From a virus, in IMG/VR virus record IMGVR_UViG_3300027896_000001, positions 32,001 through 96,000 of that record: a DNA stretch of 64,000 bases; one strand, given 5' to 3'. Position numbers and translations under genes: made by a program. Shown one piece after another: positions 1-64,000 of this stretch (position 1 is the first letter of the stretch; every line of letters begins with the position of its first letter). The notes beneath the pieces are model-generated. The model saw only the letters and a program-made list of their open reading frames with translations. It ran no database searches and was not told where the DNA came from.

Positions 1-309
1 AGGCATTCATGGGTCGGGGAAATAAAAGCGATATGTAAAGCCATAACCGGGGGCAATCTTAATTTTGAGCAACTGGATCAAAGTAAGAAGCCAATAAAAC
101 TTGATCTTACAAAATACGGATACGTTCCTGGAGACGATAAATGGCACAAAATAGAAATACCGCTTGCTGATTTTGGGAACGTTGATTTTGAGCATATATC
201 TTATTTTATTTCATTCGGGTCTCCTGCGAAAAATAACAATCCCGAGGATTATGTTCCCGGGTCTTCATACATGATAAGAGACGTGACGTGGGTGACAGAA
301 GATGAGTAA
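1..309 (+). CDS. Partial CDS (5' truncated), carbohydrate-binding/galactose-binding-like domain
   Basis: My translation of frame 1 is open from base 1 to TAA at 307-309 (…GDDKWHKIEIPLADFGNVDF…YMIRDVTWV). The W-x-x-I-x-IPLxDF motif is typical of CBM-like beta-sandwiches. It overlaps the start of the GH16 gene. Confidence 0.55.
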   Translation, partial: RHSWVGEIKAICKAITGGNLNFEQLDQSKKPIKLDLTKYGYVPGDDKWHKIEIPLADFGNVDFEHISYFISFGSPAKNNNPEDYVPGSSYMIRDVTWVTEDE

Positions 310-988
310 ACTTGTATGGAACGATGAGTTCAATTACAATGGATCCCTTGACCCCAAGAAATGGAGTTATGAAATAGGGCTTAATCCTTATAATGCCGAA
401 AAACAATACTATACAAATAGAAAAGAGAACATAAGAGTTGAAGATGGTGTAATGATTATTGAAGCCCTGAAACACATTAATGACTACACGTCTGCGCGCG
501 TGCATACCAAAAACAAAGGAGATTGGAAATATTGCCGCGTTGAAGTGCGCGCAAAACTTCCAAGCGGAAAAGGAACATGGCCGGCGATATGGATGCTTCC
601 TACTGATGAAATTTATGGAAAATGGCCAAACAGCGGCGAGATAGACATCGTTGAACACGTTGGATCAGATCAGGGGAATATATTCTGTTCAAATCATACT
701 GTTCATTCTTCAAGTAAGACGGCAAACATATTGGTAGACGATTGTTCAAAAGCATTCCATAATTATAGTATAGAGTGGGGTCACGACTGCATCAAAACAT
801 ATATTGATGAACAGTTGTACGGATCTTTTACCAATCCGGGGAAAGGATGGACTTACTGGCCATTTGACCAAAGGTTCCATCTTGTAATCAACCTGGCCTT
901 GGGCGGAACTCTCGGAGGAGAAATTGACAATGCAATATTTCCGCAAAAATTCGAAATAAAACATGTAAGAATATATTCATTAGATTAA
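302..988 (+). CDS. Glycoside hydrolase family 16 (laminarinase/beta-glucanase-like)
   Basis: LVWNDEF at the N-terminus, YTSAR, WPAIWML, catalytic GEIDIVE (ExDxxE) and FHLVINLALGG. Confidence 0.92.
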   Translation: MSKLVWNDEFNYNGSLDPKKWSYEIGLNPYNAEKQYYTNRKENIRVEDGVMIIEALKHINDYTSARVHTKNKGDWKYCRVEVRAKLPSGKGTWPAIWMLPTDEIYGKWPNSGEIDIVEHVGSDQGNIFCSNHTVHSSSKTANILVDDCSKAFHNYSIEWGHDCIKTYIDEQLYGSFTNPGKGWTYWPFDQRFHLVINLALGGTLGGEIDNAIFPQKFEIKHVRIYSLD

Positions 989-998
989 GGAGCTTCCA

Positions 999-1862
999 AT
1001 GGAAGAAGTATATCGTAATAACGGAGAAGCGACACGCGTTGCTGTGAATCTGGTGGATGCCAATGATTCACCTAATTATATGGACAATCCTGTTTTCAAT
1101 CCTGGATCCGTTATTCTCATGAAGCACAACGGGTCTATATGGGAATACGAGGATATATCCTCAAGTATTGAGTTTGCCGGAATACACAGAAAACAGGTAA
1201 TTGTTCCTCTCAGCGCGGGACAGTTACAGACCGACCATCCTGAATATCCGATCATTATTCAGTTTCAGGATACTGAAGCATCTATAACAACAACTCCGGC
1301 ACCAACAACAACCCCCGCACCAACAACTACTGGAACAACAACACCTGCACCAACGACAACCCCGGCACCAACAACTGGAGGGCCAACCACACAAGCTCCG
1401 ACGACAACTGGAGCCCCTTATGTGAAATTGTGGTACGATCATACCGTAAAAATATGGGTCAATGATATCCCAGCGAACCTGATGCGCATCAATAAAGTTC
1501 CGAACGCATCGGCTGAACTTACTCTTAAGAACCTGCATATCCAGGCCACTGACGGAGACGCTTTTACTCTTTATTCGAAAGAGGGAAGTTGTTTTGTGCT
1601 AAATGGTTTCAGATCGGCAATGACAATCAGGTCTCCAAGCAATGCGATTGATATTGATGCTGGAGACTGCGGTATCAGTATCATCAGCGGATCAGACGGA
1701 ATTCGTTCTAAGGAATTTAAATTCATTGAGGCTATGATAAAAAACCGTATAAGGAGAAATTTCCCTGAAGATGGTGATGTGACTGTTTATGACCGCAATA
1801 GTATTGACGTCTTGTACAGGATGCACGTTACTGAAGAAGAAAGAACAAGAATTCTCGGATAA
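999..1862 (+). CDS. Hypothetical virion-associated protein with Thr/Pro-rich linker
   Basis: 287-aa ORF with AAGGAG RBS and TTTPAP repeats. Confidence 0.7.
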   Translation: MEEVYRNNGEATRVAVNLVDANDSPNYMDNPVFNPGSVILMKHNGSIWEYEDISSSIEFAGIHRKQVIVPLSAGQLQTDHPEYPIIIQFQDTEASITTTPAPTTTPAPTTTGTTTPAPTTTPAPTTGGPTTQAPTTTGAPYVKLWYDHTVKIWVNDIPANLMRINKVPNASAELTLKNLHIQATDGDAFTLYSKEGSCFVLNGFRSAMTIRSPSNAIDIDAGDCGISIISGSDGIRSKEFKFIEAMIKNRIRRNFPEDGDVTVYDRNSIDVLYRMHVTEEERTRILG

Positions 1863-1869
1863 AAAAAAT

Positions 1870-3375
1870 ATGCCGTATAGTATAAGTTTTGATAATAACA
1901 GCGGATGGTATTTGCCTAATCCAAGAACTCCATCGGATTACGCTTCTATGGCGGCTATACCTTATTCAGGGAATGGCTTTTATACTTTAGATGGTTCTGA
2001 TGTTGCTAATGGGGATTTAACAGCTCTTAAAGGGGGGCCTCCTGCTAAAGGCGACGTATGGTTTCCATCAAATTGGCCGGCATTTTTTGCCGGCATTGAC
2101 GCTGGAGAGTTTGCAACAGTTCAAGAAGCTCTCGATTCTATATTTTTTGGTCCTAGCCATTCTTGGTATGTTTATTATGGAGTCGCTCTTAATACTTCCA
2201 ATGATACAGTGGATAATGGATTTGCAACTATAAAAGGATCCCCATTATCAGCTGGAGATGTTTTCCAGATCAGTTCATATACTCCAGAAGCGCCATGGGA
2301 TATGGATGCAATGGAGTATTCCGGAAAATCCTTTTATCATGGCATGCAGGGTTTCGGATTGTATATCAGTCCTGACGGACTGCATATGTATGTTTTCAAC
2401 AATAGCGGACCTCAACTTCGTCAATATTCTTTAGGCACAGCTTTTGATTTATCTACTGTAACTTATACTGGAAAAACGCTTTCCTGGACGCATGGATCCG
2501 GACCAAGAAATATTTTCTTTTCGACTGACGGAACAAAGATGTACGCGTCTGAGGGAAGCGCGGGCGGTCCGGTTTATCAATATAGTCTCAGCACTCCTTG
2601 GGACATAACCACGGCAACAGATTCATGTTCGTATTCTCCTGCACAAATTTTAGTGTGGTTATATGGATTGACTTTTTCAAATGATGGAACAAAAATGTAT
2701 TGTTGCGATACTGATTATGGAACCAGTACGCCAATTGTTTATGAATATTCGCTTTCAGTTGCCTGGGATTTATCTTCAACAGTAACTTATTTGGGAAAAA
2801 GCCTTAATCTTAGCGGACAATGCGCGCAAGTATACGGGATCTGTATTTCTACCGACGGAACAAAGTTTTATGCAGGCGGTAATGATAATACGATTTTCGA
2901 ATACGTTCTTGGAACACCATTTGATTTAAGTACCGGAGCTTATACCGGAAAATCATGTAGTCTTGGCGCTTCAGGAAGCGTAAAATCGTTTGGCGTGGTC
3001 ATGTCAAATGATGGCGTTCGTATGTATTCGAACTGTGCTGATAGCAAGAATGTTTTTGAATATTCAGTAGAAGAAACGACTACAACAACTACTGCCGGCC
3101 CGACTACAACGTCTGGACCAACAACGACTCCTGGGCCAACAACGACTCCTGGGCCAACATCAACCACAACTCCCGGACCTACGCCACCGGTGGAACTTCC
3201 AGTAATGGAAACATTAGCTTTATATGGATATAAAAGTCCTATAGAAATGCTTGCACTTGCTACTTATGGATGGATGCAGGAAGCCGAACCTGAACCTCCT
3301 ACCGGAGCTGCATTTCTGTATATTTATGACGGGGTGATTAAGACAAATCAACTTATAGATTTGATATTGGCATAA
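1870..3375 (+). CDS. Beta-propeller-like repeat protein with Thr/Pro linker (probable virion appendage)
   Basis: Four repeats of the type 'FSxDGTKMY…YSLxTPWDLST' and TTTPGP repeats. The start is more likely ATG 1870 (MPYSISF) than 1789, which overlaps the upstream gene. Confidence 0.65.
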   Translation: MPYSISFDNNSGWYLPNPRTPSDYASMAAIPYSGNGFYTLDGSDVANGDLTALKGGPPAKGDVWFPSNWPAFFAGIDAGEFATVQEALDSIFFGPSHSWYVYYGVALNTSNDTVDNGFATIKGSPLSAGDVFQISSYTPEAPWDMDAMEYSGKSFYHGMQGFGLYISPDGLHMYVFNNSGPQLRQYSLGTAFDLSTVTYTGKTLSWTHGSGPRNIFFSTDGTKMYASEGSAGGPVYQYSLSTPWDITTATDSCSYSPAQILVWLYGLTFSNDGTKMYCCDTDYGTSTPIVYEYSLSVAWDLSSTVTYLGKSLNLSGQCAQVYGICISTDGTKFYAGGNDNTIFEYVLGTPFDLSTGAYTGKSCSLGASGSVKSFGVVMSNDGVRMYSNCADSKNVFEYSVEETTTTTTAGPTTTSGPTTTPGPTTTPGPTSTTTPGPTPPVELPVMETLALYGYKSPIEMLALATYGWMQEAEPEPPTGAAFLYIYDGVIKTNQLIDLILA

Positions 3376-3386
3376 TAAGGAATTAT

Positions 3387-3905
3387 ATGAAAATTTTTAT
3401 CCCATATTCCAAGGACAGGCCGATCAAACCGGAAGTTCTGTCTTCTATACCATCTCCTTACGATGTAGTAAAAATTAACTGCACTTTTGACAAAAGCATT
3501 ATAAAACCTCAACGGATAATAATGGCGGAGAAAAAGTTTAAAGAAATCGCTTTAAGAGAAGAATATGATTTTTATATATACTTGCAAAGCGATATTGTTT
3601 TTTTAAGAAAAGAAAGTCTTTTAATGATGGAGTTATTTTTAAAAACTCATACCGATTTTGGGGCTGTGGCATTATCTAGAGTAAACATAATAAAAGGCGA
3701 CATAATTTATGATAATGATAAAAAAAATTACATTGTTAGCGGGTGTACGATGTTTACAAGGCATGGACTTGAAAAAGTTAAATTTGAATATCCTGATAAT
3801 AAGAAAAGACCGTCGGCAGCAGCTATTTCAATTTCTCTTTTTGAGGCTGGGTTAAAATACGGATACGTGGGAAGAGCAGCCGTAATAAGACATATTAGAG
3901 GATAA
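3387..3905 (+). CDS. Putative GT-A-fold glycosyltransferase-like protein
   Basis: MKIFIPY beta-start, YIYLQSDIV (degenerate DxD position), FGAVAL and SGCTMFTRHGLEKV resemble GT2-like segments. Confidence 0.45.
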   Translation: MKIFIPYSKDRPIKPEVLSSIPSPYDVVKINCTFDKSIIKPQRIIMAEKKFKEIALREEYDFYIYLQSDIVFLRKESLLMMELFLKTHTDFGAVALSRVNIIKGDIIYDNDKKNYIVSGCTMFTRHGLEKVKFEYPDNKKRPSAAAISISLFEAGLKYGYVGRAAVIRHIRG

Positions 3906-3906
3906 A

Positions 3907-6900
3907 ATGGCAACTGATATTTTTTATGACATATCGCTTGATGGTCATGGCGACGGAAGTGAAGAAGATCCTTTCACTTGGGACGATGCCATGGATAATG
4001 AGAACGAATACGGATGGATAAATCCGTGGGGTGATACTAATTTTTATATTCGTGGAATCAGACATCTTTCTTCAGGTGATATTCATATTTGTGAGTCATG
4101 CGCGGCTTCCTGCCGTTTGTTGCCATGGGACCTTGAACAATACGGACCATGGAGAATCGGGATAGACTCAGGATCAATAACAATATTTGGTTATGAAACG
4201 CCAGGTTATGAATTGAATGGAGCTGTTCTAAAAGCAACGACAGTAACTATTGACAGTCCATATTATAGTCTTCCTGTTTATCGTACTATTGTAATGGCAG
4301 ACACCATATATCTGAACATTAATTATTACAGTCCAGATTCGTATGTCAATTATATATCCGGATCTTCTTTTATAGCCTCTAATCATATTGGTTTTGATGG
4401 CGCCCCTGATCCTTATACAAGCCGTTTTATGGATTGTATTTTTGAATTTTCTACCGCCTCTATATCATCTTCAAGTTATGTTGACTTTTTTTCATGTGTA
4501 ATGCCTGCCGGCTTGGGCGGCGGTCATCCATCGTTTTCAAATTGTCAAACAGACTGGACTTCGACTGAATGGCCTGAATGGAACGATACGAATTTAGCTC
4601 ATTGGGCACAGAGTCTTCTGTCTGTTGGCATTTCAACTCCTCCTCAACCGGGAACTCCTCCATATTCCAATTATGCAACTGGAATGGCTGGAGAAGCCAG
4701 GACCGGAATCGGATTTCTGTATTTTGACACTCCGACAACAACAACACCAGCTCCGGAATTATATCATATAGAAATACATCATTCTGAGACAAACAGGCCG
4801 TCATCCGACCTTGTGGCGTCCAATGTTTTTGATACCACGTTTGAATCTGAGGCTGTCAATCAACTTCCAAGCGAAATGCTGGCTAAAGATTTTAATATCA
4901 GTGAGTTTATTTACAGCAATTATCAAATCAATAATGAGGGGTCGGGGGAAACATTCTGGCTTGATAATAGCGTTGTTTATGGAATGAAAGGTTTGAGAAG
5001 GTATGGAATCGGTTATTTCTATTTCTATATTGCTGTTCCCAATCCTGATGTGGTAGAGCCTGTTGAAAGCCAGGATTATACTGAAGAACTCCCAACCGAG
5101 ATTAAGTTCTGGGATTGGCTTACGACATTCTGGGATTTTCTTACCGATAAAGATCGCGAGATGTTCGAGAATTACTGGCTGGGAATGAAACTGTGCGGAG
5201 ATTCTCTGCTGAAAAAAGCCAACAGGATGATGAGCGCGTCAGGCCCCGAGAGTTCAACTGAGCATTTATACGAGGATTATTATGAACTTCTCGTGAGCCC
5301 GCTTGTTTCCAAACCGATAAATCTCGATCCTACGAATCAAGGAGAGAACTTCATCATTCGTCCGATATCAAAACTGCTTATTGAGCCGGAATACGGTGAG
5401 GACATGAAGCCTGTATATCATGACATGATAGAAATATCAGCCACGGATTATTACAAAATCAGGTCAATTGGACTTGGCTGTTATGTCGTTCTTCGGGTCA
5501 ATAACCAGGACGTTCCTGACCAGTTCTTTAAAATATACAACCTCATGTCGTCCGAAGAATCGCAATCAAGCGGAAGATATTATCCTCCGGCCGGAAATAT
5601 ATGGCAGATAGACCATTATGTTCCCGACAAAACAAAGTTTAAATACATGATAGTTATTGAAGGAGACCTGTCATATATCGATGATAATTCTTTTATATTT
5701 TATCTCACTACAGGGCGCGCGTACGATGTTGATGCGTGGGTTGTTTCCCTTCCTGTTCTTCATACCCATATTTCAACAGGTTTCCCCATTGAGTTCAAGA
5801 ACGGCAGGGATTACGACCTGAAAGAACACATAGTAGAGTTTAATCACAACATTTTTGAATCCAAAGAAGTAAGCGTCGCTGACATTCTGTATTGCGCCAA
5901 AACCCCGATTATAGAACATTACCTTTACGATATGTTCGGGAAAATAGTAGGCATACCGGATTGGCTGGCCTATAACCACAACAACATCTCAGGTAAAGCT
6001 GCGATTAATGCCGCGCTTCTTTCTCTTCAGAACATCAGCACCGTGACTGATTACTGCAGGGCGTTGAATGTGTTTTACGGGCTTCCGGTGGCGCCAAGGA
6101 ACAGCAAGGTGATCGGGCTTTACGAATCATACGCTTATGAGATTACTGATATTTCTGAAGACCATAACACGATAACCATTTCACTGCCGGCCGGGTCAAG
6201 CCTTCATCCATTCGTTCAGCCGGGCGGACGGTTCATGTGTGAGGGAAAGAAGGATGTCATCATAGACGGGGTTTTGGATCGTGATCTTGGAACAGTGAAA
6301 TTGCGGGACGGGTCTGAACTATCCGTTGGTGATTCGCTGTTTATAAAATTGAGAAATAAATTTATATTGAAAGACGCTGTTGCAGAGACTCTTGAAGACG
6401 CGTCCTATGTTATAATTTACAGTCCAGAGGGGCACGAAGCCATTCAGCATCTTGTAGACTACATAAACACCACATCTGGAGGAAAGAGATATCCGGAGAT
6501 GCTCATTTACGGAACCGAGAAATTGGCACACAATATAAACGGCATTTATCATATAACTAAATCGGAACCGTTGCCGGGTTCAGCTCAAATAGTAAAATTG
6601 ACATTGTATAAAAAGGCTGTATCAGAAGAGCCGTTGTATAATGATTTTATCGGTTACAATCTTTTTGAAGACACGGCTGGAAACAAACATGGTGTTGTGC
6701 ATATTCCCTGGCCGACCCACAAGTTCTTGTATCTGCTCATGGAGGGGAATGAATATTTCAAGGCGTATTTGGACTCTCCTATTGACACCGTTTTTGATGA
6801 AGAAGACTCCGTAATCAAGTATCAGGTTCTTGCCAGAAACGTGTCTGTTTTCACAAAAAACATGTTTCCAAACTGGGATCAGTTCGATCATTTCAAGAGA

Positions 6901-7005
6901 TATAATGGCCTGAGTCTTGAGTCTGATGTGCTTGAGGTTACGAAGTCGCTTCCAGGGGCTTTATACGGAAATTATTTCCCAAGTGGTTATATCGAGACAA
7001 AATAA
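3907..7005 (+). CDS. Large structural protein (N-terminal beta-helix-like region, TTTTPAP linker; possibly baseplate-associated)
   Basis: 1032-aa ORF in the structural cluster. GDGSEEDPF at the N-terminus resembles starts of beta-helix proteins. Function is inferred from context only. Confidence 0.55.
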   Translation: MATDIFYDISLDGHGDGSEEDPFTWDDAMDNENEYGWINPWGDTNFYIRGIRHLSSGDIHICESCAASCRLLPWDLEQYGPWRIGIDSGSITIFGYETPGYELNGAVLKATTVTIDSPYYSLPVYRTIVMADTIYLNINYYSPDSYVNYISGSSFIASNHIGFDGAPDPYTSRFMDCIFEFSTASISSSSYVDFFSCVMPAGLGGGHPSFSNCQTDWTSTEWPEWNDTNLAHWAQSLLSVGISTPPQPGTPPYSNYATGMAGEARTGIGFLYFDTPTTTTPAPELYHIEIHHSETNRPSSDLVASNVFDTTFESEAVNQLPSEMLAKDFNISEFIYSNYQINNEGSGETFWLDNSVVYGMKGLRRYGIGYFYFYIAVPNPDVVEPVESQDYTEELPTEIKFWDWLTTFWDFLTDKDREMFENYWLGMKLCGDSLLKKANRMMSASGPESSTEHLYEDYYELLVSPLVSKPINLDPTNQGENFIIRPISKLLIEPEYGEDMKPVYHDMIEISATDYYKIRSIGLGCYVVLRVNNQDVPDQFFKIYNLMSSEESQSSGRYYPPAGNIWQIDHYVPDKTKFKYMIVIEGDLSYIDDNSFIFYLTTGRAYDVDAWVVSLPVLHTHISTGFPIEFKNGRDYDLKEHIVEFNHNIFESKEVSVADILYCAKTPIIEHYLYDMFGKIVGIPDWLAYNHNNISGKAAINAALLSLQNISTVTDYCRALNVFYGLPVAPRNSKVIGLYESYAYEITDISEDHNTITISLPAGSSLHPFVQPGGRFMCEGKKDVIIDGVLDRDLGTVKLRDGSELSVGDSLFIKLRNKFILKDAVAETLEDASYVIIYSPEGHEAIQHLVDYINTTSGGKRYPEMLIYGTEKLAHNINGIYHITKSEPLPGSAQIVKLTLYKKAVSEEPLYNDFIGYNLFEDTAGNKHGVVHIPWPTHKFLYLLMEGNEYFKAYLDSPIDTVFDEEDSVIKYQVLARNVSVFTKNMFPNWDQFDHFKRYNGLSLESDVLEVTKSLPGALYGNYFPSGYIETK

Positions 7006-7041
7006 CTATATTTATAGTATAATAATCGTGAAAGGCCGTTC

Positions 7042-7470
7042 ATGAAAACAAAACCAGAGATACGCAAAAAAATGCTGGAAGTTCTTAAAGACGCTATAAC
7101 GGTCGGTCATGACATTTATGTTCCCGAAAAAATAATAAGGTTTTACGATAATGAGCATCACTGTCTTTGCGAACTTGGTTATAATTCATTGGAACAGAGG
7201 GTTGAGGGTGAAAAAGTATCATACTTATTTTTGGCTTCGGATAACGGATACGTCCTTCGTGGAACCACAATAGCGGCCGGCCGAGTATTAACTTTAGAAA
7301 TTCAAGGAGCAGTTGCTGGAATAAACGAACTTGATGACTCTTTAATAATAGGCACTGTTGGCAATATCATTTCGAAATCTTCCGATCTTAAATTCAATAT
7401 GACCGATTGGCCTAATGAGGCCAATATTACAGTCACAAGAATGGCTATTGTTCTGCCGCAAGGCACCTAA
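7042..7470 (+). CDS. Hypothetical protein (structural module)
   Basis: 142-aa ORF co-oriented with its neighbours. Confidence 0.65.
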   Translation: MKTKPEIRKKMLEVLKDAITVGHDIYVPEKIIRFYDNEHHCLCELGYNSLEQRVEGEKVSYLFLASDNGYVLRGTTIAAGRVLTLEIQGAVAGINELDDSLIIGTVGNIISKSSDLKFNMTDWPNEANITVTRMAIVLPQGT

Positions 7471-7484
7471 AAACGGAGTAGTTT

Positions 7485-8912
7485 ATGCAAACCTCGGTAT
7501 GGCGTGAAATCCTCGATGATTCTATTTCTGGAGATAAAATACACGGTGGCGTTATTGATTATCTTGACAGCCTCGATACTGAGATTCTTCATGTTCCATC
7601 TCAGACAAATCATCAGCGAACAGGCACCGGAACAATAGATGGAGCTGGTTTTTCAATTGGATTTTTACAAAAAATAGGATTTATAGGAGCGCATGATTTC
7701 GTTGCTCAAGGTAATCCCGGTCCGTCTGCAAATTTTATTGTAAATAATACTTCAGGTCTTCCTGTAGCAAAACTTTCAAGCATAGGCAACGCAAGTATTC
7801 TTGAGCTTTTTGATGAAAGTGGTTCTGTTTCAAAAGCAAAATTAACCGGCGCTTCTAATGGAATAAATTATTTAATAAATAGATTGGTTATAGGACAAAC
7901 TACTCCTTTATATCCTGCTGTGTATGGTGCAACCCTTCTTGACGTGGCTGTTGGGATTTATTCTCCAGCTCTTTTATCTGAAGATACAAAATTTCGTCAT
8001 CCATCCTCGTCGGCAGTTGTAAGTTGTCGCGCGTGGTATGCTCAATATTTAGGTTATAAAATTTATTTGGATACTATTGCTGCTCTTGGAATACAAGATG
8101 TTCCGGCAGAAGCGTTTGATTCTCTTTCCAATATGGGAACTGATATTTCGATATCTCATGAGCAATGGGAATTGCTCGGTTTGCTTGATCAAGATGTAAG
8201 TAATGGAGCAGACGTTGCTTTTGGAAGAATAGATTGTAATGAAATGCATGCCACAAGCATATGCTCTGCATATCAGTTTGGAGTTTCCGGAACTGGATGC
8301 TGGATACATTCTAATGAGGATATAACTGCTGACGGTGACATATCGGCAGTTGGCGATGTTAATGGTGATACAGTACATGGTAATTTATTGACAACAGTTA
8401 ATGGAATGAAAGAGCACGGACGAAGCGTCGCGGCCGGTTATTGGGAAGAAACTTATGACATTACTCAACTTAACACTAGCGATTTTTGTTTTAATTTTTA
8501 TACCAATAATACACCATTGGCATTTGAGGATGCAAGCAGAGTCAGTGGAGGATATGCAAAATATACAATAATTGGAAATACTGTTCATCTTTCATTAATG
8601 GTTGATTGTAACAGGGCTGCCGGAGCATGGAACAGGGTTGTAATAAATTTTGGAAGTTCAGCTGCAGGGGTAAAATTAAAACCACTTGAAATTGCATTTG
8701 CTCTTAGTTTTTTTGAAGGATCTGTTCGTTGGAGAAACCCGACTGCATACCTATACGGTGACGGAGTAGCCAGCGTGCCTTGTGAGGTGTGGATCAGAGA
8801 TCAATCAATATGGATTCGTAGATGCGATAATGGTAATTTTACTATAGGCCTTCCTGGAGGCGGATTCAATAATTCATTTAGTCTTTCGTTGACATATCAA
8901 AAAAATCCTTAA
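7485..8912 (+). CDS. Putative tail fibre-like protein
   Basis: Gly-rich beta repeats (ITADGDISAVGDVNG) and a C-terminal 'YAKYTIIGNTVHL…SFSLSLTY' region like fibre tip domains. Confidence 0.5.
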   Translation: MQTSVWREILDDSISGDKIHGGVIDYLDSLDTEILHVPSQTNHQRTGTGTIDGAGFSIGFLQKIGFIGAHDFVAQGNPGPSANFIVNNTSGLPVAKLSSIGNASILELFDESGSVSKAKLTGASNGINYLINRLVIGQTTPLYPAVYGATLLDVAVGIYSPALLSEDTKFRHPSSSAVVSCRAWYAQYLGYKIYLDTIAALGIQDVPAEAFDSLSNMGTDISISHEQWELLGLLDQDVSNGADVAFGRIDCNEMHATSICSAYQFGVSGTGCWIHSNEDITADGDISAVGDVNGDTVHGNLLTTVNGMKEHGRSVAAGYWEETYDITQLNTSDFCFNFYTNNTPLAFEDASRVSGGYAKYTIIGNTVHLSLMVDCNRAAGAWNRVVINFGSSAAGVKLKPLEIAFALSFFEGSVRWRNPTAYLYGDGVASVPCEVWIRDQSIWIRRCDNGNFTIGLPGGGFNNSFSLSLTYQKNP

Positions 8913-8928
8913 CTTAATAAGGTGAACT

Positions 8929-9489
8929 ATGAAAACACCGCAAGTGATTAATCTGAATGAGGACAAAGTTCTTTGTTTTGACGGCGATAACGTCATCGAT
9001 GACACCGATCAGTTGCCGCTTGGCAAGTCGCATCAAAAGACATCGATTTCGGTTCAGCTCGATGCATGGGACTTGATGTCCAATTCACACGTTGGCCCAA
9101 TAACCGAAGCAATGCTGGAATATCATAGTGAAATAGACTGCTGGACAATGGATGTCAGCACTATATTTGGATTCGCGACTGATCGCCATAAATATGTCAT
9201 GATGATCTCCGCAACCGACGACTCCAACATGAGAGATTTTAAAGTTAATGAATTCTGCATAGACAACGACTCTTTCGAGGCGACACTGATGCGTCTGCCT
9301 TATCAAATAGAAATCGGTGGTGGAGAAGCGTGGATGAGATGGTATGCCACTACTGGTGATTTTGGCAATCCGTCACTTGCGCTCTATGAAGCTAAAGCAT
9401 TTGAAGGCGGAGTTGGAATAACCTACGCGACAGACGTGTCAAGAGTTACTCATAGAGGACCGATTGTCTCAACGAATCAGCCTCAATAA
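8929..9489 (+). CDS. Hypothetical protein
   Basis: 186-aa ORF with AAGGTG RBS. Confidence 0.65.
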   Translation: MKTPQVINLNEDKVLCFDGDNVIDDTDQLPLGKSHQKTSISVQLDAWDLMSNSHVGPITEAMLEYHSEIDCWTMDVSTIFGFATDRHKYVMMISATDDSNMRDFKVNEFCIDNDSFEATLMRLPYQIEIGGGEAWMRWYATTGDFGNPSLALYEAKAFEGGVGITYATDVSRVTHRGPIVSTNQPQ

Positions 9490-9501
9490 TTTAAGGAAAT
9501 C

Positions 9502-10731
9502 ATGCCGGCAATAAGAGCAAACAGTTTCGCCAATCCAATAGGCGATATGGCGGCCTTTGATCATGGGATAAAGGCCGTTGCTTCATCTATTACGTTTTCT
9601 GTCGGAACGCAGGCAGGGACGGAAGAGGGATATTTAAGAAAAAACGTCGCTGGAGATTCCGTTGCCGCTATTGTTACAAACGGCATTCTTGAATTCAGTT
9701 TTCCTCAGACTCATCCATTAATCGGAATAGGAGACCAGGTTCAAACATCGGAAGGCAATTATTATCTGAACAGAAAAATATCTCCGTCAGTATGGGAAGT
9801 ACGGGTTCCAACTGGTGTTCCTGATAGCGCGCCTGTTGAAGCGCTGGTCACTACAATAGATAAAATGTATCCAAGTCTTGCCGCGGCAATGGACCCTGGC
9901 ACCGGAATACTCAATCTTCTTGGAACGTCTGATTTAAAAGCGCTTCGAATGGCTTTACGCATTGCTCTTTATGAAATGACAGAAACAATTTCTTCTCCTA
10001 TAGAAGTGAGTTCCGACTGGGTCACTGATGAAGAACACAATGTCAATATTTTCACTCCTTATGATATAAGAACAGAATGCAATTCCAGACAACGCCATTG
10101 GGGAGTGAAAGGGTCTGGATACAAACTCATTGTTACCAATCCCAGCATGGGAATGATTATAGCGGAACCGTACTGCAGGATCGAGGGCCTTCATATTGAT
10201 GGCGGAAACGGCCATGATAATGTTCTTATTTATCACGGATCGGATGGCCTGTTTAAAACAAAAATTCTTAATAATATCCTGAGTTATGGCAAGACCGGGG
10301 TTTTTGCAGATGAAGAACCGGCGGGAAATCAGGTTGTTGCCGGAAACATTATATATGGAATGTATCAGGCAGGAATTGAAGCTACGCATCGTCGTTTTAA
10401 TATTTATAATAATACGATTGTAAAATGCAATTACGGAATTACCATATCTGGAAACGGCACGCCTTATGTTAAAAACAACCTGGTTCAAGAATGCTCTGTG
10501 GATATAAATGTTTCTGACGAATCAAGTCCTTCATCAAGTGAGAGTCCGTCATCGAGCGAAAGTCCATCGGCAAGCGAGAGTCCGTCTGAGAGCGAAAGTC
10601 CATCATCTAGTGAGAGTCCGTCATCGAGTGAGTCGGAGAGCCCAAGTCCGTCAGCAAGCGAATCATCAACCCCAAGTGCGACTACAACACCGGCACCAAC
10701 CACACCAGCACCAACTACACCGGCACCATAA
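9502..10731 (+). CDS. Right-handed beta-helix module protein ending in SESP/TTPAP low-complexity tail
   Basis: NNI/GNII/NNTI beta-helix rungs. It shares the 'TPxD…ECxxRQRHxG' module with the next ORF. Confidence 0.7.
   Translation: MPAIRANSFANPIGDMAAFDHGIKAVASSITFSVGTQAGTEEGYLRKNVAGDSVAAIVTNGILEFSFPQTHPLIGIGDQVQTSEGNYYLNRKISPSVWEVRVPTGVPDSAPVEALVTTIDKMYPSLAAAMDPGTGILNLLGTSDLKALRMALRIALYEMTETISSPIEVSSDWVTDEEHNVNIFTPYDIRTECNSRQRHWGVKGSGYKLIVTNPSMGMIIAEPYCRIEGLHIDGGNGHDNVLIYHGSDGLFKTKILNNILSYGKTGVFADEEPAGNQVVAGNIIYGMYQAGIEATHRRFNIYNNTIVKCNYGITISGNGTPYVKNNLVQECSVDINVSDESSPSSSESPSSSESPSASESPSESESPSSSESPSSSESESPSPSASESSTPSATTTPAPTTPAPTTPAP
10521..10728 (+). repeat. Coding low-complexity repeats (SSSESP)n then (TTPAP)n
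   Basis: Visible in both the DNA (gagagtccgtc… units) and the protein. Confidence 0.85.
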
Positions 10732-13700
10732 TGAAATATTTAGACTATAATATCACAGACGACGCCACCGCTACCGGAGACAATAGTTATCCGAATACCA
10801 CGATTATATTCAAGGATGCGGATAATGACGACTATAGGCTCGATCCGCGCGCTGATGATGAGGCGGTAAAAAGTGGTGTCGATTTGTCTGCGGATTCCTA
10901 TTACAATTTTGATCACGATGTCGCCGGAAACAAGATAGATGATACATGGCAGATCGGCGCTTATCATTTCACTCGTGAAATAAGGGTCGCTGTCGGAAGC
11001 CCTGTGTCAACTGATTTAAAGACGGCTACAAGTCCCCTGACCGCTTCTGTTGACGAAGGGATAATGACATTCAGCGAAGACCAGGTGGATGAAAGGCTTT
11101 GTGCAGGATGTGTTGTGGCTCTCAGTCCGATAGGTACGACGACAACCGCTGCGCCATTAATCGATGAATTTCTTCTTTATGAAAAGATAGATACAAAGAA
11201 CTGGATAGTCCTGAAAAAATATCAGACCGGGAGTGGAGAATATGAGGACATAGGAAAAGCAAATTTCACTCAAGGCGACATGACTGTTGACAGCATAAAG
11301 CCGCATGATGAATCGTTGTTTTCCGCACTTTACGATAACCTAAGCGGAGAGGCGGGAATCGTTACTGAAAATGGCGACAGAATCAATTTTAAAACGTCCG
11401 ATATTAAAGCAAGCGTTTATTGTTTGTTTGGCAAGGATACGGTTGGCGCAAAAGTAAATGATGAAATGACATTTGACGAAACAAGAAACCTTACCGTTAA
11501 AACCCCTATCGACATCTTAAAAGAGTGCAATTCGAACCTTCGTCATAACGGTGTATTCGACGAATCAAAATGGTGGGTGGAATCTGCCGGCGCCTGTCTT
11601 GATGGTATTCAAATGCCTGTTGATTACATGACTGTGGAAGGCCTTCAACTGAATGCTGTCAATTACGGTATAATAATCACCGGGAAAGAGTTTAAAGCAT
11701 CCAGCAATATCGTTCGAAACGCCGGTCTCGACGGCATACAGGTTGACTCGTCAAATCCCAGTTCATGCGCAGCAGTCGTTAACAACATGATTTATGACCA
11801 TGTAGATAATGCTATTAAAATAAAACATAACGACTATGTTGGAAACAATTCATATATAAACGTTTACAACAACACCATGGTTGGTGGCAAACACGGCATC
11901 AATGTTGAAAGAAGGCCGGACAAGACCTATACGAACGTTGTTCGAATGCGGAATAACCTTGTTCAGGACACTTCAGGCCGCGCTTACATCATAAACGTCT
12001 ACGACCCCCATACAACCCCTCTGGAATCGTGCTGGGGCGGGGATACATCGCTGTCGAGGTATGAGGGCCGGCTGAACAAACACTCGGTTACAGTCAACTT
12101 CAGGGACCGCTATTCCAAGGACTATCATCTGGCGTTTGCGGACTCGATAGCCATGAAGGACGCTCCATCCTTGAGCGCAGATCCAGATTATGCGTTTAAC
12201 CTGGATTATGAGGGAGATGACAGGGCTTGGAGAAAATGGGACATTGGAGCGGATAATTTCCTTATTGGCGCAGACAAGAAAGTGAATTTTTCACTCGGAA
12301 TGTATGAAGGAAATTTGGATGAAACTCCGCAGGATCGCCTAGTTTCTATTTCAGGATCGGTTTTGACTTTCAAAGGCGGCGCGATCGGCTCGAGAATCGG
12401 TGTCGGAGACAAGGTGCTTTATACTGTTCAGACCACGAGCACAACAACAGGGACTGCGTCTCCTGTTTTGTCTGCTTGTTATCTTTCAGAAAAAGGCAAT
12501 TCTGATACGTGGATTGTAAGGACATATGATGGCGGTCTCGTTGACGATACAAATGGTGATGCGCCGGTGACAAGTATTAAAAGAGTTACTCACAATATTA
12601 ATGATGCGCTTGATGTTAACGGATTGGAAGAGATAGCTTGTGAATACAGCGGAAAAACAACTACCACTACCACGTTTTTAACATCGAAAGATCTGGTCTC
12701 TGCAAAAGCAAGCATTTTTGTTTGGTGTTATAATGACGGTGGCGTTGATTCTACTACTGCTGATATAAAAGGATGGACATGTTCTGATGATTATAGGCTT
12801 AATATTCTTACTCCATTCAGCACTATAACTCAATGTGGAAAAAAGCAGCGGGCTTCAGCGAAATGGGATACAGAAAAATATACAATAAGCATTGTTTCCG
12901 GAAGTCCGACTGATGTGATATTGATTGAAGATAAATTTGTAAATGTAATAGGTATTCAATGTTTGGTTTATTTGAATACTATTTACGGAATAAGAATGAA
13001 TAATACTGCTGGATCTAATATTATTTTGAATAATTTTATAAGAAATACTTTGGTTGGCATTGAAGTAGAATCCACTATAACTGATTGTGTCGTGGCGAAT
13101 AATGTGATAATTGGCGGGCAGATAGGAATAAGGGCGTATTCGGGCGTTGCCTATAATAATACAATTGCAGAGTTTACTCAATGCGGTATAAAATCAAATG
13201 ATCCGACTACTTTAAAATTAAGAAATAATATATCTGTTTCGCATTTGAGCCCAACAGAAGGGTGTTATTATCTTGGTAGTGGAGCAGATATAGAATATTG
13301 TCTAAGCAGTGATGCTTCAGCAACAGTAAACGAAGGCTGTGTAATAAACGTATGGATTAAATTTGAAGATCCTACAAATTATGATTATCATTTAAAAAGG
13401 GATGATTGGTATGCGATAAACTTCGGTACTGATCTTTCTTCTGATGCGGATTTTCCGTTTAATTACGATATTGATATGGATATGCTTGATGCGGATTCAT
13501 GGTCATTAGGCGCTGACAGCATTCCTGATCTTGAAACATTGCATTTGTATTTTGCGATTGGAAAAAATACAGATAATTTTTATACAGGGTCTGCAACTTT
13601 TTCAATAATTGGGGGAGTTGCTGTATTTAAAGAAAAACAAGATAATGAGAATTTTGGCATAGGTCAAGTTATTACCTATGATATTAATAAAACCTGTTAT

Positions 13701-16700
13701 CTTGGACATAAAATTTCAGAGGATGAGTGGGAGGTAATGGATCGAAATGGATTGCCTCCTGATGATATACTTAATGCTACTGTAATTTCAGTAAAAAATG
13801 TTTTTAATGAGATTGCGACTGCTATTGGAATAGGAACTGGAAGTATAAGTGAGTTGATTGGTGACTCGAGTACGCCTTTTATGTCGTTAAAAAAGGCAAA
13901 ATATCAGATAAATTTTCCAGTTTATAAAAATTCGACACCTCATTCTGAACAAATTGTAGTAGAACTTTATGAAACTGATGAAGAGAATTTTATCAGAGTT
14001 TACGCGCCATCTGATATAGCGACAGAATGCGTTACGAGACAAAGACATACCGGATGGTGCCCAAGCAGCATTGCTTCCGCGACTCGGATATTGGCAACTC
14101 AGTTTATGATAAATGGAGTGGTATTAATAAACATTCCATATACAGTATTTGAAGGATTGGTAATTGACGGCGGCGGAGATCATGGCGGAAATCATAATAA
14201 TGCAATCGGATGTATTGGCAATCCTGAAAAAGTAAAAATAATCGGATGTATAATTAAAAACTGTGCTGATGGTATTTATAATCTAACAACCTCTTCCGTA
14301 ATTATGGCAAACAATGTTATTTATGAATGTACAAATAATGCAATTGTTACTGGCGGATTCGATATCGTTTATAACAATACAATGACAAAAATTGACCTAA
14401 CATGCCTGATGAATCAGTACAGTGATATTGTCGTAAATAACATTGCCACGGTTCCCTTAATGGGTGGAGTGTATGTTTGTTATAACGATAATTCAAATTT
14501 AAAAAACTGTTTAAGCGAAGATGGTTCAGCAGGGACAATTAATGACTGTCAACCAAATATCACTATTAATTTCACTGATCCTGATAATGAAGATTTTCAT
14601 TTAAAAGACGGGGCGGACTCAGAAGCAAAAGGAACAGGACTGCAACTCGCTTCTGATTCTTATTATCCTTTTAATGTTGATGCACAGAATATTCAACGAA
14701 GAAAACGATGGGATTTGGGCGCACTTGAATTTGAAACAAAGAAAGTTTATTTCGCTGTAGGGTCATCAACAAATGATTTTAAAACAATGCCTTCTTCAGG
14801 AACGCTTGATTTTAATATTACTTTAACAGAAGGAACCAGGCCGGAAGAAATACATAGTGTAATTGAATTTGGAAATGAAGATGGATTGATTGATCAAATA
14901 AATTCGGGATTAGGAGTGGGAAATGAAATTGTCTCTCAAGATATTCCTGATGGGTGTTTGTTAAAAGAGAAAATTGATTATTCACATTGGATTGTGACGG
15001 ATTATCATGGAGACAACATTGCTGCATGTACTGGAAATGTAGATCAAATAAAAAGGCCATTTAACGATCTCGCAACTGCATTGGCAAACGTATGGTTTAA
15101 TTATCTTACAAGTAAAGATTTAATAACCCAAAAAGTCCAACTTAATATAGCGTGCTATAATGATGCGGCCGGTTTTGCTAGTGATCCTGGTCTTGCAAAT
15201 ACCGCATATATTTCATCAGACAATAATTATTATCTTAAAATATATACACCAGTAGATACGCAGAAAGAAGTTAATCTTCCCCAAAGGCATGATGGATACT
15301 TTGGGTGGATAGGTGAAACGTTTCATTCCGGATTTTATATAGACACTGCGGGAGAATACGGTCTGAATTTATGGGCAACGGATTATGTTGAAGTTGAAGG
15401 TTTATCAGTAATGGCGCAGAATGGGATCGCCTCGCATGGAATACAAATTTCAAACAGCAAAAGCTTTGCTATTATTGGAAACATAGTAAAATCGTGTACA
15501 GGAGATGGAATACGCACTCAAGGGTCGCGGATGAATGCCCGTGATTTTATAATAAATAATTTGGTGTATAATTGCGGTGGAGACGGAATAAGAACCGGAT
15601 CATTTGTTCCGGCAACAAATTCGAAAACTTACATTTATAACAATACGGTATATAATTGTAAAAGGGGAATACATTTTTGCAATGTGACAGAAGGAGATTC
15701 AATAATCGGAATCGCTGTGAACAATATATGCCAGAAATCGAAATATCAGGATTATGTTGATGAATATTCAGGAATCAGTGGATTTTTCTCCGTAGATAAT
15801 TGTATAAGCAAAGACGAATCTGTTAAATTTTATGATGGGGATTTGAGTTATAAAAATACAACAATAAAATTCTCAAATCTTTCTTCTGAAAATTTTAATC
15901 TCGATAAAACTGATTATACAGCCGTAGATACAGCAATTGATCTTTCACAAGTTTCTCCATATAATTTCATAGATGATATTGCTCTAAAACCAAGAGAGCC
16001 GGGTTATTGGGACAGAGGAGCTTTTGAAATTATAGAAATTATCGGATCCGGAGAACTTGGAATGGCGCCTATTTTAATGGAAAGGTATGGAGCTTCTGCA
16101 GGAGGAGCGATACCGACACTTGTACTTCATTTAAGAGAGCATCTGTTGGCCGGTGTTGATCCGGATTATCAATTCACAAGCATAAGTGCTTTAAATACAT
16201 TTTTAGATAATAATGATTATTATGATTCTTATAATCTTGAAATAAATGTAGAAAGCAATATAGCATTCAGCGGAATTTTTTCTTTAAGAAATCGCGGGAC
16301 AACGCGGGAAGTCATAATCCAGACTTATGCGGAAGAATTGAAAAATGGGCCGGCTTCACTTAAATATCGTAACGGACCGTTTGTTGATGACGCTTCTGTT
16401 GAAAAGAAAATTGTTTGCAAAAATTTAAAAATATATTCTGATCCTGAGTCTACAACTCCAAACGATTATTTACTTGGTGTTGCCGCGCTTACACGTCAAA
16501 TAGATTTTATTAACTGCATAGTGCAGGTTAATAAAGATGCTGTTGTAAATACAGCGCCAAGTTGCGTAATAAATACAATTAATTCAATAATCGTTTATGC
16601 CAATGGAGATATATCGAACATATTAGTTCTTTCAAAAGAAAATGCTGGAAATTTCATAGGTAATTCCACTATTCTTACTTATACCCATCTTGATGCGATA

Positions 16701-17534
16701 ACATTTAATACTACAACAGCAAACTCTACCGACATGGTAAAAAATACTTTAACTTATAATTATTATTCGCATGGAAACATAACATTTGAAATATCAAATG
16801 TTCGTAAGTATAATTGCAAAGAAAATATTAATCCTTTATTCCGTACATTGTCTATAAGTTTGCCATTTGATATTGAAGAGGTGATGTCGGATAGTTTTAA
16901 GCCAAGTAACGATTCTCCTCTTATCGATTCGGGAGACAATGCGTCTCTTGAGTATTTGCCTTATGTGATAGAAACTGACATTATTGGAAATGAAAGAATA
17001 TATAATTTCGGTGTTGTGGATATCGGTCCGTATGAACTTCAGCTTCATATACTATCTTTTAAAGCACAAAATATTTCTTCTATTTTTCAGGCAAAACTGT
17101 TTCTTGATGAAGAAAGTGATCCAAAGAAATACATTTCTCCTGATTTAAAAATAGTGTTTATCGACCTGTATGATCAATTTTATGATAACCCAGATTACCG
17201 TGAAGAATTTGTAAGAGAATCAAAAATTATTATAATGTTGAAACCTATGAAAAGCGATTATATTATCAAAACAGATAAACAAAATCTTCTGGTAAAAGAA
17301 TTCGAAGCCTATTATGACGCAACACTTGAATCAATAATAATTACGAAAGGCAATGATCTTCTCGGTAATCTTTTTAATAACATATTTACCGACAACAGGT
17401 ATGTTTTTGAATTCAACGAAATAACTCATAAATTTATTGTTTATTTTTATGATACCTATGATAAAGGTGTTTCTGGAGATAAAAATCCAGTGAAAAATGT
17501 GCAATTTGGCGGTACATCTCTTATCTTGAATTGA
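10731..17534 (+). CDS. Giant repeated beta-helix (pectin-lyase-like) protein, probable receptor-binding/virion appendage
   Basis: 2267 aa with about four tandem ~430-aa modules: 'LxEKI…W' / 'TPxD…ECxxxxRHxG' / NN-rich beta-helix / 'FxD…DYHL…DLSxD…WDIGA'. Confidence 0.75.
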   Translation: MKYLDYNITDDATATGDNSYPNTTIIFKDADNDDYRLDPRADDEAVKSGVDLSADSYYNFDHDVAGNKIDDTWQIGAYHFTREIRVAVGSPVSTDLKTATSPLTASVDEGIMTFSEDQVDERLCAGCVVALSPIGTTTTAAPLIDEFLLYEKIDTKNWIVLKKYQTGSGEYEDIGKANFTQGDMTVDSIKPHDESLFSALYDNLSGEAGIVTENGDRINFKTSDIKASVYCLFGKDTVGAKVNDEMTFDETRNLTVKTPIDILKECNSNLRHNGVFDESKWWVESAGACLDGIQMPVDYMTVEGLQLNAVNYGIIITGKEFKASSNIVRNAGLDGIQVDSSNPSSCAAVVNNMIYDHVDNAIKIKHNDYVGNNSYINVYNNTMVGGKHGINVERRPDKTYTNVVRMRNNLVQDTSGRAYIINVYDPHTTPLESCWGGDTSLSRYEGRLNKHSVTVNFRDRYSKDYHLAFADSIAMKDAPSLSADPDYAFNLDYEGDDRAWRKWDIGADNFLIGADKKVNFSLGMYEGNLDETPQDRLVSISGSVLTFKGGAIGSRIGVGDKVLYTVQTTSTTTGTASPVLSACYLSEKGNSDTWIVRTYDGGLVDDTNGDAPVTSIKRVTHNINDALDVNGLEEIACEYSGKTTTTTTFLTSKDLVSAKASIFVWCYNDGGVDSTTADIKGWTCSDDYRLNILTPFSTITQCGKKQRASAKWDTEKYTISIVSGSPTDVILIEDKFVNVIGIQCLVYLNTIYGIRMNNTAGSNIILNNFIRNTLVGIEVESTITDCVVANNVIIGGQIGIRAYSGVAYNNTIAEFTQCGIKSNDPTTLKLRNNISVSHLSPTEGCYYLGSGADIEYCLSSDASATVNEGCVINVWIKFEDPTNYDYHLKRDDWYAINFGTDLSSDADFPFNYDIDMDMLDADSWSLGADSIPDLETLHLYFAIGKNTDNFYTGSATFSIIGGVAVFKEKQDNENFGIGQVITYDINKTCYLGHKISEDEWEVMDRNGLPPDDILNATVISVKNVFNEIATAIGIGTGSISELIGDSSTPFMSLKKAKYQINFPVYKNSTPHSEQIVVELYETDEENFIRVYAPSDIATECVTRQRHTGWCPSSIASATRILATQFMINGVVLINIPYTVFEGLVIDGGGDHGGNHNNAIGCIGNPEKVKIIGCIIKNCADGIYNLTTSSVIMANNVIYECTNNAIVTGGFDIVYNNTMTKIDLTCLMNQYSDIVVNNIATVPLMGGVYVCYNDNSNLKNCLSEDGSAGTINDCQPNITINFTDPDNEDFHLKDGADSEAKGTGLQLASDSYYPFNVDAQNIQRRKRWDLGALEFETKKVYFAVGSSTNDFKTMPSSGTLDFNITLTEGTRPEEIHSVIEFGNEDGLIDQINSGLGVGNEIVSQDIPDGCLLKEKIDYSHWIVTDYHGDNIAACTGNVDQIKRPFNDLATALANVWFNYLTSKDLITQKVQLNIACYNDAAGFASDPGLANTAYISSDNNYYLKIYTPVDTQKEVNLPQRHDGYFGWIGETFHSGFYIDTAGEYGLNLWATDYVEVEGLSVMAQNGIASHGIQISNSKSFAIIGNIVKSCTGDGIRTQGSRMNARDFIINNLVYNCGGDGIRTGSFVPATNSKTYIYNNTVYNCKRGIHFCNVTEGDSIIGIAVNNICQKSKYQDYVDEYSGISGFFSVDNCISKDESVKFYDGDLSYKNTTIKFSNLSSENFNLDKTDYTAVDTAIDLSQVSPYNFIDDIALKPREPGYWDRGAFEIIEIIGSGELGMAPILMERYGASAGGAIPTLVLHLREHLLAGVDPDYQFTSISALNTFLDNNDYYDSYNLEINVESNIAFSGIFSLRNRGTTREVIIQTYAEELKNGPASLKYRNGPFVDDASVEKKIVCKNLKIYSDPESTTPNDYLLGVAALTRQIDFINCIVQVNKDAVVNTAPSCVINTINSIIVYANGDISNILVLSKENAGNFIGNSTILTYTHLDAITFNTTTANSTDMVKNTLTYNYYSHGNITFEISNVRKYNCKENINPLFRTLSISLPFDIEEVMSDSFKPSNDSPLIDSGDNASLEYLPYVIETDIIGNERIYNFGVVDIGPYELQLHILSFKAQNISSIFQAKLFLDEESDPKKYISPDLKIVFIDLYDQFYDNPDYREEFVRESKIIIMLKPMKSDYIIKTDKQNLLVKEFEAYYDATLESIIITKGNDLLGNLFNNIFTDNRYVFEFNEITHKFIVYFYDTYDKGVSGDKNPVKNVQFGGTSLILN

Positions 17535-17540
17535 GGAATT

Positions 17541-20500
17541 GTGAATTTTGTAAATCCATCAAGATCAACATATCATCACAACGTAATATCAGCGCTATCT
17601 GATGAAAACAGATTTGTGGCCAGTGGGCGTGCAAAAGGATATGCTGTTGACAGTTATTCGTGGCTGGCTGATTTTCTTTTTAAATATTCAGTAAACAAAA
17701 GTGTTAATCCTCACGTAGCGTATGTTTCTTTTTTCAGCGACAGGGAAATAATGTATGAGGAATTTGGAAATGTAGAACATTTATATATCGCTTATCCTTT
17801 TTTAACTTCTTATTCCAGGCAAAAACTTCCTTCAAATAGTTATGAATTGACAAAACAACAATATTCTGCAATAAGTAATAGAGGCGCGGAATTCGATATA
17901 ATAGAATACCTGAACATTTCTGATCAAAAAAAAGTAAAAGAAGAAACTAATCCAACTTCATTGAGTTACAATCATGGTTTTTGGAGGGCGCCGGCTTTAA
18001 TTGCCTCTGGGCGACGAATGAAACTTGACCACGTTATTGACCAGGGGGCCAGCGCTTTATACAACAAAGCTGAAAATTATAATCGTTATTTCTGGGCATA
18101 TCAATGGGCAAATTCATCCCATATTGAATTAACCAATGCCGATATTATTCTTGGAACATACGATGAAGATCTGCTGCAAATGTATCCTAACGCCGCCTGG
18201 GATGAAATCAATACTTATACATCTTTTGATGCGGGGCATACAGAAGAAATAAGAAAACTGATTGATGTTAAATTCAACGTGGCAAATCAAAAATATTTCT
18301 ATTTTGATAAAATGATTGAATGGGTTGCATATTACAACGATACTGTGCATTATTATGAACAACAATTTATGCCATATTATGGATTTGTGAATTTTTACAG
18401 TATTGACTGGGCAGAAATACACCCGTTTACATATTTGGGAACATCCGAATATGGGCAAATGGTAAGTTTTTTTCCTGAAATAATAAGAAAAGGGATTGTG
18501 GAGCCCGCAAAAGTCATAGCGAATTGGGGAAACCGATCAACCCCTGATGGCGGTCAACTTGTTTTTAATAACGGCGTCCACATGAACGATCCTTCAGATC
18601 AATCGCGTATTGTTTATAATGCATGCCGGCATATGTTGAATAAACCGCAATTCACTAATTATACCACAGATTTCCAGGTATTCAAGAAAGATCTGGCTGG
18701 AAATATCTTATACTCTGGAATAGATATTGACACTGAACGTAACAGAAGATATTCAGCCGTTGTCATGACTGAACCTTATTTTGTCACTGTGCCAGTCGGA
18801 AACGGTGAAATAGTAAATTACATGTTTGTCACTAAAGATAATTCTCCAATGACTATTAATAATGACCCCACTTCAATGTTTTTAAAAATTAAAACAACAA
18901 AAAGCATGATTGCAAAAATAGACCAACTTCTTCAAACAGCTGATTTTAATACCGACATCATAGAGACATTAACAATTAATGATCCAAGAAACGTATCAAA
19001 AATATCTAAATTTCTGGGTTATTCAACATCCGAACAATATTATTGTGATTTTGCAAGCAGTGATGAGCAGTTCATAAAAAGGCAGGATGATTGTCTTGAC
19101 GATTTGATAGGAGGAGACGGCACAACTCGAGGAATTGCCGGACAAGGAAAGCATGTTACTTTTACGGTATCTGACGGTTCAGAGCAATACAGCGGCGCAC
19201 TAAGAAAAATATGCGGACTTGGCTGGATAGCGAAGACCGTGATAAATAATAAAAATCAGATATCAGGAGTTAAAAACGAACTTGTTTTGTATTGTACGAA
19301 TTATGAGGCTGTAAATTCTCCTGGAGAAACACCTATAACGAATATTTCGAAAGAACTTATTTCAGATTATACCATAATTGATAAAACTGTTCCGTATGAA
19401 ACTTTTAAGCCAATGCTTAAGCTCCCTGGAATCAATGGATATGTTAAAATAATCGAACGAAACCGCCATTTTAAAATTACCAGAGCAAGCGATGGAATGT
19501 ATGAAGTCGTCTATAACGTAGAATTTCCGTATTGCCCGGGGTCTTACACTGAGCGCGTTACAATGAATTTTGCTGGAGATAATTGGTATAATAATCCTGT
19601 TCCAACTTATAAACAAACATGGATTTTAAAAAAACTGTCATATATACCAGCCGGTTCCCAAGAAGTGTTTTTATCAGACGAAGATTCCAGACAAGATATC
19701 AGCAATGACCGTTATGCCCCATTTGCCGATGATTCGTTTTGTGTTCATAGTGTTCTGGCTCAGCGCGCAGCATCAGGTTTAATAATTACGGAACCATTTC
19801 AACTTGGCGGCGGAGAGGAAGACGTAATAGAGACTCAAAAGAATCTTGTTGAATATCCGGCTGATTTGGTCTGGATGCTTGAAAAATTTAAAATGCTTTC
19901 TTTAATCAAATCGAGGGTTCCAGGATTTGAAAGATATGGAACATACGACGTTATGCTTGTTGATGATCCTGACAACAACCATTATTCAAAAGATATTAAA
20001 CTTTTGGGTTTAGTGGATAACAGGCAATGGAGATTTGCAAAAGAAAAATTCAGTTCATATATTAATAGGGAAAATCCATCGTATGTATGTGAAATAGATG
20101 TTTCTGCATTATTCAATGATTTCAAACAGTATCAGAAAACAGATTCCGGAGTTCCGGATGTAAAACGCTGGTTATACGGATATCTTGCCGGATTTGCGCA
20201 TACAATGGCCGACGCCGATGTTTCTGTTGATCATTCTGTAGAGATAATTGATGACTTTCCGGTTACCGAAAAAATATCAACAATGCAAAACAATGATTTG
20301 GAGTCAACCTTATCCGAATCAGATATAGCAATAGAAATATGGGACAATAAATCATTATTAGGCATCGAAGAAGAAACCAATATATATGGCGGAAACTGGC
20401 GCCCATTTTCTCCTATAAGTTCTGATACCCAAAAAGCTCCTGGAAAACTTATTATTGAGGGATTGCAGATAAGCCATATAGACGGCAGCGCTGTTGACGG

Positions 20501-21251
20501 CGTGACGAATATTTTTGGAAACATATATTCTGTTTCCATTGGTTATCTTGATAGTTCTTTCAGCCTCATGTTTCCGGATTTTGTCAATTTTAATAAACCT
20601 TCAAATATTTTGGAAGGCAGATCCAATCTTGCCCTTTCAATCGGGAATTCGGTTAATGGAATTAAATCATATCATATAATTTACATAACAAAGTTAACGG
20701 ATGATCTTGGAGTAAGACAGCTTTTCAGGGCATATATTTACTGTGATGATCCGGACGATCTTCCTGTATTTGATCCTGAAAATCCTTCAGGAAATCCCGG
20801 TCCATTCAGTATTTATGAACCTAAAAAACAAATAAGCAAAAACGTCACATTTGATTTATATACCAGCCAAGTAATTCAAAATCTAGCTGATAATATTATT
20901 GTAAGATATATTGACATGCAATCAACTCTTGAAAATGAAGATCTTTCTTTGCCTGATCGTGAAAAATATATTGATAATAATAAAAAAATATTCTTTCGAA
21001 TTCGTGTTATTAAAAAGAAGAATTATTCAGCATCCAACGATTCGAAAGACATAAGCTCCATTCAGTATAAGGGCCCGGCTATAGACGATGAAGATTTAAC
21101 GGTTACTCAAAAAGAATGGAGTAATTTTCCATGGGCTACCGTAACCGGCGATACCGTAATTATAGATGAAAAATTTGACTGGAGAAAAATTTTAACTCAG
21201 GAAATTGTAAGAAAACTTGGAATGACTTATTTCAAATGTTCATCTAAGTAA
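17541..21251 (+). CDS. Large hypothetical protein (structural module)
   Basis: 1236-aa ORF with GTG start after GAGGA. Confidence 0.7.
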   Translation: MNFVNPSRSTYHHNVISALSDENRFVASGRAKGYAVDSYSWLADFLFKYSVNKSVNPHVAYVSFFSDREIMYEEFGNVEHLYIAYPFLTSYSRQKLPSNSYELTKQQYSAISNRGAEFDIIEYLNISDQKKVKEETNPTSLSYNHGFWRAPALIASGRRMKLDHVIDQGASALYNKAENYNRYFWAYQWANSSHIELTNADIILGTYDEDLLQMYPNAAWDEINTYTSFDAGHTEEIRKLIDVKFNVANQKYFYFDKMIEWVAYYNDTVHYYEQQFMPYYGFVNFYSIDWAEIHPFTYLGTSEYGQMVSFFPEIIRKGIVEPAKVIANWGNRSTPDGGQLVFNNGVHMNDPSDQSRIVYNACRHMLNKPQFTNYTTDFQVFKKDLAGNILYSGIDIDTERNRRYSAVVMTEPYFVTVPVGNGEIVNYMFVTKDNSPMTINNDPTSMFLKIKTTKSMIAKIDQLLQTADFNTDIIETLTINDPRNVSKISKFLGYSTSEQYYCDFASSDEQFIKRQDDCLDDLIGGDGTTRGIAGQGKHVTFTVSDGSEQYSGALRKICGLGWIAKTVINNKNQISGVKNELVLYCTNYEAVNSPGETPITNISKELISDYTIIDKTVPYETFKPMLKLPGINGYVKIIERNRHFKITRASDGMYEVVYNVEFPYCPGSYTERVTMNFAGDNWYNNPVPTYKQTWILKKLSYIPAGSQEVFLSDEDSRQDISNDRYAPFADDSFCVHSVLAQRAASGLIITEPFQLGGGEEDVIETQKNLVEYPADLVWMLEKFKMLSLIKSRVPGFERYGTYDVMLVDDPDNNHYSKDIKLLGLVDNRQWRFAKEKFSSYINRENPSYVCEIDVSALFNDFKQYQKTDSGVPDVKRWLYGYLAGFAHTMADADVSVDHSVEIIDDFPVTEKISTMQNNDLESTLSESDIAIEIWDNKSLLGIEEETNIYGGNWRPFSPISSDTQKAPGKLIIEGLQISHIDGSAVDGVTNIFGNIYSVSIGYLDSSFSLMFPDFVNFNKPSNILEGRSNLALSIGNSVNGIKSYHIIYITKLTDDLGVRQLFRAYIYCDDPDDLPVFDPENPSGNPGPFSIYEPKKQISKNVTFDLYTSQVIQNLADNIIVRYIDMQSTLENEDLSLPDREKYIDNNKKIFFRIRVIKKKNYSASNDSKDISSIQYKGPAIDDEDLTVTQKEWSNFPWATVTGDTVIIDEKFDWRKILTQEIVRKLGMTYFKCSSK

Positions 21252-21286
21252 GTTGATTAAATAAGGCAAACATTGTATTTTGAAGT

Positions 21287-22396
21287 ATGGAGGACCCGAT
21301 GGTCGCAAATTTAAGGGCTGAACCAATAGAAGGCCATGTTACCGACAGCGCCGGGAATGTATTAAGAAATGCCGTAGTGGTAATTAAACAACTTACCCCC
21401 ACAGGCAGTTACGTTGTTGATACGGTTCAATCGGACGATGACGGGTATTTCATTTCAAAACCAATTCCGGCAGGCGTTTATGATATATACGAATCAGGCA
21501 TTAAAATTTCCAGAGTAATCCATCAAACAATTGGTGGCGGAATTCAATGTTTTAAAGCTGATACAGAAAATTATGATCTTACAAAAATAGGGAATTTTCA
21601 AACCCTTGCCGAAACAACACCTCCGACATTACAAAAGTATAAAGCATTTATTCAACTTGAGCCTGGTTATATTGATGTTGCTCATTATGGCAGCATATTC
21701 CCTATTTACGATCAGAATATTTTAGCAGCCCCTGAAGCACAAACACTAAATGAATTAAATGAAATTGCGAAATTTTTTGATTTTTCAGACAAATCAAGAA
21801 TAACTGTAAGTCGTTTTGACGTGGAGTATTTTTCTCCTTTAACAGCACTGTCATCTTCGTATAAACGAATACGCTGGGCCGGCGTTCCGGCAATACGACT
21901 TTATGGAGATTCAAAACTTATAATTCCGCTCGATTATTTTTCAATTGTTCCAAATCTTCCAAAGATCACCCGGCCAACAAGCGATAGTTTTGGCGCAACC
22001 GATATAACGGTTACATCCTATGACCCAAATTACATAACAATTACCGAAGGTACAGGTAGCCAATTATCAGAATTGGTGCAATTGATTTCGCAAGGAGACA
22101 TTATAAAATTAAGAATGAAAGACAACACAACGCCGTGGTATTGGTATGGAATTGTTGTCAGCATGTCTTCTAATAATGGCGTTGAAAGTATCACTCTTGA
22201 AAAATGGAAAAGTTCGCGATTTTTGTCTGATGATTCAATGGCGGCAGGAAAGATTGTAGATAAGCTTTTTGTATTCGATGGGTTATTTCCCAACATCATG
22301 AATATTGATGAAGAAATCAATCAAAGATTTACTATTATAGAAAATATTTTTGCACAAGACAGCGATACCGAATTGTATAATTATAATAATCAATAA
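21287..22396 (+). CDS. Hypothetical protein with N-terminal carboxypeptidase-regulatory-like (Ig-like) domain
   Basis: IEGHVTDSAGNVLRNAVVVI…SDDDGYF…IPAGVYDI pattern. Confidence 0.6.
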   Translation: MEDPMVANLRAEPIEGHVTDSAGNVLRNAVVVIKQLTPTGSYVVDTVQSDDDGYFISKPIPAGVYDIYESGIKISRVIHQTIGGGIQCFKADTENYDLTKIGNFQTLAETTPPTLQKYKAFIQLEPGYIDVAHYGSIFPIYDQNILAAPEAQTLNELNEIAKFFDFSDKSRITVSRFDVEYFSPLTALSSSYKRIRWAGVPAIRLYGDSKLIIPLDYFSIVPNLPKITRPTSDSFGATDITVTSYDPNYITITEGTGSQLSELVQLISQGDIIKLRMKDNTTPWYWYGIVVSMSSNNGVESITLEKWKSSRFLSDDSMAAGKIVDKLFVFDGLFPNIMNIDEEINQRFTIIENIFAQDSDTELYNYNNQ

Positions 22397-22435
22397 ACAT
22401 AATGGGTGGCCTTTTAACATTAAAAGAGGAGGAAA

Positions 22436-22864
22436 GTGTTTATGAAAAAGGAAGAATTAGCAGAAGTTGACAAGGAACAAAAATCAATAATTGCGGTTGC
22501 GTATCTTCTGCGCCATGTAGAACTACAACCCGAAGAAACAAAATCTTTATTCAAAAAGCTTGAAGAATACGATAAGGGCGCACGAAACATTCAAGCAACA
22601 ATCAGAGAAGCTCAAAAATCCATCACTGAACTGAGATCAAACATGGACCAGGTTATCGGTTCCATAACTGCCGTTTCAGAATTGATTTCAGAAAAAATTC
22701 CACCTGAAAAAATAGATGAATTCTGTCTTGCTTATACCCCGCCAATGGAAGTTCAAACTGCAATGAGGCGTCCTGTTCCAAGGCCTTCTGCAGAACCCGA
22801 CATGGCCGGGTCGACGGCAAAAAAACTTCCTCCTATGCAGCCTCTTAAAGGAGACATTAAATGA
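22436..22864 (+). CDS. Hypothetical coiled-coil protein
   Basis: Strong AGGAGG RBS and heptad-like helix. Confidence 0.7.
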   Translation: MFMKKEELAEVDKEQKSIIAVAYLLRHVELQPEETKSLFKKLEEYDKGARNIQATIREAQKSITELRSNMDQVIGSITAVSELISEKIPPEKIDEFCLAYTPPMEVQTAMRRPVPRPSAEPDMAGSTAKKLPPMQPLKGDIK

Positions 22865-23865
22865 GGAGAGTAAACATAAAAAGCGGTCTGAAACAACGTC
22901 TTCCTGATATTCTGGGAACTGACGGCGCTTTTGTTGCTAATGACGCCGTGGCAGAACAGGATATCTTTGAACTTAATCCATGGTCAATTCAGGCCGCGTT
23001 GCTTTCCAATATTGAAAGACTTGTAAAAGCAGTTGTTGGAGATTCATCTACGGGCAGGCCCATGCAGGGCCTGCTTTTATCAAAAGTTACAGCGTATCAG
23101 TATCAAGTAAGCGCAGGATATGGATTCACTCCTGATGGAAAAATCATAACAATTGGATCGTCATTTACTATGTCTGTTCCAATACCATCAGGTGATTTTT
23201 ATGTTTATTTAAAACATTCTTTAGCAATAGCGCCGGAAGCAAACCATGTTTATGGAAAAAATACCACATTTGTAGCAGAGACAACCAGAAAAGAACTTGT
23301 CATAGATGATTTCGGCGAAGTACATAAAACAGACATTGTAAATTATTTGAACGATATAGTTGAAGCTGGAGATGAAAAACAGGATTGTACCGGATATGTT
23401 TATCTTGGAAAAATAACTGTAGCAGGAGGACAAGGAATAGTAGCAGATTCTGACATCATAAACAATCCCAATAGAGGATTGCAAAATGATGTTGTAAATA
23501 CCGTCGCTGCACAAGTAATTTCTGAACTTGGAGAAACAATATTATCCGGAAATTTTTCAGCCACTTCTCACACTTCAGAAGAGATTAATTTACCTTCTGG
23601 ATATTATTTTACCAATTGTATTATTATTGCCGCTCATGTCGTTCTTCCAAGTTATGATGTAGATAATCCAGGTGATACCACGGCAAAAAAAAGAATGCTT
23701 CCCTTTTTATGGACTGATTATGAAGATACAGGATCTCTTGTAATTGTTTCTGCAACATTATTAGATACCGATAAAATACGAATTTATGCAAATAAGCACA
23801 ATGGGAGCACTAATATAGACCTTAATGGTGGATCATATACTTTTGTTTTAAAGAAAATTTCTTAA
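22861..23865 (+). CDS. Hypothetical structural protein (tail/baseplate-like)
   Basis: 334 aa. The 'YQVSAGYGFTPDGKII' segment resembles phage tail/fibre attachment proteins (weak). Confidence 0.55.
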   Translation: MRRVNIKSGLKQRLPDILGTDGAFVANDAVAEQDIFELNPWSIQAALLSNIERLVKAVVGDSSTGRPMQGLLLSKVTAYQYQVSAGYGFTPDGKIITIGSSFTMSVPIPSGDFYVYLKHSLAIAPEANHVYGKNTTFVAETTRKELVIDDFGEVHKTDIVNYLNDIVEAGDEKQDCTGYVYLGKITVAGGQGIVADSDIINNPNRGLQNDVVNTVAAQVISELGETILSGNFSATSHTSEEINLPSGYYFTNCIIIAAHVVLPSYDVDNPGDTTAKKRMLPFLWTDYEDTGSLVIVSATLLDTDKIRIYANKHNGSTNIDLNGGSYTFVLKKIS

Positions 23866-23892
23866 TATAAACGTTAACGACGGAGCAAACCA

Positions 23893-24570
23893 ATGAAATA
23901 CGCCATTGATGGAAAGTATCCTATTGAGACCAAAGATCAGCTGGAAAAAACAGCTGCCTATTTTGACAAGTTTCTTCCAAGATTTCATCCAAAAGACAGA
24001 ATTAAAATAGCCTCAACGATGGAAAAGCGCGCGGAAGAACTTGGTGTAAACCTGACTCGTGACTGGATAACAAATTATTCAAGGCCGTTAAGAGGAACGG
24101 CCACGGTGTCTCCGGATTTCGAACGCAATATTGAAATGCGAAAACAGGCATGCGCAGGAAAAACACTTACAATTTCAGGGCAACCGGTTAAAGCTGAAGT
24201 GCTACTGGAAAAAATCGCAACCAGCATAAACGAGCATGGTACTTTTGTCATTGTCGATGAATTGTTCAGTTTTGACAAATTGGCCGGCCTCGAATATCAA
24301 TGGGACAAATCCATTGTCGACCCGGTAATGACGGTTTTCGGAAGCCTTTCCAATCCCGAGTATGATGCGGTTAAAATATTCGATAATATAACAAATTACG
24401 GAATAAAGAAACTGGCAGTAATGGGCGGCGAAGTTGCCAGAGTTCTCACACAACGCCTGGGTAAAGACACGACAAAAGCCTTCCTTAGAGATCCCGAAGA
24501 AGCAATGCACAAACTCAACGATGATCAAAAAACAGTCGCAAGAGACGTATTGCACCATTACGGAATGTAA
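23893..24570 (+). CDS. Hypothetical protein (head module)
   Basis: 225-aa ORF upstream of the putative portal. Confidence 0.65.
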   Translation: MKYAIDGKYPIETKDQLEKTAAYFDKFLPRFHPKDRIKIASTMEKRAEELGVNLTRDWITNYSRPLRGTATVSPDFERNIEMRKQACAGKTLTISGQPVKAEVLLEKIATSINEHGTFVIVDELFSFDKLAGLEYQWDKSIVDPVMTVFGSLSNPEYDAVKIFDNITNYGIKKLAVMGGEVARVLTQRLGKDTTKAFLRDPEEAMHKLNDDQKTVARDVLHHYGM

Positions 24571-24572
24571 TA

Positions 24573-25316
24573 ATGCAAAAATTATCTCAGTCTTTATTAG
24601 ATGCCCAAATTATCGGCAATAAAGAAGAAGCCGATAAAATAAAGGCACAAATAGACGAAAGATTCAAGGGCGCTCTTCCTAAGCCAAAAGAAAATATTGT
24701 CCGTTTCAATACTATTTTAAATGACGACAGAGCCCCGGCAAAAAAAGTATATATCTTTTTAAACAGCGAACTCGGAACAAACTGGTGGGAATGGGAGATG
24801 GAGACGGTCGATAGATTGCTCTGGATGAAATTCGGAATAGCTATTGAAGATATTAACCGGGATAAAATTTTTGCAATAAGACATCTGTGTCGAAGCGATC
24901 TTGCTTTTAATGATTGGTGGGAATTCAATCAACTTGCTCTTTCATTTTCAGGAAGTATTGCTGATTTTGATATGATACGAAAGCCATCAATCGGAATGGT
25001 TATCAATGCCGTCAAAACCATGAACATGATACGCCCTGAAAGACAATGGGTTTTCGGAAAAGATGTCATTTCTTATATTTGTATTCTTTTAAAAGAAGAT
25101 GGAATTTACGCTCCTCCTCCATCACTTGTAAACTTAATAGAAGAAAAATTTGTAACAATGATTTCTACGGAACTGCAACAAAAGTGGCCGCTTATTAAGG
25201 CCCGTTATATGGAACTTGTTGAAGAAAAAAATACCGATATTAAAGAAGATGTTGTTGATATACAGGCTCGCAGGATTTTTTCTGCTGAAGCCGCATCTGT
25301 TTCTTATGGCGCATAG
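24573..25316 (+). CDS. Hypothetical protein (head module)
   Basis: 247-aa ORF tightly coupled to its neighbours. Confidence 0.65.
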   Translation: MQKLSQSLLDAQIIGNKEEADKIKAQIDERFKGALPKPKENIVRFNTILNDDRAPAKKVYIFLNSELGTNWWEWEMETVDRLLWMKFGIAIEDINRDKIFAIRHLCRSDLAFNDWWEFNQLALSFSGSIADFDMIRKPSIGMVINAVKTMNMIRPERQWVFGKDVISYICILLKEDGIYAPPPSLVNLIEEKFVTMISTELQQKWPLIKARYMELVEEKNTDIKEDVVDIQARRIFSAEAASVSYGA

Positions 25317-25324
25317 GGGATTAT

Positions 25325-27439
25325 ATGTATGAAGATGTAGGCGGCGGTACTATAATATCTCCTGCTACTGGAACGGGATTGCAGGGTGGAGGAAACATTC
25401 AGGTTTCTTTTTCCCGTGGCAGCATCCGTTACGACAGCCCTTTTCTGGACATGACGTCTACATTTATTCCAAGAACAATTAAAGGAATTCTTAAATTTAT
25501 TGCCGCTTATGTATGCAGTGACGGATTGTTAAGTCAATGCATAGCAAAAATGAGTGAATATCCAATTACGAATCTTATTTATAAAGATGATGACCCCTCT
25601 GCGCTTAATGATGATGAAACAATAAAAAAATGGAAAAATATTCTTGAAAATTCGATGGGAATTCTTCGTTCTCTTAAACAGGCGGGAATGGATTATCATG
25701 CATATGGAAATTCAATTGTTTCCATAAATTATCCTTTTAAAAGAATGCTGCTATGTCCAAGATGCAAGAAAAAGCATACCGCGGACGGCTTAAAAGTTAA
25801 ATTTGAAATGTTTAAATTTAAAGCGAAATGTCCAAATTTGAAATGCGGATATGAAGGAGAAATGGATGCAACCGATCTTAATACAAAAGAAATCAGCAAA
25901 CTCGGGATTGTACATTGGGATATTCTTTACATAGATATTAAATACAATTCAATTACCGGAGACCATTTTTATTACTATACAATTCCTGCCGATCTTCAAT
26001 TTGCGATTCGGCGCGGAGATATGGACATTGTAAACGGAACACGTCTTGAAATTATTCGAGCTGTTGAAAAGCGAAAACAATTAAAATTGATGGCTGATAA
26101 TGTGTTCCATCTTAAACGTCCGGCGCCACAATACATCGTGCCTGGTGAAAGAGGATGGGGAATTCCTGCCGTCATGCCTGTGCTCAAGGATGTATTTCAT
26201 ACGAAGGTTCTGAAAAAAGGAAACGAGATGATCGCATTTGATCATATCGTTCCGCTTCGTATTTTGTTTCCGGAAGGCACTGGAGACGTAAGCCCTCATG
26301 CGACAATTAATCTTTCCGATTGGCGCGCGAAAATTGAACAAGAAATACGTCGATGGAGAAGTGACCCCAACTACATATCGATAGTTCCCATTCCTCTTGG
26401 AATGCAAAATTTCAGTGGGGACGCTCGCTTGTTAATGGTGACGCCTGAAATAAAAGCAACAGAAGATACAATAATCACTGGTATGGGTGTAATACCTGAG
26501 ATTATTCGTGGAGGAGCATCGTGGTCTGGAAGTAATGTATCCCTTCGAGTGATTGAAAACAGTTTTATCAATCATCGTACCGATATGCACAGCATGATAG
26601 ATTTTATTGTTAAAAATGTATCCAGTTTTATGGGGATACCGAAAATCAGCATCAAGATGGCTGATTTTAAAATGGCAGACGATCTTGAAAAGAAAAAGTT
26701 GATGATTCAAATAGCCAGTCAAAGTGGAGCTGATTCTCTTGTTTCGAAAACTTCAGTCATGCGGGAACTTGATCTCGATCCTGATCAGGAATATAAAAAT
26801 ATTCAGGAAGACCTGAAACGCAGATTGGAATTGAAAGTTCAGGAAGCTGAAGGACAAGCAGAGGCTCAAGGAGCAGCCACGATCATTCAGGCCCTATATG
26901 CTGCCGACGCCCAGATAGAACAAAACAAACGGATGGAAATGAACCAGAATGAAGCTCTGCGGAAGCGTGATGAAGCCAACGCTAAACAAAGCCAGCAAAA
27001 TGCTCCTGGAGTACAACAGGATGTGGCTGCATTATCTCAAAAACGTGGACAAGACCCATCCATGGTATCCATACCGAACCTGATTCTTATCATTACTCAA
27101 AGGTTCGCAAAACTGGCACAATTTGATGTTGGTGAGTTTAAAATACGCATGCTGGCAATGAAAGCTGCGACTCCAAGTCTTTATGCAGAGGTTTATAAGA
27201 ACCTTAAAGAGATGAATCTTATAGCTTTAGATACATTACCTCAAGAACAAATAGAACAAATGGCTAAAAATCCCGCAGCTCAAGAGGGCGCCTTACCAAC
27301 TCACTCTCAAGGGGCAGACAACGCAGAAACGCCTGCAAGCCCTGCAGAAGCCGGGGCAGACCCAAACGTAGTTGCTGCTGAACCTGTTAGACAACTGCCT
27401 GAATCAAGGCCTCCACGTTCTTCTAAAGCCCCAATTTAG
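25325..27439 (+). CDS. Probable portal protein with inserted Cys4 zinc ribbon
   Basis: Portal-like order of motifs: SQCIAKMSEYPI, DYHAYGNSIV, NVFHLK, GWGIPAV, IITGMGVIPEII, then a coiled-coil C-terminus. CPRC…CPNLKC is inserted. Confidence 0.65.
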   Translation: MYEDVGGGTIISPATGTGLQGGGNIQVSFSRGSIRYDSPFLDMTSTFIPRTIKGILKFIAAYVCSDGLLSQCIAKMSEYPITNLIYKDDDPSALNDDETIKKWKNILENSMGILRSLKQAGMDYHAYGNSIVSINYPFKRMLLCPRCKKKHTADGLKVKFEMFKFKAKCPNLKCGYEGEMDATDLNTKEISKLGIVHWDILYIDIKYNSITGDHFYYYTIPADLQFAIRRGDMDIVNGTRLEIIRAVEKRKQLKLMADNVFHLKRPAPQYIVPGERGWGIPAVMPVLKDVFHTKVLKKGNEMIAFDHIVPLRILFPEGTGDVSPHATINLSDWRAKIEQEIRRWRSDPNYISIVPIPLGMQNFSGDARLLMVTPEIKATEDTIITGMGVIPEIIRGGASWSGSNVSLRVIENSFINHRTDMHSMIDFIVKNVSSFMGIPKISIKMADFKMADDLEKKKLMIQIASQSGADSLVSKTSVMRELDLDPDQEYKNIQEDLKRRLELKVQEAEGQAEAQGAATIIQALYAADAQIEQNKRMEMNQNEALRKRDEANAKQSQQNAPGVQQDVAALSQKRGQDPSMVSIPNLILIITQRFAKLAQFDVGEFKIRMLAMKAATPSLYAEVYKNLKEMNLIALDTLPQEQIEQMAKNPAAQEGALPTHSQGADNAETPASPAEAGADPNVVAAEPVRQLPESRPPRSSKAPI

Positions 27440-27573
27440 GGTTGCGGCCGCCACCCAGTCCTCCGCCGCGATCCGTGCGGTGGCCCAAAGTGGAGAAATC
27501 CATCTGGGCCACCCATTTATGTTCTAAATTGAGACATGATAGGTAAAAAAAAGTTCTGATGATGGGTAAAAAC

Positions 27574-27596
27574 AGGAACCCTTTCGGGTTCCTTTT
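27574..27596. terminator. Probable bidirectional intrinsic terminator between convergent blocks
   Basis: AGGAACCC-TTTC-GGGTTCCT hairpin with A-rich and T-rich flanks, at the +/- strand switch. Confidence 0.7.
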
Positions 27597-27623
27597 CCGG
27601 AATACGAAAATGGTTAGAAGACA

Positions 27624-27959
27624 TTATCCCACCGGCGTTCCCACCGACTGTTCCGACTGATACGGGTCAGAGTTCATTAACGCTTCGAGAACCGATTTTT
27701 CAAATGCTTTCAGAGAATTTGTCTCCAAAACCACACCGGTCTCATCGAGAATTCTGAACAATGTTTTAGGGTCAACCTCCAGATTACACACCTTTCCACC
27801 ATAACACGAATGAATAATAACTTCATTTGTTTTCTGGCCTCCAGGTTTTCCTCCGGCAGAAGGTTTACCATACCTGCAATCAATCGAGCCAATCGATGAA
27901 AATGGGACTATGAATGTCTTCATACCATTTTCGCCCAATTGGATTATGTGCAGTACCAT
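27624..27959 (-). CDS. Hypothetical protein
   Basis: ORF track. The true start may be the internal MKTFIV. Confidence 0.55.
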   Translation of the reverse strand: MVLHIIQLGENGMKTFIVPFSSIGSIDCRYGKPSAGGKPGGQKTNEVIIHSCYGGKVCNLEVDPKTLFRILDETGVVLETNSLKAFEKSVLEALMNSDPYQSEQSVGTPVG

Positions 27960-28051
27960 ACATGTTCTTCTTTCCTTTTTTGGTTAAATCAAGGGAGAAT
28001 TTCTTCTCCCTTGATTTTCTTTACACTCGATTGATAGAAACGCTCGGAAGA

Positions 28052-28528
28052 TCAGTTGCCTTTGACGACTTGGCTGCAAATGACGCGTACTTTGCCACTC
28101 GACGGCCTTTGCAGAACGTAATCGATTTTTACAGGCTCGTTAACGCCGGCAATCCTGAATTCGAAAGCAGGATCGCCGTTGGCCCGGAAAAACGATGAAC
28201 GGTCAGCGTCGGGAAGCTGATCAAGAGTTTGTTTGATGGTATACCCGTCCATGGCGGGGAGGGTTATCCCCCTCCCTCCGCCAAGACGGAGAATTTCGAC
28301 CTCGAACGGGTCCAGGTTGCCCTTGACCATTTTGGAGATATAGATCACATCGCCATCGTACAAGGTCGTGTCAAGGTAAACGCGTTCCTGCCGGCGAGTT
28401 ACCTCGCCTTCGACGAATTCCCGTTCAGCCTGTTCGAAGAGTTTTTCCACCGTCGAATTCGGTTCGAGGGCGAAACTTTGAATCTCCGTATTCAGCTGAA
28501 CAATTTTTACTACGATATGATTTGGCAT
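28052..28528 (-). CDS. Tandem ubiquitin-like (beta-grasp) protein, two domains each ending VKGN
   Basis: STVEKLF…LYDGDVIYISKMVKGN and …VRVICSQVVKGN. Directly downstream of an E1. Confidence 0.75.
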   Translation of the reverse strand: MPNHIVVKIVQLNTEIQSFALEPNSTVEKLFEQAEREFVEGEVTRRQERVYLDTTLYDGDVIYISKMVKGNLDPFEVEILRLGGGRGITLPAMDGYTIKQTLDQLPDADRSSFFRANGDPAFEFRIAGVNEPVKIDYVLQRPSSGKVRVICSQVVKGN

Positions 28529-28564
28529 GATTTAATACCCTTTCCAGTATTTTGTTGTTATTAA

Positions 28565-29347
28565 TTACATCACTTCTGTTGAAATTGGCATAGCTAATAC
28601 TGGTTCTTCGCCGAAACATCGTAGATAGAACGTTTCAGGATATAGAGAGAATTGAACTTCATTCCACTGCATATAACCCTGATCTTTTCCACCTCTGATA
28701 TTATCGTCTCCGTACCGCATATTAAAATGTTGAATTATTCTTCCAACTGCAAGACTTGACAAAAAACTTACAGTTGAAACTATTGACTGACTTGTTCCGC
28801 ATAAGGAATTTTCAGCGACGTCATCGGAATACAACGTCTTTTTCCACTCTTCAACGTGCGCACCATTGTTCGGGTTAAACGAATAGATCCGACCATCTTT
28901 CAAACCCATTCTCGTTTCTACCAACAAATCAGTATTAAACGGGAATCGCAAGTGTTTGTCGAAGATTTCCTTCCTGCTCGACATTGTGTCAGTTAGCAAG
29001 AAAACGTAAGTGGATCTTAATAGATCCGAGTTGGTTTTGTCATCAACCATCTGATTGTAAGCCTCGATTTTGAAGCCGCATTTTCTTAAAATTATTTCAT
29101 TAAGGGCCTCAACTTTGGGCTTTCCTATGTGGCCTTCCTCATAAATCTGATTGGCTAGATTGTGAGGCTCGACCTTATCTCCATCGAACACACGTAATAC
29201 TCCCTGGCCATGGGCGGCGTCTCCCCAACCCATTTGGGCAAGAAGTAGCGCGACATACGAACCGGTCGCGCCGACCCCAATCAAGGAAATTGATTTATCT
29301 TTAATTTGTTTAGGATCGAGGAGCCCAGATTGGCGTGAATAATCCAT
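28565..29347 (-). CDS. ThiF/E1-like Ubl-activating enzyme
   Basis: YSRQ, GVGATGS (GxGxxG), DGDKVEPHNLANQ, GKPKVEAL, LTDTMSSR; candidate catalytic Cys in SLCGT. Confidence 0.9.
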   Translation of the reverse strand: MDYSRQSGLLDPKQIKDKSISLIGVGATGSYVALLLAQMGWGDAAHGQGVLRVFDGDKVEPHNLANQIYEEGHIGKPKVEALNEIILRKCGFKIEAYNQMVDDKTNSDLLRSTYVFLLTDTMSSRKEIFDKHLRFPFNTDLLVETRMGLKDGRIYSFNPNNGAHVEEWKKTLYSDDVAENSLCGTSQSIVSTVSFLSSLAVGRIIQHFNMRYGDDNIRGGKDQGYMQWNEVQFSLYPETFYLRCFGEEPVLAMPISTEVM

Positions 29348-29348
29348 G

Positions 29349-30230
29349 TCAGAACTCCTCGTACCGTTCCATCATTCGTTTTACTTCTGCTTCCGTGGCT
29401 TCCGGGTGCAAGCCACGGTACATTTCATCTTCTTCATCCATCGCTCCTCCATTAAATTGTGGAGGTGTAGCTCCCGGAAACACCTTCGGAAGAGGAGCGC
29501 GATAATCATCACGATGATAAACAAATGGAGCCGTGTAACTTGTCGGCTCAGGAGGTATATTAATTTTTTTAAGTTCTTCGATTTTTTCTTTTATTTTTTC
29601 AGATTCCGGATCAGCTGTGCATGCTTCCATGATTTTTGCAAGTTTCAATCCATGGGCAAGGTTTGAATCCAGAACTCCTTTAATTTCTGTAAGCTTTTGT
29701 GTTAATAATGTTTCGTTGTCGAATTCCTCGGCAGACCAAACAATATTGTCAAATCTTATTTGTTTTGCATAGTCAAAGAATGAAACCGACATTAATCCGT
29801 CATTGTTAACGATAACCCTGATAACATCGGCTTTTGTCGAAGACATTCTTTCCAATGCTTGTGTATCGTCTTGACCTGAAGCGAACACTCCCATTGAATG
29901 ATGGGAATGTCCCCATAACATCATTTTACTTATATCTTCTTCGCGGCCATGTGAAAGAAGCCATTCTATTAATTTCGCTTCTCCCTCAGAGGATATCTCA
30001 CACGTAGCGGCTGACGCTAATTGGTGTTTGGGATAGAAAATATCTCTGACAAAATAAGAATATTCCGCAACCTTGTCGACAACCCCATAAAACCCAATTT
30101 CATGGGCATGTAAATCGACAAGGTTTTCAATCCATTTCAGGGAAAGCCGTGAGAAAACGATCGTCGGGGGAGTCTTTCTCTCAGGCTTTAAAATTATATA
30201 TGTTGGTGCTGTTTGCGTGTTCTTCATCAT
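29349..30230 (-). CDS. JAB/JAMM metallopeptidase (deubiquitinase-like)
   Basis: HEIGFYG (catalytic Glu) and WGHSHHSMGVFASGQD, matching HxH-x7-S-x2-D. Confidence 0.85.
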   Translation of the reverse strand: MMKNTQTAPTYIILKPERKTPPTIVFSRLSLKWIENLVDLHAHEIGFYGVVDKVAEYSYFVRDIFYPKHQLASAATCEISSEGEAKLIEWLLSHGREEDISKMMLWGHSHHSMGVFASGQDDTQALERMSSTKADVIRVIVNNDGLMSVSFFDYAKQIRFDNIVWSAEEFDNETLLTQKLTEIKGVLDSNLAHGLKLAKIMEACTADPESEKIKEKIEELKKINIPPEPTSYTAPFVYHRDDYRAPLPKVFPGATPPQFNGGAMDEEDEMYRGLHPEATEAEVKRMMERYEEF

Positions 30231-31453
30231 TGTGCGGCCGCCACTTCAACCTGTTCATGATAAAGTGGAAAATATTTTGCATGGCATCCCCACCCGTCAT
30301 CAAGATCAGGATTTTTGATAAATCTGATTAATATTTCTGAAGCCATGACAATGTCTTTTTTAGAAAAAGCGGTAAACAGTTGTTCAAACGCTTTTCCAAA
30401 ACAAACATCTCCACCATGTATGATATGACCGCCGTCCCAAGCTTCGCCGCCATATTCAATGTGGCGAGTCCTGTTTTTGATCTTTATCAGATCATGAGGG
30501 ATTTGTCCTGAGGAAAGTTCGCACAATAGGATGTTTGAATTTATTAGGATTTCGTATTTTCCAAGGTCGTATCGATTGCCGTTATTCAACACCTCTGTTA
30601 TCATATTTTTAGTCAGCAAAACGATATTTCCTGTAACATCTACATAGACTTCTTCGAGGAGGTTGTCCTCTGAATTAAGTTGGTTTATTTGTGCCAATAT
30701 TTTTTCTATTTGAGGATTGGCATTAATTGGTTTTGATAATGTTTCTATTTCGTTTTGAAGAACAATCATTCTTGAAGAAAGTTTACTGAGTTCCGCGATT
30801 CTTTCAAATAATATATTGCTTGCTGACGCCATTTGATTACGCATTGCTTTTGCAAGAATAACAGAAACTATTCCTGTGTCAGCCTTTTGATGAGCCGGAA
30901 GCAATGTCGAATATTCTTTAATAACAGCCTCTTCGCTATAATCATCTTCTTCATTGTTTCGTGGGCCATCGTCTTCACGAAGAATTGGACCACGCCGGCG
31001 CACTGTTATCGCAATATTTCCTGGTGGCGGAACAGGATGCGTTCTTTGTAGCGGAACAGGATCTGTTCTTTGTGGCGGAACAGGATGTGTTCTGCCCATA
31101 TCCAGGCCTCTTTCACGTACAGGTTCTTCAGGCTGTGGAGGCAATCCTTGCACAGCCACGTACGGGCCTTCATCCATTTCTCTTGCAGGAGCGACTTCTT
31201 CTTGCGGAGCTTCTTGGGGAGCTACATTAATATAAAAAGTATCTCCTTCTCCGCCGCTAAGAACTAATGCGCCATCTGCATGAGACGAATATTGGTTTTC
31301 AATTATGTCAGCAACCTCGTCTATATGAGCACTATCAATATCAATAACAAGATCGCTGCCGATTTGTTGCATTCCTTTCGAATATTGGAAAATATCGGAA
31401 GTTACATTGTTTATGTTAATTCCTGTATTTCCCTTAATCATTAATATGGCCAT
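30227..31453 (-). CDS. Coiled-coil plus C-terminal E2/UBC-like domain protein
   Basis: GHIIHGGDVCFG…ILIRFIKNPDLDD resembles UBC HPN…GxIC…PN. Paralogous to the upstream ORF. Confidence 0.6.
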   Translation of the reverse strand: MAILMIKGNTGININNVTSDIFQYSKGMQQIGSDLVIDIDSAHIDEVADIIENQYSSHADGALVLSGGEGDTFYINVAPQEAPQEEVAPAREMDEGPYVAVQGLPPQPEEPVRERGLDMGRTHPVPPQRTDPVPLQRTHPVPPPGNIAITVRRRGPILREDDGPRNNEEDDYSEEAVIKEYSTLLPAHQKADTGIVSVILAKAMRNQMASASNILFERIAELSKLSSRMIVLQNEIETLSKPINANPQIEKILAQINQLNSEDNLLEEVYVDVTGNIVLLTKNMITEVLNNGNRYDLGKYEILINSNILLCELSSGQIPHDLIKIKNRTRHIEYGGEAWDGGHIIHGGDVCFGKAFEQLFTAFSKKDIVMASEILIRFIKNPDLDDGWGCHAKYFPLYHEQVEVAAAQ

Positions 31454-31469
31454 GCAGACTCCTTTGCAG

Positions 31470-33755
31470 TTAAATGGTCACTCTCACCGGCAGCGCATCT
31501 GCCAGCAAATCATCAAACTTCTTTTCTGTTTCTTTTTTCTTTTCGTAAATTAAAAACTCTTCATGATCTTCGCCCAAAGCTACGGATTCAGGGACTTCGG
31601 GCCATGTATTGACATGTTGTCCGGCCCCATCAGACGTGTTTGCCGTCTGAAGGAATATGAGAATTTGATAAACCAAATCAAATAGATTTCTTTGTCTGTA
31701 TGCTTCAACCATGCCTGTTGCAAGGTTGCCATGACAAGCGTGCCCGTCTTCAAATACATGGGGCGCGTGAAATCCTGTATTCATTCCCATACCGCCGGTA
31801 AATTTTGTATTGAAAATTCGCACAGTGTTATTCGTGTTATAGGAAAAATCAAGCATACCAATGGTGATATGAAAAGTTCCAATATCGTGCCATTTTTTGC
31901 TTCTTTCATCCTTCACGTATAAATTTTTCGTATATACATGAACGGTTCCTTCACGAATATAAATTGCTGAAACTTTATTAATAGCCATAGTGTCATTATA
32001 ATTACGAAGCGCCTTTTCTTTTTCCAATTCTTCAAATCGCTTCATGTCAAAAGCGCCAAGCTGATCGCTGTATCTTTGCATTAATTTTGCGGCTTCCATC
32101 GCTTTATCCATGTATTGTTTGAAAAGCGCTTTTTGCTCTTCATGAAGATGCTCAATCGATTTATAAACACTTTTTGAAGCTTCCAAAGAAAATTTTACAT
32201 AAGTTTCCATATTGTTAGTATTTAAGTCACTAAAATATTTTTTGTCGATTGCAATCAGTTCTTCATAAGGAACATTCATGTTAATTCTTCTGGCAAGTTC
32301 TGTAAGAACTTTAAATAAAAGCCGGCCCTCTTCATCGAAATATTGAAACAATAAAGTTATAATACATCGGTTTCTTACAGCGAATATTATATTCGTGTAA
32401 GTGTCTTTAAAAATACAATCATATTTAAAAAAGGGCGAATTTTCCCTATTCTGAAGAATAATTTGAATTGCCTTTTCTTTTTCTTCTTCAGTCCCTTTTC
32501 CAGTACGAATTTTATTTATTTTTTCATTTACATCAGAACCGGTAATTATATAATGTTTTCTTATTTCCTCACCAAGGCAGATCGTCATAGCATTTCCGCC
32601 TCTTGAATTGACCGGTTGATGTGCGACAAAGCCTTCTCTGTCGTTTGATAAACTCGGCGAAGGATCAATTATTACGGTGTGCTTATACACATCGTTGTCA
32701 TTAATATTTTTAAGGAAATTTTTTATCGCAGCAATGTGATAATATTGGGACATTATTACGTTTTTATTTATTTGTCTTGCAAGTTTTATTATAGCTTCAC
32801 TTTCTTCATCTGTCACGCCATCATGAAGCACTACAAGCCCGTTTTCTAAAACATGTTTTACAACACCTTCACGGGCCAATATAGTATAGATTTGATCAAT
32901 AAATTGTTCGTTTGTTTTTTTGACTTCATTTTTTTCTTTTGGCGCCATGTCTTTCAAAAGTTCCTCCGCAAGTTTTTCTTCATTACTTAATTCATTAACA
33001 GATGCGCTTTCTGAGAATGTTTCAAACGACGGGTTAGCATAAGGGCTGGGTCCTTCAGAAGGGGAAGGACTAGGTCCTTCAGAGGATACAGCCTCAGAAG
33101 GCATGGCTGCTCCCAACATTTCTGTTAATCTTCCTATAGGCGGTATAGGTGTTACATAGGTTCCACTTCCTCCACCTCCACTTCCACCAATACCAGCACT
33201 TATGTTTCCTATGGCACCTATAATTCCTCCAGCAAGACCTTGACCACCAGAACCCTGAACTGTTCCTAACTGATCAAGACGCGTTTCAAAAGGAGAAGGA
33301 TTAGGCCTTCCAATATTTCTAAGTTGTTGTACTGCTTCAGCTTGTTGGCGTCTTAATTGGTCTTCGTATGCATTTTGTCGAATAATTTCTTCCTCACGCA
33401 TTTGCCTTAATTCTATTTGCGCTCTTTCAAGATTAAATCGTGGATTGCCCAATCCCATAAAATATCTGAATACTGAACTTTCCTTTATATGGCCATCAGT
33501 AAGAGAATATAATATACTTTCGTCAATCCAATATTTCATGAATATTACATGCATTCCCGCAACGCTTGAAGAAATTATTTGCGGTTGAAGATTGCTGCTT
33601 TCGTTTTCTCTAGTATGAAGATTTGTAAGCAATCTGACGGCGATATTTGTGTCATCTTTCGAAATAATGTAAGCGCATAGATTATCAGCCAATGGATATG
33701 GATCACTTAGGAATCCGAATAGCTGAGGAATCCATGACTCTACAAATGAGTACAT
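31470..33755 (-). CDS. Large coiled-coil protein with C-terminal E2/UBC-like domain
   Basis: FHAPHVFEDGHACHG…ILIFLQTANTSD, preceded by Gly/Ser/Pro-rich linkers and a coiled coil. Confidence 0.65.
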   Translation of the reverse strand: MYSFVESWIPQLFGFLSDPYPLADNLCAYIISKDDTNIAVRLLTNLHTRENESSNLQPQIISSSVAGMHVIFMKYWIDESILYSLTDGHIKESSVFRYFMGLGNPRFNLERAQIELRQMREEEIIRQNAYEDQLRRQQAEAVQQLRNIGRPNPSPFETRLDQLGTVQGSGGQGLAGGIIGAIGNISAGIGGSGGGGSGTYVTPIPPIGRLTEMLGAAMPSEAVSSEGPSPSPSEGPSPYANPSFETFSESASVNELSNEEKLAEELLKDMAPKEKNEVKKTNEQFIDQIYTILAREGVVKHVLENGLVVLHDGVTDEESEAIIKLARQINKNVIMSQYYHIAAIKNFLKNINDNDVYKHTVIIDPSPSLSNDREGFVAHQPVNSRGGNAMTICLGEEIRKHYIITGSDVNEKINKIRTGKGTEEEKEKAIQIILQNRENSPFFKYDCIFKDTYTNIIFAVRNRCIITLLFQYFDEEGRLLFKVLTELARRINMNVPYEELIAIDKKYFSDLNTNNMETYVKFSLEASKSVYKSIEHLHEEQKALFKQYMDKAMEAAKLMQRYSDQLGAFDMKRFEELEKEKALRNYNDTMAINKVSAIYIREGTVHVYTKNLYVKDERSKKWHDIGTFHITIGMLDFSYNTNNTVRIFNTKFTGGMGMNTGFHAPHVFEDGHACHGNLATGMVEAYRQRNLFDLVYQILIFLQTANTSDGAGQHVNTWPEVPESVALGEDHEEFLIYEKKKETEKKFDDLLADALPVRVTI

Positions 33756-33805
33756 TCATCCTCCTTTTTGTAAAAAAAAGAATAAATCTTTCTATAATTG
33801 TTATT

Positions 33806-34165
33806 TCATATCTTTTGAGATAATAACGCACGAGCATTATGGGCTGTTTCAACATTAGGACGGGTTATTCTAAGAATTCGTTTTATTTCAACCCACTCTT
33901 CCCAGGAATGGCAAACAAACACCTTTGCGCCACATTCGCGAAGTTTCTGTATTTTTATCGATTGTAATTTCTCAGGACCGCCGGCGAGCCTTTTCATTTC
34001 CACAAGAACAGGGCCTGTAAGGGCCATTGTGAAAAAGATATCGGGCTCGCCGTTGTCACTGGTTTTAATAATTTTAAAACATTCGCAATATTTTCCGAAA
34101 GAACGAAGATCGTTTAAGACTTTCGTCTGGTTTTTGGATTCTTCTGCCATATATCGGCCGCCCAT
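33806..34165 (-). CDS. VRR-NUC domain nuclease
   Basis: GEPDIFF…LVEMKR…EKLQ…LRECGAKVFVCHS. Confidence 0.8.
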   Translation of the reverse strand: MGGRYMAEESKNQTKVLNDLRSFGKYCECFKIIKTSDNGEPDIFFTMALTGPVLVEMKRLAGGPEKLQSIKIQKLRECGAKVFVCHSWEEWVEIKRILRITRPNVETAHNARALLSQKI

Positions 34166-34216
34166 CTGATTAGTTTGATAAAAAATTTATATGTGGAATA
34201 TGTTCCGTTTTTTTTT

Positions 34217-34669
34217 CTAGGCTGGTACTTGCGCAGGTCCACTTGGAATTCTCATGGCGGATTTGAATTCTGTATTCAACGGAACAAATGTTTGACTTGT
34301 CGCTTGAGGATCTTTGGAAACATACAACCATCCTCCCGGAACCCTTACGACAGTTGTAAAACGGTCAAGTTCGAAAGATTCACCCAATTGGGAAGAATGG
34401 AATTTTTCAGCTAAAGCTAAAGCCATTGGAGTTAATTCTTTGGACTGAATAATATTAATATTAACTTTAAGTGCAACAATTTTTTTCTTTGCTTCTTCAA
34501 AATATGTTTCAATATGATTGGCTATCCATTCCTCTTTTGTACTATAATCCATACCTGGGCCAATCTCGCTTATTTCCATGTCTGTTTGTATTACTTCATT
34601 TTCGTAGGCATCTTGCGCCATAAGCATGATTACATATTGAAGAAATTCAGGATTATTCAAATTGTCCAT
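34217..34669 (-). CDS. Hypothetical protein
   Basis: 150-aa ORF with GGAGG RBS. Confidence 0.65.
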   Translation of the reverse strand: MDNLNNPEFLQYVIMLMAQDAYENEVIQTDMEISEIGPGMDYSTKEEWIANHIETYFEEAKKKIVALKVNINIIQSKELTPMALALAEKFHSSQLGESFELDRFTTVVRVPGGWLYVSKDPQATSQTFVPLNTEFKSAMRIPSGPAQVPA

Positions 34670-34695
34670 TGTCCTCCCATGAAAAATGTAAACAT

Positions 34696-35022
34696 CTATT
34701 TAACTGTTAATTTATTTATGATTCGGTAGATGGTTTGAACATGAAGCTTGTATTCTTTTGCAAGATCTACTTTTGTTTTAAGGCGGCTTACATATGCGGA
34801 ATAAATCAATTGATTTCGTTCTTTTTTGGCGACACTTGCCTTATATTGAACTATTTCATACTTCGCTCTTAATTTAGCTACTTTTACCCTTTTTGATTCA
34901 ATACTTTGCTTTGTTATCACCTCTCCCGGGACAAATAAATGCAAAGCTATTTCTCTGTCAGTTTTATAAACTCTTTGCATTTCTAATAACTGTCGCCGTG
35001 TTATTCTTATGGATTTTTTCAT
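34696..35022 (-). CDS. HTH DNA-binding protein (Mor-like C-terminal HTH)
   Basis: TDREIA and ERNQLIY…LAKEYKLHVQTIYRII. Start placed at MKKSIR after GGAGG; the ORF track gives 35055. Confidence 0.6.
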   Translation of the reverse strand: MKKSIRITRRQLLEMQRVYKTDREIALHLFVPGEVITKQSIESKRVKVAKLRAKYEIVQYKASVAKKERNQLIYSAYVSRLKTKVDLAKEYKLHVQTIYRIINKLTVK

Positions 35023-35273
35023 TGGCCTCCTTGTATTTTTGAATAATACCCACATTCAGTAGCGAGTTTGAATCCGCAATCACAAGCAGCAACGCAGGTT
35101 TTACATTTACTTTTTTCCCATTTAACATTGAATTCTTCCGCGTGATTTTTAATCCATTCAATGATAAACGCGTCACCTGGATCCCTGTTTATTCTTACGC
35201 CTTCATCCCATTTATCCACCAGAATTTTTTTAATTTGAATATCAACTCTTCTTTTCATTTCTTCGCCGCACAT
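35019..35273 (-). CDS. Small hypothetical protein (DUF4032-like segment, Cys-rich tail)
   Basis: DKWDEGVRINRDPG…EWIKNHAEEF and CKTC…CDC…EC. Confidence 0.5.
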   Translation of the reverse strand: MCGEEMKRRVDIQIKKILVDKWDEGVRINRDPGDAFIIEWIKNHAEEFNVKWEKSKCKTCVAACDCGFKLATECGYYSKIQGGQ

Positions 35274-35299
35274 AAGCAGCTCCTTGAAAAGAATTATAA

Positions 35300-35452
35300 T
35301 TATTCAGTCGGAAGCATGTCTTCCAAAATAGAATCACGTTCAGACGTGTCTTCGTCTTCAGGAAGACTTCTATCCGCATCTATTTCTTTTTCTTCCTCCG
35401 GATCTCTTAAAATTAAATCCGGGTCTAATTCTTCTTGGAATATTGGGTCCAT
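35300..35452 (-). CDS. 50-aa highly acidic protein (not in ORF track)
   Basis: MDPIFQEELDPDLILRDPEEEKEIDADRSLPEDEDTSERDSILEDMLPTE with an AAGGAG RBS; it fills the gap between two genes. Confidence 0.6.
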   Translation of the reverse strand: MDPIFQEELDPDLILRDPEEEKEIDADRSLPEDEDTSERDSILEDMLPTE

Positions 35453-35463
35453 ACAAAACTCCT

Positions 35464-37275
35464 TTAAATAGCATTTTTTATAGCAAAAATTTTATTCATT
35501 TCTTCTGGATTTTTCAGGACTCTTGAAAGTTGAGACAGACTTAATGCCATATCTTGTTTAGCAAAAAGAGCTTTTAATGTAATTACATCCATAGAACTTT
35601 CTGCAACAAGATCTATAGCAGTTACTTTGTCTTTTTGTCCTTTACGGTGTTGACGACCAAGAGCCTGATCTCGTGTTATATATGATCGTGAATTACTATA
35701 AAATACCTGGTAATTTGAAAATTGGATATTTTGTCCAACTCCCATTTTTTTAGGATTTGCTACTACATATGGAACTCCGCTTTCTCTGAATATTTTTACC
35801 TGTTCGAAAGAGTCTTGGTTTCCATAACATGTTATGAACGAATTTTTTCCATATGCCTTTTCAAGAGTTTTTGATATCAATTGAATGGCTGGAATATAAT
35901 TCGTCCAAATAATAACCTGCCTTCCATCAGGTATATTATTCAATGTAGTCATAAGCAAATCCATTTTAGGGTTTTCTTCTAATATAATAACATTCCTGTC
36001 ATCATGTTCGCGACCAAAATCATCAATAGACACTCTTGTATTAATATAAAATCCAGAAGCTATCTGATGTAGTTTTCCAACAAGTACAAGAGCATTTTTT
36101 GCAACCAATTGAGCCTCGCATGATCGGTCGCAATTTTCTTTTCTGTCGCATTTGGAACACATATCATCAATGACAGCAACAAGGTTTTCTTTCATTTGAT
36201 TGTACAGTTTTAATTGCCCACCAAGCATTTCACAACTGTATTTTTCAAATATTAATTCAGGAAGATCGATGCATTCTTCCTTTTTAAACATAACAGATAA
36301 ATCGCCTGTAATTTTTTGTATTCGCTCTTTGGTGCCAGCGCAAGGAACCCAAACATATTGATCCGGATCAACAGGATACATATATCTTCTTCTAAACTCG
36401 TTATAAGTTGCGTACGGAACTGTATCAGGACCAAGGAAACGAAACGGCATATAAAATGACATTGCGTTGTTGGCATGAAGCGTACCGGTAACAATGTATT
36501 TATATCGAGCGCTTTCGAAGATGTTTATAATCGCCCGTGTCTGCAATGAAGTTGGGCTTCCTATTCTATGCGCTTCATCTAAAACTATCATGTCAAAAAA
36601 ATCGTCCGGTATATATTGGGCCAGTGTTCTCATCGTTTCATAACTGACCAAATAGATATCATAATCACGATTTTTTTTAGTCATGGTAAATTTTTTGTTG
36701 ATTATTTTATTTCCAAGAGCGGATGAATTTATAATGGCCCCTGTAAGATGGGGAGTTTGAACACGCATTTCCTCAATAACATTTTTTTTCAAATCAGCCA
36801 ATGTTATTATGAGTGCGTGTTTAATCATTCCTTTTTGAATTCTTTTATCAATAGCCCATAAATATGGGCCTGTTTTACAAGTCCCGACATCAGCTATGAT
36901 CGCCGATACGTCAGAATAATATATTGCATTAAATATTATTTTTTGATGGTTCAGTGGAGGATAAATACCCTTGCATTCATAATCGAATTTTATCGTTCCG
37001 CTGTATTGTTCTTTAATTTTCTGTATGTTTGCTATTCTTTTTTTATGATGTTCTATAAGAGTGGAAATTACTAATTTTGATGTTTTATCAAATTCAATTC
37101 CATAATGGCTGAATTGGCTAATGTGAACTCCAGCCTTTATAGGAATTAATATTTCGTATTTTCCACGCACTTTTTTTCCATCCATGACGGCCTGCATGGT
37201 CTCAAGAATATCGCCATCCAAGCATTCGATTATAAAATTATTCTTGTCAAATCTTGAAATTTTCATCTTAACCAC
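35464..37275 (-). CDS. SNF2-family (SF2) helicase
   Basis: DVGTCKT Walker A, VLDEAH, TGT, ENPKMD, GVGQNI, QALGRQHRKGQ. Confidence 0.9.
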   Translation of the reverse strand: MVKMKISRFDKNNFIIECLDGDILETMQAVMDGKKVRGKYEILIPIKAGVHISQFSHYGIEFDKTSKLVISTLIEHHKKRIANIQKIKEQYSGTIKFDYECKGIYPPLNHQKIIFNAIYYSDVSAIIADVGTCKTGPYLWAIDKRIQKGMIKHALIITLADLKKNVIEEMRVQTPHLTGAIINSSALGNKIINKKFTMTKKNRDYDIYLVSYETMRTLAQYIPDDFFDMIVLDEAHRIGSPTSLQTRAIINIFESARYKYIVTGTLHANNAMSFYMPFRFLGPDTVPYATYNEFRRRYMYPVDPDQYVWVPCAGTKERIQKITGDLSVMFKKEECIDLPELIFEKYSCEMLGGQLKLYNQMKENLVAVIDDMCSKCDRKENCDRSCEAQLVAKNALVLVGKLHQIASGFYINTRVSIDDFGREHDDRNVIILEENPKMDLLMTTLNNIPDGRQVIIWTNYIPAIQLISKTLEKAYGKNSFITCYGNQDSFEQVKIFRESGVPYVVANPKKMGVGQNIQFSNYQVFYSNSRSYITRDQALGRQHRKGQKDKVTAIDLVAESSMDVITLKALFAKQDMALSLSQLSRVLKNPEEMNKIFAIKNAI

Positions 37276-37278
37276 TTT

Positions 37279-37761
37279 CTAGTTAACAAAGTTAAAAAAC
37301 CCGGTCTTAATATTATTGTTCTCAACTATGCAAACTAATTGTAGTTTTTTTTCGTTACTCCAGCTTTTAAGATCTATAGTATATCTAAATTCAATTCCAT
37401 CCGGAGTATTCTTTGATTTATCCTTAATGAAGTTACCTTTCTTGCGTGCATCAGCTATCAATGTTATTATAAATGATTTTAAGTTGGAAGGCATTAATAA
37501 ACATTCAGATTTTGCATCTTTGAACACGTCCTTGTAAATAATAGAATTTTCCAATGCAAGGCCTTCCAAACGTTCAGACAATTGTTTAAAAGCATGAGCT
37601 GACATATCCAGTCCGTAACTTCCATCAGCTCCTTCCTGAGACAACTCGTCCCTGAGATCGTCAATTATTCTATGCATATTATGTATTTTTAATTCAAGAG
37701 TAAACAGGTCAGTAAGCAATTCCGCATATTGAAGATATTTATCTTCTAGAGAATCTTCCAT
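37279..37761 (-). CDS. Hypothetical protein
   Basis: 160-aa ORF with AGGAGG RBS. Confidence 0.65.
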   Translation of the reverse strand: MEDSLEDKYLQYAELLTDLFTLELKIHNMHRIIDDLRDELSQEGADGSYGLDMSAHAFKQLSERLEGLALENSIIYKDVFKDAKSECLLMPSNLKSFIITLIADARKKGNFIKDKSKNTPDGIEFRYTIDLKSWSNEKKLQLVCIVENNNIKTGFFNFVN

Positions 37762-38471
37762 TATGTTTCCTCCTTAAAAACTATTGTTCCGTATTCGTGT
37801 AATGGGTCAGGTTCGGTAGAAACATATTTAAAATCATTAAGATTTTTTCTAAAATTTCTGACAATCTCCGGTAGATTTCCTGTTTTTGCATACAGGCCAG
37901 AATATGTTTTTTTCAATTTAAAAGAAAAATAAGATTCTTCTTTTGAATGAATTAAATATGCCACCAATTTTCCGGATGTTAATAAAGTATGCGTATTATC
38001 AGCAAACGAAATATTATAATTAAATGCGTTTTTAATACCATGAGTTACGATATAATGTTTAGACAAGGATATTGCTCCACTTTTTGTAAAATGAGGATTT
38101 ATATCAAAATAACATTGCGGATTATTATTAAATTCTTTTTTCACAAAAATAAAATCAACTGGTCGAATTCTGAATATTTCGTTCTTTATTAAAAATGTAT
38201 TTTCGCAATAACATTGAACTTTTTTTCCTATATAAGGTTGAAAAATAATCGGTGTTTTTATAAATATTCCTTTTCCTACTTTGACTTTACAATACAGTCT
38301 TGAAGAGTCTGTATGTTCATTTGTTTTGGCAAGAGCGACAAGAATTGTTTTATTATCCACATCACGGATAAAAATAAATTTTATATATCGCACGCCAAGA
38401 TTAATAAGTTTCAAAATTATCTCTTCATCATTGAAGTGAAAATTTGTTTTTCCAATAACAGATTCAATCAT
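37761..38471 (-). CDS. Hypothetical protein
   Basis: 236-aa basic ORF, translationally coupled to the next gene. Confidence 0.6.
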   Translation of the reverse strand: MIESVIGKTNFHFNDEEIILKLINLGVRYIKFIFIRDVDNKTILVALAKTNEHTDSSRLYCKVKVGKGIFIKTPIIFQPYIGKKVQCYCENTFLIKNEIFRIRPVDFIFVKKEFNNNPQCYFDINPHFTKSGAISLSKHYIVTHGIKNAFNYNISFADNTHTLLTSGKLVAYLIHSKEESYFSFKLKKTYSGLYAKTGNLPEIVRNFRKNLNDFKYVSTEPDPLHEYGTIVFKEET

Positions 38472-38684
38472 GTTTGCCTTTCTGTTAAAAAAAACGAGAA
38501 AGCTACCTATGTAGCTTTCTCAGTTTTTTAGCCACAGCTTTAATACTTTTTTTGACGTGAATTAATACAATTAATTTTGCTGATTCTTCCGCGACTATTG
38601 TAAGAATACAAGTCGCAATAAATTTAATCATAATCCTCCTTTTGGCATTTTCAGCCTCGGGGAGGCTTATATGCGTAAGAAGGA

Positions 38685-40808
38685 TTATGGATTTATAAAT
38701 CCTTTGCTTGTTGCTTCTTCTGAAGTAAAAGCATCAAACGTGGCTTTTGATTTTACCTTGGAAATAGAATCAAGTTCTTCTGTAGTTAATTCAATTCCTT
38801 TGTCTTCCAAAAGATCCTTCAATTGTGAAGGAGAAATACTGAGATAATTGATGAATTCAGTCATTTCTATATTCTTTCGCAAAAGCAATTCTACCGTTTT
38901 TCTCGTATCGTATTCACGGAATTTGGTTAAATAAAAATCCAATTTTGCTTTTTTATCAATAACAATTGGATCTTCACATTGCTTTGTAAAAGATTTGCAT
39001 AATTTTGAAAGACGTTCTATTTCGGCTTTATTGGTTTCGATTCTTTTCCAGGCAGCTCTGCATTCATCCACGCTTGATACCGAACAGGCAAATGGATCAT
39101 CAAGTTTGCCTGATATCAGTTTGTTAAACAAAGGACACATGCCGTCCTCACCTAACCAACAAGTATGACAATACTCGTTTCGCGTAGGTTGAAAAGCGGT
39201 TCCATCTGTTTTAAGTATTTCCTGTTCTATACTTTGTATCGTTGTATTTATCCAAAGAAGTGCTCTTTCAGCAACTTCTTTTGGATTGTTTATTTCATAT
39301 TCTATTGTTTCTCCAAACCTAACATATTCTATTCTTACTATAATTTTATTAAAACTTCTCTCAGGAAGAAATTTATACGCAAGAAGGATATATGTCATTG
39401 TTTGGTGATCTTCCATTAACTCTTTTATACTCATCATTTTTCTGGATGATTTGTAATCCGTGATGACGACATAATCTCCGAAATAACTTAAGACATCTAT
39501 GATTCCTCGGAAATAAGCATCATTGGCATAAAAGTCTTTAAGCGATTTCCAATCTTTATCAAAGACAAGTCGTTTTTCTGTCAAAGTCAAATCACCAGGA
39601 GTTAATGAAAAATCTTTTAAAGTGTAAAATCGATTCATAATATTTCTTACTTCAAGAATGACGTCGGGATCTTCGCATTTATAATAATTAATAGCATTCT
39701 CAACCATGGCGTTATAAGACGCGAGATCCGGCATTGATGGCTTTTCATAAGTATTATGATCGATTGTTTTGTCCATGTCAAAAATCAAATCAGAAATTGT
39801 AACCAAACCAGGAAAATAAGAAGAAATTTTTGTCCGAACATCGTAAAGATATTCTGCAAGTCCCCTTATTCCTTTATTTAAATATTTACTCTCTATGATT
39901 TTTTCATCTTCAGGAAAAATTTTAATGTGTTTTGATTCTGCATAAATACAGAATTTATTTTTAAATAATTCTTCATAACACCATTCTCCGGCTTTTTCAG
40001 CAATTCTATGACATATTTTTCCTGTTTTAAAATAATTTTTATCAGGTTCTTTTAAATTCTTCACATATTGCATATACCATTTAAAAGGACACTGATTAAA
40101 AAGATTTAAACGGGAATAAGAATATGTCTGAGTAGCAAACATTTGCTTGTCACGTTCTGAAATCACAACGCCAAGTTTAAGATTATTTATGTCTTCAGAA
40201 CTTGCGAGATTTTTAACAACACTTGTTTCTGCTGAATAAAGTTGTTGCACTTCGGCCGGCATTGCAAATAGTGGAGCATCCATTTTTTTGATTCTTTCCG
40301 CTTCTTCAGAAACAAATAACTTACAATAAAGTTCGATACATTTTTTAGCATCATATTCTGAACGGTGAGACTCAGAATCGTTCCATTCAATGTTTGCTCT
40401 TATGCAGGCAGTTTTTAATTTATTTCCACCTCTGTATCTATCCCTGCAAAGCAATAATGTATCAATTACTTTTTTTGGAGAAATGCGTAAAAATTTTATA
40501 TCGAAAGACAATACGTTATGTCCAACAACAGTTCTTTCCCCTATGAACGCGGCTATTTCTTCTCTTATTCCGTCAGTAAGATAATTAGGACAATTTTTTA
40601 CCATGTCAATAGTGATATGGTTGACGGCGGTAGCTTCGGGGTTTATATAATTGGACATTGGTTTACAAAGTTTTGTAATAATTTTTCCGATTTTATTACT
40701 GCGATTAAATTCAATTGCGGTTACTTCAACTATTTCGTCTTTTTGATCATTTAATCCGGTTGTTTCAACATCTACAGATACAAGGTCAAAAACAGGTGTT
40801 AAATCCAC
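38685..40808 (-). CDS. DEDDh (DnaQ-like) 3'-5' exonuclease fused to PD-(D/E)XK (RecB/Cas4-like) nuclease
   Basis: VDVETTG, GHNVLSFD, HRSEYDA; then YSYSRLNLFNQCPFKW, GKICH, FRGIID, TDYKS, CHTC…CP. Confidence 0.85.
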   Translation of the reverse strand: MDLTPVFDLVSVDVETTGLNDQKDEIVEVTAIEFNRSNKIGKIITKLCKPMSNYINPEATAVNHITIDMVKNCPNYLTDGIREEIAAFIGERTVVGHNVLSFDIKFLRISPKKVIDTLLLCRDRYRGGNKLKTACIRANIEWNDSESHRSEYDAKKCIELYCKLFVSEEAERIKKMDAPLFAMPAEVQQLYSAETSVVKNLASSEDINNLKLGVVISERDKQMFATQTYSYSRLNLFNQCPFKWYMQYVKNLKEPDKNYFKTGKICHRIAEKAGEWCYEELFKNKFCIYAESKHIKIFPEDEKIIESKYLNKGIRGLAEYLYDVRTKISSYFPGLVTISDLIFDMDKTIDHNTYEKPSMPDLASYNAMVENAINYYKCEDPDVILEVRNIMNRFYTLKDFSLTPGDLTLTEKRLVFDKDWKSLKDFYANDAYFRGIIDVLSYFGDYVVITDYKSSRKMMSIKELMEDHQTMTYILLAYKFLPERSFNKIIVRIEYVRFGETIEYEINNPKEVAERALLWINTTIQSIEQEILKTDGTAFQPTRNEYCHTCWLGEDGMCPLFNKLISGKLDDPFACSVSSVDECRAAWKRIETNKAEIERLSKLCKSFTKQCEDPIVIDKKAKLDFYLTKFREYDTRKTVELLLRKNIEMTEFINYLSISPSQLKDLLEDKGIELTTEELDSISKVKSKATFDAFTSEEATSKGFINP

Positions 40809-40818
40809 TGATGCTCCT

Positions 40819-41289
40819 TTACACTTGGTCTGAAGGTAATGGCGGTGGTTCTTTAGATTTCATTATATCTTTCATGTACTTTTCAAGTTTTTCAATTAAT
40901 TCAATATAAAATTTAATAGTAGAAATTTGAACATAATCTCTTTGTATTAATTCTCTTAATCCTGAAGACATGGCAAACATTTCATGTTCGTTAAAATTTG
41001 TCACTACTTTAGTTATTTCATTACGCAAAGTAATTCCGTGGGATTCCTGTATACCATCTTCTAATTCCAATACTCGTTTTCGGTATCCAACGGCTTGAGC
41101 AGATTCATCGGCGAACATTTTTTGAAGTTTACCAAGATGTTCATTTTTCTGTACTACATAATCACATAATCGTTTATTTAAATCAGAAGATTTTTTTTGT
41201 TCTTCTTTTATTTTTTGATATAAATAAACAACCCATCCTATAAAACCTATAATTGCTCCTATTAAAAAATTAATTATAAAAACACTCAT
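40819..41289 (-). CDS. Membrane-anchored hypothetical protein
   Basis: N-terminal hydrophobic helix followed by a coiled coil; GGAGG RBS. Confidence 0.65.
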   Translation of the reverse strand: MSVFIINFLIGAIIGFIGWVVYLYQKIKEEQKKSSDLNKRLCDYVVQKNEHLGKLQKMFADESAQAVGYRKRVLELEDGIQESHGITLRNEITKVVTNFNEHEMFAMSSGLRELIQRDYVQISTIKFYIELIEKLEKYMKDIMKSKEPPPLPSDQV

Positions 41290-41325
41290 TAACCCCTCCT
41301 AATTGTTATTTCATATCAAATAAAT

Positions 41326-41520
41326 TTAATAACCGTGAAGTTCTTTCAATTCTTTTAGTATTTCGTATGCAGTAGCAGTGTCGCTATATAAATGAATGTT
41401 CTGCTGTATCCAGTGGTAATTCTCTACTTTGTCCATAGGAATATTCAATAATAGGAGTTTTCTTTTTACCTCGTCGAATCGGATAACCCACGAATCTATT
41501 ATCTTCGGTTTCTCTTCCAT
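41326..41520 (-). CDS. Small hypothetical protein
   Basis: 64-aa ORF; overlaps the 3' part of the 41384-41731 ORF. Confidence 0.5.
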   Translation of the reverse strand: MEEKPKIIDSWVIRFDEVKRKLLLLNIPMDKVENYHWIQQNIHLYSDTATAYEILKELKELHGY

Positions 41521-41731
41521 ATTGCCATGCCTTCTTTCTTCCTCTTGCTTCTCCGACTTTTTTGTAATCTCCAGTCATTACATAATACGTTACTCCTTTA
41601 GTCATCCCGCCATGATGTTCTAATTCTACACAACTTTTGAATATTTCTTTGACATTGAATTGCCTACCTATAAATCTACCATTATACCAAGATGTTGGTA
41701 AAGTAGATTTAATAATTTCTATTCTGCACAT
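41384..41731 (-). CDS. Hypothetical protein
   Basis: 115-aa ORF with AAAGGA RBS. Confidence 0.45.
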   Translation of the reverse strand: MCRIEIIKSTLPTSWYNGRFIGRQFNVKEIFKSCVELEHHGGMTKGVTYYVMTGDYKKVGEARGRKKAWQYGRETEDNRFVGYPIRRGKKKTPIIEYSYGQSRELPLDTAEHSFI

Positions 41732-41754
41732 AGGCTTGTTTCCTTTTTAGATAA

Positions 41755-42388
41755 TGTTAAAAGGTTAATACAACTAAAATAGACAGCGAGAAGACGATCC
41801 GGCGAAGCACCTGAGCCAGTGCTGCTGACATCTCAAATCGAGTTGAAGCGCGCAGTGCCGACGACACGAGGCGACAGAAGTAATGAAAGAGTTCATGATA
41901 CGATGAGTTGGATGCGGGCAGGCTGAGCCGAAGGAGCAGCCGGACCTCAGACAGCTCATCGTGAAATGAACGATTTTCATTACTTCAAGACGAGTGCAGG
42001 TCGGAAAATCTTCAGCGAAGGATGACGCTGAAACACCTGAGCCCCTGACCGCATGGTCGAGGGGCCGAAGGCTTGTCTCATCTCCAGGCGCCCGCGAAGC
42101 GTGGCGAATATGGAGATGAGATGTTTTGAGGAATCCTGAAGCAATCGCGGGCTGGTGGCGCATAGCGGGAAGGGCTCGGGTCCGGCGCCTAGCGCCGGAT
42201 AAGAGCCCTGAAGCTCAATTGCGCCATCCAGAACGCGGTGGTGAAGATTTTAACGAGCACTTCGAATCGATCGATGTCAGCTGCTCTGGCGGTGGTGCTG
42301 GAGCCGTGTGAGGTGACGAGTGTGTTTTCTTTCGTCATTGATTGGCGAATCACCAACCTGGCAATAAACTTGTATTAACCTCTTAACA
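41755..42388 (-). ncRNA. Retron-like msr-msd unit A (about 630 nt, branched cargo)
   Basis: Terminal IR TGTTAA-A-AGGTTAATACAA (41755-41773) / TTGTATTAACCT-C-TTAACA (42370-42388). C at 41774 and 42369 gives G-G on the - strand. Hairpin GATTGG-CGAATCA-CCAACC at 42340-42358. Confidence 0.75.
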
Positions 42389-42395
42389 AATTTGA

Positions 42396-42656
42396 TAAAG
42401 TACAACTAAAAATGAATACGAGGGCGGGCTAGATTCTCCAGGAGGAGTAGCTGCAGTGCAGCATCAATCCGCCGACGCGGGGTCTGCACGTCGGGAAAAC
42501 AGACCAGTTTTACTGGTCTGATGAACCGACTGCACGACGCCGCGCTGGCGGAATTGATGCGAAACGCAGCGGAGCCTCCAGGAGAATAGGGCACGACGAG
42601 TTGTAATATTATTATCATCGATCGCCGAAACAGCGATCAAAAATGCTTGTACTTTA
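42396..42656 (-). ncRNA. Retron-like msr-msd unit B (rod-like cargo)
   Basis: IR TAAAGTACAA (42396-42405) / TTGTACTTTA (42647-42656). GATCGC-CGAAACA-GCGATC at 42620-42638. Long rod capped by AGACCAGT-TTT-ACTGGTCT. Confidence 0.78.
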
Positions 42657-43067
42657 GTTTGATGTTTCCACATTCAAAAAATAGTAACCGTTTTCCATTT
42701 TATCGCTTATCATTTCAGAAGCTAAACCAACTCCTGAACATGAGATGGTTCGAGATTCGGTATCAACAACAAACCTGATGCCTCGAAATGAAAAGTGTAA
42801 AAATTTATCAAGTTTGTCAGCCGCTTCCGCAGGAGTATTTTCTGTTTGTTTTGCAAAAGCAGCTTGCTTTTTTCTATCGATTATTTCGACATCTTTAGGT
42901 GTAAGAGCCACAATACATCCATCTGCATTTTTAGGTTCTCCCATATAATCATTACCTTCAAGTATGAATTTTTTAACATCTACACCTTCATTAAACGCGA
43001 CAACCGCGTGAAATGTAATTTTTGCGTTTACTTTTGTGCTTTTTTTTCTCTTCGGTTTTTCAAGCAA
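42654..43067 (-). CDS. Hypothetical protein embedded in the ncRNA array
   Basis: 137 aa, TTG start after AAGGAGG. Its stop codon overlaps the unit B arm. Confidence 0.65.
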   Translation of the reverse strand: MLEKPKRKKSTKVNAKITFHAVVAFNEGVDVKKFILEGNDYMGEPKNADGCIVALTPKDVEIIDRKKQAAFAKQTENTPAEAADKLDKFLHFSFRGIRFVVDTESRTISCSGVGLASEMISDKMENGYYFLNVETSN

Positions 43068-43096
43068 TTATTCCTCCTTGGTAAAAAAATATGAAA

Positions 43097-43116
43097 GGGG
43101 AGATTTTAATCTCCCC
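43097..43116. terminator. Hairpin between unit C and the 137-aa gene (terminator or processing site)
   Basis: GGGGAGAT-TTTA-ATCTCCCC, followed by a T-rich run on the - strand. Confidence 0.45.
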
Positions 43117-43123
43117 TCTCTGT

Positions 43124-43324
43124 TTGCAATATAACTTGATTGAACGTGATGATCTGCTACGGGCGAGCGACGGACCAGTATCCTTCCTAAGGATACCTGG
43201 TCCCGAGCGAGCCCGTTGCCAGATCAGAGCGGCTTCCTGCCCAATTGGGCAGGAATGGGCTTGTTTTGTGCTATTAGCACATACCAGGCGAAACACCTGG
43301 CGCCCTACTAAGCTTATATTGCAA
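43124..43324 (-). ncRNA. Retron-like msr-msd unit C
   Basis: IR TTGCAATATAA (43124-43134) / TTATATTGCAA (43314-43324). CCAGG-CGAAACA-CCTGG at 43284-43300. Cargo is a rod plus the palindrome TTCCTGCCCAATTGGGCAGGAA. Confidence 0.78.
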
Positions 43325-43335
43325 TTTTTTTATAT

Positions 43336-43610
43336 GAAATTAATACAACTAAATTCGATATTTTCTAGGGGTCATCAGGAGACTGTAGGGACCAAAAAGT
43401 CTGGTGCGCAATGCGGGCAGCAGAATTCTGACAGTCGTCACGTTCAGATTTCTCGTAGAGACATCGGAACGTGACAATCGTCAGAATTATGCTGACGACA
43501 TGGAGCACCAGACTGTTGGTCCGGGAAGGATCCTGATGACTGGGAGAAAATCCCATAGTTACTCTATAATGCTGTCGAAACAACAACGTAAAAAATCTTG
43601 TATTAATTTC
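43336..43610 (-). ncRNA. Retron-like msr-msd unit D (rod-like cargo)
   Basis: IR GAAATTAATACAA (43336-43348) / TTGTATTAATTTC (43598-43610). CGAAACA at 43576-43582. Rod GTCATCAGGA/TCCTGATGAC … CTC-GTA-GAG. Confidence 0.78.
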
Positions 43611-43611
43611 T

Positions 43612-44276
43612 AACAAATTTGCATAACTAAATTGAGCGGTAACTTCGATATGGAGAAAAAGGCTGGATATTTTACAAATTTCGCAAGGAACCGAATTGAA
43701 CGGCTTGACGGACGAAATTTGCCAGCTGGGTGGACCTGAGATCCGTTGAGTCGTGCCCATGAGGTGGGGAGCAAAAGGCCGAAGGCCTTGTGAGCCACCT
43801 TGATGGGCAAAGACTCAGAGGATCGGTGGTCCAAGAAGCTGGTAAATTTTGTCGACTAGCCGTTTCAGATTCCGAGAAATTTGTAAAATTGATGCCGGTT
43901 GGTCTTCTTACGCTGCGAGCGCAGTCCGAGGGCTTTTACAATTTCTTCTTCAGGCTGAACCTGAAGAAAAATTGTAAAAACGTAGGACAAGCGAGGGACG
44001 TAAGAAGATCAATTTTCGACATATCGAAAAGGACCGGGACATAGCCTTCGAGGATGAATCAACGCAAATTTTCGAGTACGAACGTTCAAGCGACGTTCCA
44101 GACAAAGCTCGAGAAGACCACTTCTCGAGCTCTGTCTGGAAAAGGAACTGAACGTCCGTGCGAAGTAAATTTGAATTGATTTATCCGGGTAAGAAGGCGT
44201 TCATTTATAACACTTATTCCTGAACGAAACATTCAGGTCGAGATCGGGGACCTCGAAAAAACTTATGCAAATTGTT
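43612..44276 (-). ncRNA. Retron-like msr-msd unit E (about 660 nt, three-armed cargo)
   Basis: IR AATTTGCATAA (43616-43626) / TTATGCAAATT (44263-44273). CCTGAA-CGAAACA-TTCAGG at 44219-44237 plus a second hairpin TCGAG…CTCGA. Confidence 0.78.
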
Positions 44277-44377
44277 TTAAACACAACGTTTGCGCTATGC
44301 TGACGTGCCGGTTCCTCCGGCATGTGGCTTTAGCCCTTGCAGCATGGCGCTGTTAGGTGCTGTAAAATTTGTTTCCA

Positions 44378-45160
44378 TTATTTGTTTTTGCGCCTCTTCA
44401 TTAATTTTTCTTTTTCGGCTGACGTGAGCGAACCCAGGTCGAGAGAGCCGCCAATCTCGGTGGGCAGTTTCAGCCCAGCGGCTGACGTGAGCGAACGCAG
44501 GTCGAGAGAGCCGCACTTTGTGGGCAGTTTCAGCCCAGCGGCTGACGTGAGCGAACCCAGGTCGAGATAGCCGTCAATCTCGGTGGGCAGTTTCAGCCCA
44601 GCGGCTGACGTGAGCGAACCCAGGTAGAGAGAGCCGCCAATCTCGGTGGGCAGTTTCAGCCCAGCGGCTGACGTGAGCGAACCCAGGTCGAGAGAGCCGC
44701 CAATCTCGGTGGGCAGTTTCAGCCCAGCGGCTGACGTGAGCGAACCCAGGTAGAGAGAGCCGCACTTTGTGGGCAGTTTCAACCCAGCGGCTGACGTGAG
44801 CGAACGCAGGTCGAGAGAGCCGCACTTTGTGGGCAGTTTCAGCCCAGCGGCTGACGTGAGCGAACCCAGGTCGAGAGAGCCGCTATATATTCCATTTTTG
44901 CACGTCTCGCCCATTGCCCAATTGAAAAACTCAACGAACGACGGATAATGATTTTTCAACCGCTCGTTACATTCCTGCTCAGTTATTTTATCAGTAGGGG
45001 CAACGCGGCAGACTATTTGTCCGCTCGGTAAATAGTGCCCTTCGCGCCATAGCTTTTCGTTCAACTCCAATTTCGCTTGCGTCTCGCTGTGCGATTCTAA
45101 ATTAAAAACCGCGACGTCCCCATTATCGGGGCGATGAAAAAAACTGATGAATTGGCACAT
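44378..45160 (-). CDS. Leucine-rich-repeat-like protein with about eight 20/21-aa repeats (GSLDLGSLTSAAGLKLPT[KC/EIG])
   Basis: ORF track; near-identical 60/63-nt tandem DNA repeats; AAAGGA RBS. Confidence 0.8.
   Translation of the reverse strand: MCQFISFFHRPDNGDVAVFNLESHSETQAKLELNEKLWREGHYLPSGQIVCRVAPTDKITEQECNERLKNHYPSFVEFFNWAMGETCKNGIYSGSLDLGSLTSAAGLKLPTKCGSLDLRSLTSAAGLKLPTKCGSLYLGSLTSAAGLKLPTEIGGSLDLGSLTSAAGLKLPTEIGGSLYLGSLTSAAGLKLPTEIDGYLDLGSLTSAAGLKLPTKCGSLDLRSLTSAAGLKLPTEIGGSLDLGSLTSAEKEKLMKRRKNK
44416..44883 (-). repeat. Coding tandem repeat, 60/63-nt period, about 8 copies
   Basis: GGCTGACGTGAGCGAAC[C/G]CAGGT[C/A]GAGAGAGCCG… recurs; lines 44461 and 44521 begin identically. Confidence 0.9.
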
Positions 45161-45227
45161 TGTATTTCCTTTCTTGTTTTAGGCGCAAAAACCTATTTAT
45201 ATTGCCTTGACAAATTTTATTGCATCC

Positions 45228-45392
45228 CAACTGAGATTTGATTCGTGATGGTTGCGCGAGTGGAGGTTGGTATAAAATACAACGTCTGCGTCGGTCGCAG
45301 AAGCGTTGTATTTTAGACCTACCGACTCGAGCCAACTATCGCGACCATTAACAATATAACAGCTCGGTCGAAACAACCGAATGAAACTTGTG
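45228..45392 (-). ncRNA. Retron-like msr-msd unit F (short, degenerate terminal IR)
   Basis: CAA-C-TGAGATTTG start, TCGGT-CGAAACA-ACCGA at 45364-45380, AAAC-TTG end. Rod GTGATGGTTG/CAACTATCGC and TAAAATACAACG/CGTTGTATTTTA. Only about 3-5 bp of closing stem. Confidence 0.6.
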
Positions 45393-45393
45393 T

Positions 45394-46512
45394 TTATTTT
45401 TCTTTCGGAACACCCTCTCCGAGCATTGTGTCGGCGGCTTTTTTGCCAAGGTTTTCCGGAATTATTGATTCTCCCTCAGGCCGCTCTACCACGTCTCCGG
45501 CAATATCCCCTTCGTCGGCATCAGGAGGAAACTGAACTGCGATATCTCTTTGCTCGTCGATATTTACTGGAACAGCCCCTTCAACATCAATAGCTTCTTC
45601 CATAGCGGATTTTGAAGCCTCAAGAAGTTTTGCACTTGCGTCTCCGAGTAAAGATACTGCGCCGGCTTCTCCTATCATTCTGGACTGTTTTGCTTTCGAT
45701 GCTAATCCTCTTTTTATCGGTTCCATTACAGAATCGATAAACTCTGGAGTCGGCATTATATCCGTAATGAACACATCACGGCCGCCTGACTTTACCTTAC
45801 GATGAATGAGGAATAGTTTTGCTCCAAACATCCCATCATAAGGAAGAGGTTTTCCCGCTTCAATTTGTTTTACCATGTGGGCTGCTCTTAGCAGCATTGT
45901 AAGATCTATAAATGCGGATTCGAATCCGACTATTGTGTTAATGCTACGAGTTTCAAATCTGTAAGGATTAGGAGCTAAATCAATAACAGGAAAGCATTTT
46001 AGCAATCCCATTTGTTTGCATTTTCCTGCTTTAAAATCAGGACATTCATGAAACAGACATCCGCTTTCGGGAAATCTTATTTCCCATTTGCGGTCTGTTG
46101 CCCCAACAATAAGTTGTTTTGCTTCGGTGCCTTTTCCGTGAGACTTGCACAGCAGGCCTTCACTAGAAGAATATTTTGCCAAATAACTTTCCCACATATC
46201 AGGAACTTCTTTGGCAAGACAGCATACCTCAACTCTTCTTGGTTGAGGACTTTTATTATTTGCTGATTCCAGCATTTTTTGAATAGGTTCATTTAAAACC
46301 CATTCTTTTACTGCTACAATTTTCTGTTCTCTCCCGATGCGTTGCGTCTTTACTATTTCTTTAAGCATTCTATAAAATCCACAAGCGACTGGAGAATTAA
46401 CAGTATTTGGCGGTTCAAGAGGCCCGTATCCAGTGGATATTTTTCCACGATATTTTGTTACCTTGGTGGGCTCTCCATTTTCATCATGAGTCATTCCTAC
46501 TATCAAGAGCAC
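45394..46512 (-). CDS. Gp3-like / recombination-directionality-factor-like protein
   Basis: RGKISTG at the N-terminus, C…ECP…KCK..G.L and YRFETRSINTI, matching the pattern I recall for this phage family. Confidence 0.55.
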   Translation of the reverse strand: MLLIVGMTHDENGEPTKVTKYRGKISTGYGPLEPPNTVNSPVACGFYRMLKEIVKTQRIGREQKIVAVKEWVLNEPIQKMLESANNKSPQPRRVEVCCLAKEVPDMWESYLAKYSSSEGLLCKSHGKGTEAKQLIVGATDRKWEIRFPESGCLFHECPDFKAGKCKQMGLLKCFPVIDLAPNPYRFETRSINTIVGFESAFIDLTMLLRAAHMVKQIEAGKPLPYDGMFGAKLFLIHRKVKSGGRDVFITDIMPTPEFIDSVMEPIKRGLASKAKQSRMIGEAGAVSLLGDASAKLLEASKSAMEEAIDVEGAVPVNIDEQRDIAVQFPPDADEGDIAGDVVERPEGESIIPENLGKKAADTMLGEGVPKEK

Positions 46513-46541
46513 CTCCTGTAAAAAATAAATCTGTTAATTAA

Positions 46542-46570
46542 AACGCCCTTGCGTCAACACAAGGGCGTTC
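46542..46570 (-). terminator. Intrinsic terminator-like hairpin
   Basis: AACGCCCTTG-CGTCAACA-CAAGGGCGTT with a T-run on the - strand. Confidence 0.55.
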
Positions 46571-46584
46571 CCTTTTTGTGTTGA

Positions 46585-47340
46585 TTAAAAATCTTCTACA
46601 TCAGGAACATGAGGAACCGCACTCGCATCTTCTCCAATTCCAACATCTCCGTGATCTACTGCTCCAGCGAATGATGGAGCATCGGAGGTATCAGAAGCCG
46701 GCGGCGGCACGCTTGGTCCTGGCAACACGAAGGTTTCGCTTTTATCGCCTTTTCTTGCCTGGACAATATTTTTAACCGTAAGGCGCGGTTTGCCGTCTCT
46801 GCCGAGAACTTCATCTACTATTGCCATTATTTGTTCCTTCATCTTGTGATCTTTCACAAGTTTGAAAGAACCATCGCGCTGTTCTTCGAAATCAGCCTGA
46901 AGATACTCGTGTATCCATTCAGGAGTTATAGAAATGCTCTTTGCTCCGGTTAATGCATAAAGGCGCGGTTTTGTAAACCTCATTATTTTATCAATTGCTT
47001 CTTGTGATGGCGGTTTTCCATCCGCAGTGGGACCTGGAGAAAGAACGATATTCATGAAAATACCGGATCCTTGTGGAACGCGCGGCGTTCCATCTACGAC
47101 TTTTAAATTAATGGTAAGATTAAGACTTTTCTTTTCAGCTGATATGAAAATATCAGGAAACTGTTTTGCATCTTCGCCTTTTTTACGATAGGCAAAAGTG
47201 GTGATTTCGCACAGGTAGTTTCCGGGTGCCGATATAGGAATCGCCTTTAATTCAATAGGCGCCCTATCAACAGAATTTTGTACCGCTTGTTTTTGCTCTT
47301 CGCTCTGAGCTGAAAAAAAGCGACTTAGTGCATCTCCCAT
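46585..47340 (-). CDS. Putative single-stranded DNA-binding protein (OB-fold-like, acidic tail)
   Basis: APGNYLCEI…LTINLKVVDG, Pro/Asp-rich tail ending VEDF, and location next to the primase-helicase. Confidence 0.5.
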   Translation of the reverse strand: MGDALSRFFSAQSEEQKQAVQNSVDRAPIELKAIPISAPGNYLCEITTFAYRKKGEDAKQFPDIFISAEKKSLNLTINLKVVDGTPRVPQGSGIFMNIVLSPGPTADGKPPSQEAIDKIMRFTKPRLYALTGAKSISITPEWIHEYLQADFEEQRDGSFKLVKDHKMKEQIMAIVDEVLGRDGKPRLTVKNIVQARKGDKSETFVLPGPSVPPPASDTSDAPSFAGAVDHGDVGIGEDASAVPHVPDVEDF

Positions 47341-47406
47341 TTAATCCTCCAATTCAGGTTAAAAGTACCATAATTGTTATTACAAAAAACTTAAGCTAAT
47401 AACTTA

Positions 47407-48096
47407 TTAAAAAGGCAATTCATCATCCTCAGTTACATAGGTTCTTTGAACGGTATTAGTCCCTATTGGATCAAATTGAGTCAGGAACTTTTCGACATCG
47501 ATTTCAGGTCCTTTTATTTTTTCCCAATCGGTGTCTATAACGTCTATTGGGTCTCTGCGTCCCCAAAACTCATATTCTATCCTTATTGGATCTATTTCAA
47601 TTCCAAACGGTTCAGGATCGAATAATTTAAATTTGTCAAGAACCCATTGAGGAACATACTCTTTTTTATGAGCATTTATCACATCATCATCAGTTGCTAA
47701 AAGAATGGCGACCATTTCCCTTTCAAGCCAATCTCCTTTTTTTAATACATCTATTCTGAATACAGAATGAACCTGGAGATATTGCTTTAATCCTGGGGAA
47801 AGGCTGATTATTTCCTGTAACATTTTTTGACGATATGAATTTCTTTTTGTCACCTCAAATAAAAATGCAGTATATTGCTGAGCAGTGTTTTCAATTCTTT
47901 CGCAAAAACCGCAATTTATATAAAAATTACATAATTGTTGAAGCTCGTTGTTTTTCCAATCATTCCAATTTATATACTCTTTTTTTTCCAAATTTTTAAC
48001 TAGCTCCGAAAGCCTTCCGCGCCTCTTGATTGATTTTAGCATTAGATTGAGCCGCTGAATATTCGAGAATATTAGATGTCTGTGCATTGTCTCCAA
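47407..48096 (-). CDS. Hypothetical protein with acidic DDELPF C-terminus
   Basis: ORF track; the true start is probably the internal MLKSIK. Ends in an SSB-like DDELPF. Confidence 0.6.
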   Translation of the reverse strand: METMHRHLIFSNIQRLNLMLKSIKRRGRLSELVKNLEKKEYINWNDWKNNELQQLCNFYINCGFCERIENTAQQYTAFLFEVTKRNSYRQKMLQEIISLSPGLKQYLQVHSVFRIDVLKKGDWLEREMVAILLATDDDVINAHKKEYVPQWVLDKFKLFDPEPFGIEIDPIRIEYEFWGRRDPIDVIDTDWEKIKGPEIDVEKFLTQFDPIGTNTVQRTYVTEDDELPF

Positions 48097-51000
48097 GCTC
48101 CAATCTTTTTGTCAACCAGTTATTGAATTGGATTGTTTTTCTATACGTTCCTTTTTTTGTTCTTGAAAAACAATTTCTTGAAGTCAACAGCCCTATTAAT
48201 TTGGGAAGTGCTTCAAATATTTTTAACCCCGTACTGGTGCTTTGATCTGTTTTTGCATCAGGTATTGAGACGAGCCGTGTTTGCACTCTTTCAAGATAAT
48301 CATAAAATACCTGTTGAATATGTTTATCTGTAAATTCCTCTTCGTGGACAAGTTCTTCAACGTCGATATATTTACAGATATTCTCCATGAAAGACATATC
48401 TCCAAGTTTTTCCTTCTTGTATTTCATTTTAGAATAATCATCCAATCGCATGTTTTTGTGGCAATATAGATAATTAAGAAACTCTACAATGAAATCGATA
48501 TGTTCTTTCTTTACAAATATTTTATTCCAATCATCATCAGGAATTGAATAAACCATAGACGCCACTGATACTGAAAGGCGCACAAGTTTGGCTCTCATTT
48601 CTTGATTTACAAGTTGTGTGGATGAATGATATCTTTGCATCATTTCAATTTGGGCTTCATTGATTTTTTCTTCAAAACCCTCTTCGAAAATAATGTCTTC
48701 CGGCTTTCTTGAATAAACCCACCGTATCAATGTTTGGCACTGAAACTCGGTGAACTCGGTGGCTATTGCTTCATAAGATGCCGAAAATTCTTTTACATCA
48801 ACATCATCTTCCCTTACCACAAACCCAATATCGAATCTTGCAAGTATTTCATCCTTGAAACACAAATCCTTAAGGAACTGTATTCCATATGTCGGACTTT
48901 TAACATCCTCGGATTTCCATGTTCTTTTGTTTGACAACATGATTTTACGAGTTCTTGCAACCATTCGTCCTGAAACAATACCATCGATTGACGCTATTCC
49001 GTCTGATCGGCATCCGGTAAGGTCTGTTAATGTTGATTCGGTTATATTGCTAAGTTCGTCTATTATTACAAGCCCGCCATCATTCATGGGTATTTTTCCC
49101 CATGAAATTCCATTTTTATTATTGAATGAAGTCATGCCGCCAAGCAACCCGGACCTCGTTACCGCGCTGGAACCAATGATGAAATCTCCAATTTTATAAT
49201 GATTATGAAGAAATCTTGACACCATTGTTTTACATGTGCGGGTATCTCCGGCTATGATGGATTCAAGCCATCCTCTAGTTATTGCCGGCAATAATTTTTT
49301 GTTGTGAATTTCCAATGGGGAGAAAAAAGTGAGATCGTTTATAAGGAAAAGCTCACGTCTTCCACTTACACCTGCCGCATTGGCAAAAATATCATGTCGT
49401 CTTTTGATATGTTCTTTAAGTGTTTCATTTGCTTTAGGCCTGAAAACCTGAAGAATTTCATGAGTAGCTTCGTCCATTTTAAAAGTTTCAATGCATGTGG
49501 CTATAGGTTCAGCCTTGTAAATAAATAAAACAGCTTCCTGCCCATCCCACGCCTGAGTTTGAAATGCTTCAAATTTATAAGACCTATTCGGGTAGATATC
49601 ATCTTCTCCGTCCATATAAGCTTCGATATCTATCTGCGCCCCGCCTGTGTTTACAGACTTCTGAGATTCTCCATATTCATTAACATCCTTGGATAGCCGC
49701 ACATGGAGAAGTTTTCCGGGAGGAACCGAACCTTCTCCTATTACAACGGAATTACATCTTGAATTTATTCCGCATAAATCCATCTGTTGTTGTACTTTTT
49801 GTTTATGCGTCACTTCTATTAATCCAAGAATGTCATGTTCCGTTATTTTGATATAACTTCTGTCATTCGTATATTCTTTAGGAATTTCTCTTACAAAATT
49901 AAATGTAAGAGAATGTTCTGTTTCAAAATTTGGCAATGTCGGTAACATGCAATTAGCGCACATTCCCATCTTTTTCTTTTCCATACTGCATCCCATATGA
50001 AGGCATTCTACTACCACTTGTTTGGGATACAATAATGCATTACAGTTAAAATCACTTACAGACGCTATAAGTTCAACAGCCCTTGTTCCTCCATTAGAGA
50101 AATATTTTGGCATTCTGCATTCCTGTATAGTAACTTTAAAAATTTCTTTTTTAGTCCTGTCCAAATTTTGAGTATAAACCATTAATGATTCGACAAGTTT
50201 TTCAAACCTTAATTTTGCCGTATCATTAAAACCGTTCTTTTTCATATAATCAGTAAAATCTTTTTCAATCCTTTTAATTTTTTTCTTATCACCGACAGTG
50301 ATTTCTTTTACCAAGTTAGGATCTAACCCATATGGGTTAGTCTCTGACTTATCCAGATTGACGATTTTGATTTGCTTTGCGTACGGATAGAGGGACTTGG
50401 CGAGTTTGCCGGCGGCGATGATTCCCGCCTCATCTGAATCGAGGCAGATGACAATTTCCTTTCCCATGAATATCTGCCGTGCGCGCTCCTGCCCGAAGAC
50501 CCTGTCGACATCTGTTATTGCTTCAGAACCGAACGTGACACCGTTGATGCCGAAAGCGTTGGCGCAATAGGTATCCGGCTCTCCGCCGAAGAAATAGATA
50601 ACCTGATGTGTAAAATTGTTGATTGGAACCGGGCCGTTTTGATAACCCTTATAGGGATAACTCCATTTGTAATCGGGATTTCCGCGCGGATCGTACGCCT
50701 TGATGTTGATGCAGTCACCTTCCGCATTAATGACGGGGAAGATGAACTTGCCGCGGTCATTGACGCCAAGGCGGTATTTCTTTATTTCTTCAGGAGTGAT
50801 TTTTCTTGTTTCGTACAGATAGGCCAGATCGACAGGACTGTTGAGAAGTTTTTCGACATATCCATCGATTTCCGCTTTCGGAATTGTTATCGCTTGTTTT
50901 GCGAATTCAAGAAGTTCGCCTGATAGTATGTGTCTTTTTCCCGTGCTTTTAAATCTTTCGTTTTGCAGCATTTCGCTAAGCGTGCGAAGTTCCTGGCAGT

Positions 51001-51382
51001 TTTTCTCGTAATCAGGATCAGTTGTTGATGTTGAGAATTTTATCGATGCGCTCGCCGCGATTCCTAGGAAGTCGATAACCCAATCGGTATAACTGTCGCA
51101 ATTTGGTCCTTTAATATTTTCTGTCCAGTAGCTTTGAAGATTTCCTTTTATTCCGCACGCAAAGCAGTGCCACTTCCCCGTCCTGTTGTCCACCGATAGC
51201 GATGGATGAGTATCAACGCCTTTACCATGGGCCTCTCCATTCCAGCAATGGAAATTGCCGTTGGCACCCTTCTTCCACCCCAGCTTTTCATAAAGCTGAT
51301 GATAATGATTCTCCGATAATATTTCCACTGTTGCGAACAATGCCTTTAAATCATCTTTTTTAATTTTATATTTATCTCCCAT
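47996..51382 (-). CDS. Primase-helicase: zinc finger + TOPRIM + MCM-like AAA+ helicase
   Basis: HCWN…H…WHCFAC Zn finger, GGEPD and CLDSDEAG TOPRIM, GDTRTCKT Walker A, TRSGLLGG, IIDELS Walker B, ILARFD Arg finger (MCM LLSRFD). Confidence 0.85.
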   Translation of the reverse strand: MGDKYKIKKDDLKALFATVEILSENHYHQLYEKLGWKKGANGNFHCWNGEAHGKGVDTHPSLSVDNRTGKWHCFACGIKGNLQSYWTENIKGPNCDSYTDWVIDFLGIAASASIKFSTSTTDPDYEKNCQELRTLSEMLQNERFKSTGKRHILSGELLEFAKQAITIPKAEIDGYVEKLLNSPVDLAYLYETRKITPEEIKKYRLGVNDRGKFIFPVINAEGDCINIKAYDPRGNPDYKWSYPYKGYQNGPVPINNFTHQVIYFFGGEPDTYCANAFGINGVTFGSEAITDVDRVFGQERARQIFMGKEIVICLDSDEAGIIAAGKLAKSLYPYAKQIKIVNLDKSETNPYGLDPNLVKEITVGDKKKIKRIEKDFTDYMKKNGFNDTAKLRFEKLVESLMVYTQNLDRTKKEIFKVTIQECRMPKYFSNGGTRAVELIASVSDFNCNALLYPKQVVVECLHMGCSMEKKKMGMCANCMLPTLPNFETEHSLTFNFVREIPKEYTNDRSYIKITEHDILGLIEVTHKQKVQQQMDLCGINSRCNSVVIGEGSVPPGKLLHVRLSKDVNEYGESQKSVNTGGAQIDIEAYMDGEDDIYPNRSYKFEAFQTQAWDGQEAVLFIYKAEPIATCIETFKMDEATHEILQVFRPKANETLKEHIKRRHDIFANAAGVSGRRELFLINDLTFFSPLEIHNKKLLPAITRGWLESIIAGDTRTCKTMVSRFLHNHYKIGDFIIGSSAVTRSGLLGGMTSFNNKNGISWGKIPMNDGGLVIIDELSNITESTLTDLTGCRSDGIASIDGIVSGRMVARTRKIMLSNKRTWKSEDVKSPTYGIQFLKDLCFKDEILARFDIGFVVREDDVDVKEFSASYEAIATEFTEFQCQTLIRWVYSRKPEDIIFEEGFEEKINEAQIEMMQRYHSSTQLVNQEMRAKLVRLSVSVASMVYSIPDDDWNKIFVKKEHIDFIVEFLNYLYCHKNMRLDDYSKMKYKKEKLGDMSFMENICKYIDVEELVHEEEFTDKHIQQVFYDYLERVQTRLVSIPDAKTDQSTSTGLKIFEALPKLIGLLTSRNCFSRTKKGTYRKTIQFNNWLTKRLELGDNAQTSNILEYSAAQSNAKINQEARKAFGAS

Positions 51383-51401
51383 AATACCTCCTAATAAATA
51401 A

Positions 51402-51431
51402 AAAGACCTTCAGAAATGATCTAAAGGTCTT
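51402..51431 (-). terminator. Intrinsic terminator-like hairpin
   Basis: AAAGACCTT…AAGGTCTTT followed by T-rich sequence on the - strand. Confidence 0.45.
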
Positions 51432-51739
51432 TATGATTTTGCTGGTGCGGGATTTTGTGGTGGAATTTGCGGGCCGACGCCTGATAAAAGATCTTGTTCT
51501 TCTGGTTGTTGGTTTTGTGCAGGATGGTCTGTTTCTTCTGCTCTTATTGTCACCCTTCCATTACTCATTGGGGCTACTTCGATATTTCCATTTCTTTTAG
51601 GGATTACTGTTATTACTGATACAAATCTGTCTTTAATTTTAATTGCTATCTCCGCATTGTTTGAAAAGCCCTCTGACTGATGAATTTGATACTCAATTCC
51701 ATTTGACAACTTGCCTGAAAAAACTATTGTTTCTGCCAT
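51431..51739 (-). CDS. Hypothetical protein
   Basis: 102 aa with AAGGAG RBS. Confidence 0.65.
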   Translation of the reverse strand: MAETIVFSGKLSNGIEYQIHQSEGFSNNAEIAIKIKDRFVSVITVIPKRNGNIEVAPMSNGRVTIRAEETDHPAQNQQPEEQDLLSGVGPQIPPQNPAPAKS

Positions 51740-51880
51740 GAGGTTATCTCCTTTCTTAAACGAATATACAATTCAAAACAATGACTGTCTATAAAAAAGA
51801 AGTTAATAATTCATTTAATTTTTTGCATAACAATTGGTGGTATATTGATTAAAATATACCACCACAAATTGTATTTTTAG

Positions 51881-52141
51881 TTAAACGCTTTTTTTTGTTT
51901 TTTCATTTTTTTTTCTTTCTTTTTCTTTTTCATCATTAAACTCCCTTATCCATTTATTTACCGCCTTTATCACCGTCTTGTCAACTTTCCATAGACGGCC
52001 AAGAAATACACAGCAGGAAACTCCTTCAGGTATTCCGTGAATATTTCTATGTATTCTTTTCCATTCTTCAAATTTTATGGTGGCTCTTCTATAAGAACAC
52101 CATCTCAATGCCTCTTTATTCGTTGAACATAATCTTGTCAA
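51881..52141 (-). CDS. Hypothetical protein
   Basis: 86 aa, overlapping the stop of the upstream gene. Confidence 0.55.
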   Translation of the reverse strand: MTRLCSTNKEALRWCSYRRATIKFEEWKRIHRNIHGIPEGVSCCVFLGRLWKVDKTVIKAVNKWIREFNDEKEKERKKNEKTKKSV

Positions 52142-52497
52142 AAACCACCTCCAGCCCGAATGGAATTACAAACAACTCCGCCGCGCAAGGCGCCCATAAC
52201 ACATTTTCGTCCATAAGCTGGGCATTCCTTGCATTGAGGAATTTGATTAATTTTTATTGATTCTTGTATTTTTTCCATTGCTTCTTTTCTATTAACTCCG
52301 TCAAAAATGTTTATAATCATTGGGTTGTTTAATTTTTTTTCAAATTCTTCTTTTATGCATTTCATCATATAAATAAATTTAGCCCAGTCGTTTTCACTCA
52401 TTGTTAAAGCTGGGGTCAACGAGACAGTCGGAACAGACATGTTTTTTATAATAGCAGCTAATTCTATTGCTTCTTTTTTTAATTCCGTATTGACCAT
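52138..52497 (-). CDS. Hypothetical protein with Cys cluster
   Basis: 119 aa; CKECP…KC…VC; AGGAG RBS. Confidence 0.6.
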   Translation of the reverse strand: MVNTELKKEAIELAAIIKNMSVPTVSLTPALTMSENDWAKFIYMMKCIKEEFEKKLNNPMIINIFDGVNRKEAMEKIQESIKINQIPQCKECPAYGRKCVMGALRGGVVCNSIRAGGGF

Positions 52498-52522
52498 AGT
52501 TTCTCCTGTTTATTTAATGTTT

Positions 52523-53371
52523 TTATTCTTCACTATCTCCTAATATTTGTCCGCCCCCAGTTTCCCCTTCTGCGTCCATTCCAAAAAGAGTTTCTGATAA
52601 TTTTGCTATTAAACTTTTTACTATTTTTGTTGGAATATTGGGATTTTTTCCATCATGCATTCCATCAGGAATTTTATATAAACTATCAACAGGGGATATG
52701 TTCATTTTATAAGCAACACACAAAACAGTAAAGCGTTCCAAATCGTGCGTATTAAAGCATGAATGTGCTGCTAAAATGTGTATTATTTCTGCAGATTTTT
52801 CTTTTACATAATCGTAATAATCAATAAATTTTTTAAATTTTTCGTTGTTTGGATTTTCTATTTTTCCCAATTCTTTTATTATTAATTCAGTCGCAGTTTG
52901 ATATTCATCAATCTGCGCCATTTTCTTTCGATGAGATTCAGGAAAAATGGAAGGATCGATTTTATATTTTTCGATAATCGGAATATGAATATTAAGAAGA
53001 TTTCTTCCTGTTTGTGTGGCTTTAATCATATTTTCCATCATGTCCTTATAAAACCCGTATTCCGCATATCCTATTTTTCTTTTTAATGATTTATTTATGC
53101 ATATTACCATTATACAATCCAGTTTAAAACCATCATTCGAAAGAACGCTTTGATCGTATTTTTCAAAAAAATTAATTCCATAATCTCCTTCAGCCTGGTG
53201 TATGCTTTGTTTTACGGATTTTTTATCAAGCCCTAAAGAATCAGACATTTTATAAAGATCTAATAGAAAATTTTTTACAGAATAATAATAATGTTTTCCT
53301 TCTTTTTTAATATCACTTTCTGTTATTAAAAATCTTTTCTTTTTTCTTGTAAAAAAAGATAATAAATGCAT
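52523..53371 (-). CDS. Hypothetical protein
   Basis: 282-aa ORF. Confidence 0.6.
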   Translation of the reverse strand: MHLLSFFTRKKKRFLITESDIKKEGKHYYYSVKNFLLDLYKMSDSLGLDKKSVKQSIHQAEGDYGINFFEKYDQSVLSNDGFKLDCIMVICINKSLKRKIGYAEYGFYKDMMENMIKATQTGRNLLNIHIPIIEKYKIDPSIFPESHRKKMAQIDEYQTATELIIKELGKIENPNNEKFKKFIDYYDYVKEKSAEIIHILAAHSCFNTHDLERFTVLCVAYKMNISPVDSLYKIPDGMHDGKNPNIPTKIVKSLIAKLSETLFGMDAEGETGGGQILGDSEE

Positions 53372-54000
53372 GGTATTTTCCCTTCAGTTTAGGTGTCGAA
53401 ATTTAATTAAAAATAACACTTTTTATGTTACAAAAAAGATAGGTTTCATCGCTTTTTTGTAAAAAAATAAAATTTTATTAATCGATTAAATTAAGAAACG
53501 CTCTAGTGAAAACTATCATTTCCGTAATTAAGAAATCAAATTACAAAAATGATAGATTTTGCAAAAGCATTTTTTAATTTAAACGTTTAAAAATACTTTT
53601 TGGAAAAATAAAAAAACCATAAAACCTAACATTTTCGTAATTAATATTATTTATTAATAGAATTTTATATCTTATGTTGTATCAAATAATTACAAATTGG
53701 CTTAATTTTTGCTTCGTATATACGTGAAAAATATATACATAACCTGTTAAAAAATCAACATGTTATATATATACATTTTCACGTATATGTGTGTGTTTTT
53801 CTCTTTTGAGTCTTATCTTATTTTTTAAAATATTTTTTTTAAAAGTTCCCTTCGTTTTTTATGTATGAAGTTTCAGAATATTCATTTGTTTTTTTTATTC
53901 AAACCCCAAAAGAGAAAACCTGAATTTTTAATAATTTTAATTTAACGTTTAAGTTACCATAAGACACAAATTAAAATCAATGCTATCACGCGTCCTCCAA
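53372..54000. other. AT-rich non-coding region with inverted and direct repeats; candidate replication origin/control region
   Basis: No ORF; very AT-rich. IR ATATACGTGAAAA…TTTTCACGTATAT (~53719-53789), IR CTATCATTT…AAATGATAG, near-direct repeat CATTT[C/T]CGTAATTAA. Confidence 0.45.
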
Positions 54001-54056
54001 TCTTGAAGCAGGAGCCGCTAGGAAGGCCTCCAGCAGCTCCAGGTGATATTACTCGA

Positions 54057-54593
54057 TCAGGAACCCGCTCCAACATCAACGGCTTCCTGTACCTTCAATT
54101 CGGGCTGTCCGTCAACGTTCGTAATGCTGTGGATTTCCTCGGATCCTTCCGGATTGATATCCACACCTTCACCTGGCTTCAGGACAATCAGGTCGTCCAC
54201 AAACCTGATTCCAGTGTTTTTTCTGAAACCGGTGGCTTCAACAATGATTACAGGCTCGGGCTTATTGTCCATCGGTTCCCACGACCCCGAGGTGGGAATT
54301 TCCGACGCTGTTGATGTGCAAATTCGAAGCAAAATGTTGTTGGTCTTGTGCCGGCACGGTTGTTCAAGCACGACGAACTCGTGTTTGGTTTTTTTAACGA
54401 CAATTTTCTTTGGCTCCGCCTTGATAACCCTGCCACCAACCACCTTAGCGGGGTTGGATTTATTTAGACCAACTTTCCGGCAAACTGAGCCGGCGTCATC
54501 GATCCCTAAAAGTAAGACCTTCCCAAATTTATCGTCATTACTCATCGTTAGCCCTGGAGTGATTTTTCCATGGCAATACTCGAATGTCTTCAT
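54057..54593 (-). CDS. Hypothetical protein
   Basis: 178 aa with AAGGA RBS. Confidence 0.6.
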   Translation of the reverse strand: MKTFEYCHGKITPGLTMSNDDKFGKVLLLGIDDAGSVCRKVGLNKSNPAKVVGGRVIKAEPKKIVVKKTKHEFVVLEQPCRHKTNNILLRICTSTASEIPTSGSWEPMDNKPEPVIIVEATGFRKNTGIRFVDDLIVLKPGEGVDINPEGSEEIHSITNVDGQPELKVQEAVDVGAGS

Positions 54594-54823
54594 GATGTTG
54601 GATCCTTCTGTTAAAGTTGACTAAAAATGATGTTGTGGACTTTTAAAACGCTTCAGCATACCTCCTTTATGCTGGATGAAAAATTAAATTTTATTTTAAA
54701 GTTTTCTTCCAATATTGTTATGTCATATTTTTGCGAATAATATCATGAATTATTCAGGTTGTAATAGAAGATGTTTTAATGCTATATTATATAAGAGATA
54801 TTCTAGCTATAAGGTAAAAAGGC

Positions 54824-57800
54824 ATGCCAACAGAAACCTCCCAAAAAACCCTGGAACAACTCTTGCAAATGCAGCAGGACGCCAGGAATAATCTCATTAT
54901 TAATACCACTGTAAAAGACACAGTTGGACAGATTCTTAATTCTGTCGAGAATGATGACGTAAAACTTAACATTAACAACTTAAGGGTTGTTGAAAAATAT
55001 GATAATAAAAATATTGCTCAGCAGAAAGAAGTAAGAAACAAAGGACAATCGTGGTCAAATGATCTCCGAGGCGATATTCAATTAATAGATAAAAAGACGA
55101 ATAAGGTGGTAGATTCAGTAAAAAATATGAAGGTTGCCGATATACCTAAAATTACCGATCGTGGAACGTTTCTTATAGGCGGTATAGAATATCAATTTAC
55201 GAAACAGGCACGATTAAAACCGGGAGTTTACACAAATAGAAAAAGAAACGGGGAAATAAATTCCTTTTTCAATGTCGATAAAACTGTTGATTTTGAAAGA
55301 GGATTTAATAATAATTTTAAACTGGGCTTTGACCCTGAAAAAAAAGTATTCATGATGACATACGGAACTAAAAATGTTCCGCTGATAAATGCATTAAGAA
55401 CTGTCGGCGTCACGAATAAGGAACTTGAAGATACATGGGGAAAAGATGTTTTCAGCGCAAATTCAAACGCATATGATAAATATCAGGATATAAATCAAAA
55501 CAAATTGTATGAAGCTGTATTTGGAAAACACCCACCCAGAGAACTTAACCATCTTGACGTTTCGAAACAAATTAAGGAAAGATTATTTGCCACAGAACTT
55601 GATCCGAAAGTAACAACAGTAACCCTTGGGAAGCCGTATAAAGAAGTTAATAAAGACGCCATTCTCGACGCTTCTAAAAAAATACTTGATATAAACAGGG
55701 GCGTTGTTGAAAGCGATGACCGGGAGGCACTGATATTTAAATCGTTCCATGATGTCGAAGACCATATAAGAGAAAAGCTTATTAAGGGTTCTGATAAAAT
55801 TATAAATAATATTAAATATAAGCTTGGGAAAAACAGGACGATCAACAAGTCGTTAAGTCCGCAGATGTTTAATTCTTTTACTATTGGGACAATAACAAAT
55901 AGTAGTTTGTCAAACCCCCCATCCCAAACAAACCCTCTTTCGATAATAGGTGAGAGTTCAAAATTCAGCATTATGGGAGAAGGTGGAATTGGATCAATGA
56001 ACGCGGTTACGAATGAGGCCCGGCAGATATCCAACAGCCAAATGGGATTTATTGATCCTCTTCATACACCAGAAGGCCCGGGCATAGGCGTGGCGGTTCA
56101 TACAACGCTTAATACGGTTAAGGTGGGTAATGACATTTATTCAAAATTTTTAGATCCTCACGGAAAAAAGGTAATGCTTTCACCCCTTGATGTCTATAAT
56201 AAAAATCTTGCATTTCCTGATCAATTTACTTTAAAAAATGGAAAACCGATCGCATTATCAGATACGGTAAAAGTTATTAACGCTGGAAAAATGACAGAAG
56301 TCCATAAAGACAAAGTTGATTTTATAGTTCCAAGCGCCATGGGAATGTTTGACACTTCCGCCAATTCAATTCCATTTTTAGATTCTATACAACCTAATCG
56401 TGGCCTTACAGCTTCTAAAATGCAAGAGCAGGCGCTATCATTAAAGCATCGCGATAAGCCATTATTTAAAATACTAAACGACAAGGGAACTCCATTTTCA
56501 GAAACACTTGCCGATGTTATGGCGTTACCAAAATCCCCTGTTGATGGAAAAATTAAAAAAATAGCTCGTGATCATATTATCGTTAAAGACAAGCGTGGAG
56601 ACGATCACAAAATTCATCTTTATAATAATTTTTCCCTTAATACTGAAAGTTTTTTTCATAATGAACCGGTTGTAAAAGAGGGAGATTCCGTAAAAGAAGG
56701 AGATCGACTTGCGGACAATAATTTTACAAAAGATGGACAGTTAGCTCTTGGGGCAAACCTTCGAGTAGCGTATATTCCGTACAGAGGATATAATTACGAA
56801 GACTCTGCCATAATGTCTGAGTCAGCTGCTAAAAAACTAACCTCTCAGCATATTTATGATTTGAAAACAAAACGCACGGCAAAAGGCGTATTTTCTGCAA
56901 ATAAATTCAAAGCTTATTATCCAGAAGAATTGACAGCAAATAATATTAAAAAACTGGATAAGGATGGTATTATTATTCCCGGCCAAACAGTTGAACACGG
57001 CGATATTGTAATAGCACATCTTGAGAAAAAAGTTCCGACAGCCGATGATCTTGCAATAGGGCGACTTGATAAACAACTTAAGCGTGATATGGCTGATCAT
57101 TCAGTTCGATGGGAAAACAATCATGTCGGCGTTGTAACTGATGTAAAAAAACAGGGAAACAGCGTTATAGTAAATATCAAAACAGAAGAACCTCTTAAGG
57201 TGGCTGATAAAATTTCTGGACTTCACGGAAATAAACATATCATATCGAAAATAGTTCCTGATGATCAAATGCCGTTTGATCCTAAAACAGGAAAACACAT
57301 CGAACTTACAATGAGCCCTATCGGAGTATCTGGAAGAATAAACACTTCGCAATTACTTGAAAGCGCAATAGGAAAAATTGCTGAAAAAACCGGGGAACAA
57401 TATCCTATAAGAAATTTTTCCCCTGTAGATAATTCTCGAAAAATTCTTGAAGATTTGAAAAGTGTTGGCTTGTCTGATAAAGACATTCTTGTTGATCCTG
57501 TTACAAAAAAACCTTATAAAAATCCTATAGCCACTGGCGTCGCCCATATACTTAAATTAGAACATAAAGTCGACCATAAATTCTCCGCAAGATATAAAGA
57601 CGGGTATGATTCGAATGAACAACCTGTAACTGGAGGAGAAACCGGAGCAAAAAATTTAGGAAGACTTGAAATAGGAGCGCTTCTTGCAAGAGGCGCCAAT
57701 GAAAATTTAAAAGAAATGTATACTATTAAAGGCCAGCGAAATGATGAATATTGGAAAGCGATGGAAACCGGGCAGTCTCTTCCTCCTCCTAAAAATGCTT

Positions 57801-60800
57801 TTGTTTGGGATAAAATGCTTGCTATGATGCATGGTTCCGGAATAAATGTTCAACAAAAGGGAAAAACATTTACTCTTAAACCAATGACAGATGCAGAAAT
57901 TATAGAAAAATCAAAAGGAGAGCTTTTAAGCCCTACTGACACTTATAGGTTTAAAGATATGGCCCCGATGAAGGAAGGACTTTTTGATCCAGTAAAGGCT
58001 GGAGGAATATTTGGAGAAGATTATACTCATTTTAAACTTCCGGAAAAAACACTTAATCCGATAGCGGCAACCGCAGCGGCAACTCTTATTGATCTGCCAT
58101 TAAAAAGATTAGAAAACATTGTAATAGGAAAACAATTTGTAGATAAAACAACCGGGCAAATAGTGGCTCCTGGAACCCCGAATTCTGTATCAGGTGGTCC
58201 AGCGCTTGAAATTCTTTTAAACTCAATTAAACCTAAAGAGGATTTAAAGCAAGCTATAGAAATGCTTGATAAGGCAAAAAATCCCACCGAAATTAACAGG
58301 CTTAATAAAAAAATAAAATATCTTAAAGCTTTGGAAAAAAATAAGATGAAACCGACGGATTATTTAATACAAAATGTTTTAGTCATTCCGTCAAAATATC
58401 GTCCTGTTTTTACAATGGGCGCAAATGATACCGTGATAACTTCCGATGTAAATGACCTGTATCAGCAAACAGCTCATACAGCAAATGCTTTAAAAGAACT
58501 GAATGCTCAAATTAGTTCAGTCGTCAAGGATGAGGATGTAAAAAATCTTCAACTTGCCGAAGCGCGTGGTCAGATGTATCAGGATTTAAAAGCTGTTTAT
58601 GGCCTTCAGGAACCAACGTCATATCTTAACAGGGTTCATAATAAAAAGGGTTTTGTGATGCAGATAGACGGTGGAGAAAAACAAACCAAAGAAGGATATT
58701 TTCAAGATAAGGTTGTTTCGAGAAAACAGGATATTGTAGGAAGGTCAACCATTATTTTAAATCCTAATCTTGGTGGAGATGAAATTGGAATACCGAAAGA
58801 AATGGCTACAAAAATATTCCAACCCTTCATCATGAAGAAAATGGTATCATGGGGGTATTCTCCTCTTGAGGCCCAAAAACATATCACTGACGAAACGCCA
58901 ATATTTGATAGAGCAAGACAAGTAGTTACGGATGAAAAACTTGTGATAGCTAATAGGGCTCCTTCTCTTCATCGTTGGAACATGACCGCATTTAAACCAA
59001 GATTGGTTGAAGGAAAATCAATCGAAGTTCCAACGGTTGTTGTTCAGAGAAACTTTGGAGGCGATTTTGATGGAGATACATTTCAGATTCATGTTCCTAT
59101 TTCTCCAAAAGCCCAGGCAGAAGCGGAAAGAATGAAACCTTCTGCCAGTATGTTAAAAGTAGGATATGATGAAGTTCTTAACAGGCCATTAAAGGATGTC
59201 ATTACCGGGGCCTGGCTGGTATCAAAAGGAAAAGGCGGAATAGATACCGGATTAAAATTTGATAATCTTAAAGACGCGCAGCAGGCATATAAACAAAATA
59301 AATTTGATCATGGCGATAGCGTCCAAATAGGTAAAATAAAAGCTCCTTATGGAATGCATGAAATAAACAGTGTTGTTCCTGAAGGTGATAAAAAATGGGA
59401 TATTGAACTTAATGACAAAAATACCCAAGGTTGGATAAGAGATATTACAAAAAAACATAATGGAAAATTAGGGCTTGCATTAGCAGATAAAATAAAAGAA
59501 GTTGGAAATAATTATGCCACTGATTTTGGATTTACTCTTGGCGTTTCAGATACGGTTTCTCATAATGATTTAAGAAACGAATTATTAAGAGAAGCTAATA
59601 AAAAAATAGATAAAAAAAATCCGATTACTATATTAAAAGCGTATTCTGATATATTGCAAAAAGGTCATGCAGAATTGGCGAAAAATCTTGGCGAACACAC
59701 AATGGTTGGAATAGGAATAAAATCAGGAGGCGGAAGAGATATAAGCAATACAGCAGCTATTAATTTCATGCCTGGAATAGTGACAGATGCTAATGAAGTT
59801 CCTATTCTTATGCCGATAACAAAATCGTATTCTGAAGGATTAGATACAGTTGGGTATTGGGCAGCTTCTCATGGTGCTCGTGGTGGTAATATAAAAAAAT
59901 CAATATCATCTTCCTTGCCTGGCTGGATGACAAAAGATCTTATGAGTTCTTTATACGAAACAAGAATAGTTTCCGAAGAACCTGCGGATCAAAAAGGAAT
60001 TGAATATTCAGTTGAAGATAAAAAAGGAATCATGAATAGATTTCTTGCAAAAGATGTTAAGACAACCGGAGGAAAAATTATAGCAAAAAGAAATGAAGTT
60101 GTAAGTTCAGATGTTGTTAATAAATTAAATCAACATAAGATAAAAAGTGTATTTGTTCAATCACCTCTTACCGATCCAACACCTGGAGACGGATTTTCAT
60201 CTTATTCGTATGGGACAGATTATAACAATAAACTGCATAATATTGGTGATAATATCGGAATTATGTCTGCCCACACTGTAACCGAACCGGCTTTAAACTG
60301 GGCCATGAAAGCATTTCATACAGGCGGTGCATTAGAACTTAATAAAAAAACAACAGGAACTGTTTTTGATAAATTATGGAATACTTTAAAATTCACACAA
60401 CTTCCAAATAAAGCAACTTTGGCGAGCATGCATGGGGTCGTGGATGGAATTAAAAAATCTTCGATTGGTGGTTGGGACGTGATTCTTAATGATGGAAACA
60501 AACAGGATGTCAGGTATATAAACGCGAACAACGAACCTGTTGTAAAAAAGGGAGACATTGTAAAACCGGGAGATTTTCTTTCGACAGGAGACCCCTCTCC
60601 TCATGATATACTTAAATATAAAGGAATGCCCGAAACACAAAAATTTCTTGTTGATCATATAAATGAAATAGTTGATAAGAAACTGGATAAAAGAGATATT
60701 GAAACGATGGTGCGAGGGCTTACAAATACGACCAGAATTCTTGATCCTGGTTCACATCCGAATTTTGTAAAAGGTGATACTGCATCCCTTACAATGATTG

Positions 60801-61156
60801 AAGATTACAACAACAGGAATAAAAAAGAAGATGATCTTGAAAACACTTTTGGCGATCATCTTGCTCGAAATTATGGACATTTAAAAGAAGGAACTAAAAT
60901 AGGAAAAAAAGAAATTGAAACAATAGGAAAATTAGGGTTTAATAGAGTGGATATTTACAAAGACAGAATTAAACATGAACCATTTTTAACCCCTACTGGA
61001 ATTCAAGCAAAAGCAAAAGTGTCAGAAGACTGGATAGCAAGATTGGCACATAATAGATTAGATGCCGTATTAAGAGAAGGGGCAACGCAGGGATGGAAAA
61101 CCGAAATAACTTCTACATCTCATCCGTTGCCGTCACTTATAACAGGAACATTTTAA
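54824..61156 (+). CDS. DNA-directed RNA polymerase, fused beta-beta' single polypeptide
   Basis: Beta motifs: HTPEG, GYNYEDS, ADKISGLHGNKHIIS, KLEHKVDHKFSAR, GAKNLGRLEIGAL. Beta' motifs: VIPSKYRP, DVNDLY, GRSTI, NRAPSLHR, catalytic GGDFDGD, HGARGG, MKAFHTGG. Confidence 0.95.
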   Translation: MPTETSQKTLEQLLQMQQDARNNLIINTTVKDTVGQILNSVENDDVKLNINNLRVVEKYDNKNIAQQKEVRNKGQSWSNDLRGDIQLIDKKTNKVVDSVKNMKVADIPKITDRGTFLIGGIEYQFTKQARLKPGVYTNRKRNGEINSFFNVDKTVDFERGFNNNFKLGFDPEKKVFMMTYGTKNVPLINALRTVGVTNKELEDTWGKDVFSANSNAYDKYQDINQNKLYEAVFGKHPPRELNHLDVSKQIKERLFATELDPKVTTVTLGKPYKEVNKDAILDASKKILDINRGVVESDDREALIFKSFHDVEDHIREKLIKGSDKIINNIKYKLGKNRTINKSLSPQMFNSFTIGTITNSSLSNPPSQTNPLSIIGESSKFSIMGEGGIGSMNAVTNEARQISNSQMGFIDPLHTPEGPGIGVAVHTTLNTVKVGNDIYSKFLDPHGKKVMLSPLDVYNKNLAFPDQFTLKNGKPIALSDTVKVINAGKMTEVHKDKVDFIVPSAMGMFDTSANSIPFLDSIQPNRGLTASKMQEQALSLKHRDKPLFKILNDKGTPFSETLADVMALPKSPVDGKIKKIARDHIIVKDKRGDDHKIHLYNNFSLNTESFFHNEPVVKEGDSVKEGDRLADNNFTKDGQLALGANLRVAYIPYRGYNYEDSAIMSESAAKKLTSQHIYDLKTKRTAKGVFSANKFKAYYPEELTANNIKKLDKDGIIIPGQTVEHGDIVIAHLEKKVPTADDLAIGRLDKQLKRDMADHSVRWENNHVGVVTDVKKQGNSVIVNIKTEEPLKVADKISGLHGNKHIISKIVPDDQMPFDPKTGKHIELTMSPIGVSGRINTSQLLESAIGKIAEKTGEQYPIRNFSPVDNSRKILEDLKSVGLSDKDILVDPVTKKPYKNPIATGVAHILKLEHKVDHKFSARYKDGYDSNEQPVTGGETGAKNLGRLEIGALLARGANENLKEMYTIKGQRNDEYWKAMETGQSLPPPKNAFVWDKMLAMMHGSGINVQQKGKTFTLKPMTDAEIIEKSKGELLSPTDTYRFKDMAPMKEGLFDPVKAGGIFGEDYTHFKLPEKTLNPIAATAAATLIDLPLKRLENIVIGKQFVDKTTGQIVAPGTPNSVSGGPALEILLNSIKPKEDLKQAIEMLDKAKNPTEINRLNKKIKYLKALEKNKMKPTDYLIQNVLVIPSKYRPVFTMGANDTVITSDVNDLYQQTAHTANALKELNAQISSVVKDEDVKNLQLAEARGQMYQDLKAVYGLQEPTSYLNRVHNKKGFVMQIDGGEKQTKEGYFQDKVVSRKQDIVGRSTIILNPNLGGDEIGIPKEMATKIFQPFIMKKMVSWGYSPLEAQKHITDETPIFDRARQVVTDEKLVIANRAPSLHRWNMTAFKPRLVEGKSIEVPTVVVQRNFGGDFDGDTFQIHVPISPKAQAEAERMKPSASMLKVGYDEVLNRPLKDVITGAWLVSKGKGGIDTGLKFDNLKDAQQAYKQNKFDHGDSVQIGKIKAPYGMHEINSVVPEGDKKWDIELNDKNTQGWIRDITKKHNGKLGLALADKIKEVGNNYATDFGFTLGVSDTVSHNDLRNELLREANKKIDKKNPITILKAYSDILQKGHAELAKNLGEHTMVGIGIKSGGGRDISNTAAINFMPGIVTDANEVPILMPITKSYSEGLDTVGYWAASHGARGGNIKKSISSSLPGWMTKDLMSSLYETRIVSEEPADQKGIEYSVEDKKGIMNRFLAKDVKTTGGKIIAKRNEVVSSDVVNKLNQHKIKSVFVQSPLTDPTPGDGFSSYSYGTDYNNKLHNIGDNIGIMSAHTVTEPALNWAMKAFHTGGALELNKKTTGTVFDKLWNTLKFTQLPNKATLASMHGVVDGIKKSSIGGWDVILNDGNKQDVRYINANNEPVVKKGDIVKPGDFLSTGDPSPHDILKYKGMPETQKFLVDHINEIVDKKLDKRDIETMVRGLTNTTRILDPGSHPNFVKGDTASLTMIEDYNNRNKKEDDLENTFGDHLARNYGHLKEGTKIGKKEIETIGKLGFNRVDIYKDRIKHEPFLTPTGIQAKAKVSEDWIARLAHNRLDAVLREGATQGWKTEITSTSHPLPSLITGTF

Positions 61157-61187
61157 ACTGGTTTTAAACTAAAACAAAGGTGGTGTT

Positions 61188-61955
61188 ATGGAAGACAAAA
61201 TTGAATTTCTTTCAAAACTTGCAGCGGAGGTTGAAAAGGATGAATCCGACAAAGGAAAAGATTCCAAGTCTTCGGGAGATAAACCTGACTCTGGAGAAAA
61301 AAAGGAATCAAAGAAAAAACCTCCATTTTTTGCTAAAAAAAATGGAGGCGATGCTGGAGATAAAGAAAATAAAGGAGATGGTGGTGAACAACCTCCAGCA
61401 GAGGGAAAAGAAGAAAAGGGAGGAAATCCTTTCGCAAAAAATCAGTCAACTGGAGAAGGAGATAATGCTGAAGCAGGAAAAGGAACGCCTGGAGAGGAGC
61501 AACAGGAACCTGCTCAAGGCGCAGGGACAAATCAAATTGATCCGGCGGCCATTATCGAGTTCTTTGCCGGAAATCCAACCCCAACAGACGAAATGTTCCA
61601 TCAATTTGCAGAGTCAAATGGATTCGATGTCCCCGCGGCAGAAGCTGCCGCTTATGTTCTCGCAGGCAAATACATAATGTTACTTAGGGGAGGAAAGTCC
61701 GGAACGGCCCAGTTGGATCCAAATTCTGTAGACCCTCAACAACTTCAAATGGGAATTGAAGTCGAGGCAGAACATACTGATGATCCAACAACAAGGAAAA
61801 AAATTGCTCTTGATCATCTTACTGAAGATCCAGAATATTACACGAAGCTTCAACAGATGGAAGGAGGGGGAGAGCAAATAGCGGCCGAACCAACAGATCA
61901 AGGATCACAGACAGATCAGAAACCACAACCTCAATCTCAGCAGCCCCCACAGTAA
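61188..61955 (+). CDS. Hypothetical protein with DUF5661-like C-terminal domain
   Basis: Disordered acidic/Lys N-terminus; MGIEVEAEHTDD…KIALDHLTEDPEYYTKL. Confidence 0.65.
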   Translation: MEDKIEFLSKLAAEVEKDESDKGKDSKSSGDKPDSGEKKESKKKPPFFAKKNGGDAGDKENKGDGGEQPPAEGKEEKGGNPFAKNQSTGEGDNAEAGKGTPGEEQQEPAQGAGTNQIDPAAIIEFFAGNPTPTDEMFHQFAESNGFDVPAAEAAAYVLAGKYIMLLRGGKSGTAQLDPNSVDPQQLQMGIEVEAEHTDDPTTRKKIALDHLTEDPEYYTKLQQMEGGGEQIAAEPTDQGSQTDQKPQPQSQQPPQ

Positions 61956-61976
61956 TATTTAATTTTTTCAATGTGT

Positions 61977-62009
61977 AAAAAAAGCGCCTATAGAAAAGGC
62001 GCTTTTTTT
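61977..62009. terminator. Bidirectional intrinsic terminator
   Basis: AAAAAAAGCGCCT-ATAGAAA-AGGCGCTTTTTT between convergent genes. Confidence 0.8.
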
Positions 62010-62011
62010 AT

Positions 62012-62287
62012 TTATAAACGTCTCGCAAAAGCACGAAGTAACGCTTCGTTATTTAGGCATCCGCCGTGCTTTGCGTGTTGGTGGATGTGCCTGCCGACTC
62101 CTTGTTTTTTTTCAGCGGGCGCATCTTCAAATTCAAGAACTTCGCCGTCGAATATTGCATCTATAACTTGGTGCCAAACCTTTCGATCTTTCAGATAATT
62201 AAAATCCTCATCCGACGGCGAACTACCGCAATGGCCCGGGAATATGAATCCGCCGGTTTCGTCAATTTCAATATGATAACTTGGCAT
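62012..62287 (-). CDS. Hypothetical protein
   Basis: 91 aa with AAAGGA RBS. Confidence 0.6.
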   Translation of the reverse strand: MPSYHIEIDETGGFIFPGHCGSSPSDEDFNYLKDRKVWHQVIDAIFDGEVLEFEDAPAEKKQGVGRHIHQHAKHGGCLNNEALLRAFARRL

Positions 62288-62456
62288 ACTGTTCCTTTCT
62301 TGCGCCCGCCTACAATCTCGCTCTCGGCAGGCATTTACACCAACGTTCAGGCGAACGGCTGTACGTGGCGGTAGCGGGAGACGTAGGATTATCCCTACAA
62401 CGATCTATTACTACGTCCACATATCGTTGACTTACCGCCATGACAGCCTTTGCCTT

Positions 62457-62617
62457 GTTGTGTGCTGTACTGTTGGCAAAGCATCGGGAATCGAACCCGC
62501 TTCTCTCGGCTTCCAAAGTAGCTAACTTTGGCATGGTTGAGCGAGGTACCATCGGACTACTCGCGAGACGTACCGACATTTATCCTCCCTGCTCCTGCCA
62601 ACAGTATTGCACACAAC
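62457..62617 (-). ncRNA. tRNA-like structured RNA (canonical T-arm, non-canonical body) enclosed in a long stem
   Basis: - strand CGGG-TTCGATT-CCCG then …TGCCA; D-loop-like TAGTCCGATGGTA; ~20-bp flanking IR GTTGTGTGC..TACTGTTGGCA / TGCCAACAGTA..GCACACAAC. Confidence 0.5.
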
Positions 62618-62625
62618 TATACGCA

Positions 62626-62928
62626 TTACGGCGTAACTGGCGCATTATGGATTACGCCAGACTTTTTAGGGCCGGTCTTCAGTTTTGACCGCGGTTTCGA
62701 CTTCGGGCGCGGTTTCGGCTTTGAGCGCGATTTCGACTTATGGCGCGATTTCGACCTTGATTTTGATTTCGATTTTGATCTCTTTCTGCGTGGCGCCGAG
62801 TCGTCATCGTCTTCTTCATTACTTTTTTTCCTTGTTCTCATAAAGAAGAAAGTTCCCAACCCTCCTGCAAGAATACCGCCTGCAGCTGACAGACCCATCA
62901 ATACTTCTTTTCTTAAACCCATCGACAC
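62626..62928 (-). CDS. Membrane-anchored protein with basic SK/SR/PK dipeptide tail
   Basis: Hydrophobic LSAAGGILAGGLGTFFF followed by RSKSKSKSRSKSRHKSKSRSKPKPRPK; AGGAGG RBS. Confidence 0.65.
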   Translation of the reverse strand: MSMGLRKEVLMGLSAAGGILAGGLGTFFFMRTRKKSNEEDDDDSAPRRKRSKSKSKSRSKSRHKSKSRSKPKPRPKSKPRSKLKTGPKKSGVIHNAPVTP

Positions 62929-63198
62929 CCTCCTTTTGGTTAAGAATTAAACTAGTGGCTTTATCGCCACATTTGTAATTTCAAAATGGCAGGGGAAAGG
63001 ACGGGTCTACTGACCCGCCCTTTCAGGGACCTGAGTTACCCTTAACCAAAAGGAGGTTTCAATAACTCAGATCTGCCCTATCCCCCTGAATTGAAATTCA
63101 GAATTAAAGATCTTCAATATAGTTATTCCATAATTTACGTCAATATCACTTTGGTCTTTTATGTTGAAAAAGGCAAGTTATAAAGCTATATTTAGAAT

Positions 63199-64000
63199 AT
63201 GGAATATCAGTTATCAGTAGTGCCCCATATATGCAACGGTGTCATACACAACAAAATAAAAGACACCGAATTATACGAAGTAACTATACACGAGTCTCCA
63301 TTAGGTCCTCTTGCAAATCCAATTTACGCAACCGCTATTCATCCTTCAGGACTTCAAGGAAATTACAAACAAGGCGATTATGTAAAAACAATGATCCACT
63401 TCACATTCAGTGGTTCACAAAACAAAATTATAGGCGTAAAGGATGGATCATCTGTTCATATTCTCGGGCATTATAATGAAAAATCGTATCTGAACAAAAA
63501 AGTAGAAAATCCTCTTACAGCTTCCGGAGAAGATAAAACAACATTTTCAAATAAAAACAGCGGAGCAGGAATATCTGCCGGAGATAATGGAGAACTTAAA
63601 ACAGCATCTTCCGGGTCTGTTCATACGTTGCTTAAAGCTTTTGGATATGGATTAAATGAAGATATCCATCAAGTGTGGGCACAAAATCACAAAAGGGTAA
63701 TAGGAAATAATTCTCCATTTTATCTTTGCCTTGAACAGTTTGGAATGTACTCTGGCTCGGATGACGATGATAAATTATCGAAAACAACTGATGAAGACAA
63801 TCTTATTATTTTCCGAAGATTTGTAACACAAACGCAATCTCCGAATAATTGGATTTCCACATGTGAGGGAACATGCGCTCCTTTGGTTGGGCCCAATAAT
63901 GATTCTGATTTAATTGAAGTGTCTAAAGAAGTTCTTTTTTCTAAAATAGTAAATCATGGTGCTTCAAGGGCCACTATCGAAATGGGAGAACCTGGATCAT
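63199..64000 (+). CDS. Partial CDS (3' truncated), possibly a baseplate spike/gp5-gpV OB-fold protein
   Basis: My translation from ATG 63199 gives MEYQLSVVPHICNG…YKQGDYVKTMIHF…VHILGHY and appears open to the window end. The resemblance to the gpV 'GDxV…ILG' pattern is weak. Confidence 0.5.
   Translation, partial: MEYQLSVVPHICNGVIHNKIKDTELYEVTIHESPLGPLANPIYATAIHPSGLQGNYKQGDYVKTMIHFTFSGSQNKIIGVKDGSSVHILGHYNEKSYLNKKVENPLTASGEDKTTFSNKNSGAGISAGDNGELKTASSGSVHTLLKAFGYGLNEDIHQVWAQNHKRVIGNNSPFYLCLEQFGMYSGSDDDDKLSKTTDEDNLIIFRRFVTQTQSPNNWISTCEGTCAPLVGPNNDSDLIEVSKEVLFSKIVNHGASRATIEMGEPGS

What the first reader, a model, noticed from the sequence alone, without database searches (positions are those of the whole stretch)
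41774..45345. Strand asymmetry indicates the cargo folds as + strand ssDNA while the small hairpin folds as - strand RNA
In the CGAAACA hairpins the non-Watson-Crick pairs are G-U only on the - strand (e.g. GGUUGGUG/CGCCAAUC in A, GUUGUUG/CGACAGC in D). In the cargo they are mostly G-T on the + strand: ACGATGAGTTG/CAGCTCATCGT (41900/41952), GACGAAATTTGCCAGCT/AGCTGGTAAATTTTGTC (43711/43837), GTGATGGTTG/CAACTATCGC (45245/45333). Cargo stems are often capped by C-GNA-G triloops: CGCGAAGCG 42093, GCCGAAGGC 42064, AAGGCCGAAGGCCTT 43775, CTCGTAGAG 43452. These are the well-known extra-stable DNA mini-hairpins. The alternative RNA cUUCGg register on the - strand would break these stems. This is what reverse transcription of the cargo predicts, and it is independent of the Eco1 resemblance. 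The bias is not absolute; a few A-C pairs exist.
Basis: partly seen in the sequence, partly recalled or inferred. Interest (0 to 1): 0.85.

Follow-up and report, generated by a model that had tools for sequence, protein, structure and literature searches.

The report
Phage retron-like ssDNA template array
A large freshwater phage carries six tandem non-coding cassettes built like the RNA of bacterial retron Ec86, plus a retron-type reverse transcriptase and RNase H elsewhere in its genome.

Summary
The hairpins and motifs are all at the stated coordinates. The small hairpin clearly folds on the - strand: 97% of cells pair across 35 copies, there is strong covariation, the non-Watson-Crick pairs are G-U, and a U-G/C-G pair closes a UUU triloop. 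This is the same UGUUUCG apex as retron Ec86 msr, which I verified on E. coli DNA.

The claimed G-T excess in the cargo is not significant (16 vs 11 in the window; 62 vs 51 in 32 units). Other + strand biases are real:
- G-A vs C-T mismatches are 16 vs 2.
- Unpaired bases are 69% purine, opposite to the local skew.
- C-GNA-G triloops are 7 vs 0 and about 7-fold over the genome background.
- All six cargos fold better in the + sense, but about half of that energy gap is due to base composition.

Independent support: an Ec86-like RT with an adjacent RNase HI lies 25 kb away and has its own cognate cassette and terminator. The RT clade and the cassette arrays recur in related 150-210 kb phages.

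Best reading (about 0.65): these are - strand retron-like ncRNAs, copied in trans into + strand structured ssDNA. No cDNA or RNA data exist. This is a new variant of retrons. The scan's other notes concern this same genome, not other DNA.

The parts
41762..42381 (-). Unit A. On the - strand: a1 (AGGUUAAUACAA)-G, linker, small hairpin, ~570-nt branched cargo, UAG, a2.
   Evidence: Arms found as exact inverted repeats with flanking G. Folds give z -13.6 (+) and -15.0 (-). Cargo energy is -284.3 (+ sense) vs -246.9 (- sense) with RNA parameters.
42396..42656 (-). Unit B. Arms UAAAGUACAA / UUGUACUUUA; one long cargo hairpin.
   Evidence: The arm sequence is shared with units in G004 and G007 while the cargo differs.
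43124..43324 (-). Unit C. Arms UUGCAAUAUAA / UUAUAUUGCAA.
43336..43610 (-). Unit D. Arms GAAAUUAAUACAA / UUGUAUUAAUUUC.
43616..44273 (-). Unit E. Arms AAUUUGCAUAA / UUAUGCAAAUU; an extra 5' hairpin; three long cargo hairpins.
44278..45396 (-). Unit F. Arms UAAACACAA / UUGUGUUUA. It is interrupted by a ~950-bp insertion. Its own cargo lies at 45232-45350.
   Evidence: With the insertion removed the unit folds like the others. The insertion limits come from contigs of other runs.
42340..42358 (-). Small (msr-like) hairpin of unit A, loop UGAUUCG. The equivalent hairpins, all with loop UGUUUCG, are at 42620-42638 (B), 43283-43301 (C), 43570-43588 (D), 44219-44237 (E) and 45363-45381 (F).
42093..42101 (+). 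C-GAA-G mini-hairpin CGCGAAGCG. Others are at 42064-42072 (competing fold), 43452-43460 (C-GTA-G) and 43775-43789 (6-bp stem, GAA loop).
43093..43120 (-). Terminator-like hairpin plus U run on the - strand, directly after unit C.
   Evidence: It supports - strand transcription of units F to C.
44285..45234 (-). Insertion inside unit F. It holds an ORF at 44378-45160 (260 aa; N-terminal domain plus 7.6 copies of a 63-bp, 21-aa leucine-rich repeat) and an 80-nt structured 3' piece at 44285-44364.
   Evidence: The same segment occurs with different flanks in contigs from three other studies.

Best explanation
The six units are retron-like non-coding RNA genes transcribed on the - strand together with the phage replication genes.

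Each RNA closes on itself through variable arms a1/a2, leaving two conserved G's facing each other. The G after a1 is the candidate branching (priming) G. A conserved small hairpin with apex Y-G-NUY-C-G is the handle recognised by the phage's Ec86-like reverse transcriptase, which is encoded 25 kb away and therefore acts in trans. The enzyme would copy the variable body starting next to a2. The phage's own RNase HI would then remove the template, releasing + strand single-stranded DNAs of about 100-600 nt.

These DNAs fold into long hairpins with G-A mismatches, purine-rich loops and some extra-stable C-GNA-G caps. The matching C-U mismatches weaken the template RNA hairpin. That would ease read-through and make the cDNA the better-folded strand.

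Shown: the anatomy, covariation, strand biases, RT/RNase H presence, and conservation across phages.
Inferred: trans use of the array by the RT, the branch point, the cDNA itself, and its role. My guess for the role is structured ssDNA that binds or decoys host or phage DNA-handling proteins during infection.
For: 1. Architecture. a1-G, small hairpin, long hairpins, G-a2 occur in all six units. The order is the same as in genuine Ec86 ncRNA, with the same G/G juxtaposition and the identical UGUUUCG apex.
2. Small hairpin. It has 97% pairing, a covariation score of 1.02 vs 0.25 in shuffles, and only G-U wobbles in the - sense.
3. RT. It is retron-type: PADLOC retron RT profiles at 4e-64, NCBIfam retron St85 at 2e-56 vs group II at 2e-15. 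The top PDB match is Ec86 RT at 5e-37, followed by other retron RTs. It is 25% identical to Ec86 RT over its full length. The NAxxH and YADD motifs are conserved. No group II intron RNA was found.
4. RNase HI lies next to the RT.
5. A cognate cassette with the same hairpin follows the operon and ends in a terminator. This recurs in at least 13 of 19 related loci.
6. Arrays lie behind the homologous flanking gene and are co-oriented with the local genes in G004, G005, G007 and L002.
7. Cargo stems keep 28-30 compensatory changes in three orthologous pairs.
8. + sense biases of the cargo run opposite to the regional skew.
9. DNA GNA/GNNA mini-hairpins are far more stable than their RNA versions: Tm 76.5 C vs 39 C for r(GCGAAAGC) (PMC13037366).
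Against: - No msDNA or transcript data exist. No RNA run was available.
- The array is 25 kb from the RT, whereas classical retrons have the ncRNA adjacent to it.
- G-T vs A-C counts are symmetric.
- About half of the energy gap is base composition.
- 8-9 of 32 cargos favour the RNA sense, including one unit of this same genome at about 144.8 kb.
- Some cargo pairs in the RT-cognate RNA are conserved G-U in the RNA sense.
- The Ec86 msd shows no asymmetry.
- The number of GNA loops is small (4 in the window's cargo).
- The RT scores below NCBIfam's retron cut-offs and has a 50-aa Cys-rich insertion absent from Ec86 RT.
Confidence: 0.65

Rival explanations
1. The units are - strand structured RNAs that function as RNA and are never reverse transcribed. 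Examples would be protein sponges, regulators or processing signals. Only the cassette next to the RT would be a true template. In this view the + strand biases reflect composition or constraints unrelated to cDNA.
For: - G-U and G-T wobbles are balanced.
- G-U pairs are conserved in the RNA sense in some cargo stems.
- Composition explains about half of the energy gap.
- The array lies far from the RT.
Against: - The array units carry the same handle, arms and G/G junction as the RT-cognate unit.
- Unpaired bases in the RNA sense are C/U-rich and G-poor (G 51 vs C 168). By my own knowledge of structured RNAs, that is unusual for a functional RNA.
- The mismatches are the least stable kind in the RNA sense, C-U in 16 of 18.
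- The triloops would be plain UUC loops in RNA.
Confidence: 0.17
2. These are DNA-level elements that work as + strand ssDNA exposed during replication or transcription, without any RT. Candidates are primase/ssi-type initiation signals, origin hairpins, or N4-style hairpin promoters with GNA triloops.
For: - The array sits in the replication module, among primase, helicase and exonuclease genes.
- GNA mini-hairpins are known at ssDNA priming sites and in N4 virion-RNAP promoters (PMC13037366).
- The + strand shows a purine and GNA bias.
Against: - This does not explain the - strand-specific small hairpin with G-U pairs and covariation, nor the a1/a2 closure with conserved G's.
- It does not explain the match to Ec86 msr or the cognate copy behind the RT.
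- Units also occur outside replication modules.
Confidence: 0.08
3. The units are + strand (antisense) transcripts that function as RNA.
For: The + sense folds are more stable under RNA parameters, and the loops are A/G-rich as in many RNAs.
Against: - The small hairpin would carry A-C mismatches in nearly every copy.
- Terminators lie on the - strand.
- Units are always co-oriented with neighbouring genes in five records.
- No excess of + strand promoter-like sites was found.
- GAA triloops are not notably stable in RNA.
Confidence: 0.05
4. The units are small non-autonomous mobile elements (MITE-like, IS200/IS605-like ends or integron attC-like sites) whose arms are terminal inverted repeats.
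For: - Each unit is bounded by inverted repeats.
- Units are tandem and occur at several genomic sites.
- One unit has been hit by an insertion at its arm boundary.
Against: - The interiors are all different and the arms differ between units, the opposite of transposon copies.
- The arms are conserved between phages at orthologous positions.
- No transposase or integrase was seen among the ten neighbouring proteins scanned.
Confidence: 0.03

Closest known systems
Retron Ec86 (Eco1, type II-A) of E. coli: msr-msd ncRNA + RT + effector
   Same: - The order a1-G, msr hairpins, msd hairpin, G-a2 is the same.
- The apical sequence UGUUUCG of the last msr hairpin is identical, folding as U-G, G-C and a UUU triloop.
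- The RT is the closest solved relative, with 25% identity.
- The predicted cDNA has an A-rich 5' leader.
- RNase H is needed for maturation (established retron biology, from my own knowledge).
   Different: - It is phage-encoded, in a 175-kb virulent-looking crAss-like genome.
- One RT serves at least 9 cassettes, six of them in an array 25 kb away.
- Cargos reach about 600 nt and are branched.
- The element brings its own RNase HI.
- No recognisable toxin or effector is present.
- The ncRNA lies downstream of the RT operon, not upstream.
- The RT has a Cys-rich insertion.
- The Ec86 msd shows no strand asymmetry.
Retron type XIII / III-A RT clades (Mestre et al. 2020, PMC7736814)
   Same: These are the best PADLOC profile hits for the RT.
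   Different: The partners that define type XIII (a winged-helix/SWIM protein and a HEAT-repeat protein) are absent. The neighbours here are RNase HI, an unassigned 389-aa protein and a 76-aa basic ORF.
Diversity-generating retroelements of phages (including crAss-like phages)
   Same: A phage-encoded RT copies a non-coding template RNA.
   Different: No template/variable repeat pair exists: the cargos have no second copy in this or related genomes. The RT profile is retron-type, not DGR-type.
DNA mini-hairpins d(GCGAAGC) at ssDNA priming sites and N4 virion-RNAP hairpin promoters
   Same: C-GNA-G triloops on short G-C stems occur on one strand only (PMC13037366).
   Different: Here they cap sub-stems inside much larger self-closed units that carry a retron-type RNA handle. 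No priming or promoter function has been shown.

Membership tests
Retron (msr-msd ncRNA with retron RT) | Inverted repeats a1/a2 close the ncRNA. | tested here: met
   Exact arms of 8-13 nt are present in all six units. They differ between units but always pair.
Retron (msr-msd ncRNA with retron RT) | A conserved G lies at the 3' end of a1 (the branching G), facing the first template position next to a2. | tested here: inconclusive
   All six window units read a1-(A)AG and (U)AG-a2, as Ec86 does. The 2'-5' branch itself cannot be seen in sequence. In the wider set, my scan required this G.
Retron (msr-msd ncRNA with retron RT) | msr stem-loop(s) recognised by the cognate RT lie 5' of the msd. 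| tested here: met
   The hairpin is conserved and covarying, with the same apex as Ec86 msr, and is present in the RT-adjacent cassette of at least 13 related loci. Binding by the RT was not tested.
Retron (msr-msd ncRNA with retron RT) | A long msd hairpin serves as template. | tested here: met
   Cargo folds have z -13 to -15. Orthologues keep compensatory changes.
Retron (msr-msd ncRNA with retron RT) | The RT belongs to the retron clade (NAxxH, YADD, region Y). | tested here: met
   Retron profiles far outscore group II and DRT profiles. The score is below NCBIfam's family cut-offs, so this is a distinct clade.
Retron (msr-msd ncRNA with retron RT) | The ncRNA gene is contiguous with the RT gene. 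| tested here: not met
   Only one cassette is adjacent, and it lies downstream of the operon. The six in the window are about 25 kb away.
Retron (msr-msd ncRNA with retron RT) | Production of msDNA (a branched RNA-DNA molecule). | not testable with these tools
   Only assembled DNA contigs of metagenomes were available.
Retron (msr-msd ncRNA with retron RT) | An associated effector or toxin (tripartite defence system). | tested here: not met
   No PADLOC or Pfam effector lies next to the RT. The neighbours are RNase HI and two unassigned ORFs.
DNA mini-hairpin d(C-GNA-G) | A G-C closed triloop with G at position 1 and A at position 3, on a stem of at least 2-3 bp. | tested here: met
   Present at 42093, 43452 and 43775, with 42064 as a competing fold. 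All are on the + strand and none on the - strand. Folding as DNA in vivo was not tested.

The most novel reading that the evidence does not exclude
A widespread clade of 150-210 kb environmental phages uses one Ec86-like reverse transcriptase plus its own RNase HI in trans. Together they would convert arrays of up to nine different ncRNA cassettes into a repertoire of long, highly structured, nuclease-resistant single-stranded DNAs made during infection. This would be a viral, effector-less, multi-template retron whose products act as DNA aptamers or decoys (or as replication factors) rather than as a host abortive-infection sensor.
Probability: 0.5. Interest if true: 0.9.

Novelty: new variant of a known kind. 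Interest (0 to 1): 0.78.

Why it matters
Retrons are known as bacterial anti-phage systems with one RT, one adjacent ncRNA and a toxin.

This would instead be a virus-owned version. It has one RT, its own RNase H, no toxin, and many exchangeable templates that share a 19-nt handle and self-closing arms.

If the cDNAs exist, three consequences follow:
- Phages would deliberately manufacture structured ssDNA, which opens a new class of phage effectors.
- Natural msDNA length and complexity would extend well beyond what is known.
- The system would provide a naturally modular, trans-acting, multiplexed retron scaffold for genome engineering.

The strand-bias analysis also shows which sequence signals discriminate the two strands (G-A mismatches, loop purines, GNA caps) and which do not (G-T counts).

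Tried and rejected
- Rfam: no family at gathering score anywhere in the window. Only chance-level hits in the array at E up to 10, and no msr (RF00170) hit. No group II intron RNA near the RT.
- tRNA scan: none.
- Phage database: no DNA match by blastn or megablast.
- Sequencing runs: no RNA holder listed. Only Logan contigs of DNA runs could be laid, so nothing can be said on expression, RNA ends or cDNA.
- G-T vs A-C excess in the cargo: tested three ways and not significant.
- Cargo as copies of genomic targets (DGR-like or donor-like): no match of 17 nt or more elsewhere in this genome or four related genomes, apart from the conserved RT-cognate segment.
- Cargo orthology: arms align between phages but the cargos mostly do not, so covariation could be counted in only three pairs.
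- Coding potential: ORFs overlapping the cargos have no Pfam hit.
- RT co-occurrence in the L002 record: no RT found, but that record is a 65%-complete fragment, so this is uninformative. A sister contig from the same sample as L003 carries the RT.
- The 389-aa protein upstream of the RT: only a weak PDB hit to a DHH-family phosphodiesterase (E 0.13), so I did not adopt it.
- Ec86 msd as a positive control for asymmetry: it is symmetric, so asymmetry is not a general retron signature.
- Literature: six searches found retron-like RTs noted in viral metagenomes (PMC13681634) but no description of phage ncRNA arrays.


Full report
WHAT IS THERE

The window is bases 32001-96000 of a 174,649-bp virus record with direct terminal repeats, from a freshwater metagenome. 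Gene content is crAss-like: giant ORFs of more than 2000 aa, a primase-helicase, an SNF2 helicase and an exonuclease.

Between the - strand replication genes, at 41762-45396, lie six GC-rich units in an otherwise roughly 33% GC region. Read on the - strand, each unit has these parts in order:
- an arm, a1;
- a conserved (A)AG;
- a short U-rich linker;
- a small hairpin whose 7-nt apex is UGUUUCG (UGAUUCG in unit A);
- one to three long imperfect hairpins (100-600 nt);
- (U)AG;
- an arm, a2, complementary to a1.

The arms differ between units but always pair, leaving G opposite G. Unit F is split by a roughly 950-bp insertion. A terminator-like hairpin with a U run follows unit C on the - strand. 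ORFs overlapping the cargos have no family match. Rfam and tRNA scans are empty.

About 25 kb away, outside the window, the genome encodes a 356-aa reverse transcriptase followed directly by RNase HI. Its properties are as follows.
- It matches retron RT profiles (PADLOC 4e-64; NCBIfam retron St85 2e-56) far better than group II (2e-15) or DRT profiles.
- A profile built from its clade finds retron Ec86 RT as the best solved relative (5e-37), then other retron RTs. Group II RTs come only at 1e-12 or worse.
- It is 25% identical to Ec86 RT end to end and has a roughly 50-aa Cys-rich insertion.
- No group II intron RNA is nearby.

Directly after the operon sits a seventh cassette with the same small hairpin (UGUUCCG) and self-closing arms, followed by a terminator. 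At least 13 of 19 related RT loci in IMG/VR have the same arrangement. In an alignment of eight of them the small hairpin covaries at five pairs, and its only non-Watson-Crick pairs are G-U in this sense.

I recalled the Ec86 msr sequence and checked it. It matches 48 E. coli genomes at 100%, next to the retron St85-family effector and RT genes. The real Ec86 ncRNA folds as a1-G, hairpin 1, hairpin 2 with apex UGUUUCG (U-G, G-C, UUU triloop), msd hairpin, G-a2. That is the layout of the phage units, so the 'Eco1 resemblance' is real.

The RT clade is large: 2803 homologues at E below 1e-20, many on 120-208 kb contigs. In four complete related phages and one fragment, cassettes with this handle sit behind the homologue of the window's gene 45394-46512 and at other sites. 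They are always co-oriented with the local genes. Arm sequences are conserved at orthologous positions, but the cargos are mostly unalignable. This genome has at least nine cassettes: six here, one at the RT, and two near 144.4-144.8 kb.

TESTING THE STRAND-ASYMMETRY CLAIM

I assembled 32 units (6 from the window, 26 from this genome and relatives). I compared the RNA sense (window - strand) with the cDNA sense (window + strand).

1. Small hairpin. In 35 copies, 97.1% of cells pair (shuffles 60.5%). The covariation score is 1.02 vs 0.25, and 6 of 8 pairs change on both sides. The apex pair is U-G in 23 and C-G in 11, and the next pair, G-C, is invariant. The RNA sense is more stable in 29-30 of 30 informative units, and never the reverse. 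However, the six window copies were defined beforehand and show the same pattern. This part of the claim is confirmed.

2. G-T vs A-C in cargo stems. I used only interior positions flanked by Watson-Crick pairs in the union of both strands' MFE structures. The window gives 16 G-T vs 11 A-C (p 0.44), and all 32 units give 62 vs 51 (p 0.35). With DNA-parameter structures the counts are 9 vs 6 and 22 vs 25. In three orthologous pairs the consensus folds hold 31 wobbles in the RNA sense and 21 in the cDNA sense. This part is not confirmed.

3. Other mismatches. G-A/A-G vs C-T/T-C (cDNA sense) is 16 vs 2 in the window (p 0.001) and 31 vs 9 overall (p 0.0007). Purine-purine vs pyrimidine-pyrimidine is 49 vs 22.

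4. Unpaired bases of the cargo, in the cDNA sense. The window has A 225, G 168, T 127, C 51, which is 69% purine. The other 26 units are 58% purine, and both are highly significant. This skew is opposite to that of the surrounding - strand genes, so it is not a regional mutational bias.

5. Loops. C-GNA-G triloops number 3 in the window and 4 in relatives in the cDNA sense, and 0 in the RNA sense, among 29 triloops. Loops that start with G and end with A number 19 vs 7. As a plain motif with a stem of at least 3 bp, the array holds 5 on + (4 in cargo) and 0 on -. That is 1.37/kb against 0.18/kb and 0.13/kb genome-wide, and three more sit on the same strand in the 144.7-kb unit. The numbers are small but consistent. 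DNA mini-hairpins of this type melt at 76.5 C, against 39 C for r(GCGAAAGC) (PMC13037366).

6. Energies. The cDNA sense is more stable in all six window cargos. Overall it wins in 22 of 31 informative units (RNA parameters, Wilcoxon 0.005) and 24 of 32 (DNA parameters, 0.0002). Dinucleotide shuffles of the six cargos keep about half of the gap: DNA -47.8 observed vs -24.7 +/- 4.5, and RNA -93.8 vs -61.9 +/- 12.5. So there is an excess beyond composition, and it is clearer with DNA parameters.

7. Counter-examples. One unit of this same genome favours the RNA sense by 14 kcal/mol. The RT-cognate RNA has conserved G-U pairs inside its 3' hairpins. The Ec86 msd is symmetric.

INTERPRETATION

The handle and arms are RNA-sense structures, while the cargo is biased toward a better fold on the complementary strand. 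Combined with a retron-type RT, an adjacent RNase HI and a cognate cassette, the simplest reading is this: - strand ncRNAs are copied in trans into + strand ssDNA, and RNase H frees that ssDNA to fold.

The mismatch pattern suggests a functional logic. C-U mismatches weaken the template RNA hairpin, while the complementary G-A mismatches and GNA caps stabilise the cDNA. That logic is an inference. Cargo stems are under selection, with 28-30 compensatory changes in three pairs. The cargos are not copies of anything else in these genomes. That argues against a DGR-like or donor-template role, and for a role of the folded molecule itself.

Rival readings, scored in the rivals section, are:
- RNA-only function;
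- RT-independent + strand ssDNA signals (priming sites, N4-type hairpin promoters);
- + strand transcripts;
- mobile elements.

The first two cannot be excluded without wet data.

NOVELTY

Retron-like RTs in viral metagenomes have been noted (PMC13681634), and retrons in prophages are known (PMC8867640). Six literature searches found no description of a phage-owned RT/RNase H pair serving arrays of different retron-type cassettes. The system fails two retron criteria, ncRNA adjacency and an effector. I therefore call it a new variant of a known kind, not a member of any described type.

VERDICT

The G-T argument should be dropped in favour of the G-A, purine and GNA signals. The underlying system is of high interest.

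Noticed in passing
window 44285-45234: Unit F is interrupted, right after its a2-side motif AAACACAAC, by a ~950-bp segment. The segment holds a 260-aa ORF (N-terminal domain plus 7.6 copies of a 63-bp, 21-aa leucine-rich repeat GSLDLGSLTSAAGLKLPTEIG) and an 80-nt structured 3' piece. The same segment, at 91-100% identity, occurs with different flanks in contigs from three other studies (viral, sediment/soil and pond metagenomes). It therefore looks like a mobile or shuffled gene cassette.
   Followed up: partly
L001:270-520 (- strand), i.e. G000:C1 about 100548-100798: A seventh cassette lies directly behind the operon of 389-aa ORF, RT, RNase HI and 76-aa basic ORF. It is followed by a terminator whose loop carries CGACC. 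A 12-nt block CCCCGACCCCAG in its 3' part is invariant across eight related phages.
   Followed up: partly
G000:C1 about 144150-144900 (- strand), outside the window: Two more cassettes carry the same handle (loops UGUUCCG and UGAUUCG). One is 441 nt and holds three C-GNA-G motifs on the + strand, yet its cargo as a whole favours the RNA sense.
   Followed up: partly
L001:1240-2310 (-), residues about 117-168 of the RT: The phage RT clade has a roughly 50-aa insertion with five invariant cysteines (C126, C129, C140, C156, C168) that is absent from Ec86 RT. It may be a zinc-binding module.
   Followed up: no
window 41762-45396 compared with L002:9090-11216, G004 113.9-115.1 kb and G007 63.4-64.4 kb: Arm (a1/a2) sequences are conserved between phages at orthologous positions while the cargos are unalignable. 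The matches are E with L002 unit 1, A/D with L002 unit 4, B with G004_113930 and G007_64379, and F with G005_104698. It looks as if the cargos are swapped or evolve very fast inside a fixed frame.
   Followed up: partly
window 61990-62420 (+ strand): This GC-richer intergenic stretch has a hairpin AAGUAA-CGCUUCG-UUAUUU and possible 7-nt closing arms with flanking G's. It may be a further cassette, co-oriented with the + strand genes there. The fold is only modestly better than shuffles (z -3.3), and the MFE does not pair the arms.
   Followed up: partly
L011:5063-5127: In one related phage a tRNA gene lies just downstream of the RT-cognate cassette.
   Followed up: no
L001:2279-3448 (-): The 389-aa protein upstream of the RT has no Pfam, PHROG or PADLOC family. 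Its only PDB hit is weak (E 0.13), to the DHH-family phosphodiesterase PggH.
   Followed up: partly
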